Shown here: positions 1-32,000 of the stretch, in pieces | Numbering within the stretch: position 1 is the first letter of the stretch | Layout: each line of letters begins with the position of its first letter | Source: Ignavibacteriales bacterium | GTDB taxonomy: Bacteria; Bacteroidota; Ignavibacteria; Ignavibacteriales; Ignavibacteriaceae | Assembly (NCBI GenBank): GCA_016700155.1 | Contig: CP065001.1 | Coordinates: forward strand, 409,788 to 441,787 | DNA: 32,000 nucleotides | Direction of reading: 5' to 3' | Notes under the pieces: model-generated | Databases searched by the model: none | What the model was told of the DNA's origin: nothing | Seen by the model: the letters and a program-made list of their open reading frames with translations, nothing else | Made by a program: the position numbers and the translations under genes

Positions 1-1
1 T

Positions 2-697
2 TACTCAGGTTCTTTCCCGCCTGATTACCAATCCGCATATTCTGCTTACAGAAAATATTCTATACCGGAACAGTATATCAATTATGACGGGAACAATGTT
101 ATTGCTGTTCGTGTTTATGACTCCCAGCAGGAAGGCGGCATTGTAGCGGGCAATATCGGCTTTTATTCTGAAGGCGATAAGCCTGTATGTGATATTAATC
201 TTGAAGGACTTTGGAAGTTCAGTACAAATGACAGTTCTGCATGGATGAACATATCCTTCGATGATTCAGGATGGGATAATATTATTGTGCCGGGAATGTG
301 GGAATCACAGGGCTTCAGAGATTATGACGGGTTTGCGTGGTACAGGCGTTCTTTTACTATAGATGAAAATCTTGCCTCACAGAAATTAGTATTGTTGGCG
401 GGAAGGATAGATGATTTTGATGAAGTCTATCTTAACGAAGTCAAAATTGGTACAACAGGAAATATTGTTGATGAGCAGTTAAGTACAGATCTTTCAAATC
501 TCGGTGATTTTTATCGTCAGGCACGCGGTTACTTTGTACCGGATGGACTTTTGAAGCCGGGCAAAAAAAATACAATCGCAATCAGGGTATACGACGGATT
601 TAAAGACGGCGGTATCTATGAAGGTCCGGTTGGATTAATTACACAAAAAAAATACAGTCAGTTCTGGCGTGAAAAAAAGAAATCGGAATTCTTTTAA
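2..697 (+). CDS. C-terminal part of a protein with two tandem GH2-type sugar-binding (galactose-binding-like) domains; the 5' end lies outside the window
   Basis: The frame of ORF 245..697 stays open back to base 2 (YSGSFPPDYQSAYSAYRKYSIPEQY...). The pattern 'W..I.VPG.WE.QG...YDG.AWYRR.F' and the repeated 'IAVRVYD'/'IAIRVYD' are typical of the GH2 N-terminal jelly-roll. Confidence 0.6.
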   Translation, partial: YSGSFPPDYQSAYSAYRKYSIPEQYINYDGNNVIAVRVYDSQQEGGIVAGNIGFYSEGDKPVCDINLEGLWKFSTNDSSAWMNISFDDSGWDNIIVPGMWESQGFRDYDGFAWYRRSFTIDENLASQKLVLLAGRIDDFDEVYLNEVKIGTTGNIVDEQLSTDLSNLGDFYRQARGYFVPDGLLKPGKKNTIAIRVYDGFKDGGIYEGPVGLITQKKYSQFWREKKKSEFF

Positions 698-881
698 AAC
701 TATAGACCGGGCATTCTTCCAAATATTTTTTCCCAAAAAATTCTGAACTAAAACCTGCACTTATTTTCTGCAAATTATTAATCATTTAATCATCTGAAAG
801 CCAGAAGATTGTGAATATTATTTTTTAATTTTATACAGTAATATTTTTCAAAATTATGACAGCATTTAACGAGGTAAAAAA

Positions 882-1985
882 ATGACCAAACTAAACGAAT
901 TAGCTCAGATAGGACAATCAGTGTGGCTTGATTTTATTAGCAGGAAATTGTTAACGAGCGGCGAACTGAAAGAATTAATTTTGCGCGGGTTGAGAGGTAT
1001 GACATCCAATCCGACAATCTTCGATAAAGCAATTTCCCAAAGCAATGATTATGATGAAGAGATAAAAAAACTGATAAGCAAAAAATTATCAATTGAAGAT
1101 GTTTATGAACAACTGGCTATTAGCGATATATCTGTTGCTGCAGATGAAATGCGGACGGTTTACGATTCTACTAAAGGTCTGGATGGTTATGTAAGTCTTG
1201 AAGTAAATCCGTTTCTGGCAAACAACACACGAGATACAATCGATCAGGCATTAAGATTATATAAGACACTTAATCGTCCGAATATCATGATCAAAATACC
1301 CGGAACGCCTGAAGGTATCCCTGCTATTACCGAAGTCATTGCATCGGGAGTGAATGTTAATGTCACTTTAATTTTCAGTGTAGAGAATTACAGGAATGTA
1401 GTCGAAGCATTCATCAGCGGATTGGAAAAACTTGATGCTGCCGGAGGTGATGTTAGTAAAATTGCTTCTGTTGCTTCATTCTTCGTGAGCAGGGTTGATA
1501 CTGCTGCCGATAAAGAACTTGAACTGAAAAAAAATAAAGAGCTGATTGGAAAAGTTGCAATTGCAAATTCAAAAATTGCGTTTGATTATTCGCAGCTGAT
1601 TTATTCATCGCCTCGCTGGAAAAAACTTGCTGACAAAGGTGCACGCGTTCAAAGGTTGTTATGGGCATCAACAAGCACAAAAAATCCGAATTACAAAGAC
1701 ACAATTTATGTTGATGAACTTATCGGACCGGACACCGTCAACACAATGCCCCCGGCAACTATAGACTCATTTGTCGATCACGGTATTGTAAAGGAAACTC
1801 TGAGCCAGGGAATACCGGAAGCAAAACAGCAGATCAAAAAACTAAGTGATCTCGGGATCAGTCTTGATGCCATAACTGAAAAATTACAGGTCGACGGAGT
1901 TAAATCATTTTCAGAATCATTTACATCACTACTCAGCAGTCTTGAAAGCAAAGTAAAAAAGCTAAAGGAAGAGGTTGGTGTATGA
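882..1985 (+). CDS. tal: transaldolase
   Basis: 367 aa. It has the motifs 'GQSVWLDFISR', 'RGMTSNPTIF' and 'MIKIPGT', typical of long-form transaldolases. An AGG-rich stretch precedes the ATG. Confidence 0.9.
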   Translation: MTKLNELAQIGQSVWLDFISRKLLTSGELKELILRGLRGMTSNPTIFDKAISQSNDYDEEIKKLISKKLSIEDVYEQLAISDISVAADEMRTVYDSTKGLDGYVSLEVNPFLANNTRDTIDQALRLYKTLNRPNIMIKIPGTPEGIPAITEVIASGVNVNVTLIFSVENYRNVVEAFISGLEKLDAAGGDVSKIASVASFFVSRVDTAADKELELKKNKELIGKVAIANSKIAFDYSQLIYSSPRWKKLADKGARVQRLLWASTSTKNPNYKDTIYVDELIGPDTVNTMPPATIDSFVDHGIVKETLSQGIPEAKQQIKKLSDLGISLDAITEKLQVDGVKSFSESFTSLLSSLESKVKKLKEEVGV

Positions 1986-3658
1986 CATTTTCGGCAGACA
2001 CTTTTCAGGAAAAAATTAACAGTACAATAACACGTCTTGTTAATGAAAAAGTTGTAGAAAGAATCTGGGAAAAAGATTTTACAGTATGGAGCAATAAACC
2101 GGATGAAATAGTCAACAGGCTTGGATGGTTAATCAGTCCTGACGTAACAAAAAAATCATTTGATGAAATAAAAAATTTCGTTGCCGAAATCAGAGCAGAA
2201 GGATTTACACACGCACTGCTTATGGGAATGGGAGGCTCAAGTCTTGCCCCGGAAGTTTTCCGGTTAACGTTCGGAGTCAAAGAAGGTTATCTTGATCTGT
2301 CAGTGCTTGATACAACGGACCCGTCCACTATTCTTTCCTTTGAAGAAAAACTGGAGCCATCAAAAACACTTTATATCGTTTCGACAAAATCCGGCGGAAC
2401 AGTTGAAACAATTTCATTTATGAAATATTTCTATAACTCTGTGATGAGCAAACTCGGTAAGGAAAAAGCCGGGAATCATTTCATAGCAATAACTGACCCG
2501 GGAAGCGGGTTACAGCAAATGGCAATCGATCTACGGTTCCGAAAAATATTTTTAAATGATCCTGAAATCGGGGGAAGATATTCCGCATTGTCTTTGTTTG
2601 GTATTGTTCCAGCAGCATTGATTGGTGTTGACGTAGAAAAGATAATATCTGCTGCATCAAGTGAAGCAGTGAGATGTAAAAAATCCGGTTTAAACATTAA
2701 TGACAATCAGGCATCAATACTCGGTATAATGCTTGGAATATTTGCTGAAGCCGGTAAAAATAAAGTGACTTTTCTTCTATCTGAAAAAATAAAAAGTTTC
2801 GGCGGCTGGGCTGAGCAGCTTATAGCAGAAAGCACAGGAAAAATTGGGAAAGGAATTTTACCTGTTGATCTTGAAGAACATCAACTGCCTGAAAATTATG
2901 GAACAGACAGAGTTTTTGTAAACGTCCGGCTTGAAGACGATCTTTCAAATAATTCATTCATCCAGTCAATAAAAAGTTCAGAACGTCCTGTAATTGAAAT
3001 AGTGATGGATGATGAATATGATTTGGGAAAAGAATTTTTCAGATGGGAATTTGCAACGGCTATTGCCGGATGGTATCTCAGTATTCAGCCATTTGACCAG
3101 CCGAATGTTGAAGAAGCAAAAGTGATTGCAAGAAGAATGGTCAAAGAATACCAGGAGAAAGGTAAACTTCCTGAATTGATTCCAACTCTTAATCAGAATG
3201 GTATTAAAGTTTATAGTGATGTTGGTGCTGATAATGTTAGTGATGCTGTGAAAAACTTTTTAGATGGCACCAACAGTGGTAAAAACTATGTGGCAATACA
3301 CGCATATCTAAAGCCCGGTGAAAGAATATTCAAATCATTACAGGTATTGCGCACAAAAATTTTAGAAAAGTATAAGGCTGCCACAACTTTAGGATTTGGT
3401 CCAAGATTTCTCCATTCCACCGGGCAACTCCATAAAGGTGATGACGGTTCAGGTTATTTCATTCAAATAATAAACATTGAAGAGAAGGAAGCAGCAATTC
3501 CCGATAATGCAGGCTCGAATGAGACCTCAATAAGTTTTGGAATTTTAATACGGGCCCAGGCTTTGGGTGACAGGCAGGTTTTGATTGATAATAACCGCAA
3601 AGTTCTTACACTGGAAATAAGCGGGAATGCGGAAAAAGTAATCGAAAATCTTTTTTAG
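1982..3658 (+). CDS. pgi: glucose-6-phosphate isomerase (the transaldolase-associated PGI type)
   Basis: 558 aa. It has the SIS-domain motif 'LLMGMGGSSLAPEV', 'VSTKSGGTVET' and 'GGRYSALS'. Its start overlaps the tal stop in an ATGA (1982-1985). Confidence 0.85.
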   Translation: MTFSADTFQEKINSTITRLVNEKVVERIWEKDFTVWSNKPDEIVNRLGWLISPDVTKKSFDEIKNFVAEIRAEGFTHALLMGMGGSSLAPEVFRLTFGVKEGYLDLSVLDTTDPSTILSFEEKLEPSKTLYIVSTKSGGTVETISFMKYFYNSVMSKLGKEKAGNHFIAITDPGSGLQQMAIDLRFRKIFLNDPEIGGRYSALSLFGIVPAALIGVDVEKIISAASSEAVRCKKSGLNINDNQASILGIMLGIFAEAGKNKVTFLLSEKIKSFGGWAEQLIAESTGKIGKGILPVDLEEHQLPENYGTDRVFVNVRLEDDLSNNSFIQSIKSSERPVIEIVMDDEYDLGKEFFRWEFATAIAGWYLSIQPFDQPNVEEAKVIARRMVKEYQEKGKLPELIPTLNQNGIKVYSDVGADNVSDAVKNFLDGTNSGKNYVAIHAYLKPGERIFKSLQVLRTKILEKYKAATTLGFGPRFLHSTGQLHKGDDGSGYFIQIINIEEKEAAIPDNAGSNETSISFGILIRAQALGDRQVLIDNNRKVLTLEISGNAEKVIENLF

Positions 3659-3677
3659 AATTTTTAAAATAAAAAAA

Positions 3678-4145
3678 CCGGGGGGCTCTCTCTATTAAAA
3701 CCTGAAGGCTTTACAATTCAGGTCCGCGGGCGCAAATTAAATCAGAGCGAGCCGGTGATTATTGCTAATCCCCCGGTAGTAACATACTCACAGATATTCA
3801 TCGGTTCGGAATTTAAGTGCTGTTTAGTACATTTGATCATCATTCTAACGTAGTGTTTTATTTAGGTATCTATGAGCAGTTGACTTTAAACTCAAAACTG
3901 CGGCATACTTAATTCATCGTATAGCCTACTCCATGAATCCGGGCACACTCTAGTTCTCATATCATCGTTCTTCGGTCCGCCGCAGTTATTTAAGTTCTGG
4001 CAACCGGAAAAATCCGGTTCAAACAAAATTTCAATTAATGCTGAATGATGCGGGTTCTCTATCTTACTAACTTAAGGCACAGTTCATTCGGTTATCACTC
4101 AGTTCACTCACTAACTCATCAACACAGAACCCGCTGTCATCATTC
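3678..4145. ncRNA. candidate structured noncoding RNA(s) of unknown class in a 745-bp ORF-free convergent intergenic gap
   Basis: No ORF of 60 aa or more lies between 3659 and 4404. Three long-range helices are present: CCGGGGGG 3678-3685 with CCCCCGG 3770-3776; AACTGCGGC 3896-3904 with GCCGCAGTT 3979-3987; GAATGATGCGGGTTCT 4043-4058 with AGAACCCGCTGTCATCATTC 4126-4145. There are also local hairpins at 3701-3722 and 4002-4019. On the minus strand the first helix is followed by a T7 run (3671-3677). Confidence 0.3.
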
Positions 4146-4404
4146 AAAGCACAGATCTCCAATCTTTTATCAGTAATCTTAGCCTGTTCATCATTTATTC
4201 AAAGAGCGGAATTCATAACTAACTCGTAAGCAAAATAATCGTTCAAAGGTTTTTTGGATATAGTGTATAATTTGAAAATGCAGTAGGATTATTAAAGACC
4301 GGGCTGTAGTATATCCTCTACAAAAGACAATTGAATAAAATGAATACAGGAGAATCAGTGACAGATCTAAAAATCATCTCCCCTGAATTGATTTTTAATT
4401 TTAT

Positions 4405-4785
4405 TTATCCGGTCTGACTAAATTTTTGAACAAGATTATCCAGAACTATAACCACGCGGTCAAACTCAGTTGTCTTGTCAAAAAAATAATCGGCGCCTTT
4501 CAGTTTACACTTTTCAACATACTGCGATGCAGTATAATTTGTTAACATCATTACCACAGTCGTCGGGGTTTTTGATTTGATCATATCAATCAATTCAATT
4601 CCGGGACCTGATGGAAGATTTATATCAAGGACAATTGCATCATAATAAAACTGATTTAACAGATTTTTAGCATCCGGTAAATCATTAGCTTCATCTATTG
4701 CGGAAAGTCCGTCAATATTCTGAAGAAGCTTTATCAGGCTTTGCCTTATCGCGTTTGAGTCATCAACAATTAGTACACGTAACAT
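4405..4785 (-). CDS. single-domain response regulator (CheY-like receiver)
   Basis: 126 aa. 'MLRVLIVDDS', 'DAIVLDINLPSGPG' and 'KGADYFFDK' give the receiver-domain acidic pocket, phospho-Asp and Lys pattern. Confidence 0.85.
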   Translation of the reverse strand: MLRVLIVDDSNAIRQSLIKLLQNIDGLSAIDEANDLPDAKNLLNQFYYDAIVLDINLPSGPGIELIDMIKSKTPTTVVMMLTNYTASQYVEKCKLKGADYFFDKTTEFDRVVIVLDNLVQKFSQTG

Positions 4786-4908
4786 TCTGTAAACACAAAG
4801 TGATCATTATCTCCTGTGATAAAATAATTTTTACCCGGAATTTGTTTCGTCAATAAAAAGATGAAAGTAGAGTAGTATAATTACTACACGACGGATTTAA
4901 ACGAAAAG

Positions 4909-5541
4909 CTAATCGATGAGTTTGTTTGTTATTGCGTAGTGAATAAGTTCAGCATTTGAGGAAATATTAAGTTTCTCAAGAACTCTTGTACGGTATGTAT
5001 TTACTGTACTAAGACTCAATGCAAGTTCATCAGCAATAATGGTTTGGGATTTTCCCAATGCCATCATATGCATAATCTGGAATTCTCTGTCGGATAAAAG
5101 TTCGTGTGCCGGTCTGGTCATGTCCGTATCCAGTGACCCGGCGATTTTTTCTGCAAGGTTTGGACTTATATATTTTCCGCCTGATGCAACTTTTCTGATT
5201 GCTTTTACAAGTTCATCAGGCGCACTGTCTTTTGTAAGATACCCGGATGCACCGGCTTTTAATGATCTTACAGCAAACCTTTCTTCCGGATGCATACTCA
5301 GTATTAATATTTTCTGTCCGGGTTTAAGTATTTTAATTTCCTTAAGAACATCAAGTCCGCTTTTGCCTGGCAGGTTAATATCAAGTATCAGAACATCCAC
5401 TTTTAAGCTGATGATTTTGTCAGCGAGTTCAAAAGGATTGCCGGATTCTCCTGCAACGGTAATATCGGATTCTTCTTTTAATATTTTTTTAAATCCCTCA
5501 CGTATGAGTGAGTGATCATCAGCGATAAAAACCTGTATCAT
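4909..5541 (-). CDS. NarL/FixJ-family response regulator (receiver plus LuxR-type HTH)
   Basis: 210 aa. The receiver shows 'IQVFIADDH' and 'DVLILDINLPGKSG'. The C-terminal part 'LSDREFQIMHMMALGKSQTIIADELALSLSTVNTYRTRVLEKL' is a LuxR/GerE HTH. Confidence 0.9.
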   Translation of the reverse strand: MIQVFIADDHSLIREGFKKILKEESDITVAGESGNPFELADKIISLKVDVLILDINLPGKSGLDVLKEIKILKPGQKILILSMHPEERFAVRSLKAGASGYLTKDSAPDELVKAIRKVASGGKYISPNLAEKIAGSLDTDMTRPAHELLSDREFQIMHMMALGKSQTIIADELALSLSTVNTYRTRVLEKLNISSNAELIHYAITNKLID

Positions 5542-5559
5542 AATTAATTATTTTAATTG

Positions 5560-7947
5560 TTAAATACTTATGGGAACTTCGATAGATAATCTTGTCCCTT
5601 TACCGTCATCCGAATCAATTTTAAAATTTCCGCCAAGTATAATTGTTCTCTCTTTCATACCAAGCAGACCGAATGTTTTTTTCTTTTCCAATTTTGTTTT
5701 GTCAATACCAACGCCGTTGTCTGAAATATCCATCATTAATTTGGAGTCCTTTGAATAAAGGTTTACACAGACTTCTGTCGCACTGGCGTGTTTAACTACG
5801 TTTGTCAATGCTTCCTGGAAAATCCTGAAGACAGCTATTGCAGCCTGGTTATTTATTTCTAAATCATCCATCGCTTTTTTGAATGAATGCTTAATCCCGG
5901 TCTTCTCTGAAAATTCCTGTATCTGCCATTCCAATGCGGGGATCAGTCCAAGATTATCAAGAACTTCGGGTCTTAGTTCAGTAATCAATTTCCTTATTCG
6001 CTTAACAGCTTTGTCAATTATCTCAGTCATTCCTTTTATCTCGGATTGAAAGTCAAATTTATGATGACTTTGATCACCAGAAGAAATATTCTTTCCCAGC
6101 AGTGTTAAATTTATTTTAAGGTACGTAAGAACCTGTCCAAGTTCATCATGGATTTCCCGTGCAACTGCAGTCCTTTCCTCTTCTCTTATATTCTGTAGAT
6201 TTGCCGCAAGCTGTCTGAGTTGTTCTTTAGAATTCCGGAGTTCTTCTTCAGCAATTAATTTTTCTGTTACATCATTAGCTAAGATCAACCGGGCGGGTTC
6301 GATTCCAAAATTAATTGAATGAGAAGCGATTTCAGCGTTAATAACTGTTCCGTCCTTTTTTTTGTGCTGCCAGATTCCCGCATAGTTAAAATCATTGAAA
6401 TTCTTTTTTATAAATTCTCTTAATTTTTTTACTTCAGTAACAGGTCGGATATCTTCAATCGTCATAGATAAAAATTCTTCACGCGTGTAACCGTATTTCT
6501 GTTCAGCGGCAGAGTTAACTGCAAGAAACCTGAGTGTTTCAGTATTGTAAACCCACATTGGTAATGGATTGTTCTTGAATAACAATCTGTATCTCTCTTC
6601 TGAATTTTTTAGTGCATCTTCAAGAAGTTTTCTTTCAGTGATATCCTGCGCAGTTCCGAAAATCCTGACCGGATTATTTTGTTCATCATAACTGAATTCA
6701 CCTTTGGTAAGAATATTTCTTACTGCGCCATCAGGACGTACGATCCTGTATTCAACTACCATCGGCTTTCTGTTGGTTAACGCATCTGATTGAGCATTAA
6801 TTCTTTTCTGCCTGTCTTCAGGATGAATGGCTGAAAATAGATCCTGGTACTGAGCTGAAATTCTGTCTTCCGGAATACCGAAGATTTCATAAATATGATG
6901 CGACCAGGTCATTCGGTTAGTTTTCAGATCAAGCTCCCAGTTGCTAAGGTTTGCAATCTTCTGTGCTTTGTCCAGCATCTGCTGACTGTACCTGAGTTCA
7001 TCCTCAATCTTCTTTCGCTTCTCAAGTTCACTCATCAGGTCATTTGAACTTTTCTGAAGTTTATTTTTGTAATGAACAGTTATGATTAGAATTAGAATTG
7101 TTATCAAAAGCAGGGCACCCAGTATGTACTGCAGGTACCTGCTTAAGAATTTAATTATTCCAGGGTCATCATCAATCAGTAGCCACTTATTATAGATTTT
7201 ATCAAAAGTACCGTTTAATTTTATTTCACCAAGACCCCGGTTAAGCTCCATTAATAATTTTGTATTACCTTTTTTGACTGCGAGCCTGTATTCACAGGGA
7301 AGAAGCGGGGGACCGCTTGTTGTAACGTTGTCTAAATCCAGTTTGTTGATGACATATCTGCCAACCTGTTCGCCGAGTATTGTACAATCATGTTTACCCG
7401 AAGACAATAACTTCAACGCAGACGGTTCATCATTAACAAGAATCAGGTTTACATCAGTTTGCATCGATAACAGTAAATCATGAACATAGGCATGATCCTG
7501 AAGAATAATTTCTTTACCGAAGCATTCTTCAAGTGCTGAAACCGGAGGGGAATCTTTTCTTATAAAAATCTGGTGATTGATAATTGTAAATGCATCTCCG
7601 AAATCTACATTCTCCGACCGTTGAGGAAGGTAAAACATTGAAAGTATATCGGCGCTTCCTTTATCAATTTTTTTCCGCGCATCAGTCCAATTCATTAATT
7701 CAACGCGAACATCTTTGTTTAAAATTTTACCGATCGCTCTTATCAATTCAACATTAAAACCAGCCGGTTTACCACTTTGATCAAGGTATTCGTAAGGGGG
7801 ATATCCTTTATCTCCCACATACACAAGTTCATTTATTTGCTGTGCAGAAATTTCCAGGTTTAATATGATGGAGAGAGCTGCAAATGCAATTGCTCTAAGA
7901 GGTATAAAAACAGAAAAAATATTCTTTATTATTTTTGAGACCGGCAT
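5560..7947 (-). CDS. sensor histidine kinase: periplasmic family-3 solute-binding domain, TM helix, PAS repeats, HisKA_3, HATPase
   Basis: 795 aa. It has an N-terminal hydrophobic signal, an SBP-like segment ('YVGDKGYPPYEYLDQSGKPAGFNVELIRAIG') and a TM helix ('ILGALLLITILILIITV'). It also has PAS-like blocks, an H-box 'REIHDELGQVLT' and the ATPase motifs 'DNGVGI' and 'FGLLGMKER'. It lies 18 nt upstream of the NarL-type regulator. Confidence 0.9.
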   Translation of the reverse strand: MPVSKIIKNIFSVFIPLRAIAFAALSIILNLEISAQQINELVYVGDKGYPPYEYLDQSGKPAGFNVELIRAIGKILNKDVRVELMNWTDARKKIDKGSADILSMFYLPQRSENVDFGDAFTIINHQIFIRKDSPPVSALEECFGKEIILQDHAYVHDLLLSMQTDVNLILVNDEPSALKLLSSGKHDCTILGEQVGRYVINKLDLDNVTTSGPPLLPCEYRLAVKKGNTKLLMELNRGLGEIKLNGTFDKIYNKWLLIDDDPGIIKFLSRYLQYILGALLLITILILIITVHYKNKLQKSSNDLMSELEKRKKIEDELRYSQQMLDKAQKIANLSNWELDLKTNRMTWSHHIYEIFGIPEDRISAQYQDLFSAIHPEDRQKRINAQSDALTNRKPMVVEYRIVRPDGAVRNILTKGEFSYDEQNNPVRIFGTAQDITERKLLEDALKNSEERYRLLFKNNPLPMWVYNTETLRFLAVNSAAEQKYGYTREEFLSMTIEDIRPVTEVKKLREFIKKNFNDFNYAGIWQHKKKDGTVINAEIASHSINFGIEPARLILANDVTEKLIAEEELRNSKEQLRQLAANLQNIREEERTAVAREIHDELGQVLTYLKINLTLLGKNISSGDQSHHKFDFQSEIKGMTEIIDKAVKRIRKLITELRPEVLDNLGLIPALEWQIQEFSEKTGIKHSFKKAMDDLEINNQAAIAVFRIFQEALTNVVKHASATEVCVNLYSKDSKLMMDISDNGVGIDKTKLEKKKTFGLLGMKERTIILGGNFKIDSDDGKGTRLSIEVPISI

Positions 7948-8075
7948 TTTATCATCAGAGTATTTTATTGAGAGAGGTAAGCTTCACAAACATAATTATT
8001 CATGAATCATTGAGTCATAGTGTCTGCTAACCAATGAAAATATAATAAGATTTATTAAACCATCCGAGAACAAAT

Positions 8076-9002
8076 TTATTTTTCATTCTGAACAATTTCA
8101 GCACGGATTTTCTTTTTATTCAAATCATCCCCGCGTTTTACAAGAGCCACTCCCGCAAAAACAATTACCGATGCAACAATTGTAATTGAATCGATATGTT
8201 CATTCAATATAAGCCAGCCTAAGAATAAAGCTATCACCGGATTTATATAAGCATACGTTGATACAAGTGAAAGAGGCAAATGCGCAACTGCATAGATATA
8301 TGAACCATATCCTATTATTGATCCGGCAAATATCAAATAGAGTAATGCTAAAGTGCTGTTTGTTTCAAGAGTAAATACTGAAAATTCACCAAGCGAAGTA
8401 CCAAGCAAAGTGAGTACAACACCGGCGACAAGCATCTGTACAGAGGCTCCCATCAAAGGATGAACACTTATCTTTTTATGTTTAGAATATAATGTTCCAA
8501 GCGCCCAGAAAAATTCTGCGGCAAGAAGACTTATTATCCCGACTATATATGAACTGTTAAACATAGTTGAAATGTCGCGTCCAAAAATTAAAAGTATACC
8601 AAGCAAGCCGAGAATTAATCCCGCAATAGAAGTCAGATTCAGTTTAGGTCTGTCAGGAAAGAAAGTTTCCAAGCCTATTATCCAGAAAGGAATAGTAGTG
8701 ATTATCAATGCTGTTAATCCGCTTGGTATCCATTGCTCTGCTACAACAACAAGACCATTGCCTCCGCCTAACAGTAGTAAGCCCATAATACCAAGATGTA
8801 CGACTTCTTTTTTTGAAGGAAGATGTTTTCCTCTGAGGTAAAGGAATGTCATAAAAATAGAACCTGCAATTATCCAGCGGAAACCGGCAAACAACATTGG
8901 AGGTAAATGTTCAACACCAACTCTTATTGCTAAATAAGTTGTGCCCCAAACAATGCATATCATTATCCACGCTAAATACGCTCTGAAGTTTTCTTTGTTC
9001 AT
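8076..9002 (-). CDS. DMT-superfamily (EamA-like) transporter
   Basis: 308 aa with about 10 hydrophobic helices in a duplicated EamA pattern ('WGTTYLAIRVGVEHLPP...'). Confidence 0.85.
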   Translation of the reverse strand: MNKENFRAYLAWIMICIVWGTTYLAIRVGVEHLPPMLFAGFRWIIAGSIFMTFLYLRGKHLPSKKEVVHLGIMGLLLLGGGNGLVVVAEQWIPSGLTALIITTIPFWIIGLETFFPDRPKLNLTSIAGLILGLLGILLIFGRDISTMFNSSYIVGIISLLAAEFFWALGTLYSKHKKISVHPLMGASVQMLVAGVVLTLLGTSLGEFSVFTLETNSTLALLYLIFAGSIIGYGSYIYAVAHLPLSLVSTYAYINPVIALFLGWLILNEHIDSITIVASVIVFAGVALVKRGDDLNKKKIRAEIVQNEK

Positions 9003-9147
9003 AGTCCATTGTTTTTAACGGCTGTCAATATAACTAAAAAGCAATACTTGCCGGTGAATATTGTGATGAAATAATAATTACACGGATTGACGTTTTACTT
9101 TTTTTTTCATACCCCTTTATCTAATTTTGTATAGCAATTTTTGATAA

Positions 9148-10479
<1,332 letters not shown>

Positions 10480-10497
10480 TTAAATAAATTATTTAAT

Positions 10498-10622
10498 GAA
10501 GAGGTTGCCTCAAAAAGTTATGTCAACCTGAACTTGTTTCAGGTTCTTATTTTACTTCAGAAATGAAGTCAGAGATTCCGAAACAAGTTCGGAATGACTT
10601 TTGGGAGGCAGCCTCTTTTTTT
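10498..10622 (+). terminator. eno intrinsic terminator whose loop holds three nested hairpins
   Basis: GAGGTTGCCTC 10501-10511 pairs (one G-U) with GAGGCAGCCTC 10605-10615 and is followed by T7 (10616-10622). Inside are hairpins at 10525-10545, 10554-10569 and 10575-10595. Confidence 0.55.
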
Positions 10623-10645
10623 CTCAACTGATTAAGCGGGGATTT

Positions 10646-12028
10646 ATGCCTGACAAAAATCTGCAGAAATGTAAAAACATAATTAAACAAAAGAAGATCG
10701 AGTTCGTTGATCTTAAAGCAATTGATCTATCAGGAAGACTGCATCACATATCACTTCCGGTTTATGACAACATATTAGAAAAACTTTTATCCGAAGGTGT
10801 CGGCTTTGATGGATCAAGTTATGGTTTCCGCAAAGTGGAAAACAGTGATATGATCATGCTTCCCGATCTTTCAACAGCAGTTGTTGATCCATTCAGGGAT
10901 GCACCTACATTAAGTTTTTATTCACACATAGTTTTAACTGATGAAAAGCGAAGTCCTTTCAGCCAGGACGGAAGATACCTTGCTAAAAAAGCGGAACTGC
11001 TTTTAAAACAAATTACAGGCGCTGAAAAATCTTTATGGGGACCTGAGTTTGAATTTTATATCTTCTCAAAAGTTGAATATGATACACGTACAGCTACTTC
11101 ATACTACAAAGTAGAACACGCAGAAGAGTTTTATAAGAAAGCATATCACGCTGCAAATCCCTTTGATGAGTACGATGACTTCCGCGATGAAGCATGTAAA
11201 ATTTTAAAAGCACAGGGTATCAATGTTAAATATCATCATCACGAAGTTGGTGAGCGAGGACAGCAGGAAATAGAACTGTACTTCACAGATTTACTAAACA
11301 CCGCAGATCATATAGTCACTGCTAAGTATGTGCTGTTCAACTTTGCAAAAGAAAAAGGATTGTACATTACATTTATGCCCAAGCCGATGTATCAGCAGGC
11401 AGGCAACGGAATGCACCTTCACCTTTATCTTACTAAGAAAGGGAAGAACGCATTCTATAAAAAAGGTGAGTACGGAAACATAAATGAACTTGGCAGATAT
11501 TTTATCGGCGGAATGTTAAAACACGGTCCGGCACTATCAGCATTTACAAACCCGAGTACAAACTCGTACAAAAGATTAGTTCCCGGATATGAAGCTCCCG
11601 TTGCATTAACTTACGGACAGGGTAACAGGGCATCTGCGATAAGAATACCAAAGTATGTTTCCAATCCAGACGAAACAAGATTTGAATACCGTCCGCCAGA
11701 CGCAACGGCAAACCCATATTTATGTCTTGTCGCAATGCTGCTTGCAGGTATAGACGGAGTTGTTAACAAGATTGATCCTGTTCGCGAAGGTTTTGGTCCG
11801 ATAGATAAAAACTTTTTAGACGACAGTTTCAGAGAACATATACATTTCCTTCCAAGGAATCTTGCGGAAGCGCTTGACGCACTTAATGCCGATAATGATT
11901 TCTTAAGGAGAGGAAATATCTTTACAGATGAACTGCTTGATCAATGGGTAAAATTAAAGCAGGAAGAAATTATGTCGATAGGAACAATGCCGCATCCGTT
12001 CGAATACAAAATGTACTTCAATTTATAA
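10646..12028 (+). CDS. glnA: glutamine synthetase, type I
   Basis: Motifs 'GPEFEFY', 'HHHEVGERGQQEI', 'MPKPMYQQAGNGMHLHL' and 'NPSTNSYKRLVPGYEAP'. I place the start at ATG 10646 (MPDKNLQ...) because the TTG at 10601 lies inside the eno terminator stem. Confidence 0.9.
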   Translation: MPDKNLQKCKNIIKQKKIEFVDLKAIDLSGRLHHISLPVYDNILEKLLSEGVGFDGSSYGFRKVENSDMIMLPDLSTAVVDPFRDAPTLSFYSHIVLTDEKRSPFSQDGRYLAKKAELLLKQITGAEKSLWGPEFEFYIFSKVEYDTRTATSYYKVEHAEEFYKKAYHAANPFDEYDDFRDEACKILKAQGINVKYHHHEVGERGQQEIELYFTDLLNTADHIVTAKYVLFNFAKEKGLYITFMPKPMYQQAGNGMHLHLYLTKKGKNAFYKKGEYGNINELGRYFIGGMLKHGPALSAFTNPSTNSYKRLVPGYEAPVALTYGQGNRASAIRIPKYVSNPDETRFEYRPPDATANPYLCLVAMLLAGIDGVVNKIDPVREGFGPIDKNFLDDSFREHIHFLPRNLAEALDALNADNDFLRRGNIFTDELLDQWVKLKQEEIMSIGTMPHPFEYKMYFNL

Positions 12029-12036
12029 CCGTGCAC

Positions 12037-12263
12037 GGGGACGCATAATATGCGTCCCCTACGGTGTTAGTGCTAACCAGTATAAAAATCATACCAATAA
12101 AAAATTAAAATGAAGGGAATGGTCTTTGACAATTCCTTTCTATTAAGTGTTATGTTTACCAACCATAATATTGTAATGCAGAACAATGTCATGCTGAACT
12201 CGTTTCAGCATCCGCAATTGTTTCCGCATCCTCCTCACACCGTCATTCCGGCTTGTCCGGAAT
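12037..12263. repeat. cluster of REP-like GC hairpins downstream of glnA
   Basis: GGGGACGCAT-AA-TATGCGTCCCC at 12037-12059. ATGCTGAA-CTCGT-TTCAGCAT at 12191-12211. ATTCCGG-CTTGT-CCGGAAT at 12245-12263. They share the loop and stem style of the hairpins at 10525-10595. Confidence 0.6.
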
Positions 12264-12426
12264 CTTAGACCACATACAGTAGTACCTCAATCTTGCCTAC
12301 CAAAGATAAAATCGAAAATATAGAGTCGGAAAAATCTCAGCAGAAAAAATCTGATGGAAAGAATTTTGCTAAGGAGTGGTAAAGTATGCAATTCTTTAAA
12401 TATTGAAGTAAATACCAAGTATAAAT

Positions 12427-13449
12427 TCAGCGCACCTTAATTTTTTTCTCTAATGGAATTGCATTTCCCGTCCGAACAAAATCCAAATCATCTATAATTA
12501 TTTTTTTAAAAGTTAACCAATGATAAAACCTGTACGTCTTATCCAAGAAAATCATAACGTTGTTTTCAACTTTAATTAATTTTGAAGATTTTAATTCAAG
12601 GTATGGGAATTGTGATAATATTACTTTTGTAATTTCTAACTTTTCAGTTTTAATACGGGTACTTAGAATATTATAAATAATACTTTTCAAAAACGAATTT
12701 ACCGTATAAGTTTGATCTGAGTTAATACCGATGCCTGAATTATTGTTGAAACATTTTTTCATAAGCATTATTAATAATTCAATGGTACTTATAGAATATG
12801 TAATTTTATCCTTAATTTTGGCAACTATAAGAGATGTACGCTCTTCTGACAATGTAACTTCAACAAATGATCGTTTATTAATAATTGAGTATAAAAATTC
12901 AAATTCTTTTATTTCAGATTTTGTAAATGGTGCAGAATCATCTACTCTGAACTTTTCCAATTCCAATTCGAGTTTCAATTTTTCGTTTTGAATTGGCATC
13001 AACAATGCTTTAGATGCAGTTTCTAAATAACTCAACCATATCTCAGCGACAATTTGGGGAAAAACTACGTTATAATTTTTTTTGTTCCATTCAGGGAGTT
13101 GAAGACTTTGTAAATCCACTCTTAACCTACTTCTCAATGACTTTTCGGAAACATAAGGTAATATGCTAATATTTTTATCATTTAATTCACTTAACAATGC
13201 AACATCCAATTCTCTTTCAACAAACTTTGACTTAATCGAATCCTCAGTCAAATAGACTAATACAGAATCGCACGTAGGTATTCCATCTTCAAATATCGTT
13301 TTCAGGAAAGATTTTCCTGTCCGAATTTCAATTTCATCGCGCCATGGAGTAATCTGACAACGCATCAGATCATCAAACGCTTTCTTTACAAATTCTTTGT
13401 CATTTGAAGAGTATGAAAGGAATACGCGTGGTTTATTAATTCTTTCCAT
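12427..13449 (-). CDS. TIR-domain protein with a coiled coil and an unassigned C-terminal domain of about 190 aa
   Basis: 340 aa. The N-terminus 'PRVFLSYSSNDKEFVKKAFDDL...DSVLVYLTEDSIKSKFVERELDVAL' fits the bacterial TIR pattern (FLSYS start, S.W/F...E helix). It is followed by 'NEKLKLELELEKF'. The start codon overlaps the upstream gene by 14 nt. Confidence 0.75.
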   Translation of the reverse strand: MERINKPRVFLSYSSNDKEFVKKAFDDLMRCQITPWRDEIEIRTGKSFLKTIFEDGIPTCDSVLVYLTEDSIKSKFVERELDVALLSELNDKNISILPYVSEKSLRSRLRVDLQSLQLPEWNKKNYNVVFPQIVAEIWLSYLETASKALLMPIQNEKLKLELELEKFRVDDSAPFTKSEIKEFEFLYSIINKRSFVEVTLSEERTSLIVAKIKDKITYSISTIELLIMLMKKCFNNNSGIGINSDQTYTVNSFLKSIIYNILSTRIKTEKLEITKVILSQFPYLELKSSKLIKVENNVMIFLDKTYRFYHWLTFKKIIIDDLDFVRTGNAIPLEKKIKVR

Positions 13450-14281
13450 AATTTAATACCCGATCCCACTCAGTTGGTTTAAGTGACAAATTTAATTCCT
13501 GGATTAGAATAGAAGATAATCTTATTGAGATTTCAATGCTTTTTTCAATCTTCAATTTTGAAATGAAGAACTCCCGCTTCGTTTTAGATGGTAGGTCTTT
13601 TAAGCTTTTGACATGATAGATAATCAATTGTCTACTTACTTTTCCCACTGAACTATAGAGTTTGGACAATTCCTCAACATTCATTTTATACAAATCTATG
13701 TCATCTTCGGAATTTAATTGTAAGTAAGTAGGATAAATTGGATTATTATATTCATTAATGACTTCATCAAAATATCTTTTTGCATCTGTCCTAAATGAAT
13801 ATGAATAATTTGAACTTAATTTTCTCAATTCATCTAATGATCGCCTACTATCATTCTGAGCAGCAAGTTTGAGGAGTTCCAGATTTGTCAACTCAATTTT
13901 AGGAGTCAATATTGAGTCAATCATCTCTGTAATTCTTTTGTCTCCATATTGCTGAACTTTATATCTTGCCACCTCTTCAATTAATTCTCGAATGTTTTTT
14001 GAGTCAAACTCTTTTTCAATTTGTTGTACAACATTTCTTCTTACAACATCTACATGATAATTCATTGAATCTCTAATATTATCTTCGAATTTTTTAGTTT
14101 TTAATCTAACATCATCCATTGTTTCATTGATATTCGAATAAGTAAAATATCCGCCTATTAAAAAAACTAATGTCACAACAGCAACGACCCCTCCTACCAT
14201 CATTAAGAAACTACTGTGCGCTCGATAAATTGCTTCAACTTCATCAAATGATTTTCTTGATTTATTTTTACTTCGAAACAT
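13436..14281 (-). CDS. single-pass membrane protein of unknown function (N-terminal TM helix, long helical remainder)
   Basis: 281 aa. The TM segment is 'FLMMVGGVVAVVTLVFLIGGYF' after a basic N-terminus. I recognise no domain. It is co-oriented and overlapping with the TIR gene. Confidence 0.6.
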   Translation of the reverse strand: MFRSKNKSRKSFDEVEAIYRAHSSFLMMVGGVVAVVTLVFLIGGYFTYSNINETMDDVRLKTKKFEDNIRDSMNYHVDVVRRNVVQQIEKEFDSKNIRELIEEVARYKVQQYGDKRITEMIDSILTPKIELTNLELLKLAAQNDSRRSLDELRKLSSNYSYSFRTDAKRYFDEVINEYNNPIYPTYLQLNSEDDIDLYKMNVEELSKLYSSVGKVSRQLIIYHVKSLKDLPSKTKREFFISKLKIEKSIEISIRLSSILIQELNLSLKPTEWDRVLNYGKN

Positions 14282-14284
14282 CCC

Positions 14285-14467
14285 TCAAACCTCCAACATA
14301 ATCTGACTCTGTTTCAATTTACCTTTTAACAGCGCTGCTTTAAATGTGATATTTTGCTTCGGTAGATTCAGTTTGAAAGAATGGTCGATAAAAATTAAAT
14401 CAACAGATTCATCAGGAATAATATCCCTGAGCAAGTGAAAGCAGTCACCAAAGTATAGATAATTCAT
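14285..14467 (-). pseudogene. N-terminal remnant of an N6/N4 DNA methyltransferase
   Basis: 60 aa. 'LYFGDCFHLLRDIIPDESVDLIFIDHSF' matches the usual MTase N-terminus 'LY.GDC...L..LPDESVDLI..DPPY', but the DPPY motif has degraded to DHSF and the ORF stops about 30 aa later. Confidence 0.5.
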
Positions 14468-14662
14468 AGAGCCCGCTAATAGTTATTGATACAAACTTAG
14501 GAAAGATATTTATGAAATGTAACTACGATTAAAATAATTTTGATCTTCCCTCTACACTCACAACCTCCTTCAGCCCGATTACGTCCTCACCGCATCCAAA
14601 ACAAGCTCCATCCAAACCCCGCAATAAAAACTACTATCCATTCAACAATACTATAAAATCCT

Positions 14663-14774
14663 AACCTTAGTAACGCTCTAAAATTACAAACAATAAAAAC
14701 CTTATTACCTTATCAAAAAAAACAATAAGCTAATAAGGTAAAAAAATTTACTCACTTAATTAGTTACTAAGGTT
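14663..14774. repeat. nested inverted repeat (long imperfect palindrome)
   Basis: Outer arms AACCTTAGTAAC 14663-14674 and GTTACTAAGGTT 14763-14774 are a perfect 12 bp match. Inner arms 14699-14713 and 14725-14739 match at 14 of 15 positions. Confidence 0.6.
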
Positions 14775-14792
14775 AAAACAAAAAACCGTAGC

Positions 14793-14872
14793 GGCGCAAA
14801 CCCTTGCGCCCCACCCATGCCTCACAAACCACAAATCCCGTTTCTTGCCTGTCACGGCCCAAGCCGTGACAG
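14793..14872. repeat. two REP-like GC hairpins
   Basis: GGCGCAA-ACCC-TTGCGCC at 14793-14810. CTGTCACGGC-CCAA-GCCGTGACAG at 14849-14872. Confidence 0.6.
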
Positions 14873-14993
14873 TCCCTAACACACTACGCCTCTGCCTTAA
14901 AAAAAACACCCACCCCCAATTAACCTCGCAAATTTCCCTCCCCACCCCTCATTTTACGCAAAAAACAAACAAACCCCCACAAAACACCCACAA

Positions 14994-15253
14994 AACTTCT
15001 CAACCTATTAACCAAACTTCTCAACTTATTATCCAACATTCTCAACTTATTATCCAACATTCTCAAATTATTAATCAAACTTCTCAAATTATGACTTAAT
15101 ATGCTCAACTTATGACTCAACATTCTCAACTTATTAACTAACATTCTCGACTTATTAATCAAACTTCTCAACTTATTATTCAACATTCTCGACTTATTAA
15201 CTAACATTCTCAACTTACTATTGCAACTTCTCAAACTATTAATTAACATTGCC
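14994..15253. repeat. tandem array of 12 full 21-bp units plus one partial (consensus about AACATTCTCAACTTATTAACT)
   Basis: Units start at 14994, 15015, 15036, 15057, 15078, 15099, 15120, 15141, 15162, 15183, 15204 and 15225, head to tail with no spacers. The array ends 45 nt before the HTH ATG. Confidence 0.9.
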
Positions 15254-15298
15254 AAAACATTTAGTCAACAATCCAAAAACAACCGGCAGGAGATTTAT

Positions 15299-15703
15299 AT
15301 GCTTACATACAACCTTAACAAACTGTTCGCACAGCGTGCAATCAAAAACAAAATTGCTTTCCTTACAAAGAATGGCTTCGACAAACAAACCGCCGCCCGC
15401 ATAATCAGGAATAAATTTTCAGCCCTCAAACTCACACAAATAGAAAAACTCTGCCTCGCGCTCCACTGCACTCCCAACGACATAATCCAATACACCCCCG
15501 ATCCCCGACGACCAATCCCCAACCACCAATCCCCAACGACCAATCCCCAACCACCAATCCCCAACCACCCCCTTACAAAACTAATCCACCCCGGCATCCC
15601 CGAACAACTCGCAAACATAATAGACGACATCCCCATAGATAAACTCAACGACTTCACACAACAAATAAAAACACTAAAGACACAACTACTCAACAACACA
15701 TAA
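15299..15703 (+). CDS. small XRE/Cro-like helix-turn-helix protein with a proline-rich repeat linker
   Basis: 134 aa from ATG 15299, with AGGAG 6-7 nt upstream. 'LNKLFAQRAIKNKIAFLTKNGFDKQTAARIIRNKFSALKLTQIEKLCLALHCTPNDIIQY' matches the small HTH family common in Bacteroidota-like genomes. I reject the upstream TTG at 15221 because it lies inside the repeat array. Confidence 0.7.
   Translation: MLTYNLNKLFAQRAIKNKIAFLTKNGFDKQTAARIIRNKFSALKLTQIEKLCLALHCTPNDIIQYTPDPRRPIPNHQSPTTNPQPPIPNHPLTKLIHPGIPEQLANIIDDIPIDKLNDFTQQIKTLKTQLLNNT
15509..15569. repeat. 14-bp tandem repeat inside the HTH gene (C[G/C]ACCAATCCCCAA, 4 copies plus a partial)
   Basis: Copies lie at 15509-15522, 15523-15536, 15537-15550 and 15551-15564, with a partial at 15565-15569. 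The period is not a multiple of 3. Confidence 0.85.
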
Positions 15704-15750
15704 AAAATATTTTCACTAAGTTCACACAGTAAATTATCCGGAAAGAACTA

Positions 15751-16641
15751 ATGCCATACCTTGGTGAACTAAGCGCGCTTGCAACTGCATTCCTCTGGTC
15801 GGGAACATCACTTGCATTTTCATCAGCCGCAGAAAAAACAGGATCACTTCAGCTTAACATCAACAGGATGATTATGGCTTCGGTGCTTCTCATCTCTACG
15901 ATACTTATAATGAATTTCAGTTTTAATCTTTCATCATCACAATACACAAACCTTATCATTAGCGGTGTAATCGGACTTGTCATCGGTGATTCATTCTTAT
16001 TTAAAGGGTACCGCTACATCGGCGCGAGAATAAGCATGCTGCTGATGGCATTATCACCGGCAATGTCAACATTGCTCGCATACATTTTTCTTGGTGAAAG
16101 AATTTCTTTTTTAGGTTTGATAGGAATATTCGTAACACTTGGCGGTATTGCATTGGTTGTGCTTGGAAAAGAAACTGATCCAAATGCAAAATATAAAATC
16201 ACAACTGTGGGACTGTTTTTTGGATTTATGGGAGCGCTTGGTCAATCAGCAGGACTTATCTTTGCCAAGTTCGCTTTTGAAGAAGGTGATATAAACGGAT
16301 TTGTTGCAACATTCGTAAGAGTGTTTTCTTCGATATTGATTTTACTTCCTGCTGCATTACTTATTAAGCGATATAAAAATCCAATCAGACTTTATTCGAA
16401 CAATAAATCCGCTTTCGGTGCAACACTGCTTGGGACTATACTTGGTCCATACCTTGGTATAACCTGCAGTTTAATTGCGGTTGCTAACACAAAGGTCGGA
16501 ATAGCCGCAACACTAATGTCAACAATGCCGATAATTATGCTGCCGATGCTGCGATATATTTACAAAGAGAAGTTAGACTGGCGGGCATATACCGGGGCTG
16601 TACTTGCAGTGGCTGGTGTTGCTATGTTATTTTTAAGGTGA
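15751..16641 (+). CDS. DMT-superfamily (EamA-like) transporter
   Basis: 296 aa with about 10 TM helices and a duplicated EamA architecture. Confidence 0.85.
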   Translation: MPYLGELSALATAFLWSGTSLAFSSAAEKTGSLQLNINRMIMASVLLISTILIMNFSFNLSSSQYTNLIISGVIGLVIGDSFLFKGYRYIGARISMLLMALSPAMSTLLAYIFLGERISFLGLIGIFVTLGGIALVVLGKETDPNAKYKITTVGLFFGFMGALGQSAGLIFAKFAFEEGDINGFVATFVRVFSSILILLPAALLIKRYKNPIRLYSNNKSAFGATLLGTILGPYLGITCSLIAVANTKVGIAATLMSTMPIIMLPMLRYIYKEKLDWRAYTGAVLAVAGVAMLFLR

Positions 16642-16714
16642 AGTCTTTAAGGCAAAAAGAATTTCACTGAGAAACACAGAGAATCCGCCGAGGCGGAACG
16701 GAGTTACACTGAGT

Positions 16715-17089
16715 TTATAACACATATCTTTTAAGACCATCTTTTAGTTTCGTTACGTTGAAATTAATCAATAGTCCAATCTTCTTTTCAGCAAATCTCA
16801 TGTATGTTAATATTTGTGCAGTATGAACTGGCGCGATTAAATCGATTGATTTTAATTCAACTACTACTTTGTTTTCGATCAGTAAATCCAATCTGTAACC
16901 ACATTCAAGTTTAATCTCTTTATAAACTACAGGAACAGCTTTTTGCCTCTCATAAAATAATTTTGATTTATCTAATTCATAACACAAACACTCTTCATAA
17001 GCTGATTCAAGTAATCCCGGTCCAAGACTTTTGTGTACTTCAAGTGCACAGCCAATAATTTTTTGTGTTAATTCATTAAACTCTTCCAA
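16715..17089 (-). CDS. GxxExxY-family protein (PD-(D/E)XK-like fold)
   Basis: 124 aa. 'IIGCALEVHKSLGPGLLESAYEECLCYEL' contains the family signature G..E..Y, and 'RLDLLIENKVVVELKS' is also typical. Confidence 0.85.
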   Translation of the reverse strand: MEEFNELTQKIIGCALEVHKSLGPGLLESAYEECLCYELDKSKLFYERQKAVPVVYKEIKLECGYRLDLLIENKVVVELKSIDLIAPVHTAQILTYMRFAEKKIGLLINFNVTKLKDGLKRYVL

Positions 17090-17144
17090 TTTTTCTCCGT
17101 GTTTCTCTGTGTCTTCTCAGTGGAACTCTGTGAAATTCTTTCTT

Positions 17145-18335
17145 TTAAATCCCAAGTTCCTTTTTCACTTCAATAAATTTCTCAACTGCAAAATCAAGAT
17201 CGGCTTTTGTATGTGCCGCAGAAATCTGCACACGTATTCTCGCTGTTCCTTTTGGTACCACAGGAAAGAAGAAGCCGATCACATACACGCCTTTCTCAAG
17301 CATCTTCGCAGCGAACTTTTGCGACAGCGCTGCATCCCCGAACATAATTGGTACAATTGGATGAACACCCTTCTTTATTTCAAATCCTGCTTTAGAAATC
17401 TTTTCACGAAAATATTTTGTGTTCTCTTCAAGCTTGTCGCGTAAGTTTGTTGTTGAACTTAACATATCAAGAACTTTTATAGATGCTGCAACAATTGCCG
17501 GTGCAACTGTATTTGAAAAAAGATATGGTCGTGAACGTTGTCTTAATAAATCGATAAGTTCTTTTCTTCCGCTTGTGTAACCGCCGCTCGCACCGCCGAG
17601 TGCTTTGCCGAGAGTTCCGGTGATGATATCTATTCTTCCCATTACATCATTGTGTTCGTGAGTACCTTTACCATGTTTACCCATAAATCCAACTGCATGT
17701 GAATCATCAACCATTGCCATTGTGTTATACTTGTCGGCAAGATCACAAATGCCTTTTAAGTTTGCGATGTAACCATCCATTGAAAACACGCCATCGGTAG
17801 CGATAAGAATGTGTCTGGCATTATTTGCCTTAGCTTCTTTTAATTTTTCTTCAAGATCATTCATATCATTGTTCTTGTAGCGATAACGTTGCGCTTTACA
17901 CAAACGGATTCCGTCAATGATACTCGCGTGATTCAACTCATCACTTACAATTGCATCTTCTTCACCGAGAAGTGTTTCGAATAATCCGCCGTTAGCATCA
18001 AAGCAAGATGTGTAAAGGATTGTATCTTCTGTTCCAAGAAACTCGGTTATCTTTTGTTCAAGCTGTTTGTGAACATCCTGAGTTCCGCAGATAAACCTGA
18101 CAGATGAAAGACCATATCCCCAATGCTCAAAACTTTCTTTGGCAGCATTAATTATTTCGGGATTATCAGCAAGCCCGAGATAATTATTAGCGCACATATT
18201 TAAAACTTTCTGTCCACCTTTCACTTCAATATTTGCGCGTTGTGGCGAGGTGATGATACGTTCCTTCTTGAGCAAACCTTCGGATTCAATTTGTGAAAGA
18301 ATGTCTGTGTAGTGTGATTTAATATTTATAAACAT
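17145..18335 (-). CDS. kbl: glycine C-acetyltransferase (2-amino-3-ketobutyrate CoA ligase)
   Basis: Class-II aminotransferase motifs 'NNYLGL', '[10 protein letters not shown]' and '[13 protein letters not shown]'. The preferred start is ATG 18335 (MFINIK...) with AGGAG 5 nt upstream. It lies next to tdh. Confidence 0.9.
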
Positions 18336-18417
18336 TTTGTCTCCTATGTTCGATACTGGATACATGATGCTGGATTCTGGTTAAATCAAGACAACATGTA
18401 TAGCCAGTGTTAATAAA

Positions 18418-18792
18418 TTATTTGTCGCTTAAATGTTCCTTATCAACTGATTGCAAAAAACGATTTAGCTTTTTACCTAACGTTTCAAGTTTAGAGTGAA
18501 GTTCATCGTACAATACATTATCTGTAAGAGACATGGTTTCGAACAAAGTCTCGAGATGATCAATCGTTTCATCATTAGAAGCTAAAGCCATTGTTATAAA
18601 CCGTATATAATCACTTTTATAATTTCTTCTTCCGTATCCTTCTACAATATTTGACTTCACAGATTTACAGGATCTTCTGATTTGACTTCCTTCTTCATAC
18701 ATTTCAATTTTAGGTAATGCTAAAGTCATTTTATGAATCTCTATAACCAATTCTCTTGCAAGCTGCCATATTTCTAAATTCTTGTAACTCAT
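18418..18792 (-). CDS. four-helix-bundle protein (23S rRNA intervening-sequence / Avd-like family)
   Basis: '[21 protein letters not shown]', '[20 protein letters not shown]' and '[16 protein letters not shown]' are characteristic of this family. Confidence 0.85.
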
Positions 18793-18865
18793 TTTCAATC
18801 ATAAAGAATTGTTAAAATTTATTTCGATTCTCTTGTAGCTAGTATCCAGCAACCTGCATCCAGAC

Positions 18866-19900
18866 TCACTCCCAATCCAGCACAACTTTACCTGAATTCC
18901 CAGACTTCATTATCTCAAAGCCTTCAAGGTAATTGTCAATCTTATAGCGGTGTGTGATAATTGTATTGAGGTTAAGTCCGCTTTGAACCATTGCCTGCAT
19001 CTTGAACCAGGTTTCAAACATCATTCGTCCGTAAATACCGCGAATGGTAAGACCATTGAATATAACCTTGTTCCAGTTGATTGCTGCTTTCTCAGGAAGA
19101 ATACCAAGCAGAGCCATTTTGCCGCCGTGGTACATTACATCAATCATATCATTAAATGCGTAAGGACTACCGCTCATCTCAAGTCCGACATCAAAACCTC
19201 CAACCATCCCAAGGTCTTTCATTACGTCACTCAGTTTTTCTTCTTTGATGTTAACTGCTCTCGTAACGCCGACTTTCTTTGCAAGGTCTAACCTGTAAGG
19301 ATTCATATCAGTGATAACAATATTTCTTGCGCCTGAATGTTTAACAACAGCGGCAGCCATAATACCTATAGGTCCCGCGCCTGTTATCAATACATCTTCA
19401 CCAAGTACGTCGAATGCTAATGCCGTATGTACTGCATTTCCAAGCGGATCAAATATTGAAAAATATTCTTTGGGAAGTTTTGGATCGCAATGCCAGATAT
19501 TTGATACAGGAATTACAAGATATTCCGCGAAACATCCGGGACGGTTAACACCAACACCTTTTGTATTCGGGCAAAGATGTCCGCGACCTTCACGGCAGTT
19601 GCGGCATGTTCCGCAAACAATGTGACCTTCACCGCTTACAAGTTCTCCGACTTTTACATCGTGAACGTTGCTGCCAAATGCTTCGACGATTCCCACATAC
19701 TCGTGTCCGACATGCATTGGAACCGGAATTGTTTTTTGAGCCCATTCATCCCAGTTATAGATGTGAATATCAGTTCCGCATATAGATGTTTTTTGAATTT
19801 TTATCAGCACATCATTCGGACCGTATTCGGGAACAGGAACTTCATCCATCCAGATTCCCGGCTTTGCATATTTTTTTACGAGTGCTTTCATCTTTTGCAT
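18866..19900 (-). CDS. tdh: L-threonine 3-dehydrogenase
   Basis: 344 aa zinc-dependent MDR. It has 'CGTDIHIY', 'GHEYVGIV', the structural-zinc cysteines '[15 protein letters not shown]' and the Rossmann motif 'ITGAGPIG'. It is paired with kbl. Confidence 0.92.
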
Positions 19901-20258
19901 AATAATTTCCTTTTAGAAATGTGTTTGGTGAGAGTCATTTTCTAATTCATACTTAAATAAAATTTACTTTACAAAATTAGAGATAAGGCGGACAAAGGAC
20001 AAACGGGATTTAAATACAGTTAGACTTTCTTATTTAGGCAATCTAAATGAATTTTTCTGGTAAGCGGCTTTAATTATTTATAAATACCTAATGTTGACAG
20101 TTGACACAAATTAACTGATTGAATGAAATTTATTTATTCATACTAATAATTTTAAATAATTACTCTATTGTAAATGGATAGAATTAATCTGTAAGTTTGA
20201 TCGACAAATATTACTTCTTGTAATCTTTATATTTTAAAATTTTTTTTCGGAGTCTTAA

Positions 20259-23200
20259 ATGGTTAAAAGTATCTTCAGACATTTTGGATTCGTTCTGATC
20301 GTTATGTTGTTTGCGTATAATTTTTCTTATTCGCAGAAACCTGTTCAGAACAGGTCATTAATAATTAACCCTGACGTACAGGAAAATAGTATTGTCCGGA
20401 ATAACATCAGATATGATGTGAATTCAGGAATTCCTGTAGCTTTATACAAACCGGATTATGCGGTTACACCTGCTTTACCCAGGCAAATGGCTGAGCAATA
20501 TCTTTTTGAAAACGCTCAAATATTAAAAATTAAAAGTGATCTTAGCGACCTTCGGTATGTAACTACAACGGAAACCAGGGCAGGGTATCACATTCACTTT
20601 GCTCAATATATTGGAGATTATCCTGTTTACAATTCTACAATAAACGTTACGATTAATAGTAACAACCAAGTCATTTTCGTAATGAATGGTTACAAAGTTT
20701 CGTATGATACTAAAGAATCACCTGACCTTTCAACTTTAAATATCTCAGCACAGGATGCTCTGGCATCAGCCAAACAATATCTAGGAGTATCCAGCTCAAT
20801 AGAGCTTGAAAAATCACAAACGGTAGTCTATTTCAACAAAGGTCAGTTTACACTTGCGCAACTTGTAAATATAGTACCGAAAGAAGGTGTATACGGTGAC
20901 TGGGAAGTTATGGTAAATGCTCAATCGGGCGAAATTTTTAGAGTTGTCGATAAATCCTGCTATCATAAAGATGGTCCCGATAATCCAAATCTAGTAAACG
21001 GGACCGGATACGTATTTGATCCGGATCCAATCACTCATGCAAGAACATCCTATGGAACAGCAGGTTTTGTTGACAATAATGACCTCGATTCGGATTCGCT
21101 TACTGCCCACCGTGAGTTCAGAGTTTTAAATGATATTACATTTGAGGGCGGAGTATATTCTTTAAAAGGTCCATATGCGGAGATAGTGGATTTTGAATCT
21201 CCATTTACCGGACTCCACACAAGTGCAACAAGTGAATTCCATTATACAAGGAGCAGCGATAATTTTGAAGCTGTAAATGTTTACTTTCTTATTGATGCTT
21301 CAATGAGATGGATTAATGATTCATTAGGCATTACTTTACACCCATTCCAATATACAGGTGGTGTACGTGTTGATCCTCATGGATTAAGCGGTGATGATAA
21401 CTCTCACTATATACCTTCAACCGGACAACTGGCATTCGGGGATGGCGGCGTTGATGATGCTGAAGATGTTGGTGTTGTGTTACACGAATTAGGTCACGGT
21501 ATTCATGACTGGTTAACCGCCGGCTCACTTTCACAGGTTCAGGGATTAAGCGAAGGATGTGGAGATTACTGGACCACATCATATATCAGAGGCAAAGGAA
21601 TACTAACTCCATCGCACCCAGCCTACTTCTGGGTATTTGTTTGGGATGGACATAATCCATTCTGGGCCGGACGTATTGTTAATTACACTGCTCACTATCC
21701 TCAGGGTTTAACCGGTACCATTCATACTGATGGTCAGATGTGGGCTTCATCATTAATGTCGATCTGGGATCTTATAGGTAAAGAAGCTACGGATACGGAT
21801 TTTCTTGAAGCACTTGCAATGACAAACAGCAGTTCAAACCAGCAGGATGCAGCAAATGCATTTATTGCCGCCGACCAGACGGTTTACAGCGGAAGCCACC
21901 TTGCTCAAATCATTCCCGTATTTGCAGACCGGGGATATATTGAGGGCCCTATCACTCCTGATTTTACGGCAAACATAACTTCAGGAAATGCACCGCTGAC
22001 AGTTCAGTTTACAGATTTATCAATCGGACAGCCTAACCCGATTACCTCCTGGCAGTGGGATTTTAATAATGACGGAGTTGTTGATGCAACTGTTGAAGAC
22101 CCGCAATGGACTTACACTAACTTCGGAGTTTTTACTGTTAAGCTTACTGTTTCAGACGGCACAAATTTCGCGACAAAAACAAAAGTTGATTACATAAATG
22201 TCACAGATCCTAACCAGGTTACTGATACACTTTTTTCGGACAAGTTTGAAAGCGGAACAGGCGCATGGACTATCACTAACAATGGTGGAGCCTGCGTTTG
22301 GGAAATCTTTACCCCGCCTTACCCGAATACGTATACGTTACCCGCAGCATCATCAGGAGGAGTATTCTCTGCCGAATCTGATGATTGCGGCAGTAATACA
22401 ACAATGAATACAACGTCAATGATCACGCAAACATTTAATTGCAGTAACTACCCGTTAGTTGTTATTCATTTTGATAACGACTGGAGAATTCTGGATGCAC
22501 AGGACGAAGCTCATCTTGAAATCAGCACAGATGGCGGAACCACCTGGACAGGTGTTTGGGACCAGGTTGGTGTTGATGTTAGAAATACACATGAATCAAT
22601 CAATATCAGTCAGCTTGCCGCGGGTCAATCTAATGTTAAAATCAGGCTAAGATCAGTTCAACCCGGATGGGACTGGTGGTGGACTGTTGACAACTTTGCA
22701 GTTTTAGGTACATATGTTACACCTGTTGAATTAACATCATTCTCAGCTTCAGCTAATGATGATGTTGTGATGTTAAGCTGGTCAACTGCTACTGAAACCA
22801 ACAACAATGGTTTCGAAGTTGAAAGAAAATCAATTGATAATGAATTCCAGAAAGTCGGATTTGTTGAAGGTTACGGTACAACAACACAGGCGAAGCTTTA
22901 TTCATTTGTCGATTCAAAAGTACCGGCAGGAAGATATTCTTACAGGTTGAAACAAATCGACTTTGACGGAACATATGAGTATTCACCGGAAGTTGAAGTG
23001 AAAGTAAAAGTTCCTTATGTTTATTCACTTGAACAAAACTATCCGAATCCTTTTAATCCAACCACAAAAATAAGTTATTCAATTCCTGAAGAAGGATTTG
23101 TTACACTTGCAATTTATAACCTGCTTGGTGAAAAGGTTGCTACATTAATTAATGAAACGCAAAAAGCCGGCAGGTATGATGTGAAATTCCAACCGGAAAA

Positions 23201-23279
23201 TCTTTCAAGCGGAATGTACGTCTACAGGTTGGAAACAAAGAACTTTACCGCATCGAAAAAATTTGTGCTGATGAAGTAA
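20259..23279 (+). CDS. secreted zinc metalloprotease (PepSY/FTP-like propeptide, HExxH catalytic domain, PKD domain, T9SS C-terminal sorting domain)
   Basis: 1006 aa with a signal peptide. HELGH lies at 21483-21497, followed by 'GLSEGCGDYW'. A PKD-like block is 'APLTVQFTDLS...WQWDFNNDG...YTNFGVFTVKLTVSDG'. The C-terminus 'NYPNPFNPTTKISYSIP...GMYVYRLE' is a T9SS CTD. Confidence 0.85.
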   Translation: MVKSIFRHFGFVLIVMLFAYNFSYSQKPVQNRSLIINPDVQENSIVRNNIRYDVNSGIPVALYKPDYAVTPALPRQMAEQYLFENAQILKIKSDLSDLRYVTTTETRAGYHIHFAQYIGDYPVYNSTINVTINSNNQVIFVMNGYKVSYDTKESPDLSTLNISAQDALASAKQYLGVSSSIELEKSQTVVYFNKGQFTLAQLVNIVPKEGVYGDWEVMVNAQSGEIFRVVDKSCYHKDGPDNPNLVNGTGYVFDPDPITHARTSYGTAGFVDNNDLDSDSLTAHREFRVLNDITFEGGVYSLKGPYAEIVDFESPFTGLHTSATSEFHYTRSSDNFEAVNVYFLIDASMRWINDSLGITLHPFQYTGGVRVDPHGLSGDDNSHYIPSTGQLAFGDGGVDDAEDVGVVLHELGHGIHDWLTAGSLSQVQGLSEGCGDYWTTSYIRGKGILTPSHPAYFWVFVWDGHNPFWAGRIVNYTAHYPQGLTGTIHTDGQMWASSLMSIWDLIGKEATDTDFLEALAMTNSSSNQQDAANAFIAADQTVYSGSHLAQIIPVFADRGYIEGPITPDFTANITSGNAPLTVQFTDLSIGQPNPITSWQWDFNNDGVVDATVEDPQWTYTNFGVFTVKLTVSDGTNFATKTKVDYINVTDPNQVTDTLFSDKFESGTGAWTITNNGGACVWEIFTPPYPNTYTLPAASSGGVFSAESDDCGSNTTMNTTSMITQTFNCSNYPLVVIHFDNDWRILDAQDEAHLEISTDGGTTWTGVWDQVGVDVRNTHESINISQLAAGQSNVKIRLRSVQPGWDWWWTVDNFAVLGTYVTPVELTSFSASANDDVVMLSWSTATETNNNGFEVERKSIDNEFQKVGFVEGYGTTTQAKLYSFVDSKVPAGRYSYRLKQIDFDGTYEYSPEVEVKVKVPYVYSLEQNYPNPFNPTTKISYSIPEEGFVTLAIYNLLGEKVATLINETQKAGRYDVKFQPENLSSGMYVYRLETKNFTASKKFVLMK

Positions 23280-23321
23280 TGAAGTTGATGGTATTTTACC
23301 CAAAGTAAAATATGAATCTAA

Positions 23322-23348
23322 AGGCGATCAGGAATGGTCGCCTTTTTT
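23322..23348 (+). terminator. intrinsic terminator of the protease gene
   Basis: AGGCGA 23322-23327 pairs with TCGCCT 23338-23343 and runs into a T6 tract ending at 23348. Confidence 0.7.
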
Positions 23349-23483
23349 ATTGGGCTATTGTCAAATCAACTTGCTTCAGGCCGGGAGATATCACTAATCC
23401 CAAGTACTTCAAAAATTAAAACTTGTACCCCGCAGGTGGAATCGCTGATCTTATCTAGTTAAGGAGTTTTGAGTTTACAAAGA

Positions 23484-23672
23484 GTACATTCTGATTCAAG
23501 TTTAGTACATTCCCGTTCACACTGAGCACATTTCCATTCTCGTTTAATACATTTCTATACACATCGAGTACATTCTCATTCACGTTAAGAACATTCCCGT
23601 TCAGATTAAATACATTCCTGTTCACGTTGAGTACATATCTGTTCACATTCAGTACGTATCCATTCACATATC
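23484..23672. repeat. tandem array of 9 full 21-bp units (consensus about GTACATTCCCGTTCACGTTGA) with degenerate flanking units
   Basis: Units start at 23484, 23505, 23526, 23547, 23568, 23589, 23610, 23631 and 23652, head to tail. The array shares the ACATTCYC core and the 21-bp period with the array at 14994-15253. It ends about 40 nt before ATG 23713. Confidence 0.9.
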
Positions 23673-23712
23673 ATACATACATAAAGAAATTTTTTTTGTT
23701 TTTGTTGAATAA

Positions 23713-23940
23713 ATGGGGGAAAGGGTTGGTGTTAAGTTAAAGTTTAATTTCAAGTCTGTGTTTGCGGCACGCGGGATACAGAGTCCGACCGGGTTTTTGA
23801 GGAAGGCGGGGTTTTCGCCTTTTACTGCTTATTACATATCCGCGGGTAAGGTGGAGGAGGGGAAGAGGTTTATTGAGAAGAAGAGGAAAGAAACAACCTC
23901 ACCCCTTCCCCCTCTCCTTAGTAAGGAGAGGGGTGTGTGA
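23713..23940 (+). pseudogene. truncated paralogue of the 15299..15703 HTH gene
   Basis: 'FKSVFAARGIQSPTGFLRKAGFSPFTAYYISAGK' aligns with 'LNKLFAQRAIKNKIAFLTKNGFDKQTAARIIRNK'. The recognition-helix part (IEKLCLAL..PNDI) is missing. The 3' end is built from a REP-like palindrome, CCCCTCTCCTTA-G-TAAGGAGAGGGG (23909-23933). Confidence 0.45.
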
Positions 23941-24314
23941 TTTTTAAATTTTGGTTGAGTTTTGTTTTTGGTTGGTTTAAGTTGCTATTGAATTTATGTC
24001 GCCCCAGTTACCAAATCAAAAAAAATCCCGGGGCAGGCTTTGCGGCAGTTGTACAGGTTAGGCTTGTATGTGGAAAGCGGATCGGGAGAGAAAATAGTTA
24101 TGAGTTAAGAGTGATGAGTTATGAGTTTGTAGAGGAGAATATTTTTCTCAACTATAAACCAGGACTGAATTATAAAATTATCGCTAAATAATTTTATAAA
24201 AATAGTTTAAGCCTTTGTTGATTTAAGTAAGCGGTTTATAGATCAGAAAATAATTCGTGAATATCAACCGGATTGAGAACCGCCAATTCGGGGATATGTA
24301 TTAGTCCTATTTCT

Positions 24315-24974
24315 ATGAAAAGATATGTAATAAATAAAGAAGATAAGAGTTTCATTAATAGAGAAACCCATTTTGTTGAATTAGGATTATTTGACTTTTG
24401 GTCTCTTTCTATGAAAGCAATTAAAAATAATTTCCCACCATTAATTAAAATTTCCAATATTGATGAAGCATTTAATGTTATAAAAATTTTTATAAAGGAA
24501 TGTGGAAACACTCTTATATTAGACTTACCAGATGGTTATAGTACAAATTATATCACGGGTATTGAAATTGAACAAGATACAATGCGAATTATATGGTATT
24601 CTGCAAATAAAATTTTTGAAGACTCTGACGTTATAAATGATAGCTTTAATGAATTTAGAAAGAGTTATATAGGGGAAAATTTAGAACAGCAATATGGTTT
24701 TACTTTTGATTATTTAATCTTGACACCTGCTTATATTTTGATTTATGCTGAGGAACGAGCTTTCCCAGAAACGATAGATACAAATGAAGAACATTTAGAA
24801 ATATTAACTCACCCTGACTTGAAAATATATGAACACACTTGGGGAAGTTATAAAGTTGAACCCATACTTCAGTATAGAACTCGATATTATTGTAATAAAG
24901 GATTGGTTACAGTATTATATCCCAAAGCTAATCGTGGTAGTTTTAGAGCCGATGAATTTTTTGAGAGCCTTTAG
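24315..24974 (+). CDS. hypothetical protein, no recognisable domain
   Basis: The ORF is 24273..24974. I prefer ATG 24315 (MKRYVINK...). It is AT-rich and its stop lies 2 nt before the next gene's ATG. Confidence 0.55.
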   Translation: MKRYVINKEDKSFINRETHFVELGLFDFWSLSMKAIKNNFPPLIKISNIDEAFNVIKIFIKECGNTLILDLPDGYSTNYITGIEIEQDTMRIIWYSANKIFEDSDVINDSFNEFRKSYIGENLEQQYGFTFDYLILTPAYILIYAEERAFPETIDTNEEHLEILTHPDLKIYEHTWGSYKVEPILQYRTRYYCNKGLVTVLYPKANRGSFRADEFFESL

Positions 24975-24976
24975 AA

Positions 24977-26122
24977 ATGACGATTTCAGACGCATATAAA
25001 GTTCTGGAAATTGATAATCCAGATTATTCTCTATCACAAGTAAAAAATTCATTTAGAAATTTAGCAAAAAAATATCACCCAGATATTTCTGGCAAATCTG
25101 AATATTCAAGATTTATAGATATTTATAATGCTTACAGTTATTTGCTAATAAATCTTCCCAAACAGTATTCTGTTAAAAAAGATGAAACTGCTAAGCAAAA
25201 TATCTTTAACGATTCAACAATTTTTTACGATTTTATTTCTTTTATTGATCGCTTGCATCTTGATTTTATCGTTCTACCACGACGACAATTTGGGAATGTT
25301 CCATCAAATTTTTCAGACATATTTTTTAGTCAAATTGACAACATATTTTCTCAAGATACTTTAGAGTTAATCTCAGAATCAATTTTAACTGGTCATAAGA
25401 AAAGACTTATTGATTTGCTTTCTACTATCTTTGCTGGAACATCACTATTAAAAAGAAATAAATTTTTTAAAAGAATTAAAACCATCGCAAGACAAGAAAG
25501 ATATTTGTCTAATTTAATAAACGCTACAATAGTAGGTATTCCGACCCAAATTTTTACAACTAGCTCAACAAGTATTCCCGATCAGAATACAAATGATTAT
25601 AAAAGTGGTGCAATTAATGTATTATCATTACGCAAAGAATTTTTAGATAGGTTTTTAGATTATTCTCGAAGTAAACCTAACCCAATCTTCTATGAATCAT
25701 CAGTTCCTGAAAAATCTTTTAGAGAAAGTATGCGCGAAGTAAAAAGCGAAGAATCTGCTAAAATTATATTTAAAGAAATTAAGAATAGAATTAGAAGTAG
25801 CTCTGGCAAAGTACAGCTAAATGAAACTCAAATAAAAAATGTAGTTGATTACATTTCCCAGCTAGCCGATTTAGGTGAAAATTTAAAAGGACAATTTGTT
25901 TTTACGTACAGAATTAATGATGATAAAGGACTTGTTAGTGCATTAATTGAACTCTTATTAAAACAAGGTCTTTCATATGAAAGACTATCACTACTCATTA
26001 GGCTATATCAATACTACAAACTTTATCATAAAGATTACAAATTCATTTTTAAAAATCATTCACAAATAAGAGAAGGTCAAATTCTATTGGAATTAAATCA
26101 ACTTATCTCTGATATTGTATGA
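24977..26122 (+). CDS. J-domain (DnaJ-like, HPD motif intact) protein with an unassigned C-terminal region of about 310 aa
   Basis: 'DAYKVLEIDNPDYSLSQVKNSFRNLAKKYHPDISGKSEYSRFIDIYNAYSYL' shows the J-domain helix II, HPD and helix III pattern. I recognise no G/F or zinc-finger region. Confidence 0.75.
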   Translation: MTISDAYKVLEIDNPDYSLSQVKNSFRNLAKKYHPDISGKSEYSRFIDIYNAYSYLLINLPKQYSVKKDETAKQNIFNDSTIFYDFISFIDRLHLDFIVLPRRQFGNVPSNFSDIFFSQIDNIFSQDTLELISESILTGHKKRLIDLLSTIFAGTSLLKRNKFFKRIKTIARQERYLSNLINATIVGIPTQIFTTSSTSIPDQNTNDYKSGAINVLSLRKEFLDRFLDYSRSKPNPIFYESSVPEKSFRESMREVKSEESAKIIFKEIKNRIRSSSGKVQLNETQIKNVVDYISQLADLGENLKGQFVFTYRINDDKGLVSALIELLLKQGLSYERLSLLIRLYQYYKLYHKDYKFIFKNHSQIREGQILLELNQLISDIV

Positions 26123-26336
26123 GGAAGAAATATAACATCTTTAATAAGTAAAGAATCCCGCCAAAGGCGGGTAAACAATACTGTAAAAAGAAAAAAATTA
26201 TCCGGTTCGATACTTTTGAATAGAGTCCTTTAGAAAAATAAACACATTTAATCTTTTAAATAATTATAAACACGGCGTTGTGGTTTAACAACTTGTCCCT
26301 ACTATTCGGGATAACACGACGTTATATGGCTAAAGT

Positions 26337-26753
26337 ATGAAAGAGAAAGATGACATTCAAAAACCTATTTTAGAAGGTAAGTTAAAAGAAGCGCGAATAA
26401 TAACGAATGAGTTTGGTGAACCTAGTATTCCTCCTGAGTACACTTATGAATTAACTGAAGTAGGTAAGGCTGAGATAAAAAAAGCATCAGATATTTTGAA
26501 AAAATATGAGCTATTTATCGAACCAAAACAGTACTTGGAAATAAAAGAAAAGCATAATAAAATAAAATCAAAGTTCTCGCAGACCAAAGAGAGAATCAAT
26601 ATCTCATTTTTTCTTGGCATAACATGGTACTTAGTTGTTTTCTATTCTTCTTTTATAACTGAAAATATATATGTGTCTTTTATTTTTACGACCCTTATAT
26701 TTTTAATTATAATTTACTTATTCGTTTATAAAAATGATTTTGACACTTTTTAG
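26337..26753 (+). CDS. small membrane protein (soluble N-terminus, two C-terminal TM helices)
   Basis: 138 aa. 'ISFFLGITWYLVVFYSSFI' and 'VSFIFTTLIFLIIIYLFVY' are hydrophobic helices. Confidence 0.5.
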   Translation: MKEKDDIQKPILEGKLKEARIITNEFGEPSIPPEYTYELTEVGKAEIKKASDILKKYELFIEPKQYLEIKEKHNKIKSKFSQTKERINISFFLGITWYLVVFYSSFITENIYVSFIFTTLIFLIIIYLFVYKNDFDTF

Positions 26754-26769
26754 TTTTTATGAATAAACA

Positions 26770-27384
26770 ATGCCAAGTAATTTCAATAAAAATAAATTCG
26801 ATTTAATATTTCGTACAAAGAAATTTGAAGTTGAAAATCGACAAAGAAAAGATATGAAGGAATTAGTTGAAAAGTTAGCAAGAGAAAATATCAGAGGTTC
26901 TTTTGCAAATAATGCAACCAATGATTTAACACAAAATCATTTTAAGGAAATATTAAATATCTGGATAGAATCGTTAATTGAATCGTTTGGTAAAAACAGA
27001 ATTTTGGACGAAGATATAAAAGAGGTAAAAGGATTATCTGAAACTTTTAATGAACATTACATTGAAAGAGAGAAAAATGGTTTTCAGACTGCTCTTATAT
27101 CGAAGGGCAATAATTTGGGAAGCTCAATAGTAACAGATAATGTAAAGACATTAGAACATATGCTACATAGGGTTAGGACTAATGCAAATGATTTATTAAC
27201 CTTAGCTATTGATAAGCAAAATGAAAATCTCTCCTATGTCGAGAACATCAATATGATTAGCAAAAGCAACCCGAACAATGAGAATACTAATACTTCAAAC
27301 TTTTGGGAGAAATACGGAAGACAGATTTTTATTGGTGTTATTATTACTGTTATTGGAGGAATAATCTTGGGTCTAATTCTTTAA
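26770..27384 (+). CDS. tail-anchored membrane protein of unknown function
   Basis: 204 aa with a C-terminal TM helix 'QIFIGVIITVIGGIILGLIL'. It starts 16 nt after the preceding ORF. Confidence 0.5.
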   Translation: MPSNFNKNKFDLIFRTKKFEVENRQRKDMKELVEKLARENIRGSFANNATNDLTQNHFKEILNIWIESLIESFGKNRILDEDIKEVKGLSETFNEHYIEREKNGFQTALISKGNNLGSSIVTDNVKTLEHMLHRVRTNANDLLTLAIDKQNENLSYVENINMISKSNPNNENTNTSNFWEKYGRQIFIGVIITVIGGIILGLIL

Positions 27385-27440
27385 TTGTTAAGATGCCATA
27401 TAACCTCTTTAATCCGTCAAAGCCGGACAAGTAAATAAAA

Positions 27441-27460
27441 AGTCCCGCCTAAGCGGGACT
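27441..27460. terminator. bidirectional terminator hairpin between convergent genes
   Basis: AGTCCCGC-CTAA-GCGGGACT. T-rich tracts follow it on both strands (CTTTATTTC on plus, TTTTATTTAC on minus). Confidence 0.6.
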
Positions 27461-27494
27461 CTTTATTTCATAACATAAATCTATTAATTAACAA

Positions 27495-30400
27495 CTACCT
27501 TTTATCCGGGTATGGTGGTGGTTCCGGGAGTTTGACCGGATTATTCTTCAGCTCATTCAGCACTTCTTCAATTGCTTTGTTAAGCTGCTGGTCTGTTCCT
27601 TCAAACTCCATTGCGGGATCGTTGTCAACGTAAATGTCAGGATCAACTCCATGACCTTCCATCACCCATTCATTTCCTTCAAGATCGTAGCGTGAAAATT
27701 CAGGTCTGTTTAGGAAACCGCCGTCAACTATTGGCAGTGTTCCTCTTATACCTACAACTCCGCCCCACGAACGTTTACCAATAAGTTTACCGAGTTTATA
27801 ATATTTAAACCTGTAAGGGAAAATATCACCGTCACTTGCAGAGAATTCATCAAGCAATGTTACTTTCGGACCAACGTGTGTTCCGCCGGGATTAAATCCT
27901 GTCGCGGTGTTGCGGGCTATATCAATCATTGCCGGAAGTCTTCTTAATCTTTCAACGATCATTGGTGAAACGTTTCCGCCGCCGTTACCGCGTACATCAA
28001 TGATGAGCGCTTGCTTGCGAAGTTGCGGATAATAATATTTTACAAATTCATTAAGTCCGCCAGGACCCATATCAGGAATGTGAATGTAACCGACTTTTCC
28101 GTCAGTAGCTTTGTTTACTTTATCAATATTATCCTGAACCCAGTTTAAGTAGTAAAGATCATGTTCATCAGACATAGGCACAACAACGGATTCGCGGCTT
28201 CCTTCTTTTTTAGCAGATGAATTAACCGTTAGTGTTACCTGTTTACCGGCAGTGTTTACAAGTTCGGAATAAATGTTCGCGATTTTGTTTGCCGGTTTTC
28301 CATTGATCTCTATTATGTAATCACCTTCGTTAACATTAACACCGATTTCAGTAAGAGGTGAACGGGTGTTGTTACTCCAGTTATTTCCTTTAAGAATTTT
28401 TTTGATTTTAAAATATCCTGATGAAGGAACTTTTTCTATTTGTGCGCCAAGTAAACCAAGCTGAATTCTTTCGGGTCTTGGATAATCACCGCCGCCGACA
28501 TAAGCGTGACCGACATTTAATTCGCCTATCATCTCGCCGATAATATAAGTCAGATCAACACGGTGATTTACATATTTAACAAGCGGCTCATAATTTTTTC
28601 GTATTGCAGCCCAATCAACTCCATGCATATTTGGCGCATAGAAGAAGTCGCGCATCTGCCTCCAGCATTCGTTGAATATCTGGTTCCATTCAGCGTATCT
28701 GTCAAGATTCATCTTCATATCTGAAAGATTTAGTTTTTCTTTCATTTCTATTTTAGATGAAGGAAGATCAATTATAGCATAAGAACCCTGCTGTGATACA
28801 AGCATTTTCTTTTTATCCGCAGAAACTTCATAACCGCCGATTTCACCAAGTTCGGTTTCTTTTTGTTTGTTCATATCGAACATAAAAAGTTTTGGTCGTG
28901 AATCACTGCTTCCGTTTCTCTGGTAATAAAGTTTTTCACCAACTGATAAAAGATTAAAATAGTTTGATGCTTCAACGGGCAGTTCAAGTATTCTTGATTG
29001 AATGCCGTCTTCATCAACCTTTACTGATACTTTGCTGTCCTTATCTTTTTTATCCTTGTCTTCTTCTTTCTTTGAATCATCTTTAATTACAACTTCATCG
29101 CTCTTTGGTTCGAATGGTGATTTTGTATCCTTCGCAAGAGTGACCAAATAAATTTTTGCCATATCCTGGTAGATGTGATTCCACTCAGTCTGGCTGTACC
29201 TTGGTGAGAAACTTCTGTTAGAAACGAAGTAAAGATATTTTCCGTCAGAACTGAATGTTGAACCGTAAGTTGAATACCAGCCATCGGTGATATCGATAGT
29301 CTTTTTACTTTCAAGTGAATAGAGTTTTACTTTTGTCATCACTTCAACTTCAGGATTTGAGTAGGTTATCCACTTACTATCGGGTGACCATTCGTAAGCA
29401 TTAAATTCAAACGCATCTGATTTGGCGACGAGTGTTACATCCTTTGAATCAATATCAACAAACTGAAGCCGTTGCTCTCTGTCAGCCCACAATAATTTTT
29501 TACTGTCGGGCGACCACAAAGGCTGATACTTATAATTCTTATCACCGTCAGTAAGTTTTATCGGTTCTGATTTTCCATCCTGTGCCATTATATAAATTTC
29601 GTCTTCGCCGCTTTCATCTGAAATGTATGAAATCCATTTGCCGTCAGGCGACCATTTGGAATTTCTTTCATGTATTCCCGATGTGTTGGTAAGGTTTCTT
29701 GTGTTGCCATATTTAACCGGGACAGTGAAAATTTCACCTCGCGCACCGAACAATGCCCTGTTTCCATCGGGTGAAATTTCATAGTTGCTTACGTTCCTGC
29801 TTACATCGATTAGTCCGCCTCTTCCTGAATCAAAATCTTCATTAATAAAAATCTGGACTTTATCAGTTTTGCCGGAAGTTAAATCATGCTTATAAATATA
29901 TCCGCCGTTCTCAAAGACTATTGCGTTATCACCAACCGAAGGATATTTAATATCATATTCACTGAATGTTGTAAGCTTTTTTGTTTCTTTAGTTGAAAGA
30001 TCATAAACAAAAAGATTCATTCTTTTATCGCGGTCAGAGATAAAATATATTTTAGTACCTGCCCACATAGGAATAATATCCTGTGCAGGATTGTTCGTAA
30101 TGTTCTCGATCTTTTTTGTTTTGAAATCATAAATCCATACATCATCTGCCTGACCGCCGCGGTAACGTTTCCATGTTCTGAATTCTCTGAACACTCTGTT
30201 ATACGCAAGCTTTGAAGCATCCGGTGAATATGAACAGAAACCGCCACGAGGCAAAGGCAGTTGTTCCATCAACCCGCCTTTTGAATTAACAGTATATAAC
30301 TGACCTTTGAAATCATTGAATTCAATCCATCGTGATCGAAGTACAACAGTTGAATTATCTCTCCATCCCATTACAATGTTGTTCGGTCCCATTCTGTCTG

Positions 30401-30737
30401 AAACATCATCTCGCCCAAGTGTTGCTGAGTAAGTAACTCTGAAAGGAATTCCGCCTTCAGCCGGAATTGTATAAACTTCTGTATTGCCGTCGTATTGACC
30501 TGTGAATGCAATTGATCTTCCATCCGGAGAAAACTTTGCAAACATTTCATAACCGATATCATTTGTAAGTTTTCTTGCTGTTCCCCCGTTTGCTGAAACA
30601 GTGTAAAGATCACCGGCATAACTGAAAACTATATTGCTGCCGTGGATAGTTGGGAATCTTAAAAGTCTTGCTTCTTCCTGTGCAAAAACTGAAATGCTTA
30701 ACAGCAGAAAGAAAACAATCGAAAGGTATCTGTTCAT
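27495..30737 (-). CDS. tricorn-type protease homologue (beta-propellers, PDZ, S41 peptidase)
   Basis: 1080 aa. After a signal peptide the N-terminus reads 'LLRFPTIHGSNIVFSYAGDLYTV'. Repeated 'SPDG' propeller blades and the C-terminal S41-like 'DVRGNGGG' and 'SASDGDIF' are present. Confidence 0.9.
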   Translation of the reverse strand: MNRYLSIVFFLLLSISVFAQEEARLLRFPTIHGSNIVFSYAGDLYTVSANGGTARKLTNDIGYEMFAKFSPDGRSIAFTGQYDGNTEVYTIPAEGGIPFRVTYSATLGRDDVSDRMGPNNIVMGWRDNSTVVLRSRWIEFNDFKGQLYTVNSKGGLMEQLPLPRGGFCSYSPDASKLAYNRVFREFRTWKRYRGGQADDVWIYDFKTKKIENITNNPAQDIIPMWAGTKIYFISDRDKRMNLFVYDLSTKETKKLTTFSEYDIKYPSVGDNAIVFENGGYIYKHDLTSGKTDKVQIFINEDFDSGRGGLIDVSRNVSNYEISPDGNRALFGARGEIFTVPVKYGNTRNLTNTSGIHERNSKWSPDGKWISYISDESGEDEIYIMAQDGKSEPIKLTDGDKNYKYQPLWSPDSKKLLWADREQRLQFVDIDSKDVTLVAKSDAFEFNAYEWSPDSKWITYSNPEVEVMTKVKLYSLESKKTIDITDGWYSTYGSTFSSDGKYLYFVSNRSFSPRYSQTEWNHIYQDMAKIYLVTLAKDTKSPFEPKSDEVVIKDDSKKEEDKDKKDKDSKVSVKVDEDGIQSRILELPVEASNYFNLLSVGEKLYYQRNGSSDSRPKLFMFDMNKQKETELGEIGGYEVSADKKKMLVSQQGSYAIIDLPSSKIEMKEKLNLSDMKMNLDRYAEWNQIFNECWRQMRDFFYAPNMHGVDWAAIRKNYEPLVKYVNHRVDLTYIIGEMIGELNVGHAYVGGGDYPRPERIQLGLLGAQIEKVPSSGYFKIKKILKGNNWSNNTRSPLTEIGVNVNEGDYIIEINGKPANKIANIYSELVNTAGKQVTLTVNSSAKKEGSRESVVVPMSDEHDLYYLNWVQDNIDKVNKATDGKVGYIHIPDMGPGGLNEFVKYYYPQLRKQALIIDVRGNGGGNVSPMIVERLRRLPAMIDIARNTATGFNPGGTHVGPKVTLLDEFSASDGDIFPYRFKYYKLGKLIGKRSWGGVVGIRGTLPIVDGGFLNRPEFSRYDLEGNEWVMEGHGVDPDIYVDNDPAMEFEGTDQQLNKAIEEVLNELKNNPVKLPEPPPYPDKR

Positions 30738-30874
30738 ATTTTGTCCTTTGATGAATTTGGAATTGAAAAAGTGTGCAAAAATTAAACTGATAAACTAAAT
30801 ATTCAAGAAAAATCTGATAAGTGGGCGATAACGCTTTTTTATGTTTGGCGAGATTTTACTGATGAATTCAATCA

Positions 30875-30909
30875 GAAAAAATCATCCCGCTGTTAGTGGA
30901 GCGGGATGA
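30875..30909 (-). terminator. intrinsic terminator after the 30926..31339 gene
   Basis: TCATCCCGCT 30882-30891 pairs with AGCGGGATGA 30900-30909. On the minus strand it is followed by T6 (A6 at 30875-30880 on the plus strand). Confidence 0.7.
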
Positions 30910-30925
30910 CTATTTTAGAGGTAGA

Positions 30926-31339
30926 CTATATTATTGAGTACAGAGCAAACTCTGTTTGTTTAGTTATGAACGGACTGTTCTTAACTTTATGAGATTGTTC
31001 TTCAAACCAATCCGGTTTAATGTTATTGACTTTAGCAACACCTCTCAGCCAGTCCAGCTCCGGAGTAGGTGCTGAAGTATCAGAAAAAGAAAGTTTAAGC
31101 GCATCAATAAGAAATGATTCAGCGATTTTAGGATCGGAAAATTTTATGGGGTCTTCTTTTATATATTTATTCGCAAGCAGGTTCTGAATTACTTCATCAT
31201 AAAAATCTTTTGCGAATCCCAGCCTGTCAGAAATCCCCTTAATAATATTTTTTTCTTCTTCAGTTAATTGATTGTCCTTGCGTGCGGTAATTAAAAGTCC
31301 CTTTAGATAATTACTCCTGTCGAAAACAGGTATGTCCAT
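30926..31339 (-). CDS. hypothetical protein, possibly TerB-like
   Basis: 137 aa. The helical pattern 'LLITARKDNQLTEEEKNIIKGISDRLGF' resembles TerB/DjlA-N domains. This is a weak call made by eye. Confidence 0.35.
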   Translation of the reverse strand: MDIPVFDRSNYLKGLLITARKDNQLTEEEKNIIKGISDRLGFAKDFYDEVIQNLLANKYIKEDPIKFSDPKIAESFLIDALKLSFSDTSAPTPELDWLRGVAKVNNIKPDWFEEQSHKVKNSPFITKQTEFALYSII

Positions 31340-31622
31340 CAGTAACTCCTTTTATAATGATTCAAAGCTAAATAAAAATCGTGACCAGTTAAATTCAATT
31401 CAAAGTCTGTTTACTTTAATCAGAATTTTTTTACTTCACTGAATTAGACGCTCAAATATAAACATAGTTTAATTTAAGTTGGTGTAAAAAGTGATGACCG
31501 GTTAACTCCTTTAGCCTGTTTAAAATTAATTTTCGAGAGCTATAACATAATCGAAAAAGTTTTGTGACATTTAAGTCTTTCAATTAACTTTTAACCACTG
31601 AATAAAAAAATATCGGAATGTT

Positions 31623-32000
31623 ATGAAGAATTTCGTCCTAATTATTTTACAAATGGCAACTGTTGCCGGAATACTAGCTGCACAAAATAAAATTGAAGCT
31701 AACTGGATAACCAGGTTTGAAAACTCCGGTTATGTCTCCACGTCAGGTTATAATGAAACGATGAAATATTTTCAGCAGCTTGATGATAACTCAGACTATG
31801 CAAAGTTATTTTCGTTTGGAACATCACCGCAGGCAAGAGATCTGAAATTTTTTGCGATCACAAAACAAAAAGAATTTGATCCGGCGGCATTTAAATCATC
31901 AGGTAAGCCGACTTTATTAATTATCAACGGAATTCATTCAGGTGAAATTGAGGGTAAAGATGCTTCAATGCTTTTGCTCAGAGAAATTCTCATCACAAAA
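31623..32000 (+). CDS. M14-family metallocarboxypeptidase, N-terminal part (continues beyond the window)
   Basis: It has a signal peptide, then 'FGTSPQARDLKFFAI' and 'LIINGIHSGEIEGKDA', which fits the M14 zinc-binding H..E block. The frame stays open to base 32000. Confidence 0.7.
   Translation, partial: MKNFVLIILQMATVAGILAAQNKIEANWITRFENSGYVSTSGYNETMKYFQQLDDNSDYAKLFSFGTSPQARDLKFFAITKQKEFDPAAFKSSGKPTLLIINGIHSGEIEGKDASMLLLREILITK

Follow-up and report, generated by a model that had tools for sequence, protein, structure and literature searches.

A TIR protein gene abutting an apparently unrelated membrane-protein gene in a probable rearranged defence islet of an Ignavibacteriales bacterium

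SpbK, encoded by ICEBs1 of Bacillus subtilis, is a single-gene TIR NADase that is activated by a phage portal protein via clustering of its TIR domains (PMC12847820). In Evangelion (DUF4062), a TIR-like core at the N-terminus is joined to a diversified auxiliary region, and the protein works through depletion of NAD+ and abortive infection (bioRxiv 10.64898/2026.06.25.731849). Yirmiya et al. set stand-alone TIRs aside as likely NAD+-depleting effectors, and types V-VII of Thoeris have transmembrane effectors (bioRxiv 10.64898/2025.12.03.692087). A preliminary description of the locus reported here proposed an undescribed system composed of a TIR protein and a membrane effector. As an idea, this combination is already known from Thoeris types V-VII, as described in the same preprint.

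The stretch of DNA that we analysed, hereafter the window, is 32,000 nucleotides long and comes from an Ignavibacteriales bacterium. Three ORFs are packed on its minus strand (12427-13449, 13436-14281 and 14285-14467), and both the 3-nt gap and the 14-nt overlap that had been described between them are present in the sequence. The genes and their junctions are as follows.

12427-13449, minus strand: gene for a 340-aa TIR / coiled-coil / variable C-terminal domain protein (ORF, Pfam TIR_2, homologues, model)
13436-14281, minus strand: gene for a 281-aa single-pass membrane protein (ORF; transmembrane helix at about residues 25-47, positions 14141-14209)
14285-14467, minus strand: 60 codons left in frame from an N6_N4 methyltransferase / Mrr-like fusion gene (tblastn)
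13436-13449, minus strand: 14-nt overlap ATGGAAAGAATTAA, in which the start codon of the TIR gene and the codons after it, read in a different frame, provide the 281-aa ORF with its last four codons and its stop
14282-14284, minus strand: 3-nt spacer GGG between the stop of the methyltransferase remnant and the next ATG (junction sequence)

As had been observed, the block is richer in AT than its flanks (GC of 0.30 versus about 0.40): the GC content is 0.296 in the TIR gene and 0.298 in the 281-aa gene, compared with 0.39-0.40 in glnA, enolase and EamA. The block is flanked by glnA, an HTH gene and EamA, and two of the hairpins around it are listed here.

12037-12059, no strand assigned: hairpin with a perfect 11-bp stem, following glnA, at the low-coordinate boundary of the AT-rich block; single-copy in the window
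14849-14872, no strand assigned: hairpin with a 10-bp stem, upstream of the block; single-copy in the window

A further flanking hairpin, also single-copy in the window, lies at 14699-14739. The hairpins previously called REP-like are present, but the label is unproven because each of them is single-copy in the window. As they have no further copies there, their assignment to REP elements was rejected.

The product of the last gene carries a real TIR domain with, judging by its AlphaFold (AF2) model (pLDDT of 87.9), a flavodoxin-like TIR fold. The protein has the same sequence as P0001, which is annotated in an Ignavibacteriales MAG as a TIR domain-containing protein, and its parts can be delineated as follows.

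13105-13428, minus strand: TIR domain, residues 8-115 (Pfam TIR_2, Foldseek, invariant E80)
12934-13074, minus strand: long helix, residues 126-172, with an LELELE-type repeat, a predicted coiled coil or oligomerisation element (DSSP of the model)
12430-12933, minus strand: hypervariable C-terminal domain, residues 173-340, mixed alpha/beta, the proposed sensor (pLDDT of about 90)

The match to the Pfam TIR_2 family (PF13676) spans residues 9-115 (E=6.5e-17; 62.6 bits at a cutoff of 28), and Foldseek assigns a probability of 1.00 to matches of the model with the TIR structures of Cat1 (9mue_B, E=2.8e-5), Roq1, RPS4, AbTir (7uxu), BtpA, PdTIR and SARM1. The TIR-like core recognized in the preliminary description is thus well founded. 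The glutamate of its VERELD motif is E80 (codon 13210-13212), which lies within F76-V-E-R-E80-L and is invariant in 54 family members. Equated by motif position (the W/F-x-x-x-E helix), it appears to be the catalytic glutamate of TIR NADases, as had been suggested, and the 340-aa protein presumably hydrolyses NAD+.

The TIR domain is followed, as proposed, by a coiled coil, whereas the remainder is 168 aa and not about 190 aa long. This part is indeed devoid of a family match: a profile of the C-terminal domain alone gave nothing significant against PDB and Pfam (the best match was CDK5RAP3 with E=0.08), and the matches of the whole model in Foldseek were dominated by the TIR domain. A comparison with the family (54 sequences) shows that all 23 invariant positions, E80 included, are kept. 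The window protein departs from the family at 8 of 79 highly conserved positions, compared with a median of 3, which places it at rank 5 of 54, and six of these departures are conservative (H13Y, I21V, W48F, K79R, L130F, R157K). The explanation that we favour below was weighed against this above-median number of departures.

The search for homologues found 106 clusters of proteins of about 335 aa, and 40 loci came from species genomes. They belong to Planctomycetota, Acidobacteriota, Nitrospirota, Desulfobacterota, Verrucomicrobiota, Cyanobacteria, Proteobacteria and archaea. All are built as a conserved TIR domain, then a coiled coil, then a hypervariable C-terminal domain: mean pairwise identity is 0.60 in the TIR domain, 0.51 in the 47-residue helix 126-172 and 0.22 in the C-terminal domain, the end of which carries a conserved terminal motif KMYRFxYW. 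Neighbour clustering showed that the sole recurrent neighbour is an N6_N4 methyltransferase, found in 5 of about 42 loci, many of the context loci being short metagenome contigs. The family has no conserved partner gene and consists of stand-alone proteins. Their neighbours are otherwise heterogeneous. RM genes, a PemK toxin, Schlafen/AlbA_2, AAA_21, other TIR proteins and Tn7-like TniB/TniQ adjoin them, which makes the suggested defence role plausible. Because many of the neighbours are housekeeping genes, the enrichment in defence islands is suggestive. By analogy with known TIR systems, members of this family are probable single-gene anti-phage NAD-degrading proteins. The family is not among the named PADLOC systems, and its experimental characterisation appears to be lacking.

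The middle gene product has the single N-terminal transmembrane helix attributed to it, a strong hydrophobic segment near residues 25-47. An open frame of 843 nt in DNA with a GC content of 30% has a probability of about 1e-10 to arise by chance, as estimated from base composition. The notion that the protein is an orphan was overturned by an exhaustive HMMER search, which found 127 distant relatives (the best with 30% identity, E=2.9e-33). HMMER was needed to find them: a word-seeded search returned only the protein itself when started from the single sequence and two proteins when started from a profile. We also considered whether the ORF might have diverged from part of the methyltransferase or of the ThsB-like TIR and rejected this possibility, as it resembles neither and has a family of its own.

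Members of the membrane family are built of a single transmembrane helix, a coiled coil and a C-terminal helical domain with an NDDRxAFDxL...W motif. The 281-aa protein matches no Pfam family at E<=0.01, which agrees with the earlier remark that it shows no SIR2, SLOG or Macro domain, and effector domains of the Thoeris type (SLOG, Macro, SLATT, DUF2270, DUF6650 and others) are absent from it. Thirty of its relatives likewise have no consistent Pfam family. Searches of Pfam, PADLOC, PHROGs and, with a profile, PDB with the membrane family returned scattered coiled-coil-type noise without a consistent match (LeoBC/LeoA in 3-4 of 30 members; an engineered protein with E=0.03), and the single-sequence structure model of the 281-aa protein was unusable (pLDDT of 42). 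The charges flanking the transmembrane helix (net +0.87 versus -0.5) weakly favour an N-in/C-out topology, in which case the large domain would be located outside the cytoplasm, away from the products of the TIR protein.

The two families do not travel together. Relatives of the 281-aa protein were not found by tblastn in 51 fetched TIR-family loci (the best E was 0.036), TIR-family genes were not found in 78 membrane-family loci, and no TIR domain was present in 52 tightly adjacent ORFs of the membrane-family loci, which were scanned with a tighter sub-alignment of the family. The proposed two-gene system of a TIR protein plus a membrane effector is not borne out: the pair is absent from these 51 and 78 loci elsewhere, and our check of its co-occurrence in other genomes found it in this genome only. 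The membrane family has no recurrent neighbour among its loci. Judging by the sequences compared, the 281-aa gene appears to be an unrelated gene and a chance neighbour of the TIR gene in this genome only.

The junction between the two genes shows how this neighbourhood could look like an operon. Comparison with the closest relatives delimits the following segment.

13450-14281, minus strand: 832-bp segment missing from the closest relatives (blastn), located between the methyltransferase-tail/spacer and the TIR ATG

In the alignment with the relative L003 (blastn), positions 14279-14374 of the window correspond to 5908-6003 and positions 12876-13449 to 6001-6574. The segment has an ATG at both ends, and terminal repeats or a target duplication longer than 6 nt were not found around it. 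The TGA-GGG-ATG junction before the 281-aa gene is found in L003 in front of the TIR gene, and a Shine-Dalgarno-like GGAGG is kept upstream, which permits translational coupling. The genes are tightly coupled because the segment sits exactly at the TIR start codon. A TIR start of the ATGGAAAGA type is also present in the relatives L001 and L005, both of which are without the 281-aa gene. The stop codon of the 281-aa ORF comes from the TIR-gene sequence, as is expected of an accidental junction, and we infer that the 14-nt overlap is a by-product of this junction. Two events could account for the segment, an insertion in this genome or, in the sister lineage, a deletion running precisely from ATG to ATG, because among the four closest sequences the three nearest relatives are closer to each other (59-72%) than to the window (49-53%).

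These findings also bear on the possibility that the junction has produced a functional two-gene module, as the preliminary description had it: a one-off Thoeris-like pair in which the TIR protein, as the sensor of infection, would produce a nucleotide signal or deplete NAD+, and the co-translated membrane protein would be a membrane-disrupting effector, or a regulator or anchor of the TIR protein. The overlap and the retained GGAGG imply co-expression of the two genes, but the 281-aa ORF draws its stop codon from the TIR gene in the manner of an accidental junction. Both ORFs are full length compared with their own families and are equally low in GC. Effector exchange in Thoeris is modular and several of its effectors are transmembrane proteins; however, the 281-aa protein lacks any known ligand-binding domain, and the weakly favoured topology would turn its large domain away from the TIR products. 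Relatives of the membrane protein lie beside Shedu, PLD, FRG and DUF4760 genes, in a single case for each, and are also found near recombinase or Mu-portal genes, yet none of these neighbours recurs, the TIR family behaves as stand-alone, and the pair is missing from all the loci of both families surveyed. Taken together, we consider such a newly assembled module unlikely.

The decayed methyltransferase noted earlier beside the block is confirmed by the 60-codon ORF. Residues 1-31 of this ORF correspond to the methyltransferase N-terminus and residues 32-60 to its last 29 residues, with the deletion junction between 14375 and 14374. In a tblastn comparison with the L003 methyltransferase, the identity is 68% to residues 1-31 and 69% to residues 523-551. 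In this genome 491 methyltransferase codons were lost in frame, and the DPPF motif was changed to DHSF. The ORF cannot encode an active enzyme because it comprises only 31 + 29 residues and the catalytic motif is mutated. The proteins encoded by intact relatives of the fusion gene (L003 and L005) are 536-551 aa long and combine N6_N4_Mtase with Mrr_cat/NA-iREase1. In the three nearest relatives, the methyltransferase–Mrr fusion gene abuts the TIR start codon and is translationally coupled to it, with L001 keeping only the tail of a fusion gene otherwise replaced by an ordinary methyltransferase plus BglII pair. A second, ThsB-like TIR follows the TIR gene in two of these three. L005 has translational coupling at all three gene junctions, and L001 has it at the TIR-TIR junction. 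The window contains no remnants of the second TIR, of the 186-aa gene or of BglII. The coupling of a methyltransferase / Mrr-like fusion to the TIR gene is the ancestral arrangement.

This arrangement raises the question of whether the TIR protein could be the effector or signal generator of an ancestral three-gene system (a methyltransferase/REase-like sensor, the TIR / coiled-coil / C-terminal domain protein and the ThsB-like TIR), unable to work alone and broken here, with the membrane gene being irrelevant. The translational coupling in L005 and L001 speaks for it, as does the fusion C-terminus, which Mrr_cat and the NACHT-associated inactive REase family match with similar E-values. The methyltransferase is the only recurrent neighbour of the TIR family, but it is found in just those 5 of about 42 loci and the ThsB-like TIR in 2, and L001 has already swapped the fusion for an ordinary methyltransferase plus BglII while retaining its tail. 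Because of these low numbers and the replacement in L001, the association of the methyltransferase with the TIR gene looks lineage-specific, and we regard the three-gene explanation as highly improbable.

The collapse of the methyltransferase to 60 codons with a DHSF motif and the disappearance of the second TIR without a trace in the window could also mean that the whole locus is a decaying, non-functional remnant, in which the TIR gene is becoming a pseudogene after the loss of the methyltransferase/Mrr-like and second TIR genes. The eight departures of the TIR protein from conserved positions point in the same direction. However, most of them are conservative, every invariant position is kept, and two long ORFs remain uninterrupted in DNA that, at 30% GC, is rich in stop codons. 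Moreover, most members of the TIR family have neither a methyltransferase nor a second TIR beside them. We therefore give this reading little credence.

The most likely explanation, which we consider probable, is that this is a defence islet that has been rearranged and in which the part that still works, if there is one, is a TIR NADase acting alone as both sensor and effector. By analogy with SpbK and Evangelion, the variable C-terminal domain would recognise a phage component; binding of the target, together with the coiled coil, would cluster the TIR domains; and the clustered TIR domains would hydrolyse NAD+ and abort the infection. In this genome, the methyltransferase gene has collapsed, the second TIR is absent, and an 832-bp segment with an unrelated full-length membrane gene lies exactly at the TIR ATG. 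In all likelihood the membrane protein is cargo, co-transcribed with the TIR gene and without a dedicated part in TIR function. It is doubtful that the junction created a working new pair, with the 281-aa protein captured by the TIR NADase as a so far unrecognised membrane effector or anchor, or that the membrane family is itself a stand-alone gene for defence or exclusion, new to science and travelling through defence islands.

The pair is of little weight as a possible new system, since it occurs in one genome only. The TIR / coiled-coil / hypervariable C-terminal domain family, which is spread over many phyla, is a sensible candidate for single-gene NAD+-depleting defence and, if this is true, would add a widespread new family to the single-gene anti-phage proteins. 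If the 281-aa protein is a captured effector, the locus would show effector capture in progress. It also illustrates the reshuffling of defence islets: a methyltransferase gene has shrunk in frame, a segment the size of a gene lies precisely at a start codon, and the outcome is a seemingly designed, translationally coupled operon. Tight gene packing by itself is weak evidence of a functional system.

Compared with known systems, the 60-aa ORF derives from a fusion of a Type II N6/N4 DNA methyltransferase with an Mrr-like nuclease, of which the first 31 and last 29 residues are left. The best PADLOC matches of the 340-aa protein, PDC-S66 (E=8e-11) and SAVED-TIR (E=6.5e-10), cover residues 7-98 only. 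In PDC-S66 the TIR domain is at profile positions 151-239 of 282, whereas in the window protein it is matched by residues 7-98, so that the two differ in architecture. Unlike CBASS SAVED-TIR, the window protein has no SAVED domain and no adjoining cyclase, and the match is via its TIR part; CAP12-PCTIR_TIR scores 13.8 bits, below its cutoff of 24.7. Pfam ThsB_TIR does not match the protein, and the PADLOC ThsB1 match (E=1e-5) is weak, weaker than those of PDC-S66 and SAVED-TIR. The locus resembles Thoeris types II, V, VI and VII (Macro-TM, DUF2270, DUF6650 with or without a transmembrane helix, SLATT) in that a TIR gene adjoins a gene for a transmembrane protein. However, Thoeris pairs recur in many genomes and have recognisable effector domains, whereas the window pair is unique, its membrane protein matches none of those families and its TIR protein comes from a stand-alone family. 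The relationship of the window family to SpbK appears to be limited to the TIR fold; in the window family the TIR domain is at the N-terminus and is followed by a coiled coil of 47 residues and a hypervariable C-terminal domain of 168 aa. The likeness is that of one polypeptide combining a TIR NADase with a non-TIR region, without a partner gene and on mobile DNA, and the mechanism proposed here is the same. Evangelion is a separate lineage, since the window protein matches TIR_2, with DUF4062 absent even at E<=1, and is longer and contains a coiled coil. Nevertheless, the window family shares with Evangelion the single gene, the conserved N-terminal TIR-like core, the diversified C-terminus and the absence of a conserved neighbour, and the conserved aromatic residue and catalytic glutamate of Evangelion, F11 and E87, have their counterparts in F10 and E80 of the window TIR.

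The block consists of three minus-strand ORFs, and reading of the sequence confirmed the coordinates, the 3-nt gap and the 14-nt overlap (ATGGAAAGAATTAA) claimed for them in the preliminary description. The ORF calls and the accompanying hairpins are as follows:

12427-13449, minus strand, TIR protein, 340 aa
13436-14281, minus strand, single-pass membrane protein, 281 aa
14285-14467, minus strand, methyltransferase-derived ORF, 60 aa
12037-12059, hairpin
14699-14739, hairpin
14849-14872, hairpin

The hairpins had been called REP-like. They are present, but each is single-copy within the window and hence their repetition is undemonstrated. The block is indeed AT-rich, with a GC content of 0.26-0.33 across 12.5-14.5 kb versus about 0.38-0.42 on both flanks, or 0.296 for the TIR gene and 0.298 for the 281-aa gene versus 0.39-0.40 for enolase, glnA and the EamA transporter. 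Just past this transporter, a 124-aa PD-(D/E)XK gene (PDDEXK_3, GxxExxY type; 16715-17089, minus strand) has a similarly low GC content of 0.30. Downstream of the TIR gene, a 32-nt hairpin-containing element with a GCTGAACTCGTTTCAGC core (12181-12212), single-copy in the window, is 87% identical to a segment upstream of the methyltransferase gene in the locus of a close TIR relative (L005 4219-4250).

Twelve copies of a 21-bp tandem repeat (TTCTCAACTTATTAATCAACA, 14997-15250) immediately precede a Cro/C1-type HTH gene (HTH_26, E=1e-9; 15299-15703), inside which about five copies of a 14-bp repeat (15501-15569) encode a proline-rich linker. The GC skew is extreme at 14.5-16 kb (-0.44 to -0.59). 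These repeats may represent the operator or iteron array of a mobile-element remnant beside the TIR block. A second AT-rich block (24273-27384, GC 0.24-0.32), preceded by 21/63/84-bp tandem repeats at 23482-23678, contains four co-oriented ORFs of 233, 381, 138 and 204 aa, among whose products a single domain could be recognised, a DnaJ at the N-terminus of the 381-aa one.

The TIR assignment proved to be sound. Residues 9-115 match Pfam TIR_2 with 62.6 bits (cutoff 28), and Foldseek aligned the AlphaFold model (mean pLDDT 87.9, 54 homologues as input) to the solved TIR structures of Cat1, Roq1, RPS4, AbTir, BtpA, PdTIR and SARM1 with a probability of 1.00. In the predicted model, the TIR domain (residues 8-115) is followed by a single 47-residue helix with a LELELE repeat (residues 126-172) and a confidently modelled C-terminal domain of mixed alpha/beta structure. 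The glutamate of VERELD, E80, occupies the catalytic-Glu position of the W/F-x-x-x-E motif and is, together with 22 other positions, invariant among 54 family sequences. The top viral structural match of the model is a 358-aa phage-contig protein of Siphoviridae sp. ctYcY12 (BFVD A0A8S5TU33), annotated as a deoxyribosyltransferase. The alignment, spanning 356 columns (E=5.4e-7), suggests a phage- or prophage-borne protein that shares its overall architecture with the TIR protein.

A database search yielded 106 clusters of this family from Ignavibacteriales, Planctomycetes, Nitrospirae, Calditrichia, Acidobacteria and others, nearly all 320-360 aa long and aligning end to end, and a motif-limited scan of one genome per species added 40 further loci, Cyanobacteria, Proteobacteria and archaea included. 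The mean pairwise identity is 0.60 in the TIR domain, 0.51 in the helix and 0.22 in the C-terminal domain, which is hypervariable except for a terminal KMYRFxYW motif and had no match in sequence searches against Pfam families and solved structures. Clustering of the two closest genes to either side at about 42 loci gave an N6_N4 methyltransferase as the sole recurrent neighbour (5 loci), the remaining neighbours being mostly unrelated housekeeping genes. The Pfam-annotated contexts of seven members comprise RM genes, PemK toxin, Schlafen/AlbA_2, AAA_21 and other TIR proteins. At one of these seven loci (L009 2057-6085), TniB (AAA_22) and TniQ genes lie immediately upstream of the TIR gene, which therefore seems to be carried by a Tn7-like transposon as cargo. 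The family, which seems to be unstudied, behaves as a self-contained single gene landing in many places.

Word-seeded searches with the 281-aa protein returned only the protein itself. Exhaustive scanning of 1.84 billion representatives with HMMER brought up 127 relatives (counted at 50% clustering), 22 of them below 1e-10; the best has 30% identity (E=2.9e-33), and many align over their full length. Their alignment shows a shared plan: the N-terminal helix is cytosolic and is followed by a single TM helix, a coiled coil that varies in length and, at the C-terminus, a helical domain bearing the motif NDDRxAFDxL...W. Comparison with Pfam, PADLOC, PHROG and PDB gave no consistent family match. 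Charges flanking the TM helix weakly favour an N-in/C-out topology, and the single-sequence structure model (pLDDT 42) was too poor to use. The protein stands for an uncharacterised family of coiled-coil proteins that cross the membrane once. Its genes are mostly solitary (loci L052-L129); one has a serine recombinase and a Mu-type portal gene in its vicinity.

The preliminary description had proposed a two-gene system of a TIR protein and a membrane effector, and this proposal failed the co-occurrence check, which the description itself had named as a test. The best tblastn hit of the 281-aa protein in all 51 TIR-family loci had E=0.036, and none of the 78 retrieved loci with membrane-protein relatives contained a TIR-family sequence. 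No gene recurs next to the membrane-protein gene across these loci. Their 52 tightly adjacent same-strand ORFs carry no TIR domain; Shedu SduA_C, PLDc_2, FRG, DUF4760, DnaJ and others each turn up as isolated instances. Hence, the pairing is unique to the window among everything sampled. We consider it unlikely that the new TIR/281-aa junction, for all its tight spacing, is functional. The earlier interpretation thus finds partial support: its TIR domain stands and its two-gene system falls.

The three closest TIR relatives (49-53% identity) point to how the junction arose. In two of them (L003 and L005), the gene upstream of the TIR gene encodes an N6_N4 methyltransferase of 536-551 aa with a fused Mrr-like domain. 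Its product ends in ...NITFKAAQLKGKxKQNQxKMEM, after which come TGA, three nucleotides and the TIR ATG; in the third (L001) only the tail of the fusion gene remains. The 60-aa ORF is, as had been surmised, a decayed methyltransferase: it runs in frame from the first 31 residues of the fusion (68% identity) straight into the final 29 (69%), with a loss of about 491 codons, and DPPF reads DHSF. The TGA-GGG-ATG junction is kept in the window, but leads into the 281-aa ORF, and the TIR start ATGGAAAGAATTAATAAACC recurs 832 nt past it. In blastn, L003 5908-6003 matches window 14279-14374 and L003 6001-6574 matches window 12876-13449, so that one L003 ATG corresponds to two window ATGs. The 281-aa ORF ends inside the TIR gene, whose sequence, in another reading frame, supplies its last four codons and stop. 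The apparent translational coupling is an automatic product of such a junction.

No terminal repeats were found flanking the 832-nt segment. The four closest sequences are equally compatible with an insertion here and with the sister clade having undergone a precise deletion from ATG to ATG; an insertion in the window lineage is favoured because all more distant TIR-family members are without a membrane-protein relative. A ThsB-like second TIR gene, which overlaps the first by 14 nt in L001 and L005, has left no trace in the window. That the locus, with its methyltransferase remnant, is simply decaying seems improbable to us; the TIR protein keeps all invariant family positions and differs at 8 of the 79 that are highly conserved, in six cases conservatively (family median 3), and by this comparison looks intact, if somewhat divergent. 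In the relatives, the methyltransferase fusion, whose C-terminal domain resembles Mrr_cat / NACHT-associated-inactive-REase, is translationally coupled to the TIR gene (L005 4387-7798, L003 4342-6993, L001 5936-7795). The fusion, this TIR protein and the ThsB-like TIR may constitute a separate system of three genes.

In the mechanism that we propose, the C-terminal domain would sense a phage component, oligomerisation would bring the TIR domains together, and these would then hydrolyse NAD+, aborting the infection. The protein itself has an intact TIR fold with a catalytic-position glutamate, a long helix and a hypervariable C-terminal domain, and it has no conserved partner. SpbK works in this way, its TIR domains being gathered by a phage portal protein (PMC12847820). 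The same sensing and NAD+-hydrolysis scheme has been proposed for Evangelion, a DUF4062 single-gene family (bioRxiv 10.64898/2026.06.25.731849), which shares the layout of an N-terminal TIR-like core and a diversified auxiliary region, although Pfam does not place the window protein in DUF4062. The TIR protein is not a CBASS or Pycsar effector. The locus is not Thoeris either: the two genes did not recur as a pair in the loci sampled, and the 281-aa protein has no recognised effector domain. Nor would a TIR protein with a TM effector be an undescribed arrangement, since Thoeris types V-VII already show this pattern (bioRxiv 10.64898/2025.12.03.692087). The same large 2025 survey explicitly left out stand-alone TIR proteins, taking them to be likely NAD+-depleting effectors. 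It is to these stand-alone TIR sensor-effectors, a known kind, that the TIR gene adds.

What the first reader, a model, noticed from the sequence alone, without database searches (positions are those of the whole stretch)
14994..15703. Recurrent module: 21-bp tandem array immediately upstream of a small XRE-like HTH gene, found beside both accessory islands
Seen in sequence:
- Twelve head-to-tail 21-bp units (14994-15245, plus a partial unit) end 45 nt before the HTH gene at 15299.
- A second array of at least 9 units (23484-23672) ends about 40 nt before a truncated paralogue at 23713.
- The two arrays share the 21-bp period and an ACATTCYC core, but otherwise differ.
- One module borders the TIR island and the other borders the J-domain island.

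Established knowledge: 21 bp is two helical turns, so all copies face the same side of the DNA. Arrays of 19-22 bp repeats are the classic layout of iterons, or operators bound cooperatively by a neighbouring DNA-binding protein.

Inference: the HTH protein may bind its own upstream array, for autoregulation, nucleoprotein filament formation or silencing. The module may also mark or organise hotspots where accessory cargo accumulates. I cannot name a described element with this architecture.
Basis: partly seen in the sequence, partly recalled or inferred. Interest (0 to 1): 0.65.

Follow-up and report, generated by a model that had tools for sequence, protein, structure and literature searches.

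The report
Small DNA-binding gene with its own repeat array
A small helix-turn-helix gene preceded by about ten head-to-tail 21-bp repeats is a self-contained module found in bacteria of three phyla; the protein most likely coats its own repeats, and I found no published description of it.

Summary
Array 1 has 12 units of 21 bp and ends 48 nt before a 134-aa HTH_26 (XRE-type) gene. Array 2 has 9 units and ends 42 nt before a paralogue. That paralogue is degraded: its start codon is lost and about 60 codons are deleted in frame.

The pairing is a conserved module. All nine close homologues carry a 21-bp array upstream. So do about 71 of 79 assessable loci from Bacteroidota, Ignavibacteria and Acidobacteriota. 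In 827 kb of flanking DNA, 41 of 46 tandem arrays lie just upstream of the HTH gene.

Units are asymmetric and non-coding, and they show no RNA structure. Their sequence follows the hypervariable recognition helix. Copy number varies between strains in whole units. No neighbouring gene is conserved, and no Rep, Par, phage or plasmid link was found.

Best reading: the protein binds its own phased, polar operator array cooperatively and autoregulates. Its wider role is unknown. The "cargo hotspot" idea gets only weak support, because the flanks are mostly housekeeping genes. I found no published description. I rate it a new variant of a known kind.

The parts
14994..15250 (+). Array 1: 12 head-to-tail, asymmetric 21-bp units (core TTCTCAACTTATTA, variable 3' part). 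This is the proposed operator array of the adjacent HTH protein.
   Evidence: TRF gives period 21, 12.1 copies, score 261. Units were read in register. The core occurs 15 times against 0.8 expected. There is no dyad symmetry, no codon-phase signal and no RNA structure, z +1.4.
15243..15298 (+). Degenerate proximal units carrying the putative HTH promoter and ribosome-binding site: -35-like TTAACA at 15243-15248, -10-like AACAAT at 15267-15272, AGGAG at 15288-15292.
   Evidence: Consensus promoter scan. The 21-bp register persists in degenerate form to about 15290 (family D1). The block AACCGGCAGG(A/T)GA before the ATG is conserved with L001. The promoter is a consensus match only, not a demonstrated promoter.
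15299..15703 (+). Gene for the 134-aa HTH_26/XRE-type protein. It has an N-terminal five-helix HTH (residues 1-65), a disordered Pro-rich linker and C-terminal helices (103-132, coiled-coil-like).
   Evidence: Pfam HTH_26, E 1e-9. AlphaFold model: pLDDT 80-90 for residues 1-65, low in the linker. Foldseek matches the HTH only (SaPI2 Stl, VanUg, CylR2). The family has 544 clusters at E<=1e-3, nearly all 110-125 aa.
15501..15569 (+). A 14-bp tandem repeat (4.9 copies) inside the gene. It encodes a 14-aa Pro-rich insertion in the linker that all homologues lack.
   Evidence: TRF. Protein alignments A1 and A3 show the insertion only in the window protein.
23482..23670 (+). Array 2: 9 units of 21 bp (core GAGTACATTYCCRTT). 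It is orthologous to the arrays in front of the intact genes in L091 and L092.
   Evidence: TRF. Units read in register. Alignment unit by unit with L091. L092 has at least 14 homogeneous units with the same core and shares the upstream terminator.
23713..23940 (+). Degraded paralogue (75-aa ORF). The ancestral start codon is mutated (ATG to AAG). An in-frame deletion of about 60 codons removed HTH helices 4-5, the linker and part of the C-terminus.
   Evidence: The family HMM matches only profile positions 2-41, E 6.7e-9. Compared with P0161-P0164 and with L091 DNA. No remnant of the missing part is found in any frame.
14662..14810 (.). Conserved structured non-coding element upstream of array 1. 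It consists of a nested inverted repeat (13-nt perfect outer arms, 15-nt inner arms) and a GC hairpin GGCGCAAACCCTTGCGCC. It is part of the block shared with the closest relative. Its role is unknown.
   Evidence: Fold z-scores -7.2 (+ strand) and -6.0 (- strand). Inverted repeats I7 and I12. A block of identical bases around the GC hairpin and the same nested arms are present in L001, L003 and L004.

Best explanation
The finding is one intact copy and one decayed copy of a self-contained two-part module. Each module is a monocistronic gene for a small HTH_26 (XRE-type) protein plus, directly upstream of its promoter, about ten phased, polar 20/21-bp operator units.

**Proposed mechanism (inferred).** The protein recognises one asymmetric unit per HTH. 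Units repeat every two helical turns, so all bound proteins lie on one face of the DNA. They contact each other through the C-terminal helices that follow the flexible linker. This gives a cooperative head-to-tail nucleoprotein complex 200-270 bp long. The promoter-proximal, degenerate units overlap the -35/-10 region, so high occupancy would most likely repress the protein's own gene (negative autoregulation with a sharp threshold).

**Evolution.** Recognition helix and unit sequence change together, which creates many specificities. Arrays expand and contract in whole units. An orphaned array, such as array 2 here, could still be served in trans by paralogues of the same specificity in the same genome.

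**Shown here:** the architecture, its conservation, the co-variation, the polarity of the units, their non-coding and non-RNA nature, and copy-number polymorphism.

**Inferred:** binding, cooperativity, the sign of regulation, and any role beyond autoregulation.
For: **Pairing.**
- Every close homologue (31-75% identity) has a 21-bp array of 7-11 units ending 33-63 nt before its start codon. The unit sequence is specific to each lineage.
- Among 80 loci from Bacteroidota, Ignavibacteria and Acidobacteriota, 49 have a 20/21-bp (once 41-bp) array by TRF. About 22 more have lag 21/42/63 as their strongest autocorrelation.

**Specificity control.** In 827 kb of these loci, 41 of 46 tandem arrays (at least 4 copies) lie within 600 bp upstream of the HTH start. 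Their periods are 21 (36 arrays), 20 (4) and 41 (1).

**Co-variation.**
- The recognition-helix region (residues 27-41) is the most variable part of the HTH (entropy 2.55 against 1.6-1.9).
- It is about 20% identical where the rest of the protein is 30-50% identical.
- Unit similarity in the forward orientation follows recognition-helix identity after controlling for the rest of the protein (partial r 0.26, p about 0.001). The reverse-complement control is flat.
- The W2/L091/L092 subfamily keeps both the helix SPxTASYIATGK and the core GAGTACATTTCCGTT.

**Nature of the units.**
- Units lack dyad symmetry (mean z 0.05).
- They are not coding: 10 of 25 arrays have no open frame, and variability shows no codon phase.
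- They show no RNA structure.

**Position.** The array abuts or overlaps promoter-like elements.

**Autonomy.** No conserved neighbouring gene exists, and the downstream gene is co-directional in 38 loci and convergent in 33. The unit is therefore self-contained.

**Dynamics.** An 84-bp deletion of exactly 4 units separates strains with otherwise identical flanks.
Against: - No binding data exist, and I could not model a protein-DNA complex.
- The co-variation is modest and partly confounded by shared ancestry.
- Four 21-bp arrays in the sampled loci, and array 2 in the window, have no intact HTH next to them. Arrays can therefore persist without a cis-encoded partner.
- XRE proteins classically bind palindromes as dimers. 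Polar direct repeats are unusual for this fold.
- A module that only regulates itself has no obvious selective value, so an output is missing from this explanation.
- The promoter assignment rests on weak consensus matches.
- The extreme strand asymmetry of some modules is unexplained.
Confidence: 0.6

Rival explanations
1. Architectural or centromere-like landmark. The protein does coat the array, but the purpose is structural: a chromosomal anchor, a boundary or insulator, a roadblock, or a handle for an unlinked motor. This would resemble ParR-parC, TubR-tubC or omega-heptad complexes. Autoregulation would be a side effect.
For: About ten phased 20/21-bp direct repeats directly upstream of a small DNA-binding gene is the layout of type II and type III plasmid centromeres (established knowledge). 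Such long arrays are far more than simple autoregulation needs. Some genomes hold several arrays of the same specificity at different loci (P0161, P0163 and the window copy; L077 and L080). Modules are stably inherited in core-genome contexts.
Against: No ParM, ParA or TubZ-like gene, nor any other conserved partner, lies within 6 kb in 84 loci. The protein has an XRE HTH, not an RHH or winged helix. Nothing here addresses localisation or chromosome structure.
Confidence: 0.15
2. The array is a variable-number promoter element, or intrinsically shaped DNA, that sets the expression level of the HTH gene through copy number. The HTH would not recognise it sequence-specifically.
For: Copy number differs between strains in whole units (7 against 11) and between relatives (9 to at least 14). 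In two related loci (L048, L050), orphan arrays next to orthologous 968-aa genes share the 21-bp period but not the sequence. The period is held at two helical turns.
Against: Units are strongly homogenised within an array, yet their cores are conserved between orthologous arrays whose recognition helices are the same. Tandem arrays are almost exclusive to this one gene family in the sampled DNA. That is hard to explain without a specific interaction.
Confidence: 0.1
3. Hotspot organiser. The module marks or promotes sites where accessory or defence cargo integrates.
For: The window has a TIR operon beside module 1 and a low-GC J-domain block beside module 2. L009 has two reverse transcriptases, NUDIX/2-5 ligase and Cap15 on the array side. 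PADLOC families matched number 63 among 132 array-side neighbours and 15 among 123 on the other side.
Against: Most neighbours on both sides are housekeeping genes, for example tRNA synthetases, Dus, OTCase, MutS and peptidases. Synteny is conserved within genera (L033/L035, L013/L014, L072/L073). The two islands in the window lie on opposite sides of their modules. No recombinase is associated.
Confidence: 0.07
4. The array is transcribed and acts as RNA, either as a leader or as a protein sponge controlling the downstream XRE gene. This would resemble the Bartonella Brt RNA/Trp modules.
For: A published precedent exists for a multi-copy module of a non-coding element plus a small XRE gene (PMC5387305). 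In the window the whole stretch 14760-15703 shares one extreme strand composition, as a single transcript might.
Against: The arrays fold no better than shuffled sequence (z +1.4 and +0.6). No terminator lies between array and gene. There is no Rfam match. A strict 20/21-nt period over three phyla fits DNA helical phasing rather than RNA. The strand asymmetry is present in only 15 of 86 modules and occurs in both directions.
Confidence: 0.05
5. Iterons of a replication origin, or a remnant of an integrated plasmid or phage.
For: The unit length and copy number are iteron-like (established knowledge).
Against: No Rep initiator, no conserved neighbour at all. No relatives were found in IMG/VR, phage or plasmid collections beyond generic HTH similarity. 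The flanks are core chromosomal genes.
Confidence: 0.03

Closest known systems
Plasmid centromere and adaptor pairs: R1 and pSK41 parC-ParR, pBtoxis tubC-TubR, pSM19035 omega with 7-bp heptads (from my own knowledge)
   Same: About 4-12 phased direct repeats (10-20 bp) lie directly upstream of the gene for a small DNA-binding protein. The protein binds them cooperatively, forms a superstructure on one DNA face and autoregulates. Specificities differ between systems.
   Different: Those systems sit on plasmids, use RHH or winged-helix adaptors, and always have a partner NTPase (ParM, ParA or TubZ) in the operon. Here the protein has an XRE HTH, the gene is monocistronic and chromosomal, and no partner is conserved.
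Classical XRE/Cro-CI repressors and restriction-modification controller (C) proteins
   Same: The same DNA-binding fold (Pfam HTH_26; Foldseek matches to Stl, CylR2, VanUg and C.Esp1396I). The operators lie at the protein's own promoter, and autoregulation is expected.
   Different: Classical operators are 2-3 palindromes bound by dimers. Here there are 7-13 contiguous asymmetric units at a fixed 20/21-bp period.
Repressors with asymmetric, repeated operators: Bacillus phage phi105 repressor and mycobacteriophage L5 gp71 'stoperators' (from my own knowledge)
   Same: An HTH repressor recognises a non-palindromic site that is present in many copies in one orientation.
   Different: Those sites are dispersed along a phage genome rather than forming a head-to-tail array. 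The systems are phage-borne, and no phage relatives were found here.
Iteron-Rep replication control of plasmids
   Same: Unit length of 17-22 bp, several direct copies, and a titration or handcuffing logic.
   Different: There is no Rep protein, no replicon, and no DnaA-box or AT-rich unwinding-element context was identified. The array is far longer than typical iteron sets.
Bartonella Brt RNA / Trp (XRE) modules (PMC5387305)
   Same: A multi-copy genomic module made of a conserved non-coding element immediately upstream of a small XRE-family gene.
   Different: Brt is a structured, roughly 200-nt, highly expressed RNA, not a tandem DNA array. The window arrays have no RNA structure.

Membership tests
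XRE / Cro-C1 type HTH transcription factors (Pfam HTH_26, PF13443) | Five-helix Cro/C1-type HTH domain | tested here: met
   HTH_26 at E 1e-9, 39 bits against a cut-off of 22, residues 5-68. The AlphaFold model has five helices at pLDDT 80-90. Foldseek top matches are XRE HTH domains.
XRE / Cro-C1 type HTH transcription factors (Pfam HTH_26, PF13443) | Palindromic operator bound by a symmetric dimer | tested here: not met
   Units show no dyad symmetry. The self reverse-complement score equals the shuffled null (mean z 0.05 over 35 arrays).
Plasmid partition centromere plus adaptor (type Ib/II/III par) | Tandem direct repeats immediately upstream of the adaptor's operon | tested here: met
   12 x 21 bp end 48 nt before the gene. 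The same layout is found in about 71 of 79 assessable homologous loci.
Plasmid partition centromere plus adaptor (type Ib/II/III par) | Cognate NTPase (ParA, ParM or TubZ) encoded with the adaptor | tested here: not met
   ORF clustering over 84 loci finds no conserved neighbour. Pfam survey of 255 flanking proteins shows none of these among the most frequent families. In the window the downstream gene is an EamA transporter.
Plasmid partition centromere plus adaptor (type Ib/II/III par) | Located on a plasmid or other extrachromosomal replicon | tested here: not met
   The source contig is 4.6 Mb. The flanks carry enolase, glutamine synthetase and aminotransferase genes. Plasmid hits show only weak HTH-level similarity.
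Iteron-regulated replicon | Rep initiator gene adjacent to the iterons | tested here: not met
   The only conserved gene is the HTH, about 119 aa.
Iteron-regulated replicon | Origin activity of the repeat region | not testable with these tools
   This requires replication assays.
CRISPR array | Repeats separated by unique spacers of similar length | tested here: not met
   Units are contiguous at a 21-bp spacing with no spacers.
Repeat-protein coding sequence | An open frame across the repeats, with variability concentrated in one codon phase | tested here: not met
   10 of 25 arrays have no open frame in any of six frames. The largest share of variability in one codon phase is 0.43, against 0.45 for the null.
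Structured cis-regulatory or small RNA (e.g. Brt-like leader) | Stable conserved secondary structure, or a match to a described RNA family | tested here: not met
   Fold z-scores are +1.4 and +0.6 for the two arrays. There are no Rfam matches in the window or in 12 loci.

The most novel reading that the evidence does not exclude
These modules are natural 'operator-array tags': autonomous chromosomal loci where a dedicated small HTH protein polymerises head-to-tail on about ten phased sites. Dozens of specificities would have diversified together in Bacteroidota, Ignavibacteriota and Acidobacteriota. Their real function would be architectural, for example insulating or silencing neighbouring DNA (including newly acquired islands), anchoring loci, or acting as motor-independent centromere-like landmarks. 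That would make them a previously unrecognised class of sequence-specific nucleoid-organising element in phyla where no H-NS-like system is known.
Probability: 0.15. Interest if true: 0.85.

Novelty: new variant of a known kind. Interest (0 to 1): 0.64.

Why it matters
If the inference holds, this is a large family: 544 clusters at 50% identity match at E<=1e-3, several paralogues occur per genome, and three phyla are involved. I found no published description and no NCBIfam model for it.

In this family a transcription-factor fold normally used on palindromes has been adapted to polymerise on long, polar, helically phased arrays.

- It offers a natural experiment in co-evolution of protein and DNA specificity, with many helix-unit pairs to read a recognition code from.
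- It gives a testable entry point to nucleoid organisation or threshold-type regulation in poorly studied phyla.
- It may provide a toolbox of orthogonal operator-array and binder pairs, as natural counterparts of lacO/tetO arrays.
- It explains why these loci break metagenome assemblies and produce spurious ORFs and start codons, such as the 160-aa TTG-start ORF (15221-15703) and the 111-aa ORF (14920-15255) across array 1.

Tried and rejected
- **Coding repeats:** rejected.
- **Known RNA families:** rejected. No Rfam match in the window or in 12 loci, no tRNA or tmRNA, and no structure in the arrays.
- **Conserved partner gene:** rejected. All-vs-all ORF clustering found only a 214-226-aa helical protein recurring in 9 loci. 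It has no Pfam or NCBIfam match above threshold.
- **Plasmid, phage or virus origin:** rejected. The IMG/VR scan found none, there are no phage matches, and plasmid matches are at HTH level only.
- **Further copies of either unit elsewhere in the window:** none beyond chance.
- **Solved structures:** only the generic HTH of SaPI2 Stl matches.
- **Retrieving the source genome around the other paralogues (P0161, P0163) or the window protein:** not on record.
- **Two-specificity composite arrays in Cyclobacteriaceae:** on inspection these are sub-variants of one TTG-N-ACA unit held in one register.
- **Shared family-wide unit core:** only weak signals. CAT occurs in 21 of 34 arrays in the forward orientation against 8 in reverse, and TGTA is enriched.
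- **First attempt at a genome scan with the 59-sequence alignment:** it failed because no conserved stretch was available.
- **Literature searches:** five searches found no description of the module.
Full report
**1. Observation**

Tandem Repeats Finder reports a 21-bp array at 14997-15250 (12.1 copies, 78% matches, score 261). A second array lies at 23482-23669 (9.0 copies, 67-68% matches). Read in register, array 1 is 12 units of A(AC/CA)TTCTCAACTTATTAnnnA. Array 2 is 9 units of GAGTACATTCYCRTTCACRTT.

The 14-nt core of array 1 occurs 15 times in the window at up to 2 mismatches, against 0.8 expected. Twelve of these are in the array. Array 2 is likewise far above chance.

Array 1 ends 48 nt before the ATG at 15299. 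The 134-aa product matches Pfam HTH_26 (Cro/C1-type HTH) at E 1e-9. Array 2 ends 42 nt before the ORF 23713-23940.

**2. The second gene is a decayed copy**

The 75-aa ORF matches the family profile only over profile positions 2-41. A protein search recovered intact relatives:
- P0161 (131 aa) and P0163 (118 aa), from the same 4.6-Mb contig, named by the source as "MAG: Ignavibacteriales bacterium".
- P0162 and P0164, from other samples.

P0161 reads ...GKVEKLNLK...LTLGKVEEVKRFIEEKRKETTSPPPPLLGKERGE. The window ORF reads ...GKVEEGKRFIEKKRKETTSPLPPLLSKERGV. This shows an in-frame deletion of about 60 codons between two GKVE-coding repeats.

The DNA alignment with L091 shows that the ancestral ATG is AAG in the window. 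L091 and L092 carry arrays homologous to array 2 in front of intact genes. L092 also shares the upstream terminator and the end of a T9SS-type gene, so it is the orthologous position.

**3. The pairing is a conserved module**

All close homologues found (P0002-P0009, 31-75% identity, 116-120 aa) were located on contigs. Each has a 21-bp array of 7-11 units ending 33-63 nt before the start codon, with a unit sequence specific to its lineage.

An exhaustive profile-free search gave 544 clusters at E<=1e-3, nearly all 110-125 aa and matching full-length.

A scan of one genome per species gave 129 confirmed loci from a single peptide pattern. Eighty were fetched. They come from:
- Bacteroidota: Cyclobacteriaceae, Chitinophagales, Flavobacteriaceae, Paludibacter, Sunxiuqinia, Reichenbachiella, Aquimarina.
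- Ignavibacteria.
- Acidobacteriota: Pyrinomonadaceae, Blastocatellaceae, Chloracidobacterium.

Results on these 80 loci:
- 49 have a 20/21-bp (once 41-bp) array by TRF within 500 bp upstream.
- In about 22 of the remaining 30 assessable loci, lag 21, 42 or 63 is the strongest autocorrelation.
- The loci without any signal are mainly the weakest, partial homologues.

As a background control, I counted tandem arrays (at least 4 copies, at least 80 bp) in the 827 kb of these loci. There are 46 in all. Forty-one lie within 600 bp upstream of the HTH start, with periods 21 (36), 20 (4) and 41 (1). Several genomes carry 2-4 modules.

**4. What the array is not**

- **Not coding.** Ten of 25 arrays are closed in all six frames, and unit variability has no codon phase.
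- **Not a structured RNA.** The two window arrays fold no better than shuffles (z +1.4 and +0.6). Rfam finds nothing in the window or in 12 loci. No tRNA or tmRNA is present.
- **Not CRISPR-like.** There are no spacers.
- **Not plasmid, phage or virus-borne.** IMG/VR gave no relatives, phages none, and plasmids only HTH-level hits.
- **No conserved partner gene.** Clustering of all ORFs of 84 loci gives the HTH in 78 loci and the next family in only 10. The downstream gene is co-directional in 38 loci and convergent in 33. The unit is therefore a monocistronic gene plus its upstream array.

**5. Evidence that protein and array interact**

- The predicted structure has a confident five-helix HTH (residues 1-65), a disordered linker, and C-terminal helices at 103-132 with a 3-4 hydrophobic spacing.
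- Within the HTH, the turn and recognition-helix segment (residues 27-41) is the most variable part. Its entropy is 2.55, against 1.9 and 1.6 for the flanking segments.
- Across 528 pairs of loci, this segment is about 20% identical where the rest of the protein is 30-50% identical.
- Unit similarity rises only when the helix is conserved. The partial correlation after removing the rest-of-protein identity is 0.26 (permutation p about 0.001). It holds only for the forward orientation, and the reverse-complement control is flat.
- The W2/L091/L092 subfamily keeps SPxTASYIATGK and the core GAGTACATTTCCGTT, while the 3' six or seven bases of the unit drift.
- Units have no dyad symmetry. Recognition must therefore be polar, unlike classical XRE dimers on palindromes.
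- The period is held at 21 bp (rarely 20) in three phyla. That is two helical turns, so every bound protein would lie on one face of the DNA.

**6. Position and dynamics**

- In the window, a -35-like TTAACA (15243-15248) and a -10-like AACAAT (15267-15272) lie in the degenerate proximal units. AGGAG lies 6 nt before the ATG.
- In Bacteroidota loci, a TAnnTTTG -7 box lies between array and start codon.
- The array therefore abuts or overlaps the core promoter. This fits autoregulation, most simply repression at high occupancy. These are consensus matches only.
- Arrays are dynamic. L007 differs from L005 and L008 (identical protein, identical flanks) by a clean 84-bp, 4-unit deletion.
- Orthologous arrays have 9, about 10 and at least 14 units.

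**7. The hotspot idea**

The window shows a TIR operon (60-aa, 281-aa and 340-aa TIR_2 proteins, GC 0.30) on the array side of module 1. A low-GC J-domain block lies downstream of module 2. L009 has reverse transcriptases, NUDIX/2-5 ligase and Cap15 on the array side.

Over about 70 loci, however, the two nearest genes on either side are mostly housekeeping. Synteny is conserved within genera.

PADLOC families matched are more numerous on the array side (63 against 15). They include ThsA, LmuA, type IIG RM and PifA, but only in a minority of loci. I regard this as a weak tendency, not a property of the module.

**8. Loose ends**

- Four 21-bp arrays in the sampled loci have no family HTH next to them (L034, L048, L050). 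Together with the window's decayed copy, this shows that arrays can outlive or be separated from the gene.
- Paralogues with near-identical recognition helices in one genome could serve such arrays in trans.
- A subset of modules (15 of 86), including the window copy, has extreme local strand asymmetry over gene and upstream region. GC skew reaches -0.59 to -0.73, in either direction, while the flanks are near zero. I have no explanation.
- In the window lineage, a structured inverted-repeat element and a GC hairpin upstream of the array are conserved with L001.

**9. Comparison with known systems**

The closest functional analogues are plasmid centromere-adaptor pairs: parC-ParR, tubC-TubR and omega with heptads. 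They share the array geometry, its position upstream of the binder's gene, and cooperative coating. The module fails membership on three counts:
- No NTPase partner.
- No replicon.
- A different fold.

It belongs to the XRE/HTH_26 fold family but fails the palindromic-operator feature. Iteron-Rep, CRISPR, repeat-protein and leader-RNA readings fail defining features (see the membership table). The Bartonella Brt/Trp modules (PMC5387305) are the nearest published case of a repeated non-coding element plus a small XRE gene, but they act through RNA. Five literature searches and NCBIfam gave no description of this module.

**10. Verdict**

The feature is real, non-random and widely conserved. The most likely mechanism is cooperative, polar binding of the HTH protein to its own phased operator array, with autoregulation (confidence about 0.6). 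The physiological output is unknown. The architectural or centromere-like reading is the most interesting one not excluded. Novelty: new variant of a known kind. Interest: 0.64.

Noticed in passing
window 14760-15703: There is extreme local strand asymmetry. The + strand is A+C-rich (gene: A .39, C .37, T .16, G .09). GC skew is -0.59 in the gene and -0.73 upstream, while the flanks are near 0. Fifteen of 86 modules in other genomes show |skew| > 0.3, in either direction. This is unexplained.
   Followed up: partly
window 15501-15569: A 14-bp tandem repeat (4.9 copies) inside the HTH gene encodes a 14-aa Pro-rich insertion in the inter-domain linker. All homologues lack it. A repeat expansion has been tolerated in frame.
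   Followed up: partly
window 14662-14810 (and L001 3277-3519): A nested inverted repeat (13-nt perfect outer arms, 15-nt inner arms; fold z -7.2 and -6.0) is followed by the hairpin GGCGCAAACCCTTGCGCC. Both are conserved in the closest relative, although the surrounding non-coding DNA has diverged. It could be an RNA, a cruciform or an attachment-type site.
   Followed up: partly
window 12427-14467 (minus strand): A low-GC (0.30) three-gene operon encodes a 60-aa HTH-like protein, a 281-aa protein with no family, and a 340-aa TIR_2 protein. The last two genes overlap by 14 nt. PADLOC gives only TIR-level matches (ThsB, SAVED-TIR, PDC-S66). This is possibly an undescribed TIR defence system.
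   Followed up: partly
window 24273-27384: A low-GC (0.27-0.31) block has four ORFs (233, 381, 138 and 204 aa). Only the 381-aa protein has a domain, an N-terminal DnaJ/J domain. There are no PADLOC or NCBIfam matches.
   Followed up: partly
window 14852-14875; L091 about 720-900; L005 2835-4700: REP-like palindromes occur next to modules. The window has CTGTCACGG-CCAA-GCCGTGACAG. L091 has repeated GACTGTCACGGAATGG...GGGACAG copies. L005 has about 2 kb of GTCCCGATCTATCGGGA-type hairpins upstream of its array.
   Followed up: no
L034 11022-11406; L048 1174-1325; L050 1523-1667: These are orphan 21-bp arrays (7-18 units) with no family HTH nearby. L048 and L050 are related loci, and their orphan arrays, next to orthologous 968-aa genes, share the period but not the unit sequence. 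In L048 the array lies about 100 bp upstream of a 220-aa helical protein.
   Followed up: partly
L005 2107-2835, L009 6487-7131, L039, L043, L044, L048, L066, L085, L089: A family of helical proteins, mostly 214-242 aa (310 and 341 aa in L066 and L085), recurs within 6 kb of the HTH in 9 loci; it has no Pfam or NCBIfam match above threshold. In L066 and L085 it is divergent from the HTH and shares the array region. It may be an occasional partner.
   Followed up: partly
window 16715-17089 and 18418-18798 (minus strand): Small PDDEXK_3 (124 aa) and 23S-rRNA-intervening-sequence-family (126 aa) genes are interspersed among housekeeping genes.
   Followed up: no
window 23895-23925 and 24096-24127: The hairpin CCCCTCTCCTTAGTAAGGAGAGGGG forms the 3' end of the truncated ORF and also the tail of intact P0161. 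A 7-bp repeat, AGTTATG x 4.6, lies downstream. A related GAGTTAGTTATGAGTT motif follows the intact gene in L091.
   Followed up: no

Follow-up and report, generated by a model that had tools for sequence, protein, structure and literature searches.

Comparative analysis indicated that an AT-rich cluster of four plus-strand ORFs, located in the 32-kb window (i.e., the whole stretch of DNA analyzed), is two independent, adjacent integron gene cassettes, one (24304-26136) carrying ORF1 and a gene for a J-domain protein (J-protein) and the other (26321-27404) carrying ORF3 and ORF4 (Table 1). We assign a probability of approx. 0.6 to the reading that these are two stranded cassettes and that ORF1-J is an accessory module whose J-protein would be a DnaK-recruiting adaptor, with a role in phage defence as the leading guess. 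The main value of the analysis lies in the corrected reading, i.e., an apparent four-gene "system" appears to be a cassette neighbourhood and not an operon; inferring what genes do from their adjacency is a general trap in AT-rich islets. All four ORFs were found where the initial annotation had placed them, except that its start for ORF1 (TTG at 24273) was replaced by the ATG at 24315 (giving 219 aa), as all homologues begin with MKRY or MSRY at this position and DNA homology sets in at 24308. Its further claims of AT-rich, accessory DNA and of a bidirectional terminator were supported; G+C was 0.27 to 0.31 across the cluster vs. 0.37 to 0.41 in the flanks, and a terminator-like hairpin fits the latter claim. 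The cluster lies between two housekeeping-type protease genes, and the region upstream of it contains tandem repeats as well as an HTH gene that is truncated. There were no phage genes near the cluster, a scan for sigma-70-type promoters showed no enrichment and identified no promoter, and Rfam searches of positions 23000-27700 returned sub-threshold chance matches only.

Table 1. Features of the four-ORF cluster and its borders (positions in the window)
Feature	Position	Strand	Basis or remark
Four-ORF cluster	24273/24315-24974, 24977-26122, 26337-26753, 26770-27384	+	
Degenerate R' remnant GTCCTATTTCT, left border of ORF1-J cassette	24304..24314	+	relatives have GTTATATTTCT directly before ATG; DNA homology from 24308
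ORF1, 219 aa, cytoplasmic alpha/beta protein	24315..24974	+	homologue alignment, AF2 model
Class-C J-domain protein, 381 aa	24977..26122	+	Pfam, NCBIfam, homologue alignment
J-domain, aa 5-56	24989-25144	+	PF00226
Recombination breakpoint at approx. 25080, at HPD codons	25035..25125	+	identity shift between loci
HPD motif, aa 34-36	25076-25084	+	
R'' core AGAAATATAAC, right border of ORF1-J cassette	26126..26136	+	homology to all J-bearing loci stops at its AAC
Degenerate attC-like spacer	26137..26320	+	length fits attC family; part of 3' L' half recognizable, 5' L'' half replaced
R' core GTTATATGGCT, left border of ORF3-ORF4 cassette	26321..26331	+	
ORF3, 138 aa, N-terminal part soluble, two TM helices towards the C-terminus	26337..26753	+	hydropathy scan
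ORF4, 204-aa helical protein with C-terminal TM anchor	26770..27384	+	family alignment, hydropathy scan
R'' core GCCATATAAC, right border of ORF3-ORF4 cassette	27395..27404	+	L032 homology stops here; degenerate L''-like stretch next
Bidirectional terminator-like hairpin	27441-27460	unstranded	T-runs on both strands; common to convergent tricorn-protease gene

Homology between the window and related loci spans exactly 24308-26136 and 26765-27404 and stops at the R-box cores (at AAC). The extended inverted repeats at these borders are cassette-specific (GTTATATTTCT/AGAAATATAAC vs. GTTATATGGC/GCCATATAAC), and GTTATATGGC, at the 26321-26331 core, is the exact reverse complement of GCCATATAAC. An attC site is located 3' of the cassette ORFs and has R''/R' (RYYYAAC/GTTRRRY) and L''/L' boxes that fold into an imperfect hairpin; such sites were searched by nhmmer with half-site HMMs. 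Among the relatives, 5' and 3' attC half-sites alternate regularly with ORFs (8 in locus L001, 4-5 in L009 and 3-4 in L032), with further half-site matches in L005, L017/18, L028 and L035; for the same cassettes, the matches had E values of 1e-5 to 1e-14. The integrases of L001 and L032 scored 442 and 421 bits, respectively, against the integron-integrase model TIGR02249 (cut-off 265). The attC sites of the relatives are 190-245 nt long and have a long-range stem supported by covariation, with compensatory changes in 13 of 22 pairs; 90.8% of the cells were paired as compared to 31-45% in slid controls, and the observed score was reached in none of 500 shuffles. The cluster resembles integron gene cassettes in that its ORFs are promoterless, co-oriented, AT-rich and bounded by GTT.../...AAC R-box cores, in that the same units lie between structured attC sites beside IntI in relatives, and in that the relatives' neighbours are restriction-modification, toxin-antitoxin and nuclease cassettes. 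It differs from them in its degenerate attC and the absence of an integrase within 32 kb, in the unusual length of attC in this lineage, and in the two fairly large genes carried by ORF1-J. Ignavibacteria-type chromosomal integrons, with their unusually long, covariation-supported attC, may represent a source of uncharacterized cassettes.

Within the window itself, no intact attC was detected (nhmmer E > 0.4); only R-box cores and part of L' remain. No integron integrase was present among the scanned ORFs of at least 120 aa, and no Pc promoter was found. Short R-box-type motifs are not enriched window-wide (28 matches vs. 23 expected). The basis for the cassette status of the window is homology with cassettes elsewhere together with the short R-box remnants. 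The 214-bp spacing between the J gene and ORF3 described initially stands, but it is not a plain spacer; it holds the degenerate attC-like region, including a G+C-rich hairpin (CCCGCCAAAGGCGGG at 26157-26171) 3' of the J stop codon. Because attC has decayed to R-box remnants and there is no integrase nearby, the cassettes would be fossil or CALIN-like. The same decay of attC and absence of integrase and Pc promoter, along with the shortened ORF1 C-terminus (described below) and the truncated HTH gene and tandem repeats upstream, could also mean that the whole cluster is a silent, decaying relic that has no current function in this genome. We consider this rather unlikely, as all four reading frames are intact and the segment encoding the J C-terminal domain (C-domain) is 88-98% identical to its relatives, with a dN/dS of 0.21-0.23; these values point to recent exchange and continuing constraint, at least in the lineage. 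Purifying selection was found for ORF1, J and ORF4 (dN/dS 0.07-0.25 for unsaturated pairs; 0.1-0.3 for ORF1).

The initial annotation had proposed that the four genes constitute one DnaK-hijacking conflict system; in such a model, the J-protein would direct DnaK to the two membrane proteins as effectors. The genes do lie on one strand in a compact, AT-rich arrangement and, in the distant J-protein relative P0016 (locus L020), an unrelated protein with two TM segments starts 12 nt after the J gene. However, no other locus carrying ORF1 or J has ORF3 or ORF4, relatives of ORF4 occur in other arrays without ORF1 or J, and R-box cores and the attC-like spacer part the two units. The four genes are syntenic in no other genome, and this absence of synteny largely refutes the single-system claim, which we regard as very improbable. 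The supposed membrane partners of the J-protein would be a neighbouring cassette, and they never accompany ORF1-J in other loci. Their predicted topology (two C-terminal TM segments in ORF3 and one C-terminal TM anchor in ORF4) was reproduced by a simple hydropathy scan, and the length of 204 aa originally given for ORF4 was retained, the GenBank call of 176 aa being too short. ORF4 is a member of a conserved family that, in relatives, resides in integron cassettes and is preceded there by varied small membrane proteins. ORF3, on the other hand, is a singleton for which we found no homologues, so that its reality rests on length and TM pattern. Neither ORF3 nor ORF4 matched Pfam, PADLOC, PHROGs or NCBIfam.

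Conversely, conservation of gene neighbourhood was observed for ORF1 and J, which the initial annotation had reported to be 2 nt apart (ORF1 stop at 24974, J ATG at 24977), as is the case. In all four close lineages, and likewise in the distant L021, the gene directly before J is ORF1, and the two frames overlap or abut (with a 23-nt overlap in J-linked relatives); the two genes appear to form a conserved, translationally coupled pair. The pair travels as a 1.83-kb unit (24308-26136) and was found in at least three distinct chromosomal contexts. Compared to L009 and L001, the window is 64-76% identical upstream of position 25080 (approx.) and 88-98% identical downstream of it, and a comparison of L005 with L021 breaks at this position too, with the sense reversed. 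For the window vs. L009, dS was 1.6 for ORF1 and 0.23 for J. These shifts in identity indicate that the pair is mosaic, with two independently recombining parts that meet at about the HPD codons; one part comprises ORF1 and the J-domain's first half, the other the remainder of the J-protein. Loci that share just 28-30% identity in the J C-domain have ORF1 proteins that are 75-78% identical, which speaks against a tightly co-adapted interface between ORF1 and the C-domain. The presumed client-selecting domain of the J-protein would be a module whose exchange takes place at the HPD codons.

The J-protein consists of an N-terminal J-domain followed by two all-alpha regions that are split by a Ser/Asn-rich linker. 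An HPD J-domain docks on Hsp70/DnaK and triggers its ATPase. In agreement with what had been noted initially, the J-domain has an intact HPD motif (PF00226, aa 5-56, 34.3 bits vs. a gathering score of 27.8; 41-44 bits in distant relatives of the J-protein), and neither a G/F nor a zinc-finger region was matched; Pfam detected no DnaJ_C or DnaJ_CXXCXGXG domain. H34, P35 and D36, as well as K23, R27, K31 and K32 of the basic helix II, are invariant in all seven family sequences, and, among solved structures, the J-domain of CbpA is the closest (E = 3.5e-4). By analogy, the J-protein would recruit DnaK. The view that it is an orphan J-protein and not a housekeeping CbpA- or DjlA-type co-chaperone was upheld, as scores were far under the family cut-offs and the J-domain alone matched. 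Specifically, DnaJ (class A; TIGR02349, 28.8 bits vs. 377) and CbpA (class B; NF007618, 27.7 bits vs. 403), which have a G/F region, C-terminal domains for substrate binding and, in class A, a zinc finger, were rejected, with matches limited to aa 1-56. DjlA (NF006948, 17.8 bits vs. 162) was likewise rejected; it carries its J-domain at the C-terminus, after an N-terminal TM segment and a TerB-like domain, while the J-protein has an N-terminal J-domain and no predicted TM segment. Beyond the J-domain, no match was obtained in Pfam, PADLOC, PHROGs or NCBIfam, and a set of 1.84 billion representative proteins yielded only four other relatives of the C-domain (three full-length and one fragment). 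The C-domain was modelled poorly (pLDDT 54.6) and its fold therefore gives no information; Foldseek matches of the low-confidence J model to generic designed or TPR-like helical repeats were set aside as uninformative.

ORF1 belongs to a family of eleven members with 50-64% identity. Its AF2 model had a pLDDT of 80.8 and a pTM of 0.80, and Foldseek comparison of the model against PDB and BFVD detected no structural relative (best E 0.04, TM < 0.2). ORF1 had no match in Pfam, PADLOC, PHROGs or NCBIfam. The remote-homology searches suggested by the initial annotation matched ORF1, ORF3, ORF4 and the J C-domain to no profile family, profile searches against PDB sequences gave chance-level matches only, and PADLOC-DB 2.0 yielded 0 families at E values up to 1 for all four proteins. 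Relatives of ORF1 and the J C-domain were absent from GTDB representative genomes, and also from IMG/VR, GenBank phages and PLSDB plasmids. The analysis documents a mobile class-C J-protein that is rare and invariably paired with a single partner, whose predicted structure has no detectable relative. Tandem genes of approx. 220 aa that adjoin ORF1 in L009 and L013 were tested as ORF1 paralogues and are not.

The searches of viral data also bear on a possible phage origin, i.e., that the pair is a phage-derived host-takeover module similar to Rki, a J-protein of phage RB43 with action on DnaK and sigma-32. Phage J-domain families exist and Rki provides a precedent (PMC3486835); like Rki, the J-protein is an orphan J-domain protein on mobile DNA that would be expected to act via host DnaK. 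Its matches to phrog_14336 and phrog_15863, however, cover the J-domain only, and the lack of relatives of ORF1 and the C-domain in phages and plasmids and of phage genes nearby refutes this explanation in practice, leaving it most improbable. The pair further differs from Rki in that homology does not extend beyond the J-domain, in its non-phage context and in its other C-domain and partner gene.

In the preferred reading, which we regard as plausible, ORF1-J would be an accessory module that recruits DnaK and may serve in defence. The ORF1-J cassette would be promoterless with its two genes translationally coupled. ORF1 would be a self-sufficient cytoplasmic protein that also circulates as a lone cassette; it was found without J, as a stand-alone cassette, in L017/18 and L028, and J is thus not needed by ORF1. 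The J-protein would be an add-on adaptor, with its HPD J-domain docking on host DnaK and triggering the ATPase, and the all-alpha C-domain, swapped between very divergent alleles, would presumably pick the client, speculatively either ORF1 itself or a foreign (e.g. phage) protein. ORF1-J would most likely represent an accessory, conditionally useful module of the type that integrons stockpile and, within this class, our leading, speculative guess is that ORF1 would be a phage-defence effector under DnaK-gated control.

Alternatively, the pair could have a niche-adaptive role outside conflict, with J as a dedicated co-chaperone that would deliver its client ORF1, an enzyme or scaffold, to DnaK for maturation (as in HscB-IscU-HscA). 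Consistent with this, the majority of integron cassettes do not encode defence (PMC10661359), ORF1 has invariant residues (C63, H166, H174, C193 and a PP motif at 41-42), and, as in the class-C pairs HscB-IscU and CbpA-CbpM, an N-terminal HPD J-domain is joined to a non-canonical helical C-domain and encoded beside a single, conserved partner, with probable co-translation. Nevertheless, there is no match to HscB, IscU or another family and no similarity outside the J-domain, ORF1 is unrelated to IscU and CbpM and lies upstream, and the pair is mobile and extremely rare. Other cassettes have ORF1 but no J, the swapping of C-domain alleles is not mirrored by changes in ORF1, and conflict-type genes predominate among the neighbours in related loci (including a restriction-modification pair, HNH, GmrSD, a HEPN protein, a caspase, and the toxin-antitoxin pairs ParE/Phd and MazEF). 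We thus consider this alternative quite unlikely.

Less probable still is a toxin-antitoxin-like addiction module that stabilizes the array, with a toxic partner neutralized via DnaK recruited by the other, as a DnaK-based analogue of the SecB-dependent toxin-antitoxin-chaperone (TAC) systems. Toxin-antitoxin cassettes usually carry an internal promoter, whereas the 4-7 nt between cassette border and ATG leave no room for one. Although the cassette contains two genes with overlapping or abutting frames and ParE/Phd and MazEF pairs adjoin in related arrays, the two proteins, at 219 and 381 aa, are large by toxin-antitoxin standards, the lone ORF1 cassettes indicate that ORF1 is not an obligate toxin or antitoxin, and neither ORF1 nor J matched a toxin or antitoxin family in Pfam or NCBIfam. 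In favor of this explanation, toxin-antitoxin cassettes are abundant in integrons (PMC10661359) and chaperone-dependent toxin-antitoxin modules have a precedent in TAC systems (PMC5105189, PMC11618068). TAC/CmdTAC and ORF1-J share the concept of a small mobile module gated by a chaperone; TAC, however, encode their own SecB-like chaperone with a recognizable toxin and antitoxin, while ORF1-J would encode only a co-chaperone adaptor for host DnaK and has no recognizable toxin or antitoxin fold.

With regard to defence, approx. one third of the unknown-function cassettes from mobile integrons conferred phage resistance when screened (doi 10.1101/2024.07.02.601719). ORF1-J resembles these bacteriophage resistance integron cassettes (BRiCs) in being a short cassette of unknown function (BRiCs have one or two genes) carried in integrons beside other defence genes; it shows no similarity to any BRiC or PADLOC model. 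Literature searches found no description of a defence system based on a J-domain protein. It is tempting, if unlikely, to hypothesize that ORF1-J is the first J-domain-based anti-phage or addiction module, in which the mobile adaptor would co-opt host DnaK to hold or release an effector lacking a detectable structural relative and the swappable C-domain would sense phage proteins, with alleles shuffled at the HPD segment and spread by integrons. If DnaK-dependent defence or addiction were true, recruitment of host Hsp70 would join the ways in which mobile conflict modules are gated.

Two further features of ORF1 were observed. A PPxK motif resembles the LPPVK of IscU, with a pattern that tracks phylogeny; this likeness is only a lead. 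In addition, a 1-nt indel shortens the C-terminus of the window's ORF1 as compared to all J-linked relatives, and the acidic C-terminal tail found on J-linked ORF1 proteins is missing in the window. This tail might act as a chaperone-addiction-like signal, but it is explained equally well if it merely results from the 23-nt overlap of the genes.

The cluster, which the initial annotation had suggested to be a four-gene, DnaK-hijacking system, is re-read here as two fossil integron cassettes, and this is the main result of the analysis. The observation itself was confirmed, and its interpretation gained partial support. All four ORFs were recovered on the plus strand, with the two C-terminal hydrophobic segments claimed for ORF3 and the single C-terminal anchor claimed for ORF4. 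The start of ORF1 was moved from TTG 24273 to an ATG (219 aa), as all homologues begin at the latter and nucleotide homology starts 7 nt before it; in the window, a 1-nt indel has shifted the end of ORF1 so that 2 nt separate it from the ATG of the J-protein gene (J). For ORF4, an ATG start (204 aa) is backed by homologues and DNA homology, and the GenBank protein QQS36703.1 (176 aa) apparently starts 28 codons too late. The sequence comes from a MAG labelled Ignavibacteriales bacterium, on a contig of 4.6 Mb, and the cluster proteins have the accessions QQS36700-QQS36703 (locus tags IPM56_01715-01730). The G+C content of the cluster is 0.27-0.31 as compared to 0.37-0.41 in its surroundings and, as the remaining window genes represent core metabolism (e.g., transaldolase, PGI, enolase, glutamine synthetase, aminotransferase, proteases), the cluster forms a small islet of foreign DNA within a core region.

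Coordinates of features in the window and in related loci (L numbers)
Sequence	Coordinates	Strand	Feature
Window	12427-14281	minus	AT-rich islet, TIR-domain protein
Window	14540-15000, 15501-15569		C-rich non-coding stretch; 14-bp tandem repeat in HTH gene
Window	14997-15250		21-bp tandem-repeat array (x12)
Window	15221-15703		HTH_26 ORF, intact
Window	18418-18798	minus	PF05635 ORF
Window	23482-23669		21-bp tandem-repeat array (x9)
Window	23713-23940		HTH_26 ORF, truncated remnant
Window	24308-26136		Exact span of homology to J loci
Window	24315-24974	plus	ORF1
Window	24977-26122	plus	J
Window	25076-25084	plus	HPD codons of J
Window	26337-26753	plus	ORF3
Window	26765-27404		Homology to ORF4 loci
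Window	26770-27384	plus	ORF4
L001	300-1325		Integron integrase
L001	3653-17775		Long attC sites
L001	12456-15908		Three-gene 'cassette'
L009	2061-6415		Long attC sites
L009	2365-3027		Zinc-ribbon protein
L013	10785-11447		Zinc-ribbon protein
L020	1539-2363		Two-TM protein
L032	3515-4504		Integron integrase
L032	5391-8860		Long attC sites

If the four genes formed one system, they would be expected to be syntenic in other genomes. Only three close relatives of the J-protein (72-90% identity) were found among 5.8 billion proteins, and all three have, immediately upstream, a 227-aa ORF1 homologue whose last 23 nt overlap the start of J, while the genes downstream of J differ in every one of the three loci. 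No homologues of ORF3 or ORF4 were found in the loci bearing ORF1 or J. ORF4 belongs to a family of its own (44-85% identity), whose members have genes for a PEGA lipoprotein and a different membrane protein (133 aa) upstream, are surrounded by ParE/Phd, MazEF and Fic genes, and have neither ORF1 nor J nearby; ORF3 is a singleton. Thus, the pairing of ORF1 and J is conserved, but the four genes do not represent one conserved unit.

In the relatives, GTTATATTTCT before ORF1 and AGAAATATAAC after the J stop form a perfect inverted repeat, and the ORF4 unit is bordered by GTTATATGGC and GCCATATAAC both in its related locus (L032) and in the window. These border motifs are the two attC cores of integrons, GTTRRRY and RYYYAAC; the sequence following AAC in the relatives (...CAGCCAATCAACCCGACCGCC...) resembles the classical aadA 59-base element. 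Tyrosine recombinases encoded in L001 and L032 scored 442 and 421 bits, respectively, on the integron-integrase model TIGR02249 (cut-off 265); relative to the cassettes, the integrase gene has the same orientation in L001 and is divergent in L032. HMMs for the two attC halves (5' and 3') gave matches that strictly alternate, 190-245 nt apart, between ORFs, yielding eight attC sites in L001, four to five in L009, three to four in L032 and others in L005, L017/18 (a solo ORF1 cassette), L028 and L035. The attC halves pair in single-sequence folds, and RNAalifold recovered the long-range stem, in which compensation was seen for 10 of 15 pairs. When the R box was included, double changes occurred in 13 of 22 pairs, 90.8% of alignment cells were paired as compared to 31-45% with the partner slid, and none of 500 shuffles reached the observed covariation, so that the predicted L''/L' stem is strongly supported. 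These Ignavibacteria-type attC sites are unusually long, and a subset in L001, L009 and L032 shares a conserved internal hairpin (GCAAACTGCACTT...AAGTGCAGTTTGC). One L001 'cassette' carries three genes, encoding a TPR protein and two T9SS-tailed proteins.

The same half-site HMMs showed nothing significant in the window. When aligned to the attC family, the spacer between J and ORF3 nevertheless has the right length (206 nt) and keeps R'', R' and part of L', but in place of the L'' half there is unrelated sequence with a G+C-rich hairpin. As these remnants occur together with homology borders at attC cores, the window probably holds two integron cassettes with decayed recombination sites, and no integrase lies within the 32 kb; the mechanism of cassette mobility is of a known kind. 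Both genes of the pair show purifying selection, i.e., dN 0.053 and dS 0.227 for J (window versus L009) and dN 0.074 and dS 0.41 for ORF1 (L001 versus L009).

The J-domain with an intact HPD motif was confirmed (PF00226, 34.3 bits against a gathering threshold of 27.8, aa 5-56; HPD at aa 34-36), and the J-protein is not of the housekeeping CbpA/DjlA type, which had been named as a possible objection. Full-length family models scored far below their cut-offs (DnaJ, 28.8 versus 377; CbpA, 27.7 versus 403; DjlA, 17.8 versus 162) with alignments confined to the J-domain, for which CbpA is the nearest solved structure (E 3.5e-4). An exhaustive HMMER search of 1.84 billion representatives, for which the C-terminal 320 aa were used, added only four proteins, i.e., one fragment and three full-length relatives (P0016-P0018), all three with an N-terminal HPD J-domain. 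The P0017 gene is preceded by an ORF1 homologue, and the P0016 and P0018 genes are followed by genes for an unrelated two-TM protein and an SDH-type protease, respectively. The gene for the two-TM protein begins 12 nt after that of P0016 (in L020), and its product matches the uncharacterised phage protein family phrog_17460 (E 1e-6). The C-domain has approx. 27 invariant positions across seven family members, no obvious catalytic motif in these seven, and a Ser/Asn-rich linker dividing it into two helical parts. The all-alpha structural model is acceptable only to approx. residue 180 (overall pLDDT 54.6), and a fold search with it gave no informative match. Overall, the J-protein represents a new, very rare class-C family outside the CbpA, DnaJ and DjlA families.

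The ORF1 model is confident (pLDDT 80.8, pTM 0.80) and predicts an alpha/beta N-terminal half and a C-terminal half rich in beta-hairpins; it had no fold match in PDB or BFVD, and the ORF1 profile matched no PDB sequence. Invariant polar residues include E62, C63, N65, D73, H166, H174, R190 and C193. The wider family comprises 11 clusters (50-64% identity), with homologues that also occur without any J gene, adjoining genes for GmrSD, a HEPN protein, an HNH nuclease, a caspase-like protein and others. Two unrelated loci have a gene for a 220-aa uncharacterised CxxC zinc-ribbon protein beside the ORF1 homologue, in one case upstream (L009, with J) and in the other downstream (L013, without J).

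Window and L009 differ by a dS of approx. 1.6 for ORF1 and 0.23 for J, and sliding windows show 64-76% identity between the ORF1 start and approx. position 25079 and 88-98% from there to the J stop. L005 and L021 show the mirror image with the same breakpoint (81-88% before, 32-59% after). As the junction lies at the HPD codons, there are two linkage blocks, one of ORF1 with J-domain helices I-II and one of helix III with the C-domain. C-domain alleles with only 28-30% identity have been exchanged while ORF1 stays 75-78% identical, which fits a variable specificity module and argues against a finely co-adapted interface between ORF1 and the C-domain.

On docking to Hsp70/DnaK, an HPD J-domain triggers ATP hydrolysis; in class-C J-proteins, other domains choose the client or location. 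The J-protein may direct host DnaK either to ORF1 itself or to a target of the variable C-domain, and such recruitment would control ORF1. Alternatively, ORF1-J could be a client and its dedicated co-chaperone, with a role outside conflict. Mechanistically, HscB-IscU and CbpA-CbpM, in which a J-protein is encoded with one partner, are the nearest analogies, although ORF1-J is a member of neither. As the distance between cassette border and ATG is only 4-7 nt, ORF1-J would have to be expressed from an external promoter, as is usual for integron cassettes but not for typical toxin-antitoxin cassettes. Further alternatives are a toxin-antitoxin-like addiction module and a silent relic in this genome. 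In the related loci, most neighbours belong to the restriction-modification, nuclease, HEPN, caspase and toxin-antitoxin classes. In a published screen, about one third of uncharacterised cassettes from mobile integrons were phage-protective (doi 10.1101/2024.07.02.601719). Based on the conflict-type neighbours, this screen rate and the modular, swappable C-domain, a conflict or defence role is our leading guess for ORF1-J, with a probability of roughly 0.3. A defence cassette that co-opts DnaK would be the exciting reading, and we consider it rather unlikely. PADLOC gave no match for the cluster proteins, and no defence system built on a J-domain protein was found described in the literature searched. 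DnaJ-domain fusions occur in some GTPase/HSP70 conflict systems (PMC7159879), and bNACHT25 requires host DnaJ (PMC12169576). TAC/CmdTAC, a chaperone-gated mobile module, is also a near mechanistic analogy, of which ORF1-J is not a member. The ORF1-J cassette is uncharacterised and is probably a functional module worth testing.

Elsewhere in the window lies a second AT-rich islet, with a G+C content of 0.31 and a gene for a TIR-domain protein (Pfam TIR_2, 62.6 bits; PADLOC PDC-S66, SAVED_TIR and ThsB-like) that overlaps the gene for a 281-aa uncharacterised protein; the two probably represent a separate defence-type pair. Two 21-bp tandem-repeat arrays, both adjoining AT-rich islets, each lie just upstream of a Cro/C1-type HTH_26 ORF (the truncated one recognised by tblastn, E 4e-5) and may be operator arrays or an insertion hotspot. 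The HTH gene contains a 14-bp tandem repeat that encodes a proline-rich repeat, and a strongly C-rich stretch shows a GC skew of -0.44 to -0.50. Finally, a member of the 23S rRNA intervening-sequence protein family (PF05635, 94.9 bits) is encoded between genes for an aminotransferase and an alcohol dehydrogenase.
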